Shown here one piece after another: positions 1 through 64,000 of a stretch of DNA of 64,000 bases (position 1 is its first letter; the number at the start of each line of letters is the position of its first letter). The notes below the pieces were generated by a model. The model was given only the letters and a program-made list of their open reading frames with translations. It was not told the origin of the DNA and made no database searches. A program made the position numbers and the translations under genes. Source of the stretch: Octopus vulgaris (Eukaryota); NCBI GenBank assembly GCA_951406725.2, contig OX597825.1:83948001-84012000 (forward strand). The letters run 5' to 3'.

Positions 1-361
1 GTACATACATACATACATACATACACACATGCATGCGTGTATCAGTTTAATTCCGTATATTTTTACATTGTTGGCACTTTTTTTGTAAAATTTTTGATAC
101 TCTTAAATTGTTTTGTCTGCTTATTCTTCACCATATTTTCAAAAAGTACCTCCAAGTGTTAACCGATCGATTTCATGCAATGGTTTCTCTGATATTTTCC
201 TTTCTTTTTCATCGTGTTTTTTTTTTTCTTTTTTTTATCTTGTTTTATTCGTGAATTTAAGTAAATTGCCAACAAGTATATGTTTAAACTCATATAAATT
301 ACCAAGAATCGATTTTTTTTTCTTTAGAAATAGAAATACGTGTGATTTTATTGCATATATG

Positions 362-415
<54 letters not shown>

Positions 416-429
416 CATATATGCATATA

Positions 430-461
<32 letters not shown>

Positions 462-522
462 AATATATATATATAAACATATATATATATATGTGTGTGT
501 GTGTATGTGTGTCTGTCTGTCA

Positions 523-569
<47 letters not shown>

Positions 570-570
570 T

Positions 571-603
<33 letters not shown>

Positions 604-697
604 CACACATGCACATGTATTAGAAACACATGTCCATGCACGTACGTATGTGTGAGCGTATGAGTGTGTTTCTGTGTTTTTGTGTAAGTTCATACCA

Positions 698-740
<43 letters not shown>

Positions 741-1087
741 TATAAATTTGATAAACAAATAGATGCATATACAATTTTCTAAAATACTGAGTAGTAAAAC
801 ATTTTGAAGAAAAATCGCGAAGAACATGTTTGCATACATTCCAATTCCTATAGAAATTAATTCTCAATATAAACTAAAATCAAACCCAAAGTACGAGTTA
901 GTTTCAAACGAGAACCATGCCTAAAGAAATTTGTAAAATTGCTCAATTAGCCGACCGTTCACTGTTTTTGTGCATTGTGTAGTAGACCTAATAGAGCGCC
1001 TTCTTTCACTTCGCACTCTCTTCCTGCTTGATATGTTGAAAGTAGGTAAGAAGGAATACGATAATGTACATCCAGTGCAGACAAGAA

Positions 1088-1372
1088 GTGCAGTGGAATC
1101 ACAGGAAGACTGGCAGAAATATGGAAGTTTTATGTGAGGAATGAATGCAGTGGAATCGCAGGAAGACTCACAGAAAGATAGACGTTTTATGTGAGGAAGA
1201 ATGGCAGTGGAATTGCAGGAAGACTGACAGAGAGATAGAGGTTTTATGTGAGGAAGTAGTGCAGTGGAATCGCAAGAATACTAACAGAAAGATGGGTGAT
1301 TTATGTGAGGAAGAATGGCAGTGGAATATCAGGAAGACTGACAGAGAGATAGAGGTTTTATGTGAGGAAGAG
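1088..1372. repeat. 57-bp minisatellite, about 5 copies
   Basis: gcagtggaat...ttatgtgagga recurs near 1090, 1147, 1204, 1261 and 1318. Confidence 0.9.
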
Positions 1373-1867
1373 GTGAGGCCTAGAAATGCTGATGGAATTG
1401 TTAGAACGCCGGACAAAATGCATTGGTGTATTTCGTCCGTCTTTATTTTCTGTATCCAAATTCCGTCAAGGTTGATTTTGTCTTTCATCTTTTCAAGGAC
1501 ATTGTAATAAGTACCAGTTGAGCAACAAGGGTCGATGTAACCCACTGACCTCCTCCTTCGAAACTGCTGGTTTTGCATCACAAAATTGCGGCCATTATTA
1601 TTGAAGGTAGTAGAGTAGCGTAATCGTCAGAGCGTTGGGCTAAATTTTCTTGAAGTGTTCGTGCTGGCTTTTTACGTTCTGTGTTCAAATACCGCTGTCT
1701 TCCACTTTGCATTTATACCTGGGTCAATGTAGTCAAATACCTGGGTCGATGTAGTCAACAAACCCCGGTGCTGTTTTATTCCCCACTGATTTAAGTTACC
1801 TCCATTATTAACATATTCGTTCTTCCTTTCAAATCTCCGATCCACCTTATTTTACTTCAGGTATACA

Positions 1868-3145
1868 TAGAGTTATCCCATAAATAATGCGGTCTTTTCA
1901 ATTGCATGAACTGAAAGTCGGAGCGGTAAGGGATAAACTACCTGCATCAATTTGTACAAGGTAGTAATATTACCTTGTCCTTATACTTAGTGCAAGTTTT
2001 GAAGAGTACAATTCAATTTTAACAGTTATTTTTTCAAAGCTATAATGGAAATGACAAAAGAGCATATTCGGCATATTTTGCTTTATGAGTTCAATAAAGA
2101 CAACAACGCAATGGAAAGTGCAAGGAATATTAATGCAGTATATGGGGATTGGATAATAAGCATAAGCCAGTGTGAATGGTGGTTCCAGAAATTCTAAGCT
2201 GGAAGCTACAGCCTAGAAGATGAACCTCATCCTGGAAGATCTGTAGAGCTCAACAAGGACATCCTGCAAAACTTGGTGGAACAAAATTTCATCGTAACTA
2301 TTGAGGAACTAGCAGAGAAGCTTGGATTTGGTCATTCAACAATTCATCGACACCTGTGTGCCATCGGGAAAATCAGCAAATTGGGTCAATGGGTTTCTCA
2401 CAAACATTCCGAGTCTAATCGCATGTAGAGAGTGAACATGTGCTCTTCTTTGCTGTCATGTCTCACGAATGAACCATTTTGGAGAACCGTTTAGTAACTG
2501 GTGGCGAGAAATGTGTTCTCTATAAAAATGTCAAGCGGCAAAGACAGTGGGTTGGGAAAGGAGAAACACCAACACCCCAGGCTAAAGAAGGTCTTCACTC
2601 ACGTAAGGTGTAATTATCTGTCTGATGGGATATGAAAGGCTTAATCCACTTTGAACTTTTAAACCCAAACCAAATTATAACAAAGGAGATCTACTACAGG
2701 CAGCTTGAGCGGCTTAAGTCAGCGCTAGAAGAAACACGATCGTCTTTGTTTTCAAAATGAAAGGCGTTCTTCCATCAGGATAATGCTCGGCCACATAGAG
2801 CGAGGATGACATTACAAAGGCTGAAGCAGTTTGAATGGGAAACGATGTCCCATCCAACATATTCACCGGACATTACCCCATTTGGTTATCATTTATTCCG
2901 CAGTCTTCAAAATCATTTCGAGAAAAAATATGAATTCTGTTGAAGAGGTCAGAACAATACTGGAGGAGAATATTTCGTCATGGGCAAGTGAATTTTGGAA
3001 GAGGAATATTGCATGTCTACCATATAGATGGAAGAACATTGTAGAAAATGAAGGAGAGTATATTTTAGATGAAAAAAGAATTTTGTTTATCTTAACTTTG
3101 AAACATAAATGTATTAAAAAACCGCATTATTTATGGTATGACTCA

Positions 3146-3146
<1 letters not shown>
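1868..3146 (+). mobile_element. full-length, inactivated mariner (Tc1/mariner) element, about 1.28 kb
   Basis: Imperfect TIRs sharing CCATAAATAATGCGG. Transposase relic from ATG 2045 (MEMTKEHIRHILLYEF...HQDNARPH...YSPDI...GEYILD) with stops and frameshifts. Confidence 0.92.
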
Positions 3147-3203
<57 letters not shown>

Positions 3204-3413
3204 TTGTGTGTGTGTGTGTGTGTGCGTGCGTGTGTGTGTGTGTACTTCGAAAATGATTTTGTATTCAAGTTATAGGAATTCTGAGATAACTATAATTTGT
3301 AATAGAGTAGCTATTTCGAAAACTACTCAGTTTCTTCAATCTTTACATAAATGCATAAATATATCATACATATATTATATATACGTGTGTGTAAATATGC
3401 ATGAATGTATATC

Positions 3414-3449
<36 letters not shown>

Positions 3450-3494
3450 AGCATATATATTTATATATATATATATATATATACACACACAATA

Positions 3495-3940
3495 AAATAC
3501 AAAATGAGACAAGAATGTCTCATTTAGACATTCAGTTAGACGATACAAAAAAACACGGATGGGTCATTCGAAGCCTTTTATCATCAGTCAAGAACCGGAT
3601 CATCCTCGCAATTTCGGCTGATTAATCTTGAGATTGCTCCAATCTGGCCAGCTCCAAGGAAAAACTAAGCTAAGAGCATTAGATTCCTTGGAAAAAAGCA
3701 TTGAATGTATACGAAACAAGGACGAAAAAACAGACGATGTTATAAGAATATAAATACAGAAATACAATAAACAATAATAATAATAATAACAGGACATAAC
3801 AACAGGCGTCTTTCGACTGGGGATGAATTGAATTCAGATGGCGTGTATGGAAATGAAGCAGAGGGAAGAGTATCGATGTAGCAGTGACCACGGTCAAACG
3901 CAAAATGGCTAGCAGTCGGCCAACGGTCACGCGAGAAGAG
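3495..3940. mobile_element. probable Penelope-like / unclassified interspersed repeat
   Basis: Repeat-like block between microsatellites; no coding relic recognised. Confidence 0.3.
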
Positions 3941-3979
3941 AAGAGAGAGAAACAGAGGAACAAAGGAATTAAGGAGAGG

Positions 3980-4022
<43 letters not shown>

Positions 4023-4162
4023 TGCAGAGGTAGATAGACGAAAGAATCAAGGAGTGGCGAAAAAAAGAGAGGCCTGGACATAGTGAAGAGAGAGTGAAGA
4101 GAAAGATTTGAAAAAGTGGTACAAAATTTAGTGAAATGTGTACTTATACATACATACATACA

Positions 4163-4206
<44 letters not shown>

Positions 4207-4455
4207 TGTATGTATATATATATACGTATATACATACATATATGAAGAGATGCTGCTCTTATCTCTCTACTGATAACGTCGATTTTGTTTTGCCTCATGT
4301 GTGTTATCGTTTTCTTAAATCATGATATAAATTCTCTGATTGTGTGTTCGTTGAGTGTTTTGATATTTTATCGATTTTTATCTTACAAACAAATCAAGTG
4401 TGTAAATATGATTTCTTAAGGACATATCACAATGTTTGTTGATTTGTTTGAGCGA

Positions 4456-4523
<68 letters not shown>

Positions 4524-4932
4524 GTGCTTGTGTGTGTGTGTATTTGTGTGTGTTGTGTGAGGTTTCTTTTATAATTATTTTTCTCTGCAATTACTTTTTT
4601 AGATTATGTATATTTTTTTTTATTTTCATTTTTAACCATCAACATTTTTATTCAAGAAATGACAGACCACATTTTACTAGTTTCAAATTTTGGCACAAGG
4701 CCTGCAATTTCAGGGGAGTGGAACAAGTCGATTACATCGACCCCAGTGCTCAGGTGGTACTTTATTTTATCGATCGCGAAAGGATGAAAGGCAAAGTCAG
4801 CTTGACAGCTTTCGAATTCAGAACGTAAAGAGAGACGACATGACACGAAGCATTTAACCCGGCGCAATAATGATCCTGCCCATTCTCTGCTCTTATAGTT
4901 GTAAGTATATTTATATTTTTAAAAATACTAAA

Positions 4933-5090
4933 CGCAGGAGTGGCTGTGTGGTAAGTAGCTTGCTTACCAACCACATGGTTCCGGGTTCAGTCCCACTGCA
5001 TGGCTCTTTGAGAAAGTGTCTTCTGCTATAGCCTTGTGAGTGGATTTGGTAGACGGAAACTGAGAATAGCCCGTCGTATATATGTATACG

Positions 5091-5170
<80 letters not shown>

Positions 5171-5375
5171 TGTGTCTGTGTTTGTCTCCAACATCGCTTG
5201 ACAACCGATGCTGGTGTGCTTACGTCCCCGTAACTTAGCGGTTCGGTAAAAGAGACCGATAGAATAAGTACTAGGCTTACAAAGATTAAGTCCTGGGGTC
5301 GATTTGCTCGACAAAAGGTGTTGCTCCCGCATGGCCGCAGTCAACTGAAATATGTAAAAGAGAAAAGAGAAAGAG
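4933..5375 (+). mobile_element. tRNA-derived SINE family B with internal (TA)n(TG)n
   Basis: gcaggagtggctgtgtggtaag...gggttcagtccca head; 3' cagcatggccgcagtc...(aaagag)n. Related copies near 5690-5910, 11558-11800, 23110-23265, 60225-60350 and 63112-63490. Confidence 0.88.
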
Positions 5376-6272
5376 AGACCACTTACCCATGTATAATGCT
5401 GGGTACACCACGTTGTGAACTACACGCTGTCTGATCGTGAAAAGGAGGCTTTGATGAGTATAAAGCTTTCTTTTTTTCTGAAAATTGCATTACCAAACTC
5501 AGGGTGCGTTTTCCACGATCCCTCATCTACCATGCTACAAAATACGGCAGCATCATATGCGCTGAATCGGACTAAAAATTATTTTAAGGGTACACACACA
5601 CATCTCTGGAATACCCAACCATTTAGACGTTAATTTGTCGTTGGTAGACTCTTGAATCCGAGCAAGACTCTTTCAAGACTCTTTCCATTTCTCTTTTACA
5701 CGTTTCAGTCATTTGACTGCGGCCATGCTGGATCACCGCCTTTAGTCGAACAAATCGACCCCAGAACTTATTCTTTGTAGGCCCAGGACTTATTCTATTG
5801 GTCTCTTTAGCCGAACCGCTAACTTCAGGGACATAAACACACCAGCATCGGTTGTCAAGCGATGGTAAGTGACAAACACAGACACAAAAACACACATATA
5901 AATATATAAACCTATAATTACCTTGATGCAATACCAGACAGTGGCTCTCATGGTTTATGATCTTAACTGATTGGAAGTGTTATATATATATATATTCACA
6001 TATATATACATATATATATTCGCTGTATAGAAGAAATGTCTACTGTACCTGCCAGGGAGACCCGAACCCAGAACCGCATGTTAGTAGACACTTACCCCAG
6101 AGAATCTCTGTCATACAGCCATATATACACTCATTATTTGATAGAAGTTGAATTTTGAATGATAAAGAACTTACCAGAATCTGAATAGAAGAGGAAACAT
6201 AGTGCTTCACATTTGTGTGTGTATGTGGGAGGATATGCGTATCTGAGAAGACAGGTAGATATACAGACGATT

Positions 6273-6685
6273 AAGGCGGCAAGCTGGCAGAAACGTTAGC
6301 ACGCTGGGCGAAATGCTTAGCGTTATTTCGTCTGCCGCTACGTTCTGAGATCAAATTCCGCCGAGGTCGACTTTGCCTTTCATCCTTTCGGGGTCGATAA
6401 ATTAAGTACCAGTTTCGCATTGGAGTCGATGTAATCGACTTAATCCGTTTGTCTGTCCTTGTTTGTCCTCTCTGTGTTTAGCCCCTTGTGGGTAGTAAAG
6501 AAATAGGTATTTCGTCTGCCGCTGCGTTCTGAGTTCAAATTCCACCGAGGTCGACTTTGCCTTTCATCATTTCGAGGTCGATAAATAAAGTACCAGTTTC
6601 GCACTGGGGTCGATGTGATCGACTTAATCCCTTTGTTTGTCCTTGTTTGTCCCCTCTATGTTTAGCCTCTTATGGGCAGTAAATA
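6273..6685 (+). mobile_element. tRNA-derived SINE family A, dimeric copy
   Basis: A/B-box-like head (agctggcagaaacgttag...g(a/t)tcaaattcc), core gtcgactttgcctttcatcctttcggggtcgataaa repeated twice. Confidence 0.88.
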
Positions 6686-7559
6686 GATATACAGACGATT
6701 CAGAAATATTCGGACAGTTTGTAGGTATACAAACCTCAAGAAAAATAAGAGTCATAAGAGAAGTTAGAGCGCTAGTGAGGTAGTGGCAGGTTTCAAAGAT
6801 GTTACCCTTCTGGTGAAAGAAGGGACAAAACACAGTGGATGTTAACAATGCCGTTGAGAAGAAATACAGGTTCGGAAATTTCTAGGGATTTATCAGAAAA
6901 TGTGCATAACGAGGTCTAACACTCAAAGAAGGACAATGGGGCCCGTTCATGAAATTCCTCTCATATTCCCTATTTGGATAAATGTGCTGTCGAATATCTA
7001 GTTGCATTCGTTTATCGTCTGCTTCCTTCGAATATACGTCGAAGCCAGTCAACATGGCGTTTCATTATTTCAATTTGAGGCATAGGTTGGAAAGAGAGTT
7101 GGACGTTAAGTAAAATAAATACCAGTCAAATATTGAACTCGATTCAACTGATTATAACCAAACCTCTTTAGAAATTTATAGATTTCTGCTATTACGAAAG
7201 TTTGAAATCAATATTACATAAACATTTATTGATTAAAATAAAATTTCAAAAAAAATCTACGTAAAGATAAACCGAAACTAAACGTAAAAAAACAAACAGA
7301 GATTTTATGTTTGTTGTGTTGTGACCTCTAGGGAGAAAGACCCTAGATTTAATCTGAAGATTAGCTATCTCATTTGTAACTAGTTTGAACTGTTCACAAC
7401 ATGGAAGTAATACAAAGAGAAATCAGCAGTTTTCTGTTTTCAAAACGGTTCTTTTTTTTTATTATTTATTAATTGTTATTGTTACTTTTATTAGTTTTAT
7501 TATTGTTATTATCTGATTTTTAAACACAGGAGAATATTGCCAGACAAGCATCGAAAAAC

Positions 7560-7612
<53 letters not shown>

Positions 7613-8278
7613 TACACACACACACACACACACTCACACATGAATACATGTGAAAACGTATACACTGACAAATGCATATATGAACGCAAATATATAATGA
7701 GTGCCATATGTGTGTATATTCGTGTGCATGTATGTGTGGGGGGTGCATTGGTGTGGGTGTGTGCATCCGTGTGTGTATGTCTATTTCTGTGCGTGTGTAA
7801 AGTGACTGGCATGTATACATATATATTTTGTATTTAAACACATACATGTATGTGTATATATATGTGTGAGTGTGTGTACGTGTGTGTGTATGTATATATG
7901 CATATATATATGGAGAGATGTATGTATACATATTTGTATACACATATAGTATGACTGTTATATATACATTTATATACATATGTGTGTATGTATGTATGTA
8001 CACATGTACTTGTATATTTGTGTATATATATATATACATATATATATATATGCGTGTGTGTGTATGTATGTATGTATGTATAAATGCACATACATGTAAA
8101 TGTATATATATATGCACTCATGTATATACCTGTATATGTACATATTTGTATACATGTGTGTATTGGCGGGTATGTGTTTGTAAGTGCGATCCCTAGTACC
8201 CAGGCCAGCGTATGCAATGTTAAATATCAACGGTGTATAATTAAAGGAGGCTACATATAGCTACATATAGGAGGCTAC

Positions 8279-8445
<167 letters not shown>

Positions 8446-8453
8446 GTATGTAT

Positions 8454-8670
8454 ATAGAATGGTTGTATACTGTCAATCTAACGTGAACGTGACAGTAGGG
8501 GATTACACCACCGCTGTTTAGCCCTAGGAAGCATCGACGCTTTCTGATGGAATCGACACAATTTTTTTTCGAAGCCATCAGAAAGCGTCGATGCTTCCTA
8601 GGGCTAAATAGCGGCGGTGTAACCCATACTGTCACGTTCACGTTAGATTGACAGTATACAACCATTCTAT
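8454..8670. mobile_element. palindromic (foldback) MITE
   Basis: About 95-bp near-perfect inverted arms around a roughly 25-nt spacer, within (TA)n. Confidence 0.8.
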
Positions 8671-8715
8671 CGCCCCACCACCGTACATATCTCTATGAGA
8701 GATTTAGAAATAATA

Positions 8716-8760
<45 letters not shown>

Positions 8761-8773
8761 ACCCTGTATCAAC

Positions 8774-8813
<40 letters not shown>

Positions 8814-9417
8814 CTAGTCACTGTATTGGATTGAACCAGAATAAACATGAATGGCACTTAAAAAATAAATTATTAACAATGCCTGTGTACAATTCAAGCG
8901 CTGAATTATTTCCATAATGGCACCGCAACTCTCGATACCAAATCCAAGAAGAACAGTGACAAACTGAAACAAGATATCCACCCCAGCAACGTTCACGGCT
9001 TTTACTAGGAATAAAAATTGTTTCACTCAAAATACTTCGGACAAGAATTTTTAAGCCCCTACGATTTCCCTGAGATCTCCTTCAACCAATATTGAGTTCA
9101 TGCGTTCTATTTAAAGGGAAGAGAATTCTTGTAGATTTCTAACAGTCTTCCTTGCCAGGCTATCTTGGAGCTTGTCATCTTAGTCGCCAATGATCTGACG
9201 ATGCAATGATATTTACTGAATTGCTAGTTACCATTAGCGATTACAGAAGGAAACGACATTTATGTATGTATAAATATACATATATAAGTTCGTGTATGTG
9301 TATTATATAATTATGCAAGTAGGTACGTACGTACGCAGACACACATATATATGTATATAAATGTATGCATATGTGCATATATATGTGTGCGTGTATAAAT
9401 GTATATATATATATAAG

Positions 9418-9475
<58 letters not shown>

Positions 9476-9974
9476 TATATGTATATATATACATATGTAT
9501 GTGTATAGATATACATATTTATATGTGAATTATATATGTGTGTGTATATATATATATATATATACATGAATATAACTACATATATGTACATATACACACA
9601 CGCTCATATATGCATATGTATATAAACATATATATATATATATATACATAATATATAAATGTACGTGCACATACGTATACACACATATATATTTATGTAT
9701 ACATGTATGCATGTGTGTACGTACGTATGTATGTATTATCTATGTGCGTGCGTACGTATGTACGTATGTATGTATGTATGTATGTATGTATGTATGTATG
9801 TATGTATGTATGTATGTATGTATGTATGTATGTATGTATGTATGTATGTGTGTATGCACAATAAATTGTAGAGCCTAGACAGAGAGCCATTAATTCCTGG
9901 AAACTGTACCGACTAAGTATTAGTAAATAATACCTCTTGACAATATAAACATATGTACATTATAAACAGTCGCA

Positions 9975-10480
9975 CATTTATGACGATATAACGATGGCGA
10001 TGACGATGATGATGATGATGAGGATGGTGGTGGTGGTGTGGTGGTGGTGGTGGTGTGGTGGTGGTGGTGGTGGTGATGATGATGATGATAATGATGATGA
10101 TGATGATGAGGATAATGATGATGATGACGATGATGATGATGATGATGATGTGGTGGTGGTGATGATGATGGTGGTGATGATGATTATGGTGGTGGTGGTG
10201 GTGATGGTGGTGGTGATGGTGATGATGATGATGATGATGATGATGATGGTGGTGGTGATGGTGGTGGTGATGGTGATGATGATGATGATGATGTGGTGGT
10301 GGTGATGATGATGGTGGTGATGATGATGATTATGGTGGTGGTGGTGGGTGGTGGTGGTGGTGGTGGTGATGATGATGATGATGATGATGATGATGACGGT
10401 GGTTGTGGTGGTGATGATGATAATGATAAAGATGATGATGATGATGAAAACGGTGATGACGATGACGGTGGTGGTGGTGG

Positions 10481-10544
<64 letters not shown>

Positions 10545-10960
10545 GGTTGTCGTCATCCTAATCGAGGTGGTGGTAATGGTGGTGATAGTGGCGGTGATAA
10601 TGATCTGGTGGTGATGATGGTGGTGATGGTGGTGGTGGTCGTCGTCGTCTTGATAATGATGATGCCGAGAATGATGATAATATAGACTATAACAACAATA
10701 ATAACAACAACAACAACAATAATAATAACATTAATAATAATAATTATTATTATTATAATCATAATTATAATAACAACAATAATAATAATAATAATAATAA
10801 TGACAATAATATTAATAATAATAATTATAACAACAACAACAACAACAATAATAATAACAATATCAATAACAATAATAATAGTAGTATTAATAATGATAAT
10901 GGTGGCGGCGGCGGCGGCGGCGTCGGTGGTGGTGGTGGTGGTGGTTGTGGTGGTGGTGGT
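9975..10960. repeat. compound trinucleotide microsatellite (GAT/GGT/AAT/AAC)
   Basis: Read directly from sequence. Confidence 0.95.
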
Positions 10961-11149
10961 GAGAGCGATGACGATGTTTCTATTTTGCACAAGAGTCAAA
11001 CTGACCTTCTGCATTGGAGAAAGATTCCTTATCATTCTTTTATTTTATTTGCTAGAAACATTCCAGTTCCACAGTTCTGTGAGAAAAGAAATCATTATTA
11101 ATAACAACCAGTATTATTAGCTGGCAGAATCGTTAAGGCATCGGACAAA

Positions 11150-11338
11150 CAAGGACAGACAAACGGATTAAGTCGATTACATCGACACCAGTGCGTAACT
11201 GGTACTTATTTAATCGACCCCGAAAGGATGAAAGGCAAAGTCGACCTCGGCGGAATTTGAACTCAGAACGTAACGACAGACGAAATACCGCTAAGAATTT
11301 CGCCCGGCATGCTAACGATTCTGCCAGCTCGCCGCCTT
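11150..11338 (-). mobile_element. SINE family A
   Basis: Reverse complement of the 6273 monomer. Confidence 0.88.
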
Positions 11339-11721
11339 CATAATAATAATAGCAACATCGAAAAATACCTTAGGAATGAGAACCCAGGTTCGAAATTTCC
11401 CCCAAGACACCGCATGAAGGCTGGAGGCTGTATCAGCCGAAACATTGTATTAACAAGCAAGATGAGGACAAATACCCGTCAATTGTAAATAATAGAGACA
11501 GGCAGAAACAAGGAAAATGCCCCTTTTATTTGAATACTATGCAAATATTCTTTATATGCGCAGGAGTGGCTGTGTGGTAAGTAGCTTGCTTACGAACCAC
11601 ATGGTTCCGGGTTCATTCCAACTGCGTGACACCTTGGGCAAGTGTCTTTTACTGTAGCCTCGGGCCGACCAAAGCCTTGCGAGTGGAATTGGTAGACGGA
11701 AACTGAAAGAAGCTCGTCGTG

Positions 11722-11753
<32 letters not shown>

Positions 11754-12489
11754 TATATGTATGTATGTATGTTTTTGTTTCTGTGTTTGCCCCCCACTTT
11801 AGACATTGTGTACATGGATACATTGTCCGAAAATAACAAGGGATTGTCATGGCCATAACCCGTTTATCATAGATTTGTTTCCTCGAAGTGGACTGGTTCC
11901 GCACCACCTCCTCGTTATCACTCCTTTTCCCGTCAATTACATTGTCCCCATTTTACTCGCTGGTTCCTACCAATGACTACACTTAGTTCTTCCCACGCCG
12001 CCACACTGGGATTTCTTCCTGCACACTCTTTTTGGGCAAACATCCACACGGAACTGTCTAAGAAACACGTTAAACTTACCACTCTTACTGGTCTTAATAG
12101 GTCTGTGCAGGTCCTGATCCTAGTGGCTTCTTCTAGATCAGAAGGTCGACAAAGTGATCAATATTCACCCTTGCGGTTCTATTTGGCTATCCAAAGGATC
12201 TATAACACGTGAAACGATTCTGAGCAATACAGGTGCTGAATTATTGTCGGAATGAAATGCAGTATGGAAATTCAAAATATCTTATCAGATATAACATCAT
12301 TGGTGTACATCTGGTAAACATTTAATTCCAATTGGCCAATTGGCGAGTCTGTTAAGGACAAGTGTCTGAAGACATCAGAACAGAAATGTTCGATACTGTG
12401 ATGTAATTAATGCCAATTTACAGCAGAATGGTTTCATTTATCTGATAATTTTTGAACTTACACTTTAGATTTTTAAAAAAATTTAGCGC

Positions 12490-12882
12490 CGATAACGGCA
12501 ACACCCGACAGTAAGAAGTGTCGATAGTATTCGCAAGAATATTTAAAATTCGGAATTATGCCATCATTTACCAATAAACAATGTCTGTGTGCCTGTTATG
12601 TAAAAAAAACTGTACGTAATAATGCCATGAAAGCTGCAAAGATAAAAGACCATCTAGAAAGGGTTCGCTGATAATAAAAAAACTTATCTTTAAGTATTTT
12701 CATTTTTTTTTTTTCAATATTTCTTACTAAAATGTAATAAAAACAGAAAAGAACGAAGGAATTATCTTTTTAAAATCAAGAAATTGTATATTAATTATAA
12801 TTACTTATTATATTTTAGGAATGTATAAGCTATCGACGATTCCATGAAAGGGTCGATGATATAAGAAGTGTGCCGACCCCTG
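12490..12882 (+). mobile_element. hAT (Charlie/Buster-like) non-autonomous fragment
   Basis: Relic RQYSQEYLKFG...NNAMKAAKIKDHLERV (BED-finger N-terminus); terminus tgccgacccctg. Confidence 0.6.
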
Positions 12883-13498
12883 CTCTACTCTAAACTAATT
12901 TTTAAATTAATGAGTTCGCTTAATATCAGAACGGATCTAGAACTTTTAAACAACATCGATAAATGAAACAATTAATGAAAAAGACTGAATTAAAAATGGT
13001 AGCTTTATAAGAAACCATTGCGAGTGAAAGGTGTCGTCTATCTCAGATTAATATCAAAACAAGAAATTTTAAAATGGCCTGTCTTAATCTTTGAGAATTC
13101 AACTTGAAACTATTTAGTCAAAGAGTTGCTCCAGCAAGGCAATAACAGTTGTCACTCAATCTAAAAACAAAATTAATCGTTTGAGCACAAGTCATTTTGG
13201 ATCAAGGAGAGCTATGATTAAAGACGTTCCTGGCATAACCATCACGACTTTTGGGGGAACGAAGGGGACTTCATTAACCAATATGTCCTATTTGTATGAA
13301 ATTTGAGCGAGATTTCTCTGTTATTTCTTTCAGATCCAGTAACCAGGATGAGGTTCCCTTTTTCTTTACTTAAATATCTTTACTAAGATTAAGTCATTCA
13401 ATGTGTCCTTCCATCTGAATGAAATCCGAGGGACATTCCGCTCTATTCCTTGCTTGTCAGCAACCACGACAATGCTGCCTCATTTCCTACTCACAAAA

Positions 13499-14654
13499 AC
13501 AAGTTTGAGTTAAAAGATTTTTTTTTCTTTTTCAAGTTTTAATAAATGGTTCAAACGAATTACATACGAAAAGAATTTACTCATCAAAATATATCCTATC
13601 ATATTCTATTGTCTGTCGAGATTTTTGTGCCAAAAACTCAATTCCATGCTTCTACCATTTGGCTGGCTTAGAAGCAAAACCTGCATTCCTTTTCAACTTC
13701 ATTTATATTGTTGAACCTCCGTCAGTGCAGAAAATGATCCATGCCTCGGAAAAGGTGGTGATCTGATGGTGCGAGGTCTATACCGTAGGCAGAGTTAGGC
13801 AGCACTTCCATTTCTCAAGTTTTTCAAAGTTGCAAAGTTGCGCTGGATCACTATCATACTGTATGAGTACGCATCTTCGGTTGAGCAATGCCGAGTGGCA
13901 GACTTTCAAAACTTCATATATTAGCTCCAGTTGTTGAGCATAAAGCATAGTGTTCCCTTTGCATCATGATATTGAGACGGGTTCAAAGTGCAACACCTCT
14001 TGAAATTCCACCAAACACACAACATAACCTTTTGTTCAAACCGCTCTTTTTATCCCCATTTACAATTCGACACCGAAAACTAACATCTCGAGGATTTACC
14101 AGCTGTTGCCTGCAAATGTCGTTGAACCTGGTTATTGGTCACTTTATGAGGAGCTTCTTGACAGTGTGTTCAGAAAGCCGTATTTATGGAAGTGTCGAAT
14201 GATGTTCTTTGTGAATAACCAAGTTCTGCCAACAATGTACGAGTGCTGGCGTTCAACCATTTTAAACAAGGCCACATCTTCCTCAACAGAAGCCCTCTCT
14301 GATCTTGCTTTGTCTTTGAGGTTGGTGCCACCTTCCTTAAAACGTCCGAACCAGTTTTGTGCCACGCGTTTGCTGACAGTTCACGGATCTTTTACATCAT
14401 TTATTCCTTTTGCCGCTACCTTTGTCCTCTGTCCTTTCTTTTTCCACGCGTATCGTAAAATGGCTCTAATAACAATTTTTCGCCACTCATTATCGAAGCA
14501 GTAACGTAAACAATAGACAATTAATGTTTATGTTATATGTGAAAATAAAAGATAAACAATTCAGCAACGATCGAACAAGTAGCAAATTATCGATATAAGA
14601 TGGGGATACAAAACTAATCAGTGAAAATCGGAAAAAACTTTTGACTCAACCTGA
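13499..14654 (-). mobile_element. decayed mariner element (second family)
   Basis: Relics NWFGRFKEG and DLAPSDHHLFRGMDHFL; TIR TCAGGTTGAGTCAAAAGTTTTT at 14654 with a degraded mate near 13500. Confidence 0.85.
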
Positions 14655-15389
14655 TATCTTTAACCTTATTATGGTTAAATGGAGAAGGCAGCCAAATGCA
14701 TTCTTTTAACGAATAGAAATTGAAACTCTGACAGACTTTGGAAAGTGAAAGTGAAAGCAAAATGCATTTTAGAAACGTTAACGATTAATTGGCTTTCAAA
14801 TAGATAGGATTCTCTCTCCCCTCTCTCCCCTCTCTCCCCTCTTCCTCCCTCTCTCTTTCTCCCTCTCCCTCCCTCTCTCTCTCCCTCTCTCTCCCCCTCT
14901 CCACACGCAAACACACAATATTTCTGGAAAATTGGAGAGAATGAGAGGGAAAGAAAGGGAGAAAAAGAGAATGAGAAAGACAGGCAGATGAGAGGTTCTT
15001 TGTATGAATATATTTATGAAAGTCTCTCTCTCATTCTCTCTTTCCCTCTCTCCCTCTCTCTCTTTCTCTCTCATTCTACGCATATATATATGTGTGTGTG
15101 TGTGTGTGTATGTGTGTGTGCGTATATATATATACATGCACGCACGCACACACACACACACATTTATGCGCGCACATATACACACATATATGTATGTATG
15201 TATGTGTGTGTGTGTGTGTATGTATATATATCGACGAGTTACAGAGAATATAAATAAAAACAACTTTCTGTTAGATTTTCTATAATTAATGGAATGAGCA
15301 ACACTCCCTGCTTATTATTTTTAAAAATCCATTATTATCTATTAATTAGATTTCATTATGTGTGTGTGTGTAATTGTGAATAGAAAAAC

Positions 15390-16340
15390 TAATAATAAAC
15401 CTTATTTTTTTATTGGCCACAAGGTCCTACGCAGACAGTACAAAACCTATCCTACAGAAGAGAGGTACACTGCATCACCAATCCGACTCACATTCTTTCT
15501 GCTCTCTCAAAGGAATATAAGTATTTCTCTTAAATAGCCTTGCAGTGTTCGAAGGGTCATTAGGAGCAGATTTTCCATGCAGACCCACATGACCTTGTTT
15601 TACAGATGAATTCAGTATTCACTGCACGTCCGTAGTATTTTTGTCAAAGCTGGCATAATGCCAAAGATTCGAGATCCCTACTAGTATATCTGTCTGTGAT
15701 CCGAATGTTTGTGAGGCTCATATTTTCTTACGCTATCGTGTGAGCATCATTGTGGCGCGCCAGATCGACGTGTATCATCACTTAGTTTTCGGTTTTAAAT
15801 ACCTTGTACATGCTTCTCATATGCTCTTCCCCGATCGAGTACACGTCCCGCAACACATCTGCTGGGGCCTGTTCCAGTTCTTTGATCAAGACCATATGGA
15901 AGTCCTTAATTATTTGTATATGTCACTATCATACTTATCCTTATCTGGATGAATTCGTCGGGAGATGAAGCACTATCTATTGTCACAAAGCCCCTTCTAT
16001 TCGTCTCTTTTTGCATGAGCTCGCTCAAGTCCTTTCTATTGCACACTGTTGTCGTATGCTACTTTGTCGTTGTTCATGTTGTCATTGTGGTTGATACTCT
16101 CTGCTTTGCGTTCAAATCAATATTTCCAATACTATTCGTTTTATTTTCCATTGTACAAGTGTGTCAAGATCTGGAACTCCGGTGTCACTGTAATGCTATC
16201 GGGTCCACTTCGTGCAGCACTAGCCGTTATGTGGGTATGACTCTACCGTTTAGTATCATCGACGATCCTGAAAAGCGGAAAGATCCAACCACAAGATTTG
16301 TCACTTTCAACAGACCAAGTCATACATGCCAACATCTTTA
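15390..16340 (-). mobile_element. probable highly degraded LINE fragment
   Basis: Higher-complexity block with no intact ORF, ending in an A-rich tail on the minus strand; family not identifiable. Confidence 0.3.
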
Positions 16341-17261
16341 GAGGACAAGCAAATAATTTTTACCCCCTGTTTTCATGAGGTAACGATATGTTAAATTTCT
16401 CTTTAGGATAAAATTTTCGAGCAAAGACATAACCTCCTTTGTAACATACCCTTACCAAAATTGTTTCACCAACGAGGCTCTGTTTAAGTGTAATATTTCT
16501 TTGTTTGGTGCAACGTTTATGAAAGTGAGTAGAAAATTACGTTTGTGTTGTTATTACGTGAGTTGTTGACATTGCTTTCTTAATATTCATACCAGAAAAA
16601 AAAAGATTGGAATTGTCTTAACATTTTTTTTGTTTTTTCAAACTGCTAATATTTTCTCCAACAATATTTTCATACATTTTGGTTTGATTTGCTTTTGGAG
16701 GTTGCTTTTGTTTGTTTCTGTGTTTGCTGAGCTTTTTATTTATTTATTTTTTTTTTGTCTGTTCCAAGGATTTTTCGAAATGTTTGTGTAGAAATCTTTG
16801 CTGTTATATCATTGTCGTTAATTCCGTCGTCATCGTCGTCTTTGTTGTTATTAAGCGATTCGCTATCAACACTGGAATTTCGTAGAAAAATCATAGTTTT
16901 TATTTTTGCTTTGAAATTATTAATATTTTTGCTTCACAATGTTTTTTCAAATATTTTCTTTTTGTCTTTTTATTTTCTATTTTGTGTATTTTGTGTATAA
17001 AACCAAGAGCATTTGCCTGTTTCACAGGGCGTGTCCCGATGACTTTGTCATTTGAATGACGGCTAACATAAATTAACCGTTAAAAAATGTCTTTCTTTTT
17101 TTTTTACTTAATATGAAAGAAAATCTAAATAAAATCTGCTCTCGTCTTTTCAGTTAATTCCAAACGTTTCAAAGAGAAAAAAGTCATCCAAAGTTTGAAA
17201 ACAATGATCACATAATGCAATCTGTAACGAGTCACAGACAAGCCATCTTGTCTCGGCGGAA

Positions 17262-17998
<737 letters not shown>

Positions 17999-18070
17999 TA
18001 ATAATAATAATAATAATAATGATAATAATAATAATAATAATAAGAAGAAGAAGAAGAAGAAGAAGAAGAA

Positions 18071-18697
18071 CAAAGCCATTAGAACAAATCTGATAAAAGC
18101 AACGATCGAAAAACTCAGTCAGACAACAAATGTAGAATCTGCAGGAAAGGAGACGAAAGTATCAATCACCTTTTGAGTGGGTGCAGTATACTAGCACAAA
18201 AAGAGTGTAAGTGTAGACATGACTGTGTAGACAAAGGAGAGCACTGGGATGCTAGCTGAATGCGTGGCTTCAAAAATAACAGAATAGCAGCATGAACACG
18301 AATCAGAGGCTGTGATAGAAAACGAAAATTACAAGAACCCGTAGGGTTTCCTCGTAAAAACTGACCATACCTTTGAAGCAAGAAGACCGGGTATGATCAT
18401 AAAGAGGGAAATATACAAACAGTGTAAGATCATAGATTTTGCAGTTTCCTATGATATAAGAGTCGATACCAAAGAAACTGGAAAAAAATTAGAAATATCA
18501 GGATCTAACCAGGAAACAGGGAGATTGTGGAAGACCAAGACAATAACTATTTCTGTAGAATTTGATGCACCAAGTGCCACACCTAAAATTCTACCTAAAA
18601 GAGTGAAAGCGATTGGGACTGAAACTTTTAGAACTTGCTTTGTCGACCTGCATAAAAGTACCCCATCTTATATTCTGCAATGATCCCTGGCTTCTTG
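18071..18697 (+). mobile_element. older, degraded R4/Dong-like 3' fragment
   Basis: CCHC knuckle relic KCRICRKGDESINHLLSGC, then RRPGMII...CKIIDFAVSYD; followed by (TAA)n. Confidence 0.8.
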
Positions 18698-18713
18698 TAA
18701 TGATAATAATAAT

Positions 18714-18781
<68 letters not shown>

Positions 18782-18987
18782 TAATAATAATAATAATAAT
18801 AATCCTTTCTACTATAGGCACAAGGCCTGAAATTTGTGGGGAGGAAGATAGTCGATCACATCAACTCTAGTACTTAACTGATACTTAATTTATCGACCCC
18901 GAAAGGATGAAAGGCAAAGTCGACCTCTTATTTGATCTCAGAACCTGAAGGCGAACGAAATACCGCTAAGCATTGTGCCCGGCTCGC

Positions 18988-19044
<57 letters not shown>

Positions 19045-19045
<1 letters not shown>

Positions 19046-19466
19046 GAGTGAGAGAGCAGTGCATGCCATCAAAATGACACTGGAGTAAAATATACGAAGC
19101 CTCGTATACCCATCATGACTACCCGTCTGATAAGGGTACATTAGGCACATGCATCACAACCATATGTGCGCGACATGGTGATCTCTTATCAAGATAAACA
19201 GCACATGACCTTGCAGGTGGGGCCCAGTTAGAATTTTCTTCAGGTCGAGTAACCCATCCCACTCAAAAGGTCCCTGAATAAGGTTTGTTTAAGGATGATG
19301 AACGAAACACCCATGTTTCCAAAGGTGAATTATTTAAAATCCCAAAGAATCCCTCTCAACACATGGCTATGATGCTCTCCCCCACTACTTCTGCTCGTGA
19401 TCAGAGATGCACATATCGTCAGCCACTAAGGGACATGCTCAACTGGTTACGGTCAAACAACTGACA
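19045..19466 (-). mobile_element. family C retroposon, 5'-truncated
   Basis: Shares the 3' end with the 38106 copy; lies inside a (TTA)n array. Confidence 0.85.
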
Positions 19467-19945
<479 letters not shown>

Positions 19946-20669
19946 ATGCTGGTGCCGCAATTCCAGTTATGTTGCTGTGTCTCTACTCAGATTTGTTGTC
20001 TTCATTAATGTTATATGAATTGTAATCATTTTCAAACCATAAATGATAAATGTTTTTGCCTTTTTTTTAATCATTTTCACTTAGTTATTCCTCCATTTTG
20101 TTTTCGTATTTGCGTGTGTATGTATGTGTATGTATGTGTATGTATGTGTATGTATGTGTGTGCATGTATTTATGTGTGTGAGTTTATTATTTTATATTTT
20201 TTTAATTTATTCTCATTTTCTTTTTCTTTTTTTTTTTTTTCAAAATTTCCGGAAACGATCTATTTGTCATGAAATGTGGGGGTTGGAAAATTTGATGTAT
20301 GTGATAAGCATTGGTGCATAAAGCAAATTGCAAAGCAAGCTGTTGCCATTAGAGATGTTTCACACATCCGGCCCTAAGTGTTTTGCATCCGAATAAACTA
20401 TAGGTATGATCTTATTGTCCACCTCTGCACTCTAAACCACAAAGCTACTCGACAATTTACAATTAGTTCTGCTGCCGCAACAACACCGACACACAATGGT
20501 TCTCTTCGGCTTTTCGGAGTTTGCTGTTGTTGCTGTTGTTGTTGTTATTTTCTGTATGAAGGTGGAGGCTGGCGGTTTTTTTTCTCTTGTTTGTACTTGC
20601 TCTGCCGTATACAATTCAGGTGGGAGGAGGAGGCGTTTAATGCCTATGTCGGAATAGGAACTTGATTAG

Positions 20670-20689
20670 TATATATATATATATATACA

Positions 20690-20725
<36 letters not shown>

Positions 20726-20751
20726 TACATACATGCATACATATATATATG

Positions 20752-20782
<31 letters not shown>

Positions 20783-21430
20783 GCATATATATGTGTGTGT
20801 GCAAACATACATTCATACATACACATACATACATTCATTATATACATACATACATTCATACATACACTGTACATTTATGCATACATACATAAATACATTC
20901 AAACATTCATACACACATACATATATATATATAGACACACATATACACATATACACATATACAGATACACACATATACACATATGCACATGTACCTATAT
21001 ACACATATACACATATACACATACACACATGTACACATATACAGATACACACATATACACATATACACATACACATATACACAAATACATATATGCACAT
21101 ACACACATATATACATATACACATACACATATACACACATATACACATATACACATACATACATATACACATATACACATACACACATACACACATACAC
21201 ACATACACACTTATACACATATACGCATACACACATACACACTTGTACACATATACACATACACATATACACACATATACACATATACACATACATACAT
21301 ATACACATATACACATACACACATACACACATACACACATACACACTTATACACATATACGCATACACACATACACACTTGTACACATATACACATACAC
21401 ATATACACACATATACACATATACACGTAC
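20670..21430. repeat. (TACA)n/(TACACA)n compound microsatellite
   Basis: Read directly from sequence. Confidence 0.9.
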
Positions 21431-21686
21431 ATAGATATGTCCGAAGCGATGGATGTGCTTTCACGTTCACTAAACTTTAAACATGAGGAACTGAATCAAT
21501 TTGCCACTCAAAATATATGTGCGTATATATGCATACATATGTGCATATATATGCATACATGTGTGCGTATATGTGCGTATGTACGTATGGATGTATGCAT
21601 GCATGTATGTATGTCATATCCTGAACATATATACACACATGGTTGGCGTCAGGACACGCAGTAGAATTACTGTGAGCGACCGTATC

Positions 21687-21866
21687 AGGACAATTACCCT
21701 AGGACAATCCCCCCTCCAAAGACAACTACCCTCTAGGACAATTACCCCTCCCCCTTAGTTAATTACCCCCACTCCAGTATATTAAGAAGTCTTAAATCAA
21801 CGTGTGTTGTCCTCAGGAGTAATTGTCCTTGGTGGGGTTGCTATCCATGGAGGATAAATGTCCTAG
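21687..21866. repeat. MITE-like element with aggacaattaccc subrepeats in direct and inverted orientation
   Basis: Four direct copies followed by reverse-complement copies (gtaattgtcct). Confidence 0.5.
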
Positions 21867-22195
21867 ACTCAGAGCGACGGACCCCTAGCTGTTGTCACAG
21901 CACCCTTCTAGGAGAGGGACACTCTGATGCAAAATCTGCACCTTCATATGTTTACTGGTCATCTCGTTTCTGCCTGTCACCAGGTACTCACTCCTTGCGG
22001 AGACCTCCGAGTGGTCCCCGTATTATATGATCGTTTATCACTATAATCCAAAGACGTAACCAGCGGGGTGCAGCCCTAACCAGTTTGAAGTGCATAATGA
22101 GTTACAACTTCCGTCTGTCACTTATCTACTCGCTAATCACAGTAAAAAAAAAATACTTTCACTGATATTGCTAAAAGTCTACCTAGCGAAATATA

Positions 22196-22416
22196 AATTC
22201 GGTGTACGCAAGTGCAATAATATTAAATTAAAATAGACATCTGTGTCTCATACTTAATGTTAATTCACGATTTAAAGGCATGATGTTGTGGTTTTGAAAA
22301 TATTTTCTCTCAGACAAATAGCACAACACCATGCTTCGCAGCGATGTATATACTTTAAATATGATACATAGATAGCAATTTTACTGTAACGTTATCTCAA
22401 CTACGTACACCGAATT
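22196..22416. mobile_element. MITE with TIR aattcggtgtacg / cgtacaccgaatt
   Basis: 13-bp perfect inverted termini. Confidence 0.55.
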
Positions 22417-23028
22417 ATTTATATATATATATATATATAATGCCTGCTGATTAATAAAGTATTACTTCCCTAATGATTAATATATTGTTTCTTATTAGTA
22501 GTCACACTAATTAAAGAGAAAAATTATGACTGAGAAGTTGAAATTATTATCTCTCTTGAGAAAATTAAACTTAAAGACATAAAGAGCCTCGAGTGAAATA
22601 AACTTCAGTTTGTCGAAGGAAATATATTAGTATAGCTTACGATTAATAATAGACCAGGAGATATAACTGGAAATAAACAAGATCAAGTATACTGGTATAA
22701 CAAGAGGCTAACGATAGACCAGCACAGATATACTAATATCTGTGCTGGTCTAATGATAGTCACAAATATACAAGTATATATTATGACTGACGATAGACCA
22801 GTATAATATAGTATAAAACTAATGGTCGGAAGATCGCGGTTTCGATTCCCAGACCAGGCGTTGTGTGTGTTTATTGATCGAAAACACCTAAAGCTCCACG
22901 AAGCTCCGACAAGGAATAAGTCCTGGGGTCGATTTGCTCGACTAAAGGTGGTGCTCCAGCATGGCCACAGTCAAATGACTGAAACAAGTAAAAGAGTAAA
23001 GAGTGTACGAGGGGATGGTGGTACTGAA

Positions 23029-23107
<79 letters not shown>

Positions 23108-26100
23108 CATATAGGCGGGCTTCTTTCAGTTTCCGTCAACCAAATCCACTCACAAGGCTTTGGTTGGTCCGAGGCTATATTAGAAGACACTTGCCCAAGG
23201 TGTCACGTAGTGGGACTGAACCCGGAACCATGTGGTTGGTAAGCAAGCTACTTACCACACAGCTACTCGTACAGTTATCGACAATCTCTCCAATATTAAT
23301 ATTATTATGCTTAGTTATTCTTGTCTCAATAACTTTGCTTCCAATTTTCAATATTTTCAATATTCTTGTCCAGGGAACAGTAATTCCAAGACCTCAACCA
23401 TAAACCGAGAATGCAACTAGACAACCCTTCACCAAAACCAGCTCGTAAATTCAGAAACCTTTCACTCTTCACGACTAGAGAATGGCAGTTTCTCAAAATA
23501 ATAATATACAAAGAAACGAAAACTCACTTTTGTGATATCAAACAACCAGCATCCACATAAATTATATACGCACATACATGTATTGATATATGTATATTAA
23601 TGTGTAATGACTATATATTCTTATTCTAGAATATCTTAATCAAAGAGTGGTAGAAACAGTAGATTCTCTCTAATGGCTTTGGCGAATCTAATTACGTTCA
23701 AATTTCAAATTCCTTCTCAAGGTCGATAAAATAAATACCAGTTATGTATTGGGAACGATTAGGTCGACTTGTCTTCTTTCTCAAAAATATGAGACTTTCT
23801 GCCAAATCTGAGAAAATATTATTTTACATAATTCCAGAATATTTTATAAATATTCTTTATTGATTTATTCAACATTTTCCGATGACTTATAAGATTTAAA
23901 ATACAATTTTGATAAAAGTCTGCATTAGAACATTATTTTAATTTTATATTTCTTATTAATAAAATATTTTTTATTCATGTACAATCGGACGCTTAAATAA
24001 CACGGTGTATATCATGTTTACGTCAAATTCTTTTTCCACAATATATTTTCCGATTTCTTTTTAAAAAAAAAAATTCTTGTGTAAATTATGCTTCGAAATA
24101 TTCGAAATAAAAGATTACCTGTTTAAATCCAACTCGATGTTTTTTTTTTTAATTCAATGATGAAATATTTTGTGAAAATTGTGCAAAATTATGGAGAAAG
24201 AAAAAAAAAAGCATTATGAAAAAAATCTTTTGTTGCAGAACTTTTGCACAGAACTGCGGGCTTTTTTTTTTAGGTTTTTTTTTATGCATATTTTTTTACC
24301 AATATAATGGAAAGAAAGTTCATATTAAACAATAACATTAAAACCAAAGAGGAAATTCAAAGAGAATTTGAAATTTTGTAACTGAAAGGAAAATCCATCT
24401 AAAGGATCTGATTGAAATTGGTGCTATTTCTGTCATCTCTGTTATAGTTGCTATGGAACAGAATAGCTTCCATGTTATTGCAATCTGAGATTTAAATGTA
24501 TATGTGTTCGTGTACATGTGTGCGAGCGCGTGTATTTATATATGTATGTATATATGTATGTATTATGTATGTATGTATGTGTGTATGTATGTATGTATGT
24601 ATGTTCTGTTGGTTATAGTTGTCAAATTTCTCCCCAATAGAGAAAGAACCAAACTCCAAACCAGAACCAAGTTTCTTTCATTACTATTTTGGCAATATCA
24701 ATTAGATGGTAGTCTATATGAGTCTATATGTATATATGCATAGATCACATGTATGAATGCATGAGTCTATGTATCTATTATCGATGTACGTGTGTGTGTG
24801 TGTGTAGTTATATGCGTTTTCGCACGTATGGATGTCATTGTGAGCACAATATCTCATGTGTGGAGATATTTGTGCACATGTATATACGTTTATATGTGTG
24901 TATGTTTATATGTGTATATTGTGTATATGTGTGTGAATGCATCTGTGTATGTGTATATGTTTGTATGTATAGATCTATTTACACACATGCCTGCATGTTT
25001 GTGCGCGTCTATGGGTGTTGTGTGGGCATACATGCTTGCACGTGTACATCTACCTGCGGTTGTGTCTGTATATCATTAGGTTTGAATGTATAAGTACGTA
25101 GACCTATGTTTATGTATCTGTATGCGTGTATAGTATTAGATCGCTTTGCGTACCTCTCGTAATATATAATCCAGTATAACCTGTTACATAACTGAATCAC
25201 TAACCTGATGATGAAAAGAGCTACTAGACGGCCAGCTGGACTAGAAGATCTGTCGGTGAAAGAGAGGCGCTATAAAACTACTTTCGTAATGTTGTGTCCT
25301 CTATTTTCTGATCAGAACATTTGTCTCGCACTGTTACATAAGGTTACCTAGTCGTGGTTAAGGTGACACATCTACAACGTCCTTCTAATTTATGGGCGAC
25401 TAGAGGAAGGTTAGAAAAGTATATTCGTAAGAAAAAAAATTTATGGTGGTTGCCTTTAAAACGTTTCCAAAGACTGAACTACCAGCGGCGTTTTTGACAA
25501 TGTGAGAAAGTACCAAATCTCTTCTGTCGTCCGTTCTACGGGATTTTCTCTCTTCACAACAAATATAGTAATGCTTGGAACTGTACATCTTCCGACTCCA
25601 CAACTAGGTCACATTGTGTGGGTGTCTGCAACAATCTGAGGCGTGGGCCTTGGGCGTTAGGGGTGATGATTGATGTTACGGCGGTCGGAGTATTATGTCT
25701 GCTTGCGACGATGAAATATCGCCACTTTCGTAGTCTCCTTGCTCTTGTGGGCCGGACCCGTGGAAGGTGTAGCATGGGCGAAAGAGGTGTTAAATACTCC
25801 GATCAACCTCACTGCTATATCTTCCGTTACCGTTGCTCTTTAAGAAGTATAATCATCAAATGGTCCATAATTGAAGGAGACGATCGCCATCGAATCTGAT
25901 GTAAAACCGAAATTCGAACTGAAATCGAAAATCTTTAAAATTACCGATTTAAATCTGTATTGTTGTTGTCTTACATTTATTGAATTTCGATTTCAATTCA
26001 GATGTATATTTCGAGGTTTTTTTTTTTTTTTACTGTTTTATATTCAATCTCTTGATTTTCTTTTCTTTATTGATTTGATTGGTTCTTCGATTTCTTGTTT

Positions 26101-26188
26101 ATGAAACTATCTCAGGAGTTTCATCGATTTTGAATCTCAAATCAAAATAAAGGAAGCAGCTAATATGTCTGATAAAACAAAAACTTGT

Positions 26189-26366
26189 ATCGAAGTTGCT
26201 ATTTTTGTGTTGAAAGCAGAGAAAACGCAAGCTGTTGTCATAAAAAGAGGCCATGTTTGACACAAATCCCGTCCTTGAATCGAAATTACTATTTTTGTGT
26301 CGAAAACAGAGTAAAAGAAAAGTTCCATCGCATAAAAAGAGGCCATATTTGGCACAAAGCCCGTAC
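26189..26366. repeat. diverged tandem duplication of about 90 bp
   Basis: atcgaa.tt.ctatttttgtgt.gaaa.caga...cataaaaagaggccat.tttg.cacaaa.cccgt occurs twice. Confidence 0.8.
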
Positions 26367-27256
26367 TAAAACTCAGATCGATCAACTTGATTGATGCAAA
26401 TGAGATTGAACACCAGCATGCCGTAGGTGACCGCTCCGTCGATCACCTATGATCGTCTAGCACCTTGCTGATTCAGTCATGCGCACTGTTTCTTTCTGTT
26501 TGTTGATAATCTGTAAATGTAGCACCAAACGATAATTAGAAATCTTTGGGAAAAAAGCAAAAGCTGTTGGCTGCATTTGAAAATATCTCTTATTGATTGC
26601 TCCATCTTCGCATTCATCTTTAGGTAATCTTTCAGTTGTCAAATTTGTGTATGGCTTAGTACGAGTAGGGGTGAGGTATTATCCATGATCGTTTGTGGGG
26701 ATTTCAAGATTGCTGGATAGAAGAAGAAAAAAAGAGGAAGAAAAAGCCACAAGCCATGTCTTACCACAATGAGAAATAGTGAATCGAGATATCGATTTAT
26801 ATCCAGATCGAAGAATCTAGACTGAGTGATTGCAACTAATTGGACTCTGTTAAAGGTATCCATACTGGTCTGGCACCGGTCGGCTGATGATGTCAAATGA
26901 CGGATTAAGTACGCATTCAACCGTTCATCACCAGAGAATATCCATTTATGGGTGGTCAGTTTTATTAACTTACTAAATAACTTCTGCTCCGACCACACTG
27001 TCAATAACAATTAACTTCAGCCCTGAAAACCAGAGAAAAACTACAGAATTCTACAAAGTCTTTGGCTTCGCTAACAATGATTAAACACAGAAAACGGATT
27101 TAAAAAGAAATTCGAATTTATGCCACTCGGACTCTGGAGAATTTTGACCATAAACATCACCACACAACACTGAATATGAATAACGGATTTCTGAATTTCT
27201 TATTTCAAATTCCGACATAGGTTTAACTATCTAATAGCATTATAAAGATAATAGGA

Positions 27257-27475
27257 CAGTCGAGAATCCCTTATCCGAAATTAATGGAACTGAAAGTATT
27301 GTGGAATTTGGGGTTTTCGGATATCAGAATATTTTTATATTTGCATCTATAAAATGGGACAGTTTGAGGATGGGAGCAAAGTCTAAATGCAATATCCATT
27401 AACATTTCCTAATACAGCTAATACATATATACCCTGAATGTAGTTTTATATGCATTTTTCATGAATTTTATTCAT
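27257..27475 (+). mobile_element. Tigger (pogo-like) terminal fragment resembling Tigger4/Zombi/MER46
   Basis: cagtcgagaatcccttatccgaaa...gaggatgggagcaaagtctaaa...cctgaatgtagttttata is colinear with my recollection of that consensus. Confidence 0.55.
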
Positions 27476-27721
27476 CATTTCTAGGTCGATAAAGTAAAGT
27501 AGTAATCGAGGTACTTGGGTCTATGTGATAGACTCGACCTACCCCTAAAATTGCTAACCGTTATGACAACATCTGGTGCCACCATATTTCCATTCAAAGG
27601 TGGAGCCGTTAGAGCATCGGGTAACATGTCTTGTAGAATATTCTGTACGTGTGCATATATGTGTGTGTGTGTGTGTATGTATATATACGTATATATGCAT
27701 ACATGTATGTAGGTATGTATG

Positions 27722-27820
<99 letters not shown>

Positions 27821-28024
27821 GGTTTTCACATAGTATCCGTCTAATAAATTCATTCCCAAGGCCCGGATCTCTTGTTAAAGCCCAAGATGCCGAACAGAGA
27901 GACTGAACACGAAACCTCGTACTTGCAAAGCGAACTTCTTAACCACATAACCATACCAATATACATGCCTACATACATTCATATGTGTGTGTGTGTGTGT
28001 GTTTATATATATATATATATATAT

Positions 28025-28191
<167 letters not shown>

Positions 28192-28366
28192 CGCTATCAG
28201 GAGAAAAAGTATTACAAAAAATGCGATTTATACACATGACATTTTTTATTTTAACTTAATATTTAAAACCATTTATCCATCAAAACGTCATCTAGTTTGA
28301 ATAACCTAACTACAAATAAATAAAATATATACTATCTTCTCTCTCTCTCACTCACTCACTCACTCA

Positions 28367-28472
<106 letters not shown>

Positions 28473-29399
28473 CGTTCTTAATCTTTTAAGTGCAGCCGCT
28501 CGTTTTTATATCATGAATGACGGAAGTATTTCTAAGTTTTTTAAAAATGTTGTCTATTTATATCGAGACTTGTCTTAATCTTGTTGCTGTTCTATGTAAC
28601 GTGACCTGTTCATGGCAGCAATCGTTCTCTTCTCATTAGAAACAATGTTTTAATTCCTTTCCTAAGCTTCGAATAGCCCAACGGTCGTTGATGTAGGTTT
28701 TTTTCTTCATCTATTTTATTTATTTATTTATTTTTTTTTACCTAAAGCATTACTAAAACAGAAACGGTTGTGATTAAAGGGTCAAACAATCACGGAAGAA
28801 TGCTGAAATTTAAGGGAAATGGTAGCATGATTGTTTAGATTAGCCGGTAACCCACGTGATCTGTTATCATGAATGTCCATCACGTGGTGTGTTCTGACGA
28901 ATCAAAGATAGAACCTTGATGTTGTCGCTGAAGTTGCAAAGTATAACAACCCATTCTTTCTCTCTCAGATCACAGCGAACTTTCTTAAATTAAATTAGTC
29001 GGTGCGGTCCTAGATTTTTCTTCTGAATCAGAAATGGTCACAGTCGGAATGCTTTTAACCATAGGTTATGCTCAATCAAGACTAAACTGAGACAGGCAAC
29101 AACAACTACATGTATTCCTCACTAAAACTACGTTCAAGGGAATAGCCTATCACATGTCATGTGGCACAATGTAATTTTACCAGAGAAGTCAGTTTGCAAA
29201 GTTCTTGCATGCTATCCGGGAGGCGAAATATGTCGTTAACCTTATATACTATGTATAACCAGTAGTTGGTACCTTGTGGCTCCAGTTCACCTCTGATTAA
29301 GCTGACCTATCGTAAGCAGTTGGACGAAAGACCTAGGCGCAATCCCAGATCTTTTGATCGAAGTATATCATGGTTTCATCGGTCATCGATCAGATGCCC

Positions 29400-29745
29400 G
29401 CTTTCTGTTTATGGTCCAGCTTGAGAAGATTCTCCAAGGCCTTCTGTGTTGTGTTGTGCTGCTATGCATACAATAAGCCAAGCTCTAAATTCCAGTCCTT
29501 TCTTTGATATCGTCGATCTACAAACGCCTTTCGCCGCTTCTTTTTCTCTTCCCCTGCACACTTCCTGCGAGGGTGGTCTTGCGGGCAAGGACTCGTGTGA
29601 GGGTGGTCTTGCGGGGCAAGGACTCGTGTGAGGGTGGTCTTGCGGGCAAGGACTCGTGTGAGGGTGGTCTTGCGGGGCAAGGGACTCGTGTATGTCCAAA
29701 ATATGATAACCTTGTGAACTTTATTCTCAACAGTAACTATCGCTA
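29400..29745 (-). mobile_element. degraded RTE/BovB-like LINE 3' end with internal 30-bp tandem repeat
   Basis: Relics RLSYFGH and KTTLAGSVQGKRKR...IDDIKERTG. Confidence 0.65.
29569..29690. repeat. 30-32-bp tandem repeat, 4 copies (gagggtggtcttgcgggcaaggactcgtgt)
   Basis: Read directly from sequence. Confidence 0.95.
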
Positions 29746-30108
29746 GTCCTTCAGGCGGCGAGGGGCTGGCAGAAACGTTAGCAGGCCGGGCGAAATGCGT
29801 AACCGTATTTCGTAGTTACTTGCCCTGTTTTCCATTCCGTTTCTCTCGTTCTTTGCGTATTGAACTCATTTGTGTTCGTATTTCGTGTTGACGTCCTGTA
29901 CCCACATATGCATATATATATATATATGTATATATATATGTATGCATAAAAAATTCAGGGTGAATACGTGATCATTGTAAGCACCTGTATATGCCATTTA
30001 GTGGTGTAGGTGATAGAGTATATTTATCAAAATAAAAACATGATGCAAAGGATATATATACATGTATGTATGTATGTATGTATGTATGTATGTATATATG
30101 TATGTATG

Positions 30109-30142
<34 letters not shown>

Positions 30143-30374
30143 TGTATGTATGTATGTATGTATATATGTATGCATGTATGTATGCATGTATATATATGTA
30201 TGTTTGTTTGTATGTATAAATGTAAGTATGTATATTTTATTTATATTATATATATCTGTATATATATATATGCATATACATCTATGTATGCATAATATAT
30301 ATAGGCTACCAAAAGAATTGATATATCCACCAACGTGCTGCTGAGCACACATTCCATCGTTCGACATTTACGTA

Positions 30375-30504
<130 letters not shown>

Positions 30505-30543
30505 TACACACACATATGCAGAAATATCTATGTATGCATTTTC

Positions 30544-30588
<45 letters not shown>

Positions 30589-30609
30589 ATGCATGTATGC
30601 ATATATGAA

Positions 30610-30708
<99 letters not shown>

Positions 30709-31254
30709 GTGTGAATGAGTGTGTGTGTCTGTAAACACGCACGCACAAATATATGGTTTTTTAGTATATATGTATATGTTGCATACATGCATACATTTAT
30801 GTATATACAACTGTGTATAAATGCCTGTGTGTGTAGGGGAGGGGTGTTTTGAATAAACACAAACGTATAGACATACTGTTGAAACAAATTTTGAAGAAGA
30901 TTTCATTATTCCAACTCGATAAAAAACTTGTCCGTCTTGTTCTTGTACTAAAACAAAAAAAAACAAAAAAATAAGCAATTTTTGTTGCTAATTATAAACT
31001 AGCCAAAAACTTTCGGAATGTATTACCATATTTTAAGAGCAGAAAATATCGAAAATGTAACAAAATCTGAAAATATTGGCGAAAATTTCGAAATATGATC
31101 ATGAAAAGAAAAAGATTTCCAAATTGCATGACACGAAATATCCCTTGTAAGAAAGTCTTCCAATATTTTTTTTTTTTTTTTTTTTTTTTGTTTTTGTTTT
31201 TTTGTATCTTTGAGGATTTTCAAGGAGGTTTATTAATGCTTCTGATATTCCTCT

Positions 31255-31900
31255 TGGTGGTAGTGGCGGTGGTGGCGGTGGCGATGATGAGGGTGTTGGA
31301 GGTAGTGGCGGCGGCGGTGCTGGTACTGGTTGTGGTGGTGGTGGTGGTGATGGTGATGGTAGTGGTGGTAGTGGTGGTGGTGGTGGTAGTGGCGGTAGTG
31401 GTGGTAGTGGTGGTGGTGGTGATGTTGATGATGAGGAGGATGATGATGGTGATGGAGAGAGTGACAGCGGCGGTGGTGGTGGTGGTGGTGGTGGTGGTAG
31501 TGGTGATGATGATGGTGATGCAGGTAGTGGCGGCGGTGGTGCTGGTGCTGGTACTGGTTGGGGTGGTGGTGGTGGTATTGGTGGCGGTGCTGGTGCTGGT
31601 ACTGGTTGGGGTGGTGGTGGTGGTATTGGTGGCGGTGCTGGTGCTGGTACTGGTTGGGGTGGTGGTGGTGATAATGATGATGATGATGGTGATGGAGGTA
31701 GTGACAGCGTTTTGCTGGTGGTGGTGATAGTGGTGATGATGATGATGGAGTCAGTGGTGGTGCTGGTGCTGGTTGAGATGATGGTGGTAGTGATGGTGAT
31801 GATAGCGATGATGGTGATGATAGCGATGATGGCTATGATGGTGATGGAGTAGTGGCGGCGGCAGAGTTGGTGGTGGTAGTGGCGGTGATGATGATGCTGA
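31255..31900. repeat. (GGT/GAT)n compound microsatellite
   Basis: Read directly from sequence. Confidence 0.9.
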
Positions 31901-32564
31901 TGCTGGGGGAGTGTTGCTGCTACTACTACTACTACTACTGTTACATTTAATTCAGATGTTGATGCCGATCTTGTTTTATAATTGTTGTTGTAGTTGTTGT
32001 TATTGCTGTTGTTGTTGTAGATGTTGAGCGTTTTTTTTTTTCCTATAGATTTCTTTTTTTTTTATATACATATATTTCGTTTCTATAATTTTTATAATTT
32101 TATAATTTCATCAGAATATTTATGAATGACAGAAAAATATTTGAGTCTTGAAAAGAAGGGGGAAAAAAAACATTGTTTCGATTCCAACCAAACAGAATTT
32201 CTTTAGCTTGCACCTTTTGACCTTCAACAATAGTTTGTTTGCGATGTTCTGCTTTTGCTTTCCCGGATTTTCATTTGCTCGTACTTTTTATTCTTATATT
32301 TATTTTTAAAATTATTTTGGTCTTTAATTTTAGTTTTAATCACATTGAGGAGCAATGGGATATACAGATGTTTATCGAATGGGATTGAAGACCATTTTCG
32401 AGGTGTCTTGATTTCATTTCCCACCCGGAGAACTTGAACCTTAGTCATTCAGATTTCCTCGGTGGAAATAACAGCCAAATCTCCTTTGAATTACACCTAA
32501 CGTAGTTCTCTTCCATGCTAAACTCCCTATCGATTGCTATACATATGCATGTGTGCATATGTGT

Positions 32565-33126
<562 letters not shown>

Positions 33127-33315
33127 TGGTATAATTTACGTCGGTGGCGTTTTTCTTTCGTATTATTATCAGCTTCCATACACATTCAAACTTCATTTAT
33201 TTTTTTAACGTACCTAGGTTTGTGAGTTCGATTACAGTCATGGCACAGACTCTTAAACAAGAGATTTTTATATTAAGACATAGAATCATAGTATATGCGA
33301 AATTTGGAAGACAAA

Positions 33316-33361
<46 letters not shown>

Positions 33362-33391
33362 CTTCATAAGTCTGTCTTTTTTTTTTTTTTC

Positions 33392-33722
33392 AGTGACACT
33401 GGGGTAAAATATATGAAGCCCTGTATACCCATCATGACTTCCCGTCTGATAAGGGTACACTAGGCACATGCATCACAACCATATGTGCGCGACATGGTGA
33501 TCTCATATCAAGATAAACAGCACATGACCTTGCAGGTGAGGCCCAGTTAGAATTTTCTTCTGGTCGAGTAGCCCATCCCGCTCAAAAGGTCCCTGAACAA
33601 GGGTTGTTTAAGGATGTTGAACGAAACACCCATGTTTCCAGAGGTGAATTATTCAAACCCCAAAGAATCCCTCTCAACACATGGCTGTGATGCTCCCCCA
33701 CCATGGCTGTGATGCTACCCCC
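33392..33722 (-). mobile_element. family C retroposon, truncated
   Basis: Similar to the 19045 and 38106 copies; short tandem duplication catggctgtgatgct at the truncation point. Confidence 0.85.
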
Positions 33723-36700
33723 CTACATGGCCTTGCTATTTGCTTTTGCGCCAAATTAACTAACTAACTAACTAATTTATCTCGAGCATCAAATCGTAAA
33801 CGACGTCAAATGTCGAGTTAAGGAAATTAACCGAAGAGCCTGAACTAATGACGAGAGCCATGGTCAGAGAAATGGAGATACTCCCCCTCTTGTCGGTGTT
33901 TTAATCATTCGCAAAGCATTAAATAGGGGCGAAAACTTTCGAAGGGAGCTGTCGAGTTTCCCAGACCGAAGTCTGAGAAAAAAAAATTGTGGTTTTGAAG
34001 CAGAAAGTAAATTCTAAATGATAGATTAATCAATGGATGCTGTAGAAGCATTCTAGAAAATAGCATGTTCTGTGGTGCGTATTCTTTGTTAGTTGGGTGT
34101 ATGTAGGAGGGAAGCTCGAAGCAATATAATAAATGCTGATAGGAAACTAAACGAAAACAAAATCAAGAAGTGTTCTTCATACTTGAAACATTCCCTTAAA
34201 AAATTCCACTCAAAGATAATGCTTTTAGTTCTGGTTCCAGTTGCAGAATCATTAGAACCAAAAAATAATGGAAAAGATCTGAGAGATGAATTTCTAATTG
34301 GAAGAGATATCGAGGCATCGAGTATAAAAATATGTTCAAGTATTTGAAATTTCGGAGATTGATAAAAATCCATTGAACGGAGGAATTGTGCTCCATATGA
34401 TACAATCAAAATAAATGTTTCGATTTTAGACACGATTAAAAAAAAACAACAATCTTGTAAGTGGCTGAGTAGACCGAGTCAAATCGTTTATAAAATCAGG
34501 AATTAAGATTTCTCAAACAAGTTTGTGTGCGTGCGTGCCGTGTGTGCAATGAGTGTGTGTGTGTGTGTTTCAATCAAAGAGTACATCGTTTCTAGTTTGG
34601 TGAAGTCTTAAAAGATCTCCATTTTTCGATTTTTTTCTTTTTAATGCTTGTTACACACTTGAAGAGATATCATGCTGGGCTTCCGTTTACATTCACACAG
34701 ATACACACGTACATGTATGTATGTGTGTATGTAGATATATACATACAGACAAACAGACAGACATAAAATACGAGTGAAGAAACGAAAGAAAGTAGCATTC
34801 AAAACATTTTGTAGGAATTACAAATAGTTTTCAGAATAGTTTGACCCTCCACCAGTTCCACATGACTTAAAGTTTCATGGGGGCGTAAGAGACGTCCATC
34901 TCACCAAATGCTAGGAGCAGAGTGGAGGTTTTCAGGAAAATTCAAGGTGGCTTCTACGTGTTTAAGCTTCAATTGGTTGGCTTTGCTGAATATACTTTGC
35001 CGCAAACTGTCACCAAAGTAACGCCACCATTCTACCAATATTCATCTGATAGTATTACTACCACGTGATCTAGCCGATTAAGGAAGGCCTAAACACCTAG
35101 ATGAGTGTAGGCCCTATAATTTTATTGTTTGATATCTTACGTACTTTTGGAGGGCCATGCAGTTCCCCACAGATCTTCTTATAAGCAAGATGGTGACGGT
35201 ACAGCATACAATGAACACTACGTATATCGAAGGCCTTTCCTTAAGTATGAAAATCTTCTGTGGTGGCTACCATTACAAGGGTACCATCAGCATGCACAGC
35301 TGTAATATTATTTGAAGTGTGTAGACATTCCTTCAGATAATCCATCAACCATTGAAAAACTGTCGCATCATCTTTAAGATGTGACATTAAGACTTGGTCT
35401 ACAATATCTCACGTGGGCCTAACGATTATTTGAACCACTGAAAGTTGATTCATCAAGTTAGATGGTAATTTGCAGTGTTGAAGTTTTGACACCAAAATTT
35501 TCCCTCTACGCCATCGAGAATACCATTAATACATCTTTGCATTGTATTTGCACTCAGTGGCATGCATTCAGAAAAAATATTTTTTCACTTGCTCCTGTGC
35601 ATTAGTAGTCAGGTAAAGAGGCACTATTCTTTGCGATGTGTCTGTATCAAGTTGGGTTTTTTCTGTGCGAAAATATTCATTAAAAAATGGGATTTTTTTT
35701 CTTTTTTGCTTACGACACCAGCGAAGCTGGCATTTTACATGCAAATTATCAAAAGAAAATGTTCATTTAGAAAAAGACTGGATACAATTGTCGTTGTTGT
35801 TGATGTTACTATTGTTATTGTTGTTGCTGTTGATTTTGTTGTTGTTGTTCCTAACATCATCGCACGAAGTATTTAAACAGGTGTTTCGCAGCTGTTAACA
35901 AATGACTTTTCACGCTTAAAGTTTTGCTATACAATTAAATTGCTATTCTCATTTTTTTCTTCTGCTTGTGAACTACGTTTAGTTAATTGTAGGTTTTCTT
36001 AAGGGGTGGGATGTAACTGTGATAAGACATGAAAATAAAACTGCTATGTAGCAACAGACCCGACCTTGAGTTTATCTCGATATTAGGTAAACTCGGCGAA
36101 TTCGAAAGAATATTCTAGTCGTAGATAATTCGTAGAAGAATATTTTTTTTTATTTTGGCTGACAAAAATATCTCCATGCAATCGAAGCGAGCGGAGACAC
36201 GTCTACACACTTCACCATACAATGATAATAACAACAACAGCAATAATTTAGAATGAATAAATATTTCTTTTGCAGAGTTCCTCTTGAATTTGATATTTTT
36301 CTTTCTAAAGTGTTATTCCTAGCTGTAGTATTGGAGAAATTCTTTCGGAAAACTTTTGTTTTTAAAATTAAAGTGACGACAAGAAAGAAAATGAAACCGA
36401 GAGAATAAAATATATACAAATACATACATACATTCAAACATATAAATACATACACACACATGCATACACGTAAAAGAGAGAAATAATACTTAAAATGTTC
36501 CATTGTTCGTTGTTGTTGTTGTTGTTGGGGAGATGGAGAGAGTTGAATCAAATGCAAACATGTGTCGTCACTGAAGTGTCAAAGAAATGAGATGAGATGT
36601 AATTAAGAACTTAGAAAAACGTCAGCTGAATCGTGCAAAGTGCCATTAACTTACCAATATTGTATTGCAAGGTATTGTTGTTATTGTTGTTGGATATAAT

Positions 36701-36810
36701 GGTGGTGGTGGTGGTGGTGGTGGACTGGTTTTTGTTGTTTTTCTTGTTACTGAGGTTGACAGTGGTGCCGTTCTTGTGCTTTGTGGTTGGTACTGATGGT
36801 TATTTTCTCC

Positions 36811-37102
36811 GTTTCAAATTCCGCCGAGGTCGACTTTGCATTTCATCCTTTCGGGGTCGATAAATTAAGTACCAGTTACGCACTGGGGTCGATATAATCG
36901 ACTTAATCCCTTTGTCTGTCCTTGTTTGTCCCCTCTATGTTTAGCCCCTTGTGTTCTGAGTTCAAATTCCGCCGAGTTCGACTTTGCCTTTCATCATTTC
37001 AAGGTCGATAAATTAAGTACCAGTTACGCACTGGGGTCGATATAATCGACTTAATCCGTTTGCCCACTCTGTGTTTAGCCCCTTGTGGGTAGTAAAGAAA
37101 TA
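36811..37102 (+). mobile_element. SINE family A, 5'-truncated dimer
   Basis: Two tandem cores. Confidence 0.85.
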
Positions 37103-38105
37103 TATTATTTTCTCTGTTTTTAGGAGTATAGCCTGTAGGATGTGAAGGATCGTAACCCAGTGCTAAGGGTATTGGAGTTGCGATCATAAGGCCGTGAGTT
37201 CGATTCTTTGACCGTGTGAAACGTTGTATTTTTGAGCATGCCACATCCTTTCACACTGCTCCAGTCTGCTCGGCTGCAAATGAATACCAGCTGAGTGCTG
37301 CTGGTGCAGCTATTTCTTCCTCCAGGGGCCACATCTTGAATGTCCCAATGAGTCAAGGAGGGCAGGGCCGAGAAGTGCTTCTGTTTGCTCGCGACTACAT
37401 AGGCACCTAGAGAAATTAGCGAAAGCATAGTACATGTTATTAAATCATACTATCTCGTGACTGACGGCTATAATTGGTTTGTCAGTGGAGACGCTGTCGC
37501 ACCCGTTATCCCTAAAACGGCTCCTGGAAACAATAAAACAACAATCCCTCCAAACAGGTGAGAAGAGGAGAGAAAGGCATCCTCAAACCGAAGTTCTCAT
37601 CCTAATTCTTTCGACAGAGTCAACTCTACTAAAAACACTCGTTGATCAGGTGATGAGAAGATCAAACTGAGTGACAAGGGCACTCAGAGATCATGGGAAA
37701 GGAGGAAGGTAAACTCAGCGACAAAAGCACTCAGAAACCGAGTGATGGGGAATTCATTCATGATATAAAGATGTTCAGGTGATGGGGGATTAAACCAAGT
37801 GATAAAGGCACTCGGGGGACCAGATGAAAGGGGATTAAACCAACTATCAAAAGCACTACTCAGGAGCTACGTGACGGGGAGTTAAACCAATCAATAGTTT
37901 CAATCCACTACTGAAAAGCAAAATTTACGTCTTTGACGAGCTACCCCACAGTTTCCACTCACAAGGAGTCTGTCGAACTATGACTACGATGGAAAACAGA
38001 TACCCAGTGTGCCGCTCAGTGGTATGGAACGCAAAAAGTAGTGTCAAAACGAACTTCTTAAGCACATATCTATGCCTACGCCTGTTCTTATTTTATTATT
38101 ATTAT

Positions 38106-38651
38106 TGAGTGAGTGCGAGAGCAGTGCATGGCATCAAAGTGACACTGGGGTAAAATATACGCAGCCCAGTATACCCATCATGACTACCCGTCTGATAAGG
38201 ACACACTAGGCATATGCATAACAACCATGTGGGCACGACGTGGTGATTATCATGATAAACAGCACATGACCTTGCAGATGGGGCCCAGTTAGAATTTTCT
38301 TCTGGTCGAGTAACCCATCCCGCTCAAAAGGTCCCTGAATAAGGTTTGTTTAAGGACGTTGAACGAAACCCCCATGTTTCCAAAGGTGAATTATTCAAAC
38401 CCCAAAGAATTCCTCTCAACACACGGCTATGATGCTCCCCCACTACTTCTGCTCGTGATCAGAGATGCGCATATCGTCAGCCACTAAGGGACAGGCTCAA
38501 CTGGTTAAGGTCAAACAACTGACAAGCAAATCTGTGGTATTGAGCAGAATATTTGCTGTAGCCCATCTTTTATACCAAGACAAAACAATGTACATGATAA
38601 CACATCCAATCAGTTAAGATCAGAAGCCACGAGAGCCACTGCATCAGGGCA
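38106..38651 (-). mobile_element. about 550-bp non-autonomous retroposon family C with (TAA)n tail
   Basis: Highly similar to 19045-19466 and 33392-33722; 5' end also at about 5920-5990; flanked by TTA repeats. Confidence 0.85.
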
Positions 38652-39081
38652 ATTATTATTATTGTCGTTAGAGCGGTGGATTGACGAAATCATTGGAACC
38701 TCGGATGAAATGTATCGTACTATTTGATCCGACACTGTACGTTCTATAGTCAAATCGATAAAATGATGTACCAGTCAAGTACTGGAATCAATGGTATCGA
38801 CTAGCGCCTGGCTTTATGCTTACATCGGAAACCATTATTAATTCCTCACAAAAATTAATGTGGTTTTCATAATTAGCATGTATATCTATATCTGTGAAAG
38901 AAATTTCACGAAAATTCGGTTCTCAGCCAAACGGAAAATATTCCTAGAAAACTATTTTTTTATTTACTCATATTTGTGTAACCAAATTATCATCGCTGTT
39001 GCTGCTGTATTTGTCGCTGATATGATGTTGTTGCTCTTATTGTCGTGACTGTCGCAGCTGCTGTTGTTGTTGTTGCTGCTG

Positions 39082-39440
39082 TTGAGCGAACGGTCTTCGT
39101 CCCAGAGCTCGCATGATGGGAGAAGTCCGAAACGTGGTCCTTTGCTATTCGTAAGACCCGCAGAAGAGAAAGCAGGTCAATCCCCGGCACCGAGAGCATC
39201 GACGGATGGATAAAATGCGCATCCAGGCTCTCAGCGGTTGCGTAGGAAGTCGGGGACAAGAAACAAGAAGAAAGAGTGAGAGAAAGTTGGGGCGAAAGAG
39301 TACAGCAGGGGTCGCCACCACCCCCTGCCGGAACTTCGTGGTGCTTTAGGTGTCTTCGCTCAATAAACACACACGACGCCCGGTCTGGGAATCGAAACCG
39401 CGAGTCCGCTGCCCTAACCACTGGGCCATTGCGCCTCCAC
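39082..39440 (-). mobile_element. tRNA-derived SINE family D with (CAA/CAG)n tail
   Basis: Head ggaggcgcaatggcccagtggttagggcagcggactc...ggtttcgattccc; related heads at 22822-22910, 54568-54690 and 56098-56170. Confidence 0.8.
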
Positions 39441-39850
39441 TTGTTGCTGCTGCTGTTGTGGATGTTCATCATATCATTGATATTGCTGTTGTTGTCGTTG
39501 CTATTTGGATTGACGTTGTTTTTGTTGGTGGTGGTCATGGTGGTACCGCGGTTACGGTTCTCGTAGTAACTGACGATGTTGTTGTTGTTGCTGCTGCCGT
39601 TCTTCTTAGTGTTTCTCTTGTCTTTGTTGATGTAGATTTTAGAATTGGTGTTGCTACTGTGCTTGTTGTTCGTACTGATGTTGTGGTTGTTGTTGTAACG
39701 ATGTTATTTGGAATGAAAGAGATCTGTTGTGTTTTTATGTATTTCTATACAGAACCAGGAGAGGAAATGGTTCGTGGGAGGAGAACAGAGGGATGGAGAC
39801 AGCGGGAACAATATATACAAACTATATATGTCTGTGTACCATATATACAT

Positions 39851-39881
<31 letters not shown>

Positions 39882-40029
39882 CATACACACACACATATAT
39901 ATATATGTGTGACATATATATATATATATATATATATACATACACACACATACATGTGTATATGTATATAAATGTGTGTATTGTGTGTATACACACACAC
40001 ATATACACGCATACATACGTGTATATATG

Positions 40030-40060
<31 letters not shown>

Positions 40061-40599
40061 AGTGTGTAGGTTGACCGGATATTGCTATTTCATTAGTGAC
40101 ACCAGTGTTAGGTGGACATTGTGTAAAATGTTACTCGGATAATTTAGAATGTGTGGGAGGGAGAAAGAGAGAGAGAGAGATGGAAGGAGAGAGAGAGGGA
40201 GAAATAAACAGGTAAGAAAGCGTGTGGGGGGGCGGGGGAGGCGAATGAATGAGAAGAACAAAGAAACAAAGAGTTGAAAGCTAAAATAAAGGAAAAATAA
40301 TGAAATGGGGGAAAATGTAAAAAAAAAGACAATGATAATAAAATGGAAGGAAGAGGGATAGAGAAAAGATAAAGTGGGAGAAAGAAAGAAAGGAAGGAAG
40401 GAAAGAAGGAAGGAAGGTAGAAAGAAAGGAAGGAAGGAAAGGTGTAAAGGAAAGAGAAAATAGAAAGTAGCAAATAGAGAGAAGGAAGGATAGAAAGCCC
40501 TTAAACTGGCCAGATCCGGCTCAAATATTCGACTTGTTTTATATTCAAATAGACCAGATCTGTCTTCTCATACCTATCCTGCAATGTCATTCTAAAACT

Positions 40600-41400
40600 A
40601 AATGGTGTTGGTGTGAAACTGCCTCAACAAATCAGCATAGTGCTCCCCTTTGATGGTGTGTCCCATTTCAAGATAGTCAATAAACACAATGCCTTTTGCA
40701 TCCCATAAAACCGAGGCCATCACCATCCCTGCGAATGAAACTACCTTGGCCTTCTTTGGTGTTGGTGAGGAGGAGTGTTTCCACTGCGTGGATTATCTCT
40801 TTGTCTCTGGCTCAAAGTGATGAAGCCAACAGTGATCTTGGCTTAAGAAAATGTTCGAGGAAATCAGCTGAATCTGCCTCAGTGTCAGATTTTCCCGTGA
40901 TGTGATCTGCTATCAGAAGACGTGACACCAGCGAGCAGAAACCTTCTTCATGCCAAGTCCATTGGGTAGAATATTCTCAAATCTCTCACAGGATATGCTA
41001 ATAGCAGTGGCGATTTTCATTTATAGTCATTCGCCTGCCAAACTTCACTTTGTGGCAAACACGGCCAATGTCCTAAATTCAACTGCCCACTTTTGCAATG
41101 CTGATAAAGCTGGAGTATCAGCCCCTAATGTGGCAACCATGTCAGTATGAATGTCCTTGGGGGGCTACCCTTTATCTACAATTACTTCATAACAGCGCGA
41201 TGCCAGATTTTGGCCATTTTCAAGAGAAGTCGCCAGTAGTTGTTTTTGAAGTCCTCTTTGAACAGTCAGGTGTCAGTTTACCTGGGAGGAAACAATGACG
41301 TTATTAATAAAAAGTGTTGAAATTAACACATGGAGGATCTTACAGCTCTGACATCATTCCTTCATAGTCAATCTATTGACTTTTCAGCCCCACTTTGTGC
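40600..41400 (-). mobile_element. 5' part of decayed mariner (Himar1/irritans-like)
   Basis: Relics MAKIWHRAVMK...DIHTDMVATLG...QKWAVEF, LGMKKVSARW and VMASVLWDAKGIVFIDYLEMGHTIKGEHY. Confidence 0.82.
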
Positions 41401-41447
41401 ATATATATATATATATATATATAAATATATATATACATGTATGTATA

Positions 41448-41740
41448 CTGGATCTCCCATAAATAAAGTGCTTTTTTTTTTCAATTGCATGAGGGGGACA
41501 GGATAAAATTACCTGTATCAATTCACTATAAAAGCAGGTAGTAATGTTACCTTGTACTCATTCTTAGTGCAAGTTTTGAAGAGTGTAGTTGGATTTTAAC
41601 AGTTATTTTGCTATTTTTTCAAAGCTATAATGGAAATGACAAAGGAGCATATTCGGCATATTTTGCTTTATGAGTTCAATTAATGCAACAACGCAACAGA
41701 AAGTGCGAGGAATATTAATGCAGTATATGGGGATCGGACA
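41448..41740 (+). mobile_element. 5' fragment of the same mariner family as 1868-3146
   Basis: Near-identical leader and atggaaatgacaaa(a/g)gagcatattcggcatattttgctttatgagttcaat. Confidence 0.9.
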
Positions 41741-41817
41741 CACACATATATATATATACACTCATTATACATACATACATGTACACACAAATGAACAAAT
41801 ATGTATAGATACATGAA

Positions 41818-41860
<43 letters not shown>

Positions 41861-42365
41861 ATATATATATATATCATACTTAAACAAGTATTGAGGGTCA
41901 AAGGTCAAGACTTGTAGGTGGGAGCCCAGCATGGCCACAGCCCATTTATTTGATGAAAGGAACCTAGTTAACCCTTTAGCATTCAACCTGCCAGACCTGG
42001 CCTCTCACGCCTACACTACAATGTGATTCTAAATATAAACATTGAAATCTTGAAGCTACAAGATAATGCATGATTAATTCAAAACGATGATGATGATGAT
42101 GACTGTGAACAATGCTTATGACCATATCACATTGAAAGCACTGGTTCTTGTCCAAACACCAAAGTTAACTCTTTTATTACCATATTCCAGTCAACATGCA
42201 CCAACTTTGTTTCAATTAAGTTTGAAAATGTTTGGATTGTAAATGAAGATGAAATTTTAATGGAAACTTTTAATTTAATTAAAACAAAATTTCTAACATC
42301 CAAACAAGGGCAGTTTAAGGTGGATTGCTTTCAAAAGTGTTAAACAATATTGAGCTTAGTTAGAA

Positions 42366-42764
42366 CTAGCAGTATCGCCCAGCGCTGCTCAGGCTTGTTT
42401 TCTTTTTGACCTTTTAGAATTGGAATTTTTGAAAAGTAAAAATGTTGCATTATGTAGCTTGTTATTCTCTTTAAGTGAACATTTTTCTGGTTGAAATACA
42501 CCGAAAAATGGCAACACAGCAGTCAAAAAATCGTAAAAGATTAGGGATTTTCATAGAAAAAAAGCACCTTTTTGATGTAAATAATTTTTGGTGTTAACAT
42601 GGTCCGATTTGAATTTTTTCTTCTACGGAATGTAGAGCAAGCCTTCTTCTATCATACTCTCAATTTTGGTCAACTTGCACTGCAGGGTCTCAGAGGAGAT
42701 AGTGGTAGTTGAAGGCTACCAAACCTGCCATACACAGACAACTTCAGCTTTATTTATATAGAGA
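42366..42764 (-). mobile_element. non-autonomous Helitron
   Basis: On the minus strand: A|TC start, subterminal GC-rich hairpin (CCTGAGCAGCGCTGGG), CTAG|T end, no TSD. Confidence 0.75.
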
Positions 42765-43065
42765 TTTAGATGGGTGACTGTTTGGAAAACCTAAGTACTG
42801 TAAATATCTCACTTTTTATAGGCAGAATGTGTAATACAAAAGGTGGCAACCAAACTGCGTAGTCTTGGATTTGGTCCTGAAGTGCAGCTCCTTGAACAAG
42901 TGTCTCCTACTATAGTTCTGGGATGACCAAGGCCTTGTGAGTGGATTTTGTAGATGGAAACTGGAAAAAGCCCAGCGCATCATTATCATCATCATTTAAT
43001 GTCCAAGCAGGGCAAGCAGGCAGTAGCACACAGATACACGTATACATATATATATATATATATAT

Positions 43066-43200
43066 ATCGGGTTGTCCGGAAAGTTCGTGCCGATTTGTAG
43101 TAGCTTACATTTCAACTTATTTTAGAACATGGCTGAGTCCATAAAATAGGATTTGACTACACTTCCATTTAGAGCACAGTTTAAGCTATCTTTTCGTGGA
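43066..43200. mobile_element. mariner-like terminal fragment
   Basis: TA|TCGGGTTGTCCGGAAAGTTCGTGCCGATTT resembles a mariner TIR. Confidence 0.5.
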
Positions 43201-43814
43201 AACTGGAAAAAGCCCAGCACATCATTATCATCATCGTTTAATGTCCATCTTCCATGTGGGCATGGGTAGGATGGTTGACAGGAGCCAGCCAGGCAGAAGA
43301 CTATCTATCCCAGGCTACTGTATCTGTTTTGGAAGGGATCTTATGGTTGGAAACCTTTCCTAACACCAAACCACTCCACAGAGTGGTCGCAGTGCTTTTT
43401 ATGTGGCACCAGCACAGGCAAGATTAGTTTTGGCAGGGGTTTTACAGCTGGATGTCCTTTCAAAGCCAACCACTTCAGTGTGTGGACTGGAAGCTTTTTT
43501 AACTGTGTGTGTGTGTATGTTTGCCACCGCCACTAGGCTTGACAACTGGTGTCAGTTTGTTTATGTTCCAGTGACTTAGAGGCTCAGCAAAAGGAGGCTA
43601 GAATACCAAGCTTTAAAGAAGCACACATTGGGGACTGGTTTTTTCTGCTAAAAAAAAAAATTTTTTTAAGACGGTGCTCCAGTCTGGCCGCAGTCCAAAG
43701 ACTGAAACAAGTAAAAAAAAAAAGAAAAGACAAACAAGCATTACATTTGAAAGACTAATTTCAATGGTTAAAGGTTAAAGAAATAAACAACAACAACAAC
43801 AACAACAACAGCAT

Positions 43815-44164
43815 TGTGCAAAAGAAGTCAGATTTATTTTTCATATTTTTTGCTTGGCTTTTGTTTTTTTTACTTTGCAAATCTCATTATAAATGTTCTT
43901 CCTTTGAGAAACCAAAAATAAAGAAAAAAAAAAGATTTTTTAATAATTTTTGTTATTTTTGTTTAAAATTCATTTGTGCCATAATAAAAGAGAAATAATT
44001 CATACGGATGCCCTCCCCCGTCTTCCACTTATGTGCCTGTGGTGCTTCTCATGGGTGGGGCTGCAATGTAGGAACACCAACAGAAAAGTCTTGGTTTATT
44101 CTCAAAGGTTTTTTTGTTTTTCTTTTTGTTAGTTTTTTTTTTCTTTTGTCTTTTGTAACAATTC
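43815..44164 (-). other. candidate spliced 3'-UTR / terminal exon of LIG3 with poly(A) signal
   Basis: Strong acceptor ttttttctcctcttgttttgcag at 44165; AATAAA at 43838-43833 followed by a (GTT)n tract; candidate donor GAG|gtagac at 46916. Confidence 0.45.
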
Positions 44165-44879
44165 CTGCAAAACAAGAGGAGAAAAAAATTCAAAGAATAT
44201 AAGAAGATGTGTTAGAAAACATGTTAGTATGGAATTGGTTGTAAGGAAACCTGAGCAGATATTGGCATTTGGTAAGACAATTGACGCCTTTCACTTGTAT
44301 TCTCAAATTCTAGGAGGCAAACGATTAAATCTTTTGTTGTCGTGGCTTGACCAAAAACTAGTTCAGACAAAGAACTGAGACAAGAGAAATACTTTATTGA
44401 AAGACTCATCCGATTCATTACTGAATGGAGAACTGGATGCAAAAATAATAATAAGAGAGCCAAGTATATTAGAGAGCGTCTGTGCATTCAGTGAACCCAC
44501 TAGAAATAGCAGCTAAATCATCTCTCTGAAAGTGAAGGACACATTTGATGATGTCTTGGCAAATGTAATGCTTGTTTATTTATTTACATTGTTTTGATTA
44601 AAAATGCATTATTTTGAAGCTTTCAGATTTTGTTAATGAAATTGTTTGTTTCTAAACTGACATTGTAGCTTAGGTGTGAGAGGCCTGATCTGACCAGCTT
44701 AAGGATAAAACAGAATATTTTGATCAGATACGGCCATTTTAGATACTAAAGGGTTAACCTACCTAAATCTATTGTTCTTTTCTACTCTAGGCACAAGACC
44801 CGAAATTTTGGGGGAGGTGGCCAGTTGATTAGATCAACCTCAGTATGCAACTGGTACTTAAATTTATCTAACTTTGTGG

Positions 44880-45255
44880 AGCACTAAGAGCACCATTCAA
44901 GTATGATCATTGCCAGAGCAGCTGATTGGCTTTCGTGCCAGTGACAGATAAAAAGCACCATTCGAATGGGATCGTTACCAGTGTCACCTTATTAGCACTT
45001 GTGCCAGTGGGACGTGATAAAATATTCGAGCGTGGCCATTGCCAGTACCGCCTGACTGGCCCTCATACCAGTGGCATGTAAGAGCACGCACTACACTCTC
45101 GGAGTGGTTACTGGTAGGAAGTGAATCCAGCTGTAGAAACTCTGCCAGATCGAGACTGGAGCCTGGTGCAGCCATCTGGTTCACCAGCACTCAGTCAAAT
45201 CGTCCAACCCATGCTAGCATGGAAAGCGAATGTTAAACGATGATGATGATGATGT
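44880..45255 (+). mobile_element. RTE-tailed SINE family E ((GAT)n tail)
   Basis: ...ccaacccatgctagcatggaaagcg(a/g)a(t/c)gttaaacgatgatgat; also at 61430-61828 and 53500-53665. Confidence 0.75.
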
Positions 45256-45967
45256 TATATACATCATATTTGAATGTTTATATTAGGAATCCTAATACAA
45301 ATTGCATTATCATAATTTCTATTCACTTTCTCTTTAGAATTAGTAAAAATTTGAATTCATTTCAATAACAAACCATTTTCCTAATATTCCTCCACTTAAC
45401 TCTTATACATATACACACACTTACATATATAAATGTGCATATATATATATATTTATATATATGTATATATATATTATATACATACATATAATTTTTTTTA
45501 AAATTTATATATCATTTTAAAGGACAATTTAACAACATTTTTTTCCTTTTCGTTTTCTGTCTTTTTCTTTTTTTTTAGTGAAAGTGGGTGGGAACGGGAG
45601 AGAAGGGGGGGGGGGGGCAATTTTTTATGCATAAAAACAACAACAATGAAGGTAAAAAAAAACAAACCAAAACAAACTGCATTTACTTTCTGTCAGTGCA
45701 TTAAAAGAATTTCTTTAGAATTAATAACACACACACACACACGCAGAGCTGGTATGGCAGCAACGTATAAAGATATTTACAATAAGATATTCAGACTAAA
45801 GAGACGGACGAAGTGGGGGGGGTGAAGGAATGGGGGGGGAGAGATTTGGGGGTTTTTTAGTGTTGTTTTTTTTATTTAAGGGTGGGGGAAACAAAATATT
45901 GAATGTCCTCAGTTCTCTCTATTGACACACATACACACACACAAATATGTATGTATATATCTATCTA

Positions 45968-46027
<60 letters not shown>

Positions 46028-46193
46028 CACACACACATACACACACACAAATATATAAATATATACATACACACATGTGAATACATATTTTACATACAAA
46101 TATATATATTTAATAACATATATGAAGATAGAAAAAGTTTTGTATGCAGACGTTCATATACTTACATACACACATATACTTATATACATCTGC

Positions 46194-46228
<35 letters not shown>

Positions 46229-46335
46229 TACATATACACACATACATATATACACACACATACATATGTATACATACACACATACATATATATACACATA
46301 CATATATACATACACACATACATATATACATACAC

Positions 46336-46380
<45 letters not shown>

Positions 46381-46959
46381 TATATACACATATATATATA
46401 CACACATATATATATACACACACATATATATATATATATACACACATATATATATATACACACATATATATACACACATACATATATATATATGTACATG
46501 CATACATATATATACATACATATATGTATACATACATACACACTTATATATATATATATGTATATATATATATCATCATCATCATCATCATCATCGTTTA
46601 GCGTCCGTTTTCCATGCTAAACGATGATGATGATGATGATGATGATATATATATATATACATACATATATATATATATATAAGTGTGTATGTATGTATAT
46701 ATATGTATGCATGTACATATATATATATGTATGTGTGTATATATAAGTGTGTATGTATATATATATATATATATTCACACATATATATATAAGTGTGTAT
46801 GTATATATGTATTCACATGTGTGTGTATGTGTGCATGTGTGCAAGTAAATATCAGAGAATTATAAACAAATCAGAAAGACAGTTTCTATGAAATAAAAGA
46901 GTTTCCGTGTGTCTACCTCCTCTGCAGCTGGAAGCAAGCAGCTCGTAATGAAGACGTTG

Positions 46960-47076
46960 TCAGGCAGTGAAGACATACTTTTGTGTTGGTACACACTGCT
47001 TCTTCTTAATACACTTCCACAGCCACTCGGACGTTATACAGACAGCCGAAGGCGAAGCTGAGCTGACATCACTTTC
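46960..47076 (-). CDS. LIG3: LIG3 last coding exon [38 protein letters not shown]
   Basis: cctcag acceptor; BRCT helix-3 signature EWLWKC; TGA at 46960-46962. Confidence 0.9.
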   Translation of the reverse strand, partial: ESDVSSASPSAVCITSEWLWKCIKKKQCVPTQKYVFTA

Positions 47077-47370
47077 CTGAGGGATTTTGGTGTTGTTGTT
47101 GTTATTGTCGTGGTGGAGGTGGTAGTGGTGGTGGTGGTGGTGGTTTTTGTGTATGGAATTAAACAAAAAATAAAAAGTTTTAGTTTTTGGAAAACTTGAA
47201 GTTACAACAAGAAACAAGATATAGCAGTAGTAATAACAACAACAATAATAAAAATCATAAAAATAATAATAATAACAACAAAAATAATAACAAAAATAAT
47301 AACAATAATAATAATAAAAAATGATAATAATAATAAGAATAATAATGATAATAATAATAACAACAACAAA

Positions 47371-47409
<39 letters not shown>

Positions 47410-50400
47410 CTTCAAATATAATATAGTTTTCATAATATTACTCTATACCGAAATAATAAAAACATTTTAAAAGTTATATCTACAGCCACACACCCACACC
47501 AACACACACACACACTGTGTGTGCATTAAAATATATATGCTAACACATACAATATATATAAACATTAACACATGTATACATACTAACATACATGTTTGCT
47601 AAAACTAAATGCACTGGTATATCTAAACACACACGCACACATAATCTGTATGTACATTAATACATCTATACATACTAAAACAAACATACTAAAACACACA
47701 CACACATACATACAATCTGTAAAACTATTAATGCATTTATACATATTAAGAGATACACATGCACACACACACGCACATATACACAATTTAACTGCACTGG
47801 TACATTATACAACTAAGACACACACATATAGGTATTTTAAACTATAAAATTATTAATATGCTAAGCATAAAATCACATACACATACACAGACAGTTTATA
47901 CATACATTAATGCTAATACACATACACACACACATATATATATACATATTCATACAAACACAATAAACAACAAAATGTAACAAATTTTTACAAAACTTTA
48001 GAAATATAGTTTTTTAAAAATCTATTTCCATAAACAACACCAAAATTTTGCAAATAAAAAATGTTAAGAACATTTTAGAGAGAAAGCTGGGAAAAGAAAA
48101 GTTTGAAAAATTATCATCATCATTTTAATGTCTATTTAAATACCATAAGAGATCAGTCTCACATAGATATCATAAACTGAAAGATCAGTCTTGTAGAGAT
48201 ATCATAAACAGTGAGATCAGTCTTATATGGATTATAAACAGGGTGATCTGTCTTACATAGATTATTGAGAGATCGGTCTCACATAGATCATAAACAAAGA
48301 GATCAGTCTCACATAGGTCATAAACAGTGTGATCTGTCTTACATAGATCATAAACAGAGAGATCAGTCTTACATAGGTCATAAACAGAGAGATCAGTCTT
48401 ACATGGGTCATAAACAGAGAGATCAGTCTCACATAGGTCATAAACAGGGTGATCAGTCTTATATAGGTCTTAAACAGTGTGATCAGTCTCACATAGGTCA
48501 TAAACAGTGTGATCAGTCTCACATAGGTCATAAACAGAGAGATCAGTCTCACATAGGTCATAAACAGAGAGATCAGTCTTACATGGGTCATAAACAGAGA
48601 GATCAGTCTTACATAGGTCATAAACAGAGAGATCAGTCTTACATAGGTCATAAACAGAGAGATCAGTCTCACATAGGTCATAAACAGAGAGATCAGTCTT
48701 ACATAGGTCATAAACAGAGAGATCAGTCTTACATAGGTCATAAACAGAGATCAATCTTACATAGGTCATAAACAGTGTGATCAGTCTTACATAGGTCATA
48801 AACAGAGAGATCAGACTTCTTATTTCGTTATTGCCCACAAGGGGCTAAACACAGAGGGGAGAAACAAGGACAGACAAAGGGATTAAGTCGATTACATCGA
48901 CCCCAGTGCGTAACTGGTACTTTATTTATCAACCACGAAAGAATGAAAGGCAAAGTCGACCTCGGCGGAATTTGAACTCAGAACATAAAGGCAGATGAAA
49001 TATGGTTACGCATTTTGCCCGACGTGCTAACGTTTCTGCCAGCTCGCCTTTTTTTTTATTATTTTTATAAACAGAAATCTCAGACTTCTTATTTCTTTTA
49101 TTGCCCACAAGGGGCTAAACATAGACGAGACAAACAAGGACAGACAAAGGGATTAAGTCGATTACATCGACCCCAGTGCGTAACTGGTACTTAATTTATC
49201 GACCCCGAAAGGATGAAAGGCAAAGTCGACCTCGGTGGAATTTGAACTCAGAACGTAACTGCTAAGCATTTCACCCGGCGTGCTAACATTTCTGCCAGCT
49301 TGCCTTTTTTCTTTTTTTATGACCAGGAAGAAGACTTCTTTTATTCGTTAGATTGGTCACAAGGGCCTTACAAAGAAAAGAAGCTGCGGGCTGGACGAAG
49401 ACATAATGAAATGAAATGATAAACGATATGATAATAACAAGGGCAACAAGCAACACCTGCCGATCGCTGTTTACCCGAGCAGATTGTCCTTTGAAGACTT
49501 CTTACCACACAGCCATGCCTGCAACTATACATATCTGTAAAAAAAAATTATTCAAATCAAAATATAACTGGATGGTCATGGAACTTCTTTGACCAGGGGT
49601 TGGCTGGATTAGAGCTGATCTGAGGGTAGAAACAAATAAGAAATACATTGATCCATGCAAATATCAATAACAATAATTGAATAAAATATCTTGATTGAAC
49701 CTACATTGAGGTCTTTGACAATGACAAGGTGGGTGGCGTTGGAGATGTCATGGTCCGGCAATATTTCTCCATCGAAAGTGCAATTAATTAAGGAAAACAA
49801 TTAGAGAAACACAGACAACTAGAACTGAATACGAGTAACAATGGCACAAAAAATTTATTTATAATAATACGCAGAAATATGGTTGTGTGGTTTGCAATGT
49901 TCACTTTGAAGCAAAGGGGTTTTAGGTTCAATTCTACAGTGTCATACACACACACACATTGAAACATATATCAATAAAATCTATAAAACATTTTGAAAAC
50001 CAATGTTTTTTTCTGGACCAGAATGAAATTCAAAGAGGTTTGTAATTGCATAAATGGTACTTAGTATTAATAGAAGGTATTATTTTGGAACATTGCTTAA
50101 ACAGCAACACAATTTCATAACTTCAGTTGTACAGAGTTTATGATGTTTATGAAAATATTAACACAAAAACCTGAAATTAAATCAAAAGCATGAGACTGGA
50201 GCAGCCATTTTTGCAGGTGCCATTCACAAAGGTTTTTAGACAAAAGGATATAAGGATAAGCATTCTCTTGAAACCTAGATTTCATATTTCAAAAAATATT
50301 CAGACAGAGAATGGGATATAGCCCACATTTTTTATCACAGATCCTGTTGGATCAGAGCTGACCAGGGGCTAAACAACAGCAACAATAACAGAGTCAAGTT

Positions 50401-53400
50401 TATTAGATAGCTTCTGTGTAGCCACTGAACCTACTAGAAATAGCAGCTAAATCCTCTCTCCAAAAAGAGAAGAGCACATTAGACAATGTCCTGGCAAACA
50501 TATCATCATCATCATCGTTTAACGTCTGCTTTCCATGCTAGCATGGGTTGGACGATATATTTAAAAAAACAAGATGGCCCACAGTTGGGACACTTTTGAT
50601 CATAGGTCCTGCAGGATCAGGGCTGAACAAGGGTTGAACAATAACAACAACAAACATCCAACATTGTAACCATAAAAGGATATGCAATAATGAATCTCTT
50701 CAGTTTCTTGTAGGATTCCATGTTTTTAGGGAGGTAAATCTTCATGTTACGGAACACATTGGGCAGAGGATCCGACTGAAGGGGAATGAAAAAAATAAGG
50801 TCACTCATTAATCATGTAATCATTGTGCTATTAGTATCTATGTAATCACTAACTAGTTTCAAATTTTGGCACAAAGCCAGCAATTTTGGGGGAGGGGGTG
50901 AGTCTGTTACATTGACCCCTGTGTTCAAATGGTTCTTACTTTATTGACCCCTAAAGGATGAAAGGCAAAATCACCCTCAGCAGAACCCAGAATGTTAAGA
51001 CAGACGAAATGCTGCCAAGCATTTTGCCTGTTGTGCAAACAGTTCTGTCAGCTTGCCGTCTTGTAATGACTAATTAACCATCATCATCATCATCATCATC
51101 ATTTGACGTGTTTTCTATACTGGCATGGGTTGGATGGTGAGGTGATGGTAGCAACATACCAAGAACCCACCAGCCGTGGAGACCAGTGGTTTTCAACCTT
51201 TTTAATCATCATCATCATCATTTAAAGTTTGTTCTCTATGCTGGCATGGGTTGGATGGTTTGACAAGCTCTTTATGTGCCACTGGCACAGGTGCTACTTA
51301 AGTGGCACCGACACCTGAAAGGACAAGCCTGTATGTATGGAAGACAGCAATTTTGATTAGCTTGACGTGTCTTATCAAGCACAGCAAATCACCACATCTC
51401 CCGGTCCCTTGTCATTTCCTCAGTGAGACCCAACATCCAAAGATCCTTTCTTACCACTTCATCCCAAGTCTTCCTCGGTCTACCTTTCCAGATACACTAG
51501 GGTCAAATCCAAAACCTGGATTTTTTTTTAAAGGGGCCACACCAATAAAAGTAAAGCACAAATCAATTAAAGAAAAACTTATTATATTTATAGAGGGGAG
51601 ACGACTAGGGGCCACCCAATGGTTGCTTGAGGGCCACATGCAGCCCTGGGAGCCACGGTTGAGAATCCCCAATATAGACACTCAAGACACATATCCATTT
51701 TAATGAACACAAAATGGAAGAGAACAATAAGAACAACCTACCAATGGCAACCATCCAACCACTAATTAGCTATGCAATTACTAATTAACTATGTGATTAC
51801 TAATTAACTATATAATTACTAATTAAATATGCAATCACTAATTAACCATGTATTCAGTAATTAACTATGTAATCAATAATTGATCATGAAATCACTGATT
51901 GACCAAATAATTACTAATTAATCACAACAACTATAATTAGCAAAGCTATCATTAATTAACCAAATAGTCACTAACTGACAAAGTAATTATTGATGTGATA
52001 ACTATGTAATCACTAAGTAAGAAAGTAACCTTTACTTAACAAATTAATTATCAATTAACCATGCAATGTATAATTAACAATGTAATCATTAATTTAGTAT
52101 AATTATGAATTAACCATGTAATTCCTAATTAACCATGTAATTATTAATTAACATGGTTAATTAACCATGTTAACTAATGATTTTTGGCATAAACATAAGT
52201 CCGCAGAATATTAAAACTATTTTTCTTGGCAGAATTGTATGGGTAATCTAAAGCTACAAATTTTTAACTTCACTAGGATTTCAATTTGTTGATCTGGAGA
52301 TTAAACAGTAAAACAAGAAATATTTTATACCACAGAAGCACTGGCAGCACCACTTGAAGATGTAGAATGGTCAAAAGCTGCCAAATGTTGAGGATTCTTT
52401 TGGTAACAACCACTGCCATATTTACACATTGGTTTCTTCTCCTGCAAACAGAAAATTAATTCAATTATAACTGAAGAAAAAATCAAATACACATGCAAAA
52501 GTATTGTTATTTAACCCCAGGTCAAACTGTATTGTCCAGGGCTATGAACACAAGTATTCCTGTCAGGAGTAAGTAGGGTGTTTCTTTTGATGTGTCCTTC
52601 ATTGTTAAAGACGGATGACTTTGATTCGAAAGAGATTTAGCAGGTATTTTTAGCAGGACAAACAACCACAAAGGGGTCCTTTCATTGGCTCAAATACAGA
52701 AATATTGATTTTGCTTTCCAGCCTTGCTAGGGACCTACACTCTTTCACAATGAAAGATGCCTCACGCAGCTGGTGTTCAGAGAGCTTGCAACCCATGCTG
52801 ACACATACTTTCATTCCAGAATTGAGTGCTTTTGCTGTTCTAGGCCACAGCCAGCAATAGCATGCATAGAGATGTTAACAGAGATATTAAAAATCAAGCA
52901 CAGGCATTGCTTTTTATAGCTTTTTATAGTGAGAAAAGGTTTTGCACAGGGTCTAATGCTACATCCTAAACAATGAATGCATTTGCCCTAAAAAAAAGAA
53001 CTAATCTACATCATTGGATGCAACATCACAGGGGTTACATCAGAGTTCCCTTTCTCCTACATAGATGTCTAAACAACAACAACAGTAGCCTGATAGAATT
53101 TCTTCACCTTTGATGTTGAGGATTTCTTGTCCCCTCCGTCATTATCCGAACGAGATTTCTGAAGCATTTCATCAATTTTCCGTGCTTTGCTCTTCGAAGA
53201 TTGTCCTGGTGATTCCTGCTCCTCTTTCATCGGAATTTTCCGCTTGACCGGAGTCTTTTGCGGGGATGACTGGCTGTTCTTGTGCTCATCACTGCTTTGC
53301 TCTGCATCTCCTTTGAAGTCATTTTCTTTAGAAGAGTCGTCTGCAGGTGAGACCTTCGGAGTAACGAGATTTGGAAAGTCGGACACCTCTTTTGATGACT

Positions 53401-56400
53401 TGAAAAGTTCCTTTTGAAACAAGCAAAAATAACAGAAAAAGTAAGAATCATAATACATTTCAAGAGGGTTAAATATATATATGCAAAAAGCACTTATGCT
53501 CATGCCACATAAAAAATACCCAGAACATTCCGGAAAGTGGTTGGTGTAGGAAGTGCATCAAGCTATAGACACTTTACCAAAACAGACAATTGGAGCGTGG
53601 TGCAACACCCTGGCTTGCCAGCTCCTGTCAAACCATCCAACCCATGCCAGTATGGCAAATGGACATTAACCCTTTAGCATTTAAACCGGCCTTATCCGGC
53701 CAAAAATATTCTACCTGTTTTATGTTCAAACTAGCCAGATCTGATCTCTCACACCAACCCTACAATATTGTTTAAAAAATTAACAGCTACCTCATCAAAA
53801 TCTCATAGCTACAAGATAATGCATGATTAATTCAAAACAATGTAGATGAAGAAGCATTAATTTTGGCAAAATAATGGGAACACTAAAGGGTTAAATGATG
53901 ATGAAGATAATAATATATGATGAACTACTTTCAATTTCCATCTAATAAAGCCAGCACCACCTTGACTGGCTTCCGTGTCGGTGGCACGTAAAAACCACCA
54001 ACCGATCGGGGTCCGTTTCCAGCCTCCCCTGGCACGTAAAAAGCACCCACTACACTCACAGAGCAAGTGGGGAAAATGGAAAGGACCTTCTTTTCATTGA
54101 CAAACTCACCTTAAGCCTTGGTAGGTCAGTTGCTTCTTTCCAGCTTTTATCTGTTCGTATTTTGGTGAGACGAGGGAACCGAATGGAAATCCCATCAGCT
54201 GTGTGAATTTCAGCCTTGCTAAATTCTGCTCCGGTGATCTCCCAGACTGGCGCCTGATGTGGATCCTCAACAATAAAATCTGGTATGACACTCTTTTTTA
54301 TATTTAACCAAGATGGTACTTTCTGAACATCTTTGCTAATTTTTACCATCTTCAGCTCCTTCTGCAAACGGTCTAAGGTTTTGTCATCGAAACCATTACC
54401 AACTTTGCTAACGGTACACCATTTTTTGGTGAATGGATTGTATACTCCTGTTAAGAACACCGACATAAGTCCACCTAGCAGAGAAGAGAAGTACAATAAA
54501 ACATGAATTCCAGAATACATGAAAGAACGGTAAAACAGAACTGTTTAAAGATGACAATATGAATAGAGTGGAGGCGCAGTGGCCCAGTGGTTAGGGCAGC
54601 GGACTCACGGTTGTAGGATCACGGTTTCAATTCCTAGACCGGGCATTGTGAGTGTTTATTGAGCGAAAACACCTAAAGTTCCATGAGGCCAGCGGGGTGG
54701 CATCACTTGAAGGCTAAAACAATGCAAAGCGCATTGTGACCAGCGATGTGTAGCAACATCTGATAGCCTGGTCGGTCACGGTGATATGAATAGAGGCATG
54801 ACTGTGAGATTAAACAGTTCACAGTGCTGGTGATATAATGAAATACACCCAGTTGAGAGAGTAAAATGTTTGGTGACCAGAAACCTGCTATCCTTGGTCT
54901 GTCCAACAAGCCTTTCACCACCCTAATCCCTATGCCTAACCCATCATCCCTTGGACATTATCCCACTGTAATCACCAATGGGTTTTTGAGCTCAATATTC
55001 TACAAGCTATTATTTACAACTTTATCGAATTCAAGTTCCACCAATAAAAAAAAATGATTTATTTTTATGTTTTACTGGTTTATTGTGTTTTGTTTCATGA
55101 ACAGAATAACTTTCAGACGACATGCTGGGTGGAGAACAAGGGACCAATATAATTCACAAAAACCCTTGAAGGTGGTGCTCCAGCATGGCCACAGCCCAAA
55201 AGACTGAAACTTAGTAAACAAACAAATAAAGGAATTCAGGGGGGGAAAAAAAATCACAGACGTAAAAAAATTTAAACAAAATCTAAATTGAAAAACTTTT
55301 TGAAATACCTTTATTTCCGGTGCCGTAGTAAGCTCCAAGAACAACCAAATCAGCAGAGTCTGCCATACTTCCTTGTTCCAAATAATCTTTTTTCACTTTC
55401 AACCAATGTCTCTTGCCTGGTTCATAAATACTCTAATCACAGTGAGAAAGAATGATTTGTATTAGAGCAGATATCAGGTGTGAAATATGAAGATAGGAGT
55501 CACCACCCCCACCTATATGGCTCTGAACCCTGGACGTTATCAAAGAAGCTTGAGAGGCGGTTGGATGGAACTTACACTCGCCTCCTTATGAGAGCTCAGA
55601 ATCTCTCGTGGAAGCATCATCCAACCAAAGTACAAATATATGGGAAATTACCACCTGTGTCATCTCTTGTGAAAGGTAGAAGAGTCCAGTTTGCTGGACA
55701 TTGTTGTAGAGCTGCAAACGAGGTAATTTCTACTTTTCTCCTCTGGAAGCCATTTGCTCGCGATACCAGAGGGCGCACACACTCCTACCCTGATGTTATC
55801 TCCAGGGATACAGGCATCCAGCGACGGGACCTCCGTAATGCTATGATGGACCGTGAAGTCTGGAGTAACATAGTAAATTCCATTGTCTCGACCACAGTCG
55901 AACAATGATTATGATGATGATGTGTCTCACCACCCACCTGCAACCCCAAGGTTAATCCTTCTCCTACAAAAGTATCAACCCTTTGGAATTCTTGGACATA
56001 TTCCAGTGTCTGCAGAGAAAACCTAACTTAAAGAGAGACACTTCTAACTGAACACCACAGAGTCGTATCAGTCACTCATCTCCAGATGTTTGTGTGGACA
56101 CTTGGCTTAGTGGTTAAGGTGTCGCACTCATAATTGCGAGATCCTGAGTTCAATTCTCAGACCAGGCATTGCATCGTGTTCTTTAGCAGAAGCACTTCAT
56201 TTCACGTTGCTCTGCGATCATTTTGACATCTGACATGTGGCACCCGGTGCACCTGTACAGGTAATGTGAAACTATGCTTCACCTAACACCACCCGTCTAC
56301 AGAACCAGCCCCACACCAATCCAGATATTGATTCACAGGCATTTCCAATCAGTATTGATCTCACCAGCCTCATCCATTGGCATAGGCCACAAGGTTATGG

Positions 56401-59400
56401 TCTAACTTGAGCTGGCCGAGTCTTCTCAAGCACAGCCAGTGCACAACAATTATTCACTACACAAGTCATCAATCATCGTTAAGGATGGCCCTCGTTGCTC
56501 CAGCAGATGAACATGTACTACTGCATCATCCAATGCATGAATATATAAGAGTATGATTTGAGGGAGATTTAGCTGCTATTTCTAGCAAACTCTAGTCATA
56601 TGGAGGCTCTCAAGCTGGTCGTGTGAGATGGTTCTGATAATGTAAAGTCAATTGTAGCAAATGTATTTAATTCCAAATAAACCAATCAAGGAATTTCCAA
56701 AAAGGCAACAACAAAATATTTCTAGAACAAAAACCATAAAAGAGAAACTGTCTTACTTTGATATGTTTCAAAACAAGTCCTTCTAATCCTTCGCGAAAGA
56801 CCTTTGTCATTAAAGACTGGAGATCAGTTGGGTCCTGAAAGTAAAGAAAGAAAAAATATCTAAAGAATATATAATCAGGAAAGCAGAATCAAAACAAATC
56901 ATGGAAAGACACTGAAGAATATTCCTACACCACCAAGGAAAGTCTAGATCTAGACTTTATGTTCCTAACACTAGCTGAATGATAACTCTCTTTTACTCTT
57001 TTACTTGTTTCAGTCATTTGACTGCGGCCATGCTGGAGCACCACCTTTAATCGAGCAACTCGACCCCGGGACTTATTCTTTTGTAAGCCCAGTACTTATT
57101 CTATCGGTCTCTTTTTGCCGAACCGCTAAGTAACGGGGACATAAACACACCAGCATCGGTTGTCAAGCAATGCTAGGGGACAAACACAGACACACAAACA
57201 CACACACGCATATATATATATATATATATACATATATACGACGGGCTTCTTTCAGTTTCCATCTACCAAATCCACTCACAAGGCTTTGGTCGGCCCGAGG
57301 CTATAGTAGAAGACACTTGCCCAAGGTGCCACGCAGTGGGACTGAACCCGGAACCATGTGGTTGGTAGACAAGTTACTTACCACACAGCCACTTCTTTGT
57401 TATATTTAAATTGAAAGAAACACAGAGCATCTCCAAATAAATACAGTAACGAAAGGGTTAAAGTAGCAACATGTAGCTTAAGAAAAACTTGGACTGAAAT
57501 TTCAAAGACATGGAATGACGATATGGTGATTCCTTCACTTTCTAATGTGGTGTTTGTTCAGCTCCAAAGATTTAACTTAACTGAAATAACTGAAGATGAT
57601 CGTAAGAACTTACCGTAATAAACTGAGTCTTTGAAAACATGATGCGATTCTTTATCTCAACCATGTTGTCCTCAAGAATCTTTCTCCGTTTTTTAATAGA
57701 ACTGAAAGTAACAAAGGTCAGAAGAATTAGATTGCAACAAAGTGGAACGCTTTGCAGCTGCAGCACCTCACTGTTTTGTTATTGTGCATCTGGTCCTACA
57801 TTAAAAGGGTGTGCAGCTGAAATATTTTCGAAGTTTTCGGGGGGTGGGGGGCTGGAATGTTTGGGTAGGGAGTTCTAAGCAAAATGTGTTGGAGGTTAAT
57901 CGGAGAGGAGTGCTGTGTCAAGCGAGCTCAGGTGGAAAAGGGGAGACGTGTAGCTGGCTAGTCAAGACAAGTGGTGGTGGTAGAGGCAGCCATAGTAGAA
58001 GTGGCTGTAGTAGTAGTAATAGTAAGAGGGGAGGGGGAGGAGAAAAAGGAAGAGGAGGCAGAAGAGGAGGTGGAAGAGAAGAGGAAGAGAGGAAGAGAGG
58101 AGGAAGAGCAGGACGTGGAGGAAGAGGGGAGGAAGAGAGGAAAAAGAAGATGAGGAAGAGAGGAAGAAAAAGGAGGAAGAAGCAGAGGTTAATACTTACA
58201 ACTCCATCAGGTTCTCATTATTCAGATGTAGACAGTCAAAGACAAACAGACAAACATTTGCATCCTTGAACGCCGCTTTCTGTGGAAGTGGGACAGAAAC
58301 AGAAAAATATTTTTAAAAAAAAGCAAAAAAAAGATGGTTATGGTATAGTCATATACACGAATGTCGTGGCTGCCTGGTTGGCAGCATCGAGTACTGGGGA
58401 CAGATACCTGCTGGCCTTGGGCTAAAATTTGAAACCAATATTGTTTTGCTTACCTTATGTATTCCAAGAGTTCCGAATGGCAGCGGGGTACTCGTGGCGT
58501 TGTCAACAAGAAGAACCTCAGCATCCAGTATCAAATTATTGCCTCCTGGGAAAGCTTTCGGGATAAAATCCTTGAAGTGAGACACCTTTTGCAAAACACA
58601 GACAAACAATTAATTATCATGGAGCTTGAGTAACGAATATTTTGTCTGGGTTTGGATGGGAAGTAATTGTTCATTAAATAGATGAATGCAGGTATGGTTG
58701 TGCGGTTAAGAAGCTCCCTTCCTTATCATGTGGTTTCAGTTTCAATCCCATTGCACAGCATTGTGGTTAATTATCTTCTACTATAACCACAGGCTAACCA
58801 CAACCAAGTGAGTGAATTTGGTCCACAGAAACTGAGTGGAAGCGAGCTGGCAGAAACGTTAGCATGCCAGGCGAAATGCTTAGCACTATTTCGTCTGCCG
58901 TTATGTTCTGAGTTCAAATTCCGCCGAGGTCAACCTTGCCTTTCATCCTTTCGGGGTCGATAAATTAAGTACCACTTAAGCACTAGGGTCGATATAATCG
59001 ACTTAATCCCTTTGTCTGTCTTTGTTTGTCCCCTCTGTGTTTAGCCCCTTGTGGGTCGAAAAGAAATAGGTATTTCGTCTGCTGCTACATTCTGAGTTCA
59101 AATTCAGCCAAGGTCGACTTTGCCTTTCATCCTTTCGGGGTCGATAAATTAAGTACCAGTTACGCACTGGGGTCGATGTAATCGACTTAATCCCTTTGTC
59201 TGTCCTTGTTTGTCCCCTCTATGTTTGAGCCCCTTGTGGGCAATAAAGAAATAAGAAACTCTGTGGAATCCCATCATATATGTCATCATCATCATCATCA
59301 TTTAACATCCGTTGGATGCCTTTACAGGAACTGGCAAAGCCAGGGCTACACAGAGTTCCTAAGGGTGGATACCCTTCTTAATGCCAGCCACTTTACAGGG

Positions 59401-60585
59401 TGTACAGGGTGGTGGTCGTTACATGGCACCAGCGGCCACACCAATGCTTTTTATGTGGCAACTTGGGTTTAGGGTTTCATGTGTGTGTCTTTTATGTTTA
59501 TCCTCTACACCACTTGTCAACCAGTGTTGGTTTGTTTACATCCCTATAACTTAGCTGTTTGGCAAAAGGAGGCAACCGAATATGAAATACTGCGGGGGGG
59601 GGGATTTATTTGAGTAAACCATGCAATACTTTGCCCCAACATGGCCACAGTCCAATGATCGAAAGAAGTAAAAAATAAGAGACATGTTCATTTAGTCTTT
59701 ATTTTGGTTTCAATCATGGGCTCCAGCTAGGCTGGAACACCACTTTTTAGAATTCAAGTCAATTATATCTACCAACTTTTTTTAATAATTTAAGTTACAC
59801 CAGAGTTATGGACCTTTAGAGAGTTACCTCCCTTCTATGGAATTATATACGCTAATGAGTTTTACACCGTTTTACACTGGGACACAAAAAACATGCACAC
59901 ACATTGGTATCATCATTGCATTCATCTAACCCATACTGACATGGAAAACCAGACGTAAAATGAACAAATGAATGAACTTACTTTGTGTGGTTGGACTGGT
60001 TTCAAAGAACGGCTGAAATAACGGAATTCAGAGCCATTTTTATGAACTTGAACCCGTTCCCCATCATATTTGATCTCTGCATAAAATCCACCTGGACACT
60101 TCCTCATGGCCATCTCCACAGAGCGACACGGCTCAGCCTGTAGGAAAAAAAAACATACAAAACAAAGATATAAAGGAAAAAGGGCACGACACAAGAATTG
60201 ATTGTAAGGGTCACAGGGGTCCCTACCTAACCATGGGCTTTTGAGTTCAGTCTCATTGCATGGCCCCTTACGCAAGTGTCTTCTATAGCTCCCAGACCAA
60301 CCAAAACCTTGGAAGTAAATTTAGCAGATGGAAACTTAAAGAAGCTCGTGGTGTGGTGTGTATCAGTGTGTCTGTGCATATATAGATAGATAGATAGGTA
60401 GATAGATAGACAGACAGACAGACAAATAGATATAGATAGATAGATAAATATATATATATGAAGAGAGAGATACATATACAGAGAGAGAGAGAGAGATACA
60501 TATATATAAATACATATATATATAGAGAGAGATACATATATATATTTATATACACACACACATATATAGACACTTATATATACAT

Positions 60586-60616
<31 letters not shown>

Positions 60617-63600
60617 CATTTATAAAGATATAAACACACACACACATATACACACATATATACACACACATATATATCACATGATCAACCAGACCATTAG
60701 ATGTTGTTATACATCAGTGGTCACAAAGATGCTGTGGAGAAAAAGCAAAAGACTTACCAACATGGGCAAAACTGGTGTCATTAGAGACGCCCGCACGCTT
60801 AATTTCTTCTCCAGTCCTAATTTGTTCTCACGTCGGTTTTGGAGCACCCGGTCGACGACATCTTGGAGACTGCGAGAAGCTTGAAATGCAGCATAAGCAT
60901 TGGGGTCAAGGCCATCAAGGCTGGAAAAATATATAAGGAAACAAAACAGTCACTACATAGACATAACAGAGGGATCACTTTAGTATAGATGTCAGAAACA
61001 GGGAGCTCAGTCTTCCACAGATTACAGCCAAAGATAAGCATTACATTAACACCATCATCATTGTTTTAATGTCCCCTTCTCTATGATGGGCACAGATCAG
61101 GCAGAATTCATTATGACAGGTTTTCTATAGGTGGATGCCTTTTCTGTCATCAACCATCTCCTGTTTTCAAGTATTTCTTCGTGGCCAGACACGGACTCAA
61201 AGTATATTAGAAAGGAATGATAGCGTTTGTTTGATGGTGACAATTGTTTACAATCACCACACAATGTGAACCTGAGGAAGCATAGACAGCAGAAACACAC
61301 ACACACAGCATTATAATAGAAGACACTTGACTAAGGTGTCATGCAGTGGGATTGGTTAGAGAGTATCAGTATCAGTGGTGCCACCAGCACCAGAGCCAGT
61401 CAAGCGAGCCAGGCATCAGTCACACTCAGATAGTGCTTTTTACATGCTATCCAAACATGATTGATGCCACGCCCACCTGACTGGCTCCTATATATCTATA
61501 TATTGGCACATAACAAACAGCATCCAATCGTGGCCGTAGCTGTTGCCAGCCTCGCCTGGCCTCGCCTGTGCCGGTGGCACATAAAAAGCACCATCCGAGC
61601 GTGGCCGTTCGCCAGCCTCGTCTGGCACCTGTGTCGGTGGCACATAAAAAGCACCCACTACACTCACGCACCCACACTCACGGAGTGGTTGGTGTTAGGA
61701 AGGGCATCCAGCTGTAGAAACACTGCCAGATCTGACTGGCCTGGTGCAGCCTCCTGGCTTCCCAGACCCCAGTTGAACAGTCCAACCCATGCTAGCATAG
61801 AAAGCAGACGTTAAATGATGATGATGATATATATATATATATATATACATATACAAATACACACATATATGTACAGTAATCCTTCGCCATATCGCGGTTC
61901 ACCTATCGCGGTTTATTATTTAAGCTTACGTCGATTCTGCCGTGGTGTTGTTTTGCATTTATGATAAAGTAAATATATACAAATTATAAAAATAACTAAA
62001 AAAAAACGTATACAGTACTGTTTCTACTTCATGGATTTGATGATAGTCAAGGGATCACTGCACACCATAAACATACATGATAAGAATAATAAGATTAACG
62101 AAGGGGGAACATTGTTACATGACGACAATAATAACAGAAAAATGGTTCTAATGATGACAGGGATGATGATGATGACGATGATGATGAAGCATGGCAATGA
62201 TGATTCAAGCAGATGAATGCCAACCATGGTGACAGAAGAATGAAGATGATGACTGCAAAGACACAATGTCACCAAGGTCACCACAACCACCACCATTATC
62301 ATCATCATCATCATCATCAGTTGTTAACAACAGACAGTGAGAGGAAGAAGGGGGGAAGATTTAAAAAGGGGGGAGTTAGAGGTCGAAAGAGAGAAAGTAG
62401 TGAAGTGGAACAAGTCGGGATTTGAACTCACATGTGTTTCGCACCAGCATTAATCCGCAAGTCGTGTTTGATCAAGCGAATCACCATTTTCAGATCGTTA
62501 CCTGTACACCTGACATTTAAAAAGGAGAAACTGGGATCAAACATAGAACAACAACAACAACAACAATAATAAAGGTTTCAAGTTTTGGCACAGAGCCAGC
62601 AGTTTTTGAGGGGAGGGGTAAGTCAATTACATTGATCTTGAAAGAATGTAAGGCAAAGTCGACATCAGCGGAATTTGAACTCAGAACGCTAAGATGAACG
62701 AAATGTCACTAAGCATTCTGCCCAGCATGCTAACAGTTTTGTCATCTTACCACCTTAACAACAACAACAATAATAACAACAATAATAATAATAATACAAT
62801 ACCAGGAAACCCCAAAATGGCAGAAATTCAAAAGATAGTGCTCATGGGAACTACCCATATCCTACGCAAAATACTTTCTATGTAATCTCAAGTTTTAAAA
62901 CAAACACAATTTTCATATGGTTTTTTTAGGTATTCACTAGTACAACACTAAGTACAAAACCAAATATATGGCACCCTAGGCATAACACCAACACGAACTT
63001 CCAACTTGTTGCCTCTTGAGGTCTCTGGGCGAGACTTGGAGTCAACTTGTACAAATATAAAGCAAAAGTCAAATATAGAATAATAATAATAATAATAATA
63101 ATAATGATCGTTAGGCATGGCTGTGTGGTAAGAAGTTTGCTTCCCAGCCATATGGTTCCAGGTTCAGTCCCACTACATAGCACTTTGGGCAAGTGTCTTT
63201 TACTTGAGCCTTGGGGTCAACCAAAGCCACACGAGTGGATTTGATGGAAGGAAAGTGAAAGAAACCCCATCGTGTATGCGTATGTGTCTTTGTAAGTGTT
63301 TGTCCTCCACCACCACTCGACAACGAGTATTGGTTTGTTTACATCCTCATAACCTAACAGTTCAGCAAAAGCAACTGATAAATAAGTACCAGGCTTGAAA
63401 AAAAGCACTAGGGTCAATTTGTCCAACTAAAATTCCTCAGGGTGGGGCCCAAACATGGACACAGTTAAATGACTGAAACATGTAAAAGACGAGAGATATT
63501 GTACCTGACAGGTAGAGGGAGAATCTGTCTGGGGCACTTGTTGTTTGATGTCTGTTACAGGTAGGCATTCATGTATGCAGCAGAAAACACTTTAAATGTC

Positions 63601-63702
63601 TTGATATAAAAAAACATTTTACCTTTTAGTAATTTTGGTGAGGTATCTCTGTTGATCGTCTTCTTTAGTAACTTTTGAGAGATCTGTTAAGAGTTGATCC
63701 AC
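46960..63702 (-). CDS. LIG3: DNA ligase III (partial, 15 coding exons in window; 5' part lies beyond position 64000)
   Basis: Manually spliced exons 63623-63702, 62432-62509, 60758-60920, 59982-60137, 58454-58585, 58200-58279, 57614-57701, 56757-56834, 55309-55432, 54110-54474, 53108-53410, 52331-52441, 50684-50775, 49705-49777 and 46960-47076 total 2040 nt with consistent phases. Motifs: [33 protein letters not shown] and BRCT W-x-x-x-C. Confidence 0.97.
48150..48812. repeat. 30-bp minisatellite (gatcagtct[ct]acataggtcataaacagaga), about 22 copies, in the last coding intron of LIG3
   Basis: Perfect 30-bp register from 48301 to 48750, degenerate flanks. Confidence 0.97.
48815..49305 (-). mobile_element. 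two tandem SINE family A copies (48815-49048, 49085-49305)
   Basis: Each has a head and core; both start after cagacttcttattt. Confidence 0.85.
49705..49777 (-). CDS. LIG3: LIG3 BRCT exon 2 [24 protein letters not shown]
   Basis: follows AC acceptor; gtaggt donor; 73 nt; resembles LIG3 'AFDGD...ATHV'. Confidence 0.9.
49778..50683 (-). other. U12-type (minor spliceosome) AT-AC intron, 906 nt
   Basis: 5' site ATATCCTTTT, branch site TTTTCCTTAAT (49797-49787) about 10 nt upstream of terminal GCAC. Splicing restores the BRCT sequence FIIAFDGE in frame. Confidence 0.9.
50684..50775 (-). CDS. LIG3: LIG3 BRCT exon 1 [30 protein letters not shown](A)
   Basis: cccttcag acceptor; ends at U12 donor ATATCCTTT; 92 nt. 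Confidence 0.9.
51184..51670. mobile_element. hAT MITE interrupted by an RTE-tailed SINE fragment
   Basis: cagtggttttcaacc start and gagccacggttgagaatcccc end. Confidence 0.5.
51760..52180. repeat. degenerate AT-rich about 19-bp satellite (taattaaccatgtaattac)
   Basis: Recurrent taattaac motif, ending in the palindrome ttaacatggttaattaaccatgttaa. Confidence 0.7.
52331..52441 (-). CDS. LIG3: LIG3 exon encoding PBZ (PAR-binding zinc finger) [26 protein letters not shown]
   Basis: ttctgtttgcag acceptor, gtataa donor, 111 nt, phase 0-0; C-x5-C-x6-H-x5-H with YG, CY, NP and F-x-H residues of the PBZ consensus. Confidence 0.88.
53108..53410 (-). CDS. LIG3: LIG3 exon, S/K/E-rich linker with basic putative NLS (PVKRK)
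   Basis: ttcaaaag acceptor, gtgaag donor, 303 nt open frame starting ELFKSSKE. Confidence 0.85.
53670..53890. mobile_element. piggyBac-type MITE
   Basis: TTAA|CCCTTTAG...CTAAAGGG|TTAA; partial copies at about 40498-40600, 41968-42085 and 44560-44757. Confidence 0.85.
54110..54474 (-). CDS. LIG3: LIG3 exon, OB-fold domain (GGLMSVFL...[15 protein letters not shown]...LPRLK)
   Basis: ctag acceptor, gtgagt donor, 365 nt; motif VI; matches ORF 54056..54520. Confidence 0.97.
55309..55432 (-). CDS. LIG3: LIG3 exon [41 protein letters not shown] (motif V)
   Basis: attag acceptor, gtattt donor, 124 nt. Confidence 0.95.
55512..55922 (+). mobile_element. 5'-truncated RTE-clade LINE 3' end in a LIG3 intron (antisense to the gene)
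   Basis: [25 protein letters not shown]...FAGHC...DREVW, (TGA)n tail, probable TSD tcaccaccc(c)acct. Confidence 0.88.
56757..56834 (-). CDS. LIG3: LIG3 exon [26 protein letters not shown] (motif IV)
   Basis: tttcag acceptor, gtaaga donor, 78 nt. Confidence 0.95.
56988..57393 (-). mobile_element. SINE family B, full length
   Basis: Reverse complement of the 4933 copy, including the internal microsatellite. Confidence 0.88.
57614..57701 (-). CDS. LIG3: LIG3 exon [29 protein letters not shown]
   Basis: tttcag acceptor, gtaagt donor, 88 nt. Confidence 0.95.
58200..58279 (-). CDS. LIG3: LIG3 exon [26 protein letters not shown]
   Basis: ccacag acceptor, gtaagt donor, 80 nt; motif IIIa (FVFD). 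Confidence 0.95.
58454..58585 (-). CDS. LIG3: LIG3 exon [15 protein letters not shown]...LILDAEVLL...[11 protein letters not shown]
   Basis: aag acceptor, gtaagc donor, 132 nt; ligase motif III. Confidence 0.95.
58842..59255 (+). mobile_element. SINE family A, dimeric copy
   Basis: Same internal junction (gaaataggtatttcgtctgc) as the 6273 copy. Confidence 0.88.
59982..60137 (-). CDS. LIG3: LIG3 exon with catalytic motif I ([13 protein letters not shown])
   Basis: ctacag acceptor, gtaagt donor, 156 nt; adenylated lysine motif KxDG. Confidence 0.97.
60758..60920 (-). CDS. LIG3: LIG3 exon [22 protein letters not shown]...LMTPVLPML
   Basis: ttccag acceptor, gtaagt donor, 163 nt. Confidence 0.95.
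61430..61828 (+). mobile_element. RTE-tailed SINE family E with internal tandem subrepeats
   Basis: Repeated ggcacataaaaagcacc units and the same 3' tail. Confidence 0.75.
61873..62040 (+). mobile_element. Tigger-like MITE fragment
   Basis: TA|CAGTAATCCTTCGCCATATCGCGG terminus. Confidence 0.55.
62432..62509 (-). CDS. LIG3: LIG3 exon [25 protein letters not shown](I)
   Basis: gtcag acceptor, gtgagt donor, 78 nt, phase 2-2. Confidence 0.95.
62797..63080 (+). mobile_element. short R4/Dong-like 3' end
   Basis: [28 protein letters not shown] parallels the 17450 copy's C-terminus; flanked by (TAA/CAA)n. Confidence 0.8.
63112..63495 (+). mobile_element. SINE family B, older CpG-decayed copy
   Basis: Same head and tail architecture. 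Confidence 0.75.
63623..63702 (-). CDS. LIG3: LIG3 exon (DNA-binding domain) [26 protein letters not shown](R)
   Basis: ttgcag acceptor, gtaaaa donor, 80 nt; resembles LIG3 'TKEDEQQ' segment. Confidence 0.92.
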
Positions 63703-64000
63703 CTGCAATGGACAGCACCAGATACAAATATAAACACACACACACATTTTTAAGCAAACACTCTTTCAAACATATATGCTGTTGCTCATGAAAAGACACT
63801 TTTGTGTGAATGTATGTTTATATATACAAGTGTACACAGATATATTACATATATATATATATATATATATTGGTAAAAACGGTAAGACAACAAAAGAAAG
63901 AAAGAGACCTCAATATTATGTAAATAGAGGAATTTATCTGTAAATGTAATATGTGACAATTATTCGGTAGCCAAGATAAAACTCTGAGTTTCAGATGCCG

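What the first reader, a model, noticed from the sequence alone, without database searches (positions are those of the whole stretch)
52331..52441. Extra PBZ (poly(ADP-ribose)-binding zinc finger) exon in LIG3 between the OB fold and the BRCT
Seen: a clean 111-nt phase 0-0 exon, too short for the ORF track, encoding [23 protein letters not shown]. Known: this fits the PBZ consensus of APLF and CHFR, and vertebrate LIG3 has no PBZ; PBZ fusions to repair enzymes, including ligases, are reported in some non-vertebrates. Inference: this ligase may bind PAR directly at breaks, independently of XRCC1. The exon is symmetric and could be skipped in frame. Together with the U12 intron just downstream, this suggests two separately switchable recruitment modules (PAR via PBZ, XRCC1 via BRCT). 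The usual Arg after CY is Gln here, which may weaken PAR binding.
Basis: partly seen in the sequence, partly recalled or inferred. Interest (0 to 1): 0.72.

Follow-up and report, generated by a model that had tools for sequence, protein, structure and literature searches.

The report
Ancestral PAR-reader finger in ligase III
The octopus gene for DNA ligase III has a spliced-in exon for a small zinc finger that likely grips poly(ADP-ribose), the flag cells raise at DNA breaks; the same finger sits in this enzyme in corals, molluscs, starfish and amphioxus but in none of the vertebrates checked, so it is likely an old part that our lineage lost, not an octopus invention.

Summary
The exon is real: 111 nt, phase 0-0, minus strand, Pfam PBZ 48.3 bits (cut-off 22.7), between the OB fold and BRCT of Octopus LIG3. 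It is spliced in in all 8 transcript assemblies laid; no skipping joint or U12-intron retention was seen (contigs drop rare forms). It is not an octopus extra. A PBZ sits at the same place in LIG3 of a sponge, cnidarians, molluscs, an annelid, a brachiopod, echinoderms, amphioxus, a centipede and nematodes, but in 0 of 49 vertebrate records, so it is likely ancestral and repeatedly lost. The Gln is not decay: 49 of 51 BRCT-bearing animal LIG3 fingers have it. All 19 BRCT-less nematode fingers have the canonical Arg, while Plectus, which keeps BRCT, has Gln. XRCC1 is present in this genome. Best reading (0.6): a constitutive, likely low-affinity PAR contact that adds avidity to XRCC1-led recruitment, not a switchable bypass. 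PAR binding is untested. The architecture is already in Pfam annotations; I found no paper describing it, but key papers were unavailable. Modest interest.

The parts
52331..52441 (-). PBZ exon of LIG3, 111 nt, phase 0-0 (residues 900-936 of P0122)
   Evidence: splice joints
52367..52435 (-). PBZ core K902-H924: C905, C911, H918, H924 (predicted zinc ligands), Y907 and Y912 (predicted adenine contacts), F922
   Evidence: Pfam PF10283; alignment to APLF; folded island in the model
52400..52402 (-). Gln913 codon, at the place of APLF Arg387/Arg429
   Evidence: sequence; alignment; conservation
53108..53410 (-). Exon for the poorly conserved, predicted disordered OB-to-PBZ tether
   Evidence: no Pfam hit; top-residue fraction 0.28; pLDDT under 50 for 808-900; joints
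54110..54474 (-). OB-fold exon of the ligase core
   Evidence: PF04679 54.5 bits; joint
50684..50775 (-). First BRCT exon
   Evidence: PF16759 at 939-1017 of P0122; joints
49778..50683 (-). U12-type AT-AC intron inside the BRCT (ATATCCTTT donor, TTCCTTAAT branch-like site, AC acceptor; consensus recalled)
   Evidence: sequence; joint 49777/50684 in 8 of 8 runs
49705..49777 (-). Second BRCT exon
46960..47076 (-). Last coding exon (end of BRCT and stop codon)
   Evidence: loose ends at 49704 match this exon in 4 of 4 runs; translation equals the end of P0122
55308..63702 (-). Upstream exons of the DNA-binding and adenylation domains (boundaries approximate; the gene continues beyond the window)
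   Evidence: agreement with P0002/P0122 read by eye

Best explanation
This exon is spliced into the octopus DNA ligase III mRNA and encodes a PBZ-family zinc finger that likely gives the ligase its own, probably weak, grip on poly(ADP-ribose) at DNA breaks, adding to XRCC1-led recruitment, and it is likely an ancestral animal feature lost in vertebrates. Shown here: exon, inclusion, family match, position, distribution across phyla, conserved Gln, presence of XRCC1, HPF1 and a PARP1-type PADR1 exon in the genome. Inferred from vertebrate work: PARP1 makes PAR at a single-strand break; XRCC1 binds PAR by BRCT1 and carries LIG3 by BRCT2-BRCT pairing. Inferred from homology: C905/C911/H918/H924 hold zinc and Y907/Y912 stack adenines of adjacent ADP-ribose units. 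Inferred, untested: Gln913 replaces a phosphate-binding Arg, so the lone finger binds weakly and works by avidity within the XRCC1-LIG3 complex, on a tether of about 90 residues that lets the catalytic core reach the nick.
For: Family match and all four ligands plus both tyrosines present. In 48 PBZ-bearing LIG3s (chosen for having the finger) top-residue fraction is 0.67 in the finger against 0.28 and 0.30 in the flanking linkers; Y907 48/48, Y/F912 48/48, Q913 47/48. Model: residues 901-920 at pLDDT about 75 between low-confidence linkers. Distribution: molluscs 28/30, cnidarians 11/13, echinoderm/hemichordate 5/5, amphioxus 3/3, nematodes 20/27, sponges 1/2, arthropods 1/22, vertebrates 0/49. 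The ligase-core trees roughly follow phyla, with amphioxus (PBZ) sister to vertebrates (none) and nematodes one clade inside animal LIG3. Gln in 49 of 51 BRCT-bearing animal fingers; Arg in 19 of 19 BRCT-less nematode fingers; Gln in Plectus, which keeps BRCT. Other PBZs of this genome have Arg. A single PBZ fused to a repair protein binds PAR and aids retention in Dictyostelium Ku70 (PMC3153639, passages). Two tandem PBZs bind over 1000-fold better than one (PMC4030884, passages). R387/R429 contact phosphates (PMC6264785 figure legend). C. elegans has no XRCC1 in that paper's KEGG table.
Against: No binding data exist here. The published consensus wants two basic residues after Cx (PMC4756826); this finger has Gln-Lys, and many relatives Gln-Thr (K 23, T 19 of 48). 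The SNM1A PBZ is said to lack key residues and may not bind PAR, so a Pfam hit does not prove binding. The finger is dispensable in many lineages: vertebrates, 21 of 22 arthropod records, bryozoans, Capitella, and cephalopod proteins sister to octopods; it is degenerate in Aplysia, Lamellibrachia and one Acropora record. The Gln/Arg link with BRCT rests on one nematode event; Hydra and two unnamed proteins have Arg with BRCT. Independent gains at the same place are not formally excluded; trees were quick searches with several open forks.
Confidence: 0.6

Rival explanations
1. The finger is a strong, stand-alone PAR reader that recruits LIG3 independently of XRCC1.
For: Dictyostelium Ku70's single PBZ is enough for PAR binding. 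Nematode LIG3 keeps zf-PARP and PBZ but has no BRCT, and the C. elegans orthologue K07C5.3 was enriched on abasic DNA (PMC10220248). This may be true in nematodes.
Against: Octopus keeps both the LIG3 BRCT and XRCC1 with BRCT2. The BRCT-less nematode fingers all carry Arg, the octopus finger does not. In mammals XRCC1 is needed for nuclear LIG3 stability (PMC11838041).
Confidence: 0.14
2. The Gln-type finger has a different ligand: mono-ADP-ribose, branched PAR, single-stranded nucleic acid or a partner protein.
For: Gln is nearly invariant from sponge to amphioxus, which looks like positive constraint, not mere loss of Arg. PBZ folds resemble RNA-binding CCCH fingers. APLF PBZs also contact HLTF (PMC11162786).
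Against: Both adenine-stacking tyrosines are kept; PBZ distribution tracks PARPs (PMC4245714); the nematode lineage shows Gln and Arg interchange in the same finger.
Confidence: 0.16
3. The finger is a near-neutral relic in octopus, on its way out.
For: Lost in the sister cephalopod lineage (10 of 10 Logan records that reach the C-terminus lack it) and degenerate in Aplysia.
Against: Intact in three Octopus species and Argonauta while the neighbouring linker diverges.
Confidence: 0.06
4. The exon and the U12 intron are regulated splice switches giving PBZ-less and BRCT-less ligases.
For: Exon is symmetric. An annotated O. vulgaris isoform (P0123) lacks the BRCT through GT-AG sites flanking the U12 intron. 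BRCT-less isoform models exist for amphioxus. Mammalian LIG3-beta drops the BRCT by splicing (PMC4488670).
Against: Only inclusion joints in the complete table and among shown rows. All four named Octopus LIG3 records keep the PBZ. P0123 may be a gene-model artefact of an AT-AC intron (inference).
Confidence: 0.04

Closest known systems
Vertebrate DNA ligase III alpha (PDB 3l2p; BRCT 3pc7/3qvg/6wh1)
   Same: Orthologue with zf-PARP, DBD, adenylation, OB and LIG3-type BRCT
   Different: No PBZ between OB and BRCT in 49 vertebrate records
PBZ of human APLF (PDB 2kqb, 2kuo) and CHFR; Pfam PF10283
   Same: C-x5-C-x6-H-x5-H, both tyrosines, G, N-P, final aromatic
   Different: Single finger, not tandem as in APLF; Gln where APLF has Arg387/429; fused to a ligase
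Dictyostelium Ku70-PBZ and LIG3-macrodomain
   Same: An ADP-ribose reader fused directly to a repair factor that lacks it in vertebrates (PMC3153639, PMC5087659, passages)
   Different: Dictyostelium LIG3 carries a macrodomain, not a PBZ; Ku70 PBZ binding was shown by experiment
Bdelloid and Mortierella ligase E/K with PBZ
   Same: ATP-dependent DNA ligase with C-terminal PBZ (PMC10665377, PMC6264785, passages)
   Different: Horizontally acquired bacterial-type ligase, a different lineage from LIG3; no XRCC1-binding BRCT
Nematode LIG3 (C. elegans K07C5.3 is named the LIG3 orthologue in PMC10220248 and PMC3195855)
   Same: Nematode relatives carry the same finger after the OB fold. I recall, unchecked, that Ahel et al. 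2008 listed a C. elegans DNA ligase among PBZ proteins
   Different: Rhabditid and spirurid forms end at the finger, lack BRCT and have Arg; the C. elegans sequence itself was not retrieved

Membership tests
PBZ (PF10283) | Profile score above Pfam cut-off | tested here: met
   48.3 bits vs 22.7
PBZ (PF10283) | C-x5-C-x6-H-x5-H zinc ligands | tested here: met
   C905, C911, H918, H924
PBZ (PF10283) | [K/R]xxCx[F/Y]G and final [F/Y]xH of the published consensus | tested here: met
   K902-P-M-C-K-Y-G and F922-D-H (consensus)
PBZ (PF10283) | Adenine-contacting tyrosines (APLF Y381/Y386) | tested here: met
   Y907, Y912
PBZ (PF10283) | Two basic residues after Cx, the first a phosphate-binding Arg | tested here: not met
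   Gln913-Lys914; one of two basic. A conserved sub-type, so filed as a PBZ variant
PBZ (PF10283) | PBZ three-dimensional fold | tested here: inconclusive
   Model gives a folded island at pLDDT about 75; no fold search was run on it
PBZ (PF10283) | Zinc-dependent binding to PAR | not testable with these tools
   needs a binding assay
DNA ligase III | zf-PARP + DBD + adenylation + OB + LIG3 BRCT | tested here: met
   P0122, all five above cut-off
DNA ligase III | Closest solved ligase is LIG3, not LIG1/LIG4 | tested here: met
   3l2p 875 bits vs 165 for LIG1 and 157 for LIG4
DNA ligase III | BRCT-BRCT2 binding to XRCC1 | not tested
   both domains are encoded; binding not modelled
Regulated cassette exon | Skipping isoform exists | tested here: inconclusive
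   none seen in contigs of 8 runs; contigs show presence, not absence
U12-type intron | AT-AC ends with ATATCCTTT donor and branch motif, spliced at those ends | tested here: met
   consensus recalled

The most novel reading that the evidence does not exclude
Ancestral animal LIG3 was a direct PAR reader with a Gln-tuned PBZ built to work in partnership with XRCC1. Vertebrates, insects and some cephalopods dropped the finger and rely on XRCC1. Rhabditid and spirurid nematodes did the reverse: they dropped the BRCT (and XRCC1) and switched the finger to the high-affinity Arg form, making their little-studied LIG3 a self-recruiting ligase. One residue would thus record which recruitment route a lineage uses.
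Probability: 0.3. Interest if true: 0.62.

Novelty: new variant of a known kind. Interest (0 to 1): 0.38.

Why it matters
The textbook LIG3, which reaches PAR mainly through XRCC1, would be a derived vertebrate state. The result gives a natural Gln/Arg pair to test what tunes PBZ affinity. It also suggests how nematodes, which appear to lack XRCC1, target their LIG3 orthologue; one paper calls the C. elegans base-excision-repair ligase an open question (PMC10220248). It says nothing special about octopus biology, and PBZ fusions to repair enzymes are a known theme.

Tried and rejected
No RNA holder listed: one search had no run on record as RNA; the runs laid are 'RNA guessed' or unlabelled contigs, and I rely only on their spliced joints. 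Depth figures were not used. Skipping, U12 retention and the P0123 cryptic joint were looked for and not seen; contigs cannot show absence. A homologue search on the PBZ+BRCT region returned only 3 known proteins. A BRCT_2 genome search missed XRCC1 BRCT2 and Pfam did not recognise its split exons; it was found with a home-made BRCT profile and confirmed against PDB. The XRCC1 BRCT1 exon call (L030:29-166) rests on that weak profile hit and recall. Protein 3 was in the wrong frame and is uninformative; so is. 'Clean loss of the symmetric exon' in the sister cephalopods was considered: flanking basic and spacer residues remain, so it is not shown. The careful tree did not finish; quick trees were used. 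No complex prediction was sent: a ligand cannot be scored and LIG3-XRCC1 is a textbook pair. Not held, so unread: Ahel 2008, Iles 2007, Eustermann 2010, Oberoi 2010, Li 2010, Simsek and Jasin 2011. Earlier scan notes: nothing for this place, sequence or LIG3 words.

Full report
1. Observation. The stretch 52441-52331 on the minus strand is a 111-nt exon with AG and GT ends encoding [37 protein letters not shown]. It scores 48.3 bits on Pfam PF10283, cut-off 22.7, and matches the solved APLF fingers at E 2.6e-13. The last six exons (54474-54110, 53410-53108, 52441-52331, 50775-50684, 49777-49705, 47076-46960) translate without a break to a stretch contained exactly in P0122, which its source names Octopus vulgaris DNA ligase 3-like. 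P0122 has zf-PARP, DBD, adenylation, OB, PBZ (902-924) and LIG3 BRCT (939-1017) domains, and its best solved relative is human LIG3.

2. Splicing. I laid 8 of the 24 runs listed, from 5 study codes; all are assembled contigs and none is on record as RNA. The downstream joint and the AT-AC joint appear in 8 of 8, the upstream joint in 7 of 8. Single contigs of 1.0 to 3.6 kb run through linker, PBZ and BRCT exons in order. (4 runs, 98% likeness) gives a complete table of three joints, all inclusion. One search shows 15 of 70 joint rows, none a skip. Low-depth intronic pieces exist (for example 52439-52680 at depth 2.2) but none shown spans the U12 intron. So inclusion is the main form; rare skipping is not excluded. 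One annotated O. vulgaris isoform (P0123) keeps the PBZ and loses the BRCT through a GT at 50750 and an AG ending at 49825; that joint was not seen.

3. Distribution. Three searches brought in relatives: best 120 of 1256, OB exon as query; best 150 of 8481; best 120 of 1712, a nematode query that includes a PBZ and so favours PBZ bearers. From about 395 proteins held I scored 161 named records, leaving out unnamed ones, most duplicate isoforms and two records flagged as contaminants, with a profile built from the LIG3 fingers themselves. A finger after the OB fold was found in molluscs 28/30, cnidarians 11/13, annelid-brachiopod-nemertean-bryozoan 4/7, echinoderm-hemichordate 5/5, amphioxus 3/3, sponges 1/2, nematodes 20/27, arthropods 1/22 (centipede), priapulid 0/1, glaucophytes 2/2 and vertebrates 0/49. 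The mollusc and cnidarian misses also lack the BRCT and look truncated; two filarial models read out break off inside the finger. Quick trees of the ligase core put amphioxus next to vertebrates (93; left open), two unnamed PBZ-less proteins as sister to octopods inside a cephalopod clade (100) and nematodes as one clade within animal LIG3 (100). The simplest reading is one old finger lost several times. Tunicates, lampreys, crustaceans, flies, placozoans and ctenophores were not among the named records scored.

4. The Gln. Among animal fingers that sit before a BRCT, 49 of 51 have Gln after C-[YFH]; Hydra has Arg and the centipede Leu. Three more Gln records lack a BRCT but look truncated. 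All 19 BRCT-less nematode fingers have Arg, as do the two glaucophytes, while Plectus, the one nematode with a BRCT, has Gln. Two unnamed, more distant proteins have Arg with BRCT. In this genome the PBZ 5 kb upstream of the HPF1 exons, a tandem APLF-like pair and a third locus have Arg (the APLF label is my inference). The Gln is therefore specific to LIG3 and old. Its link with BRCT loss is one evolutionary event and only a lead.

5. Context. XRCC1 lies on contig C20: N-terminal exons and BRCT2 exons matching solved XRCC1 at E 8.8e-9. A PARP1-type PADR1 exon is on C11. In the AlphaFold model the finger is a modestly confident island between low-confidence stretches 808-900 and 927-938; conservation shows the same pattern.

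6. Mechanism. From vertebrate work (PMC11838041, passages), XRCC1 binds PAR by BRCT1 and carries LIG3 on BRCT2. A PBZ reads two adjacent ADP-ribose units, and two fingers bind over 1000-fold better than one (PMC4030884, passages). APLF's tyrosines contact adenine and R387/R429 the phosphates (PMC6264785, figure legend). Octopus LIG3 keeps the tyrosines and lacks that Arg. I infer a weak lone reader that adds avidity and residence time for the XRCC1-LIG3 complex (0.6). Rivals: stand-alone recruitment 0.14, another ligand 0.16, relic 0.06, splice switch 0.04.

7. What is known. PBZ fusions to repair proteins are established: Dictyostelium Ku70 (PMC3153639, passages) and bdelloid ligase E/K (PMC10665377, PMC6264785, passages). 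Dictyostelium LIG3 has a macrodomain (PMC5087659, passages). Human LIG3 is already listed as a PAR binder through a short PBM motif (PMC4756826, table passage). The LIG3-PBZ architecture is in precomputed Pfam annotation of many invertebrate proteins, so it is catalogued. Six full-text searches aimed at it (listings only, plus passages of 12 papers, no supplements read) showed no paper describing a PBZ in animal LIG3, its vertebrate loss or the Gln signature. The library lacks Ahel 2008 and Simsek and Jasin 2011; from recall the former lists a C. elegans DNA ligase with a PBZ, which would mean the nematode case is in print. Other papers seen as passages only: PMC4488670, PMC4245714, PMC10220248, PMC3195855, PMC11162786.

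8. Verdict. Observation confirmed; interpretation partly supported. A real, mainly constitutive, likely ancestral PBZ variant in LIG3. New variant of a known kind, interest 0.38; the nematode Gln-to-Arg and BRCT-loss story is the part worth an experiment.

Noticed in passing
window 53107-53099 vs 52441-52433 (minus strand): The intron donor after the linker exon (GTGAAGAAA) differs by one base from the start of the PBZ exon (GAGAAGAAA), which blurs read placement at this joint.
   Followed up: partly
window 50750 and 49825 (minus strand): GT and AG sites flanking the AT-AC intron are used in the annotated BRCT-less isoform P0123; not seen in contigs, possibly a gene-model artefact.
   Followed up: partly
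P0003, P0006 and cluster members (unnamed Logan proteins): Cephalopod LIG3s sister to octopods lack the finger; flanking basic residues remain.
   Followed up: partly
P0134 (Aplysia), P0025 (Lamellibrachia), P0021 (Acropora palmata): Degenerate fingers: first Cys to Gly, first Cys to Tyr, last His to Gln.
   Followed up: no
P0200, P0240 (glaucophytes Gloeochaete, Cyanophora); unnamed P0190, P0257, P0283: LIG3-like ligases outside animals also carry a C-terminal Arg-type PBZ (two in P0283), so the fusion may predate animals or recur.
   Followed up: partly
L001 (G000:C20:70994138-70994215): PBZ exon about 5 kb upstream of HPF1 exons on the same strand; likely an N-terminal PBZ on octopus HPF1.
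   Followed up: partly
L004 (G000:C6:129595258-129595317): A PBZ (C-T-R type) at the end of a long Ser-rich open frame; gene not identified.
   Followed up: no
P0002/P0122 residues 1-62: N-terminal extension before a second Met at 63, resembling the mitochondrial leader of vertebrate LIG3; lies outside the window, not tested.
   Followed up: no
P0057 vs P0135 (Nematostella): An older gene model omits exactly the PBZ segment and has a two-residue insertion at the position of the octopus U12 intron, hinting at similar exon boundaries in a cnidarian.
   Followed up: no
window about 48150-48810: Tandem array with a unit of roughly 30 bases in the last LIG3 intron, seen by eye.
   Followed up: no
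window about 51770-52180: AT-rich degenerate repeat region in the intron after the PBZ exon, seen by eye.
   Followed up: no
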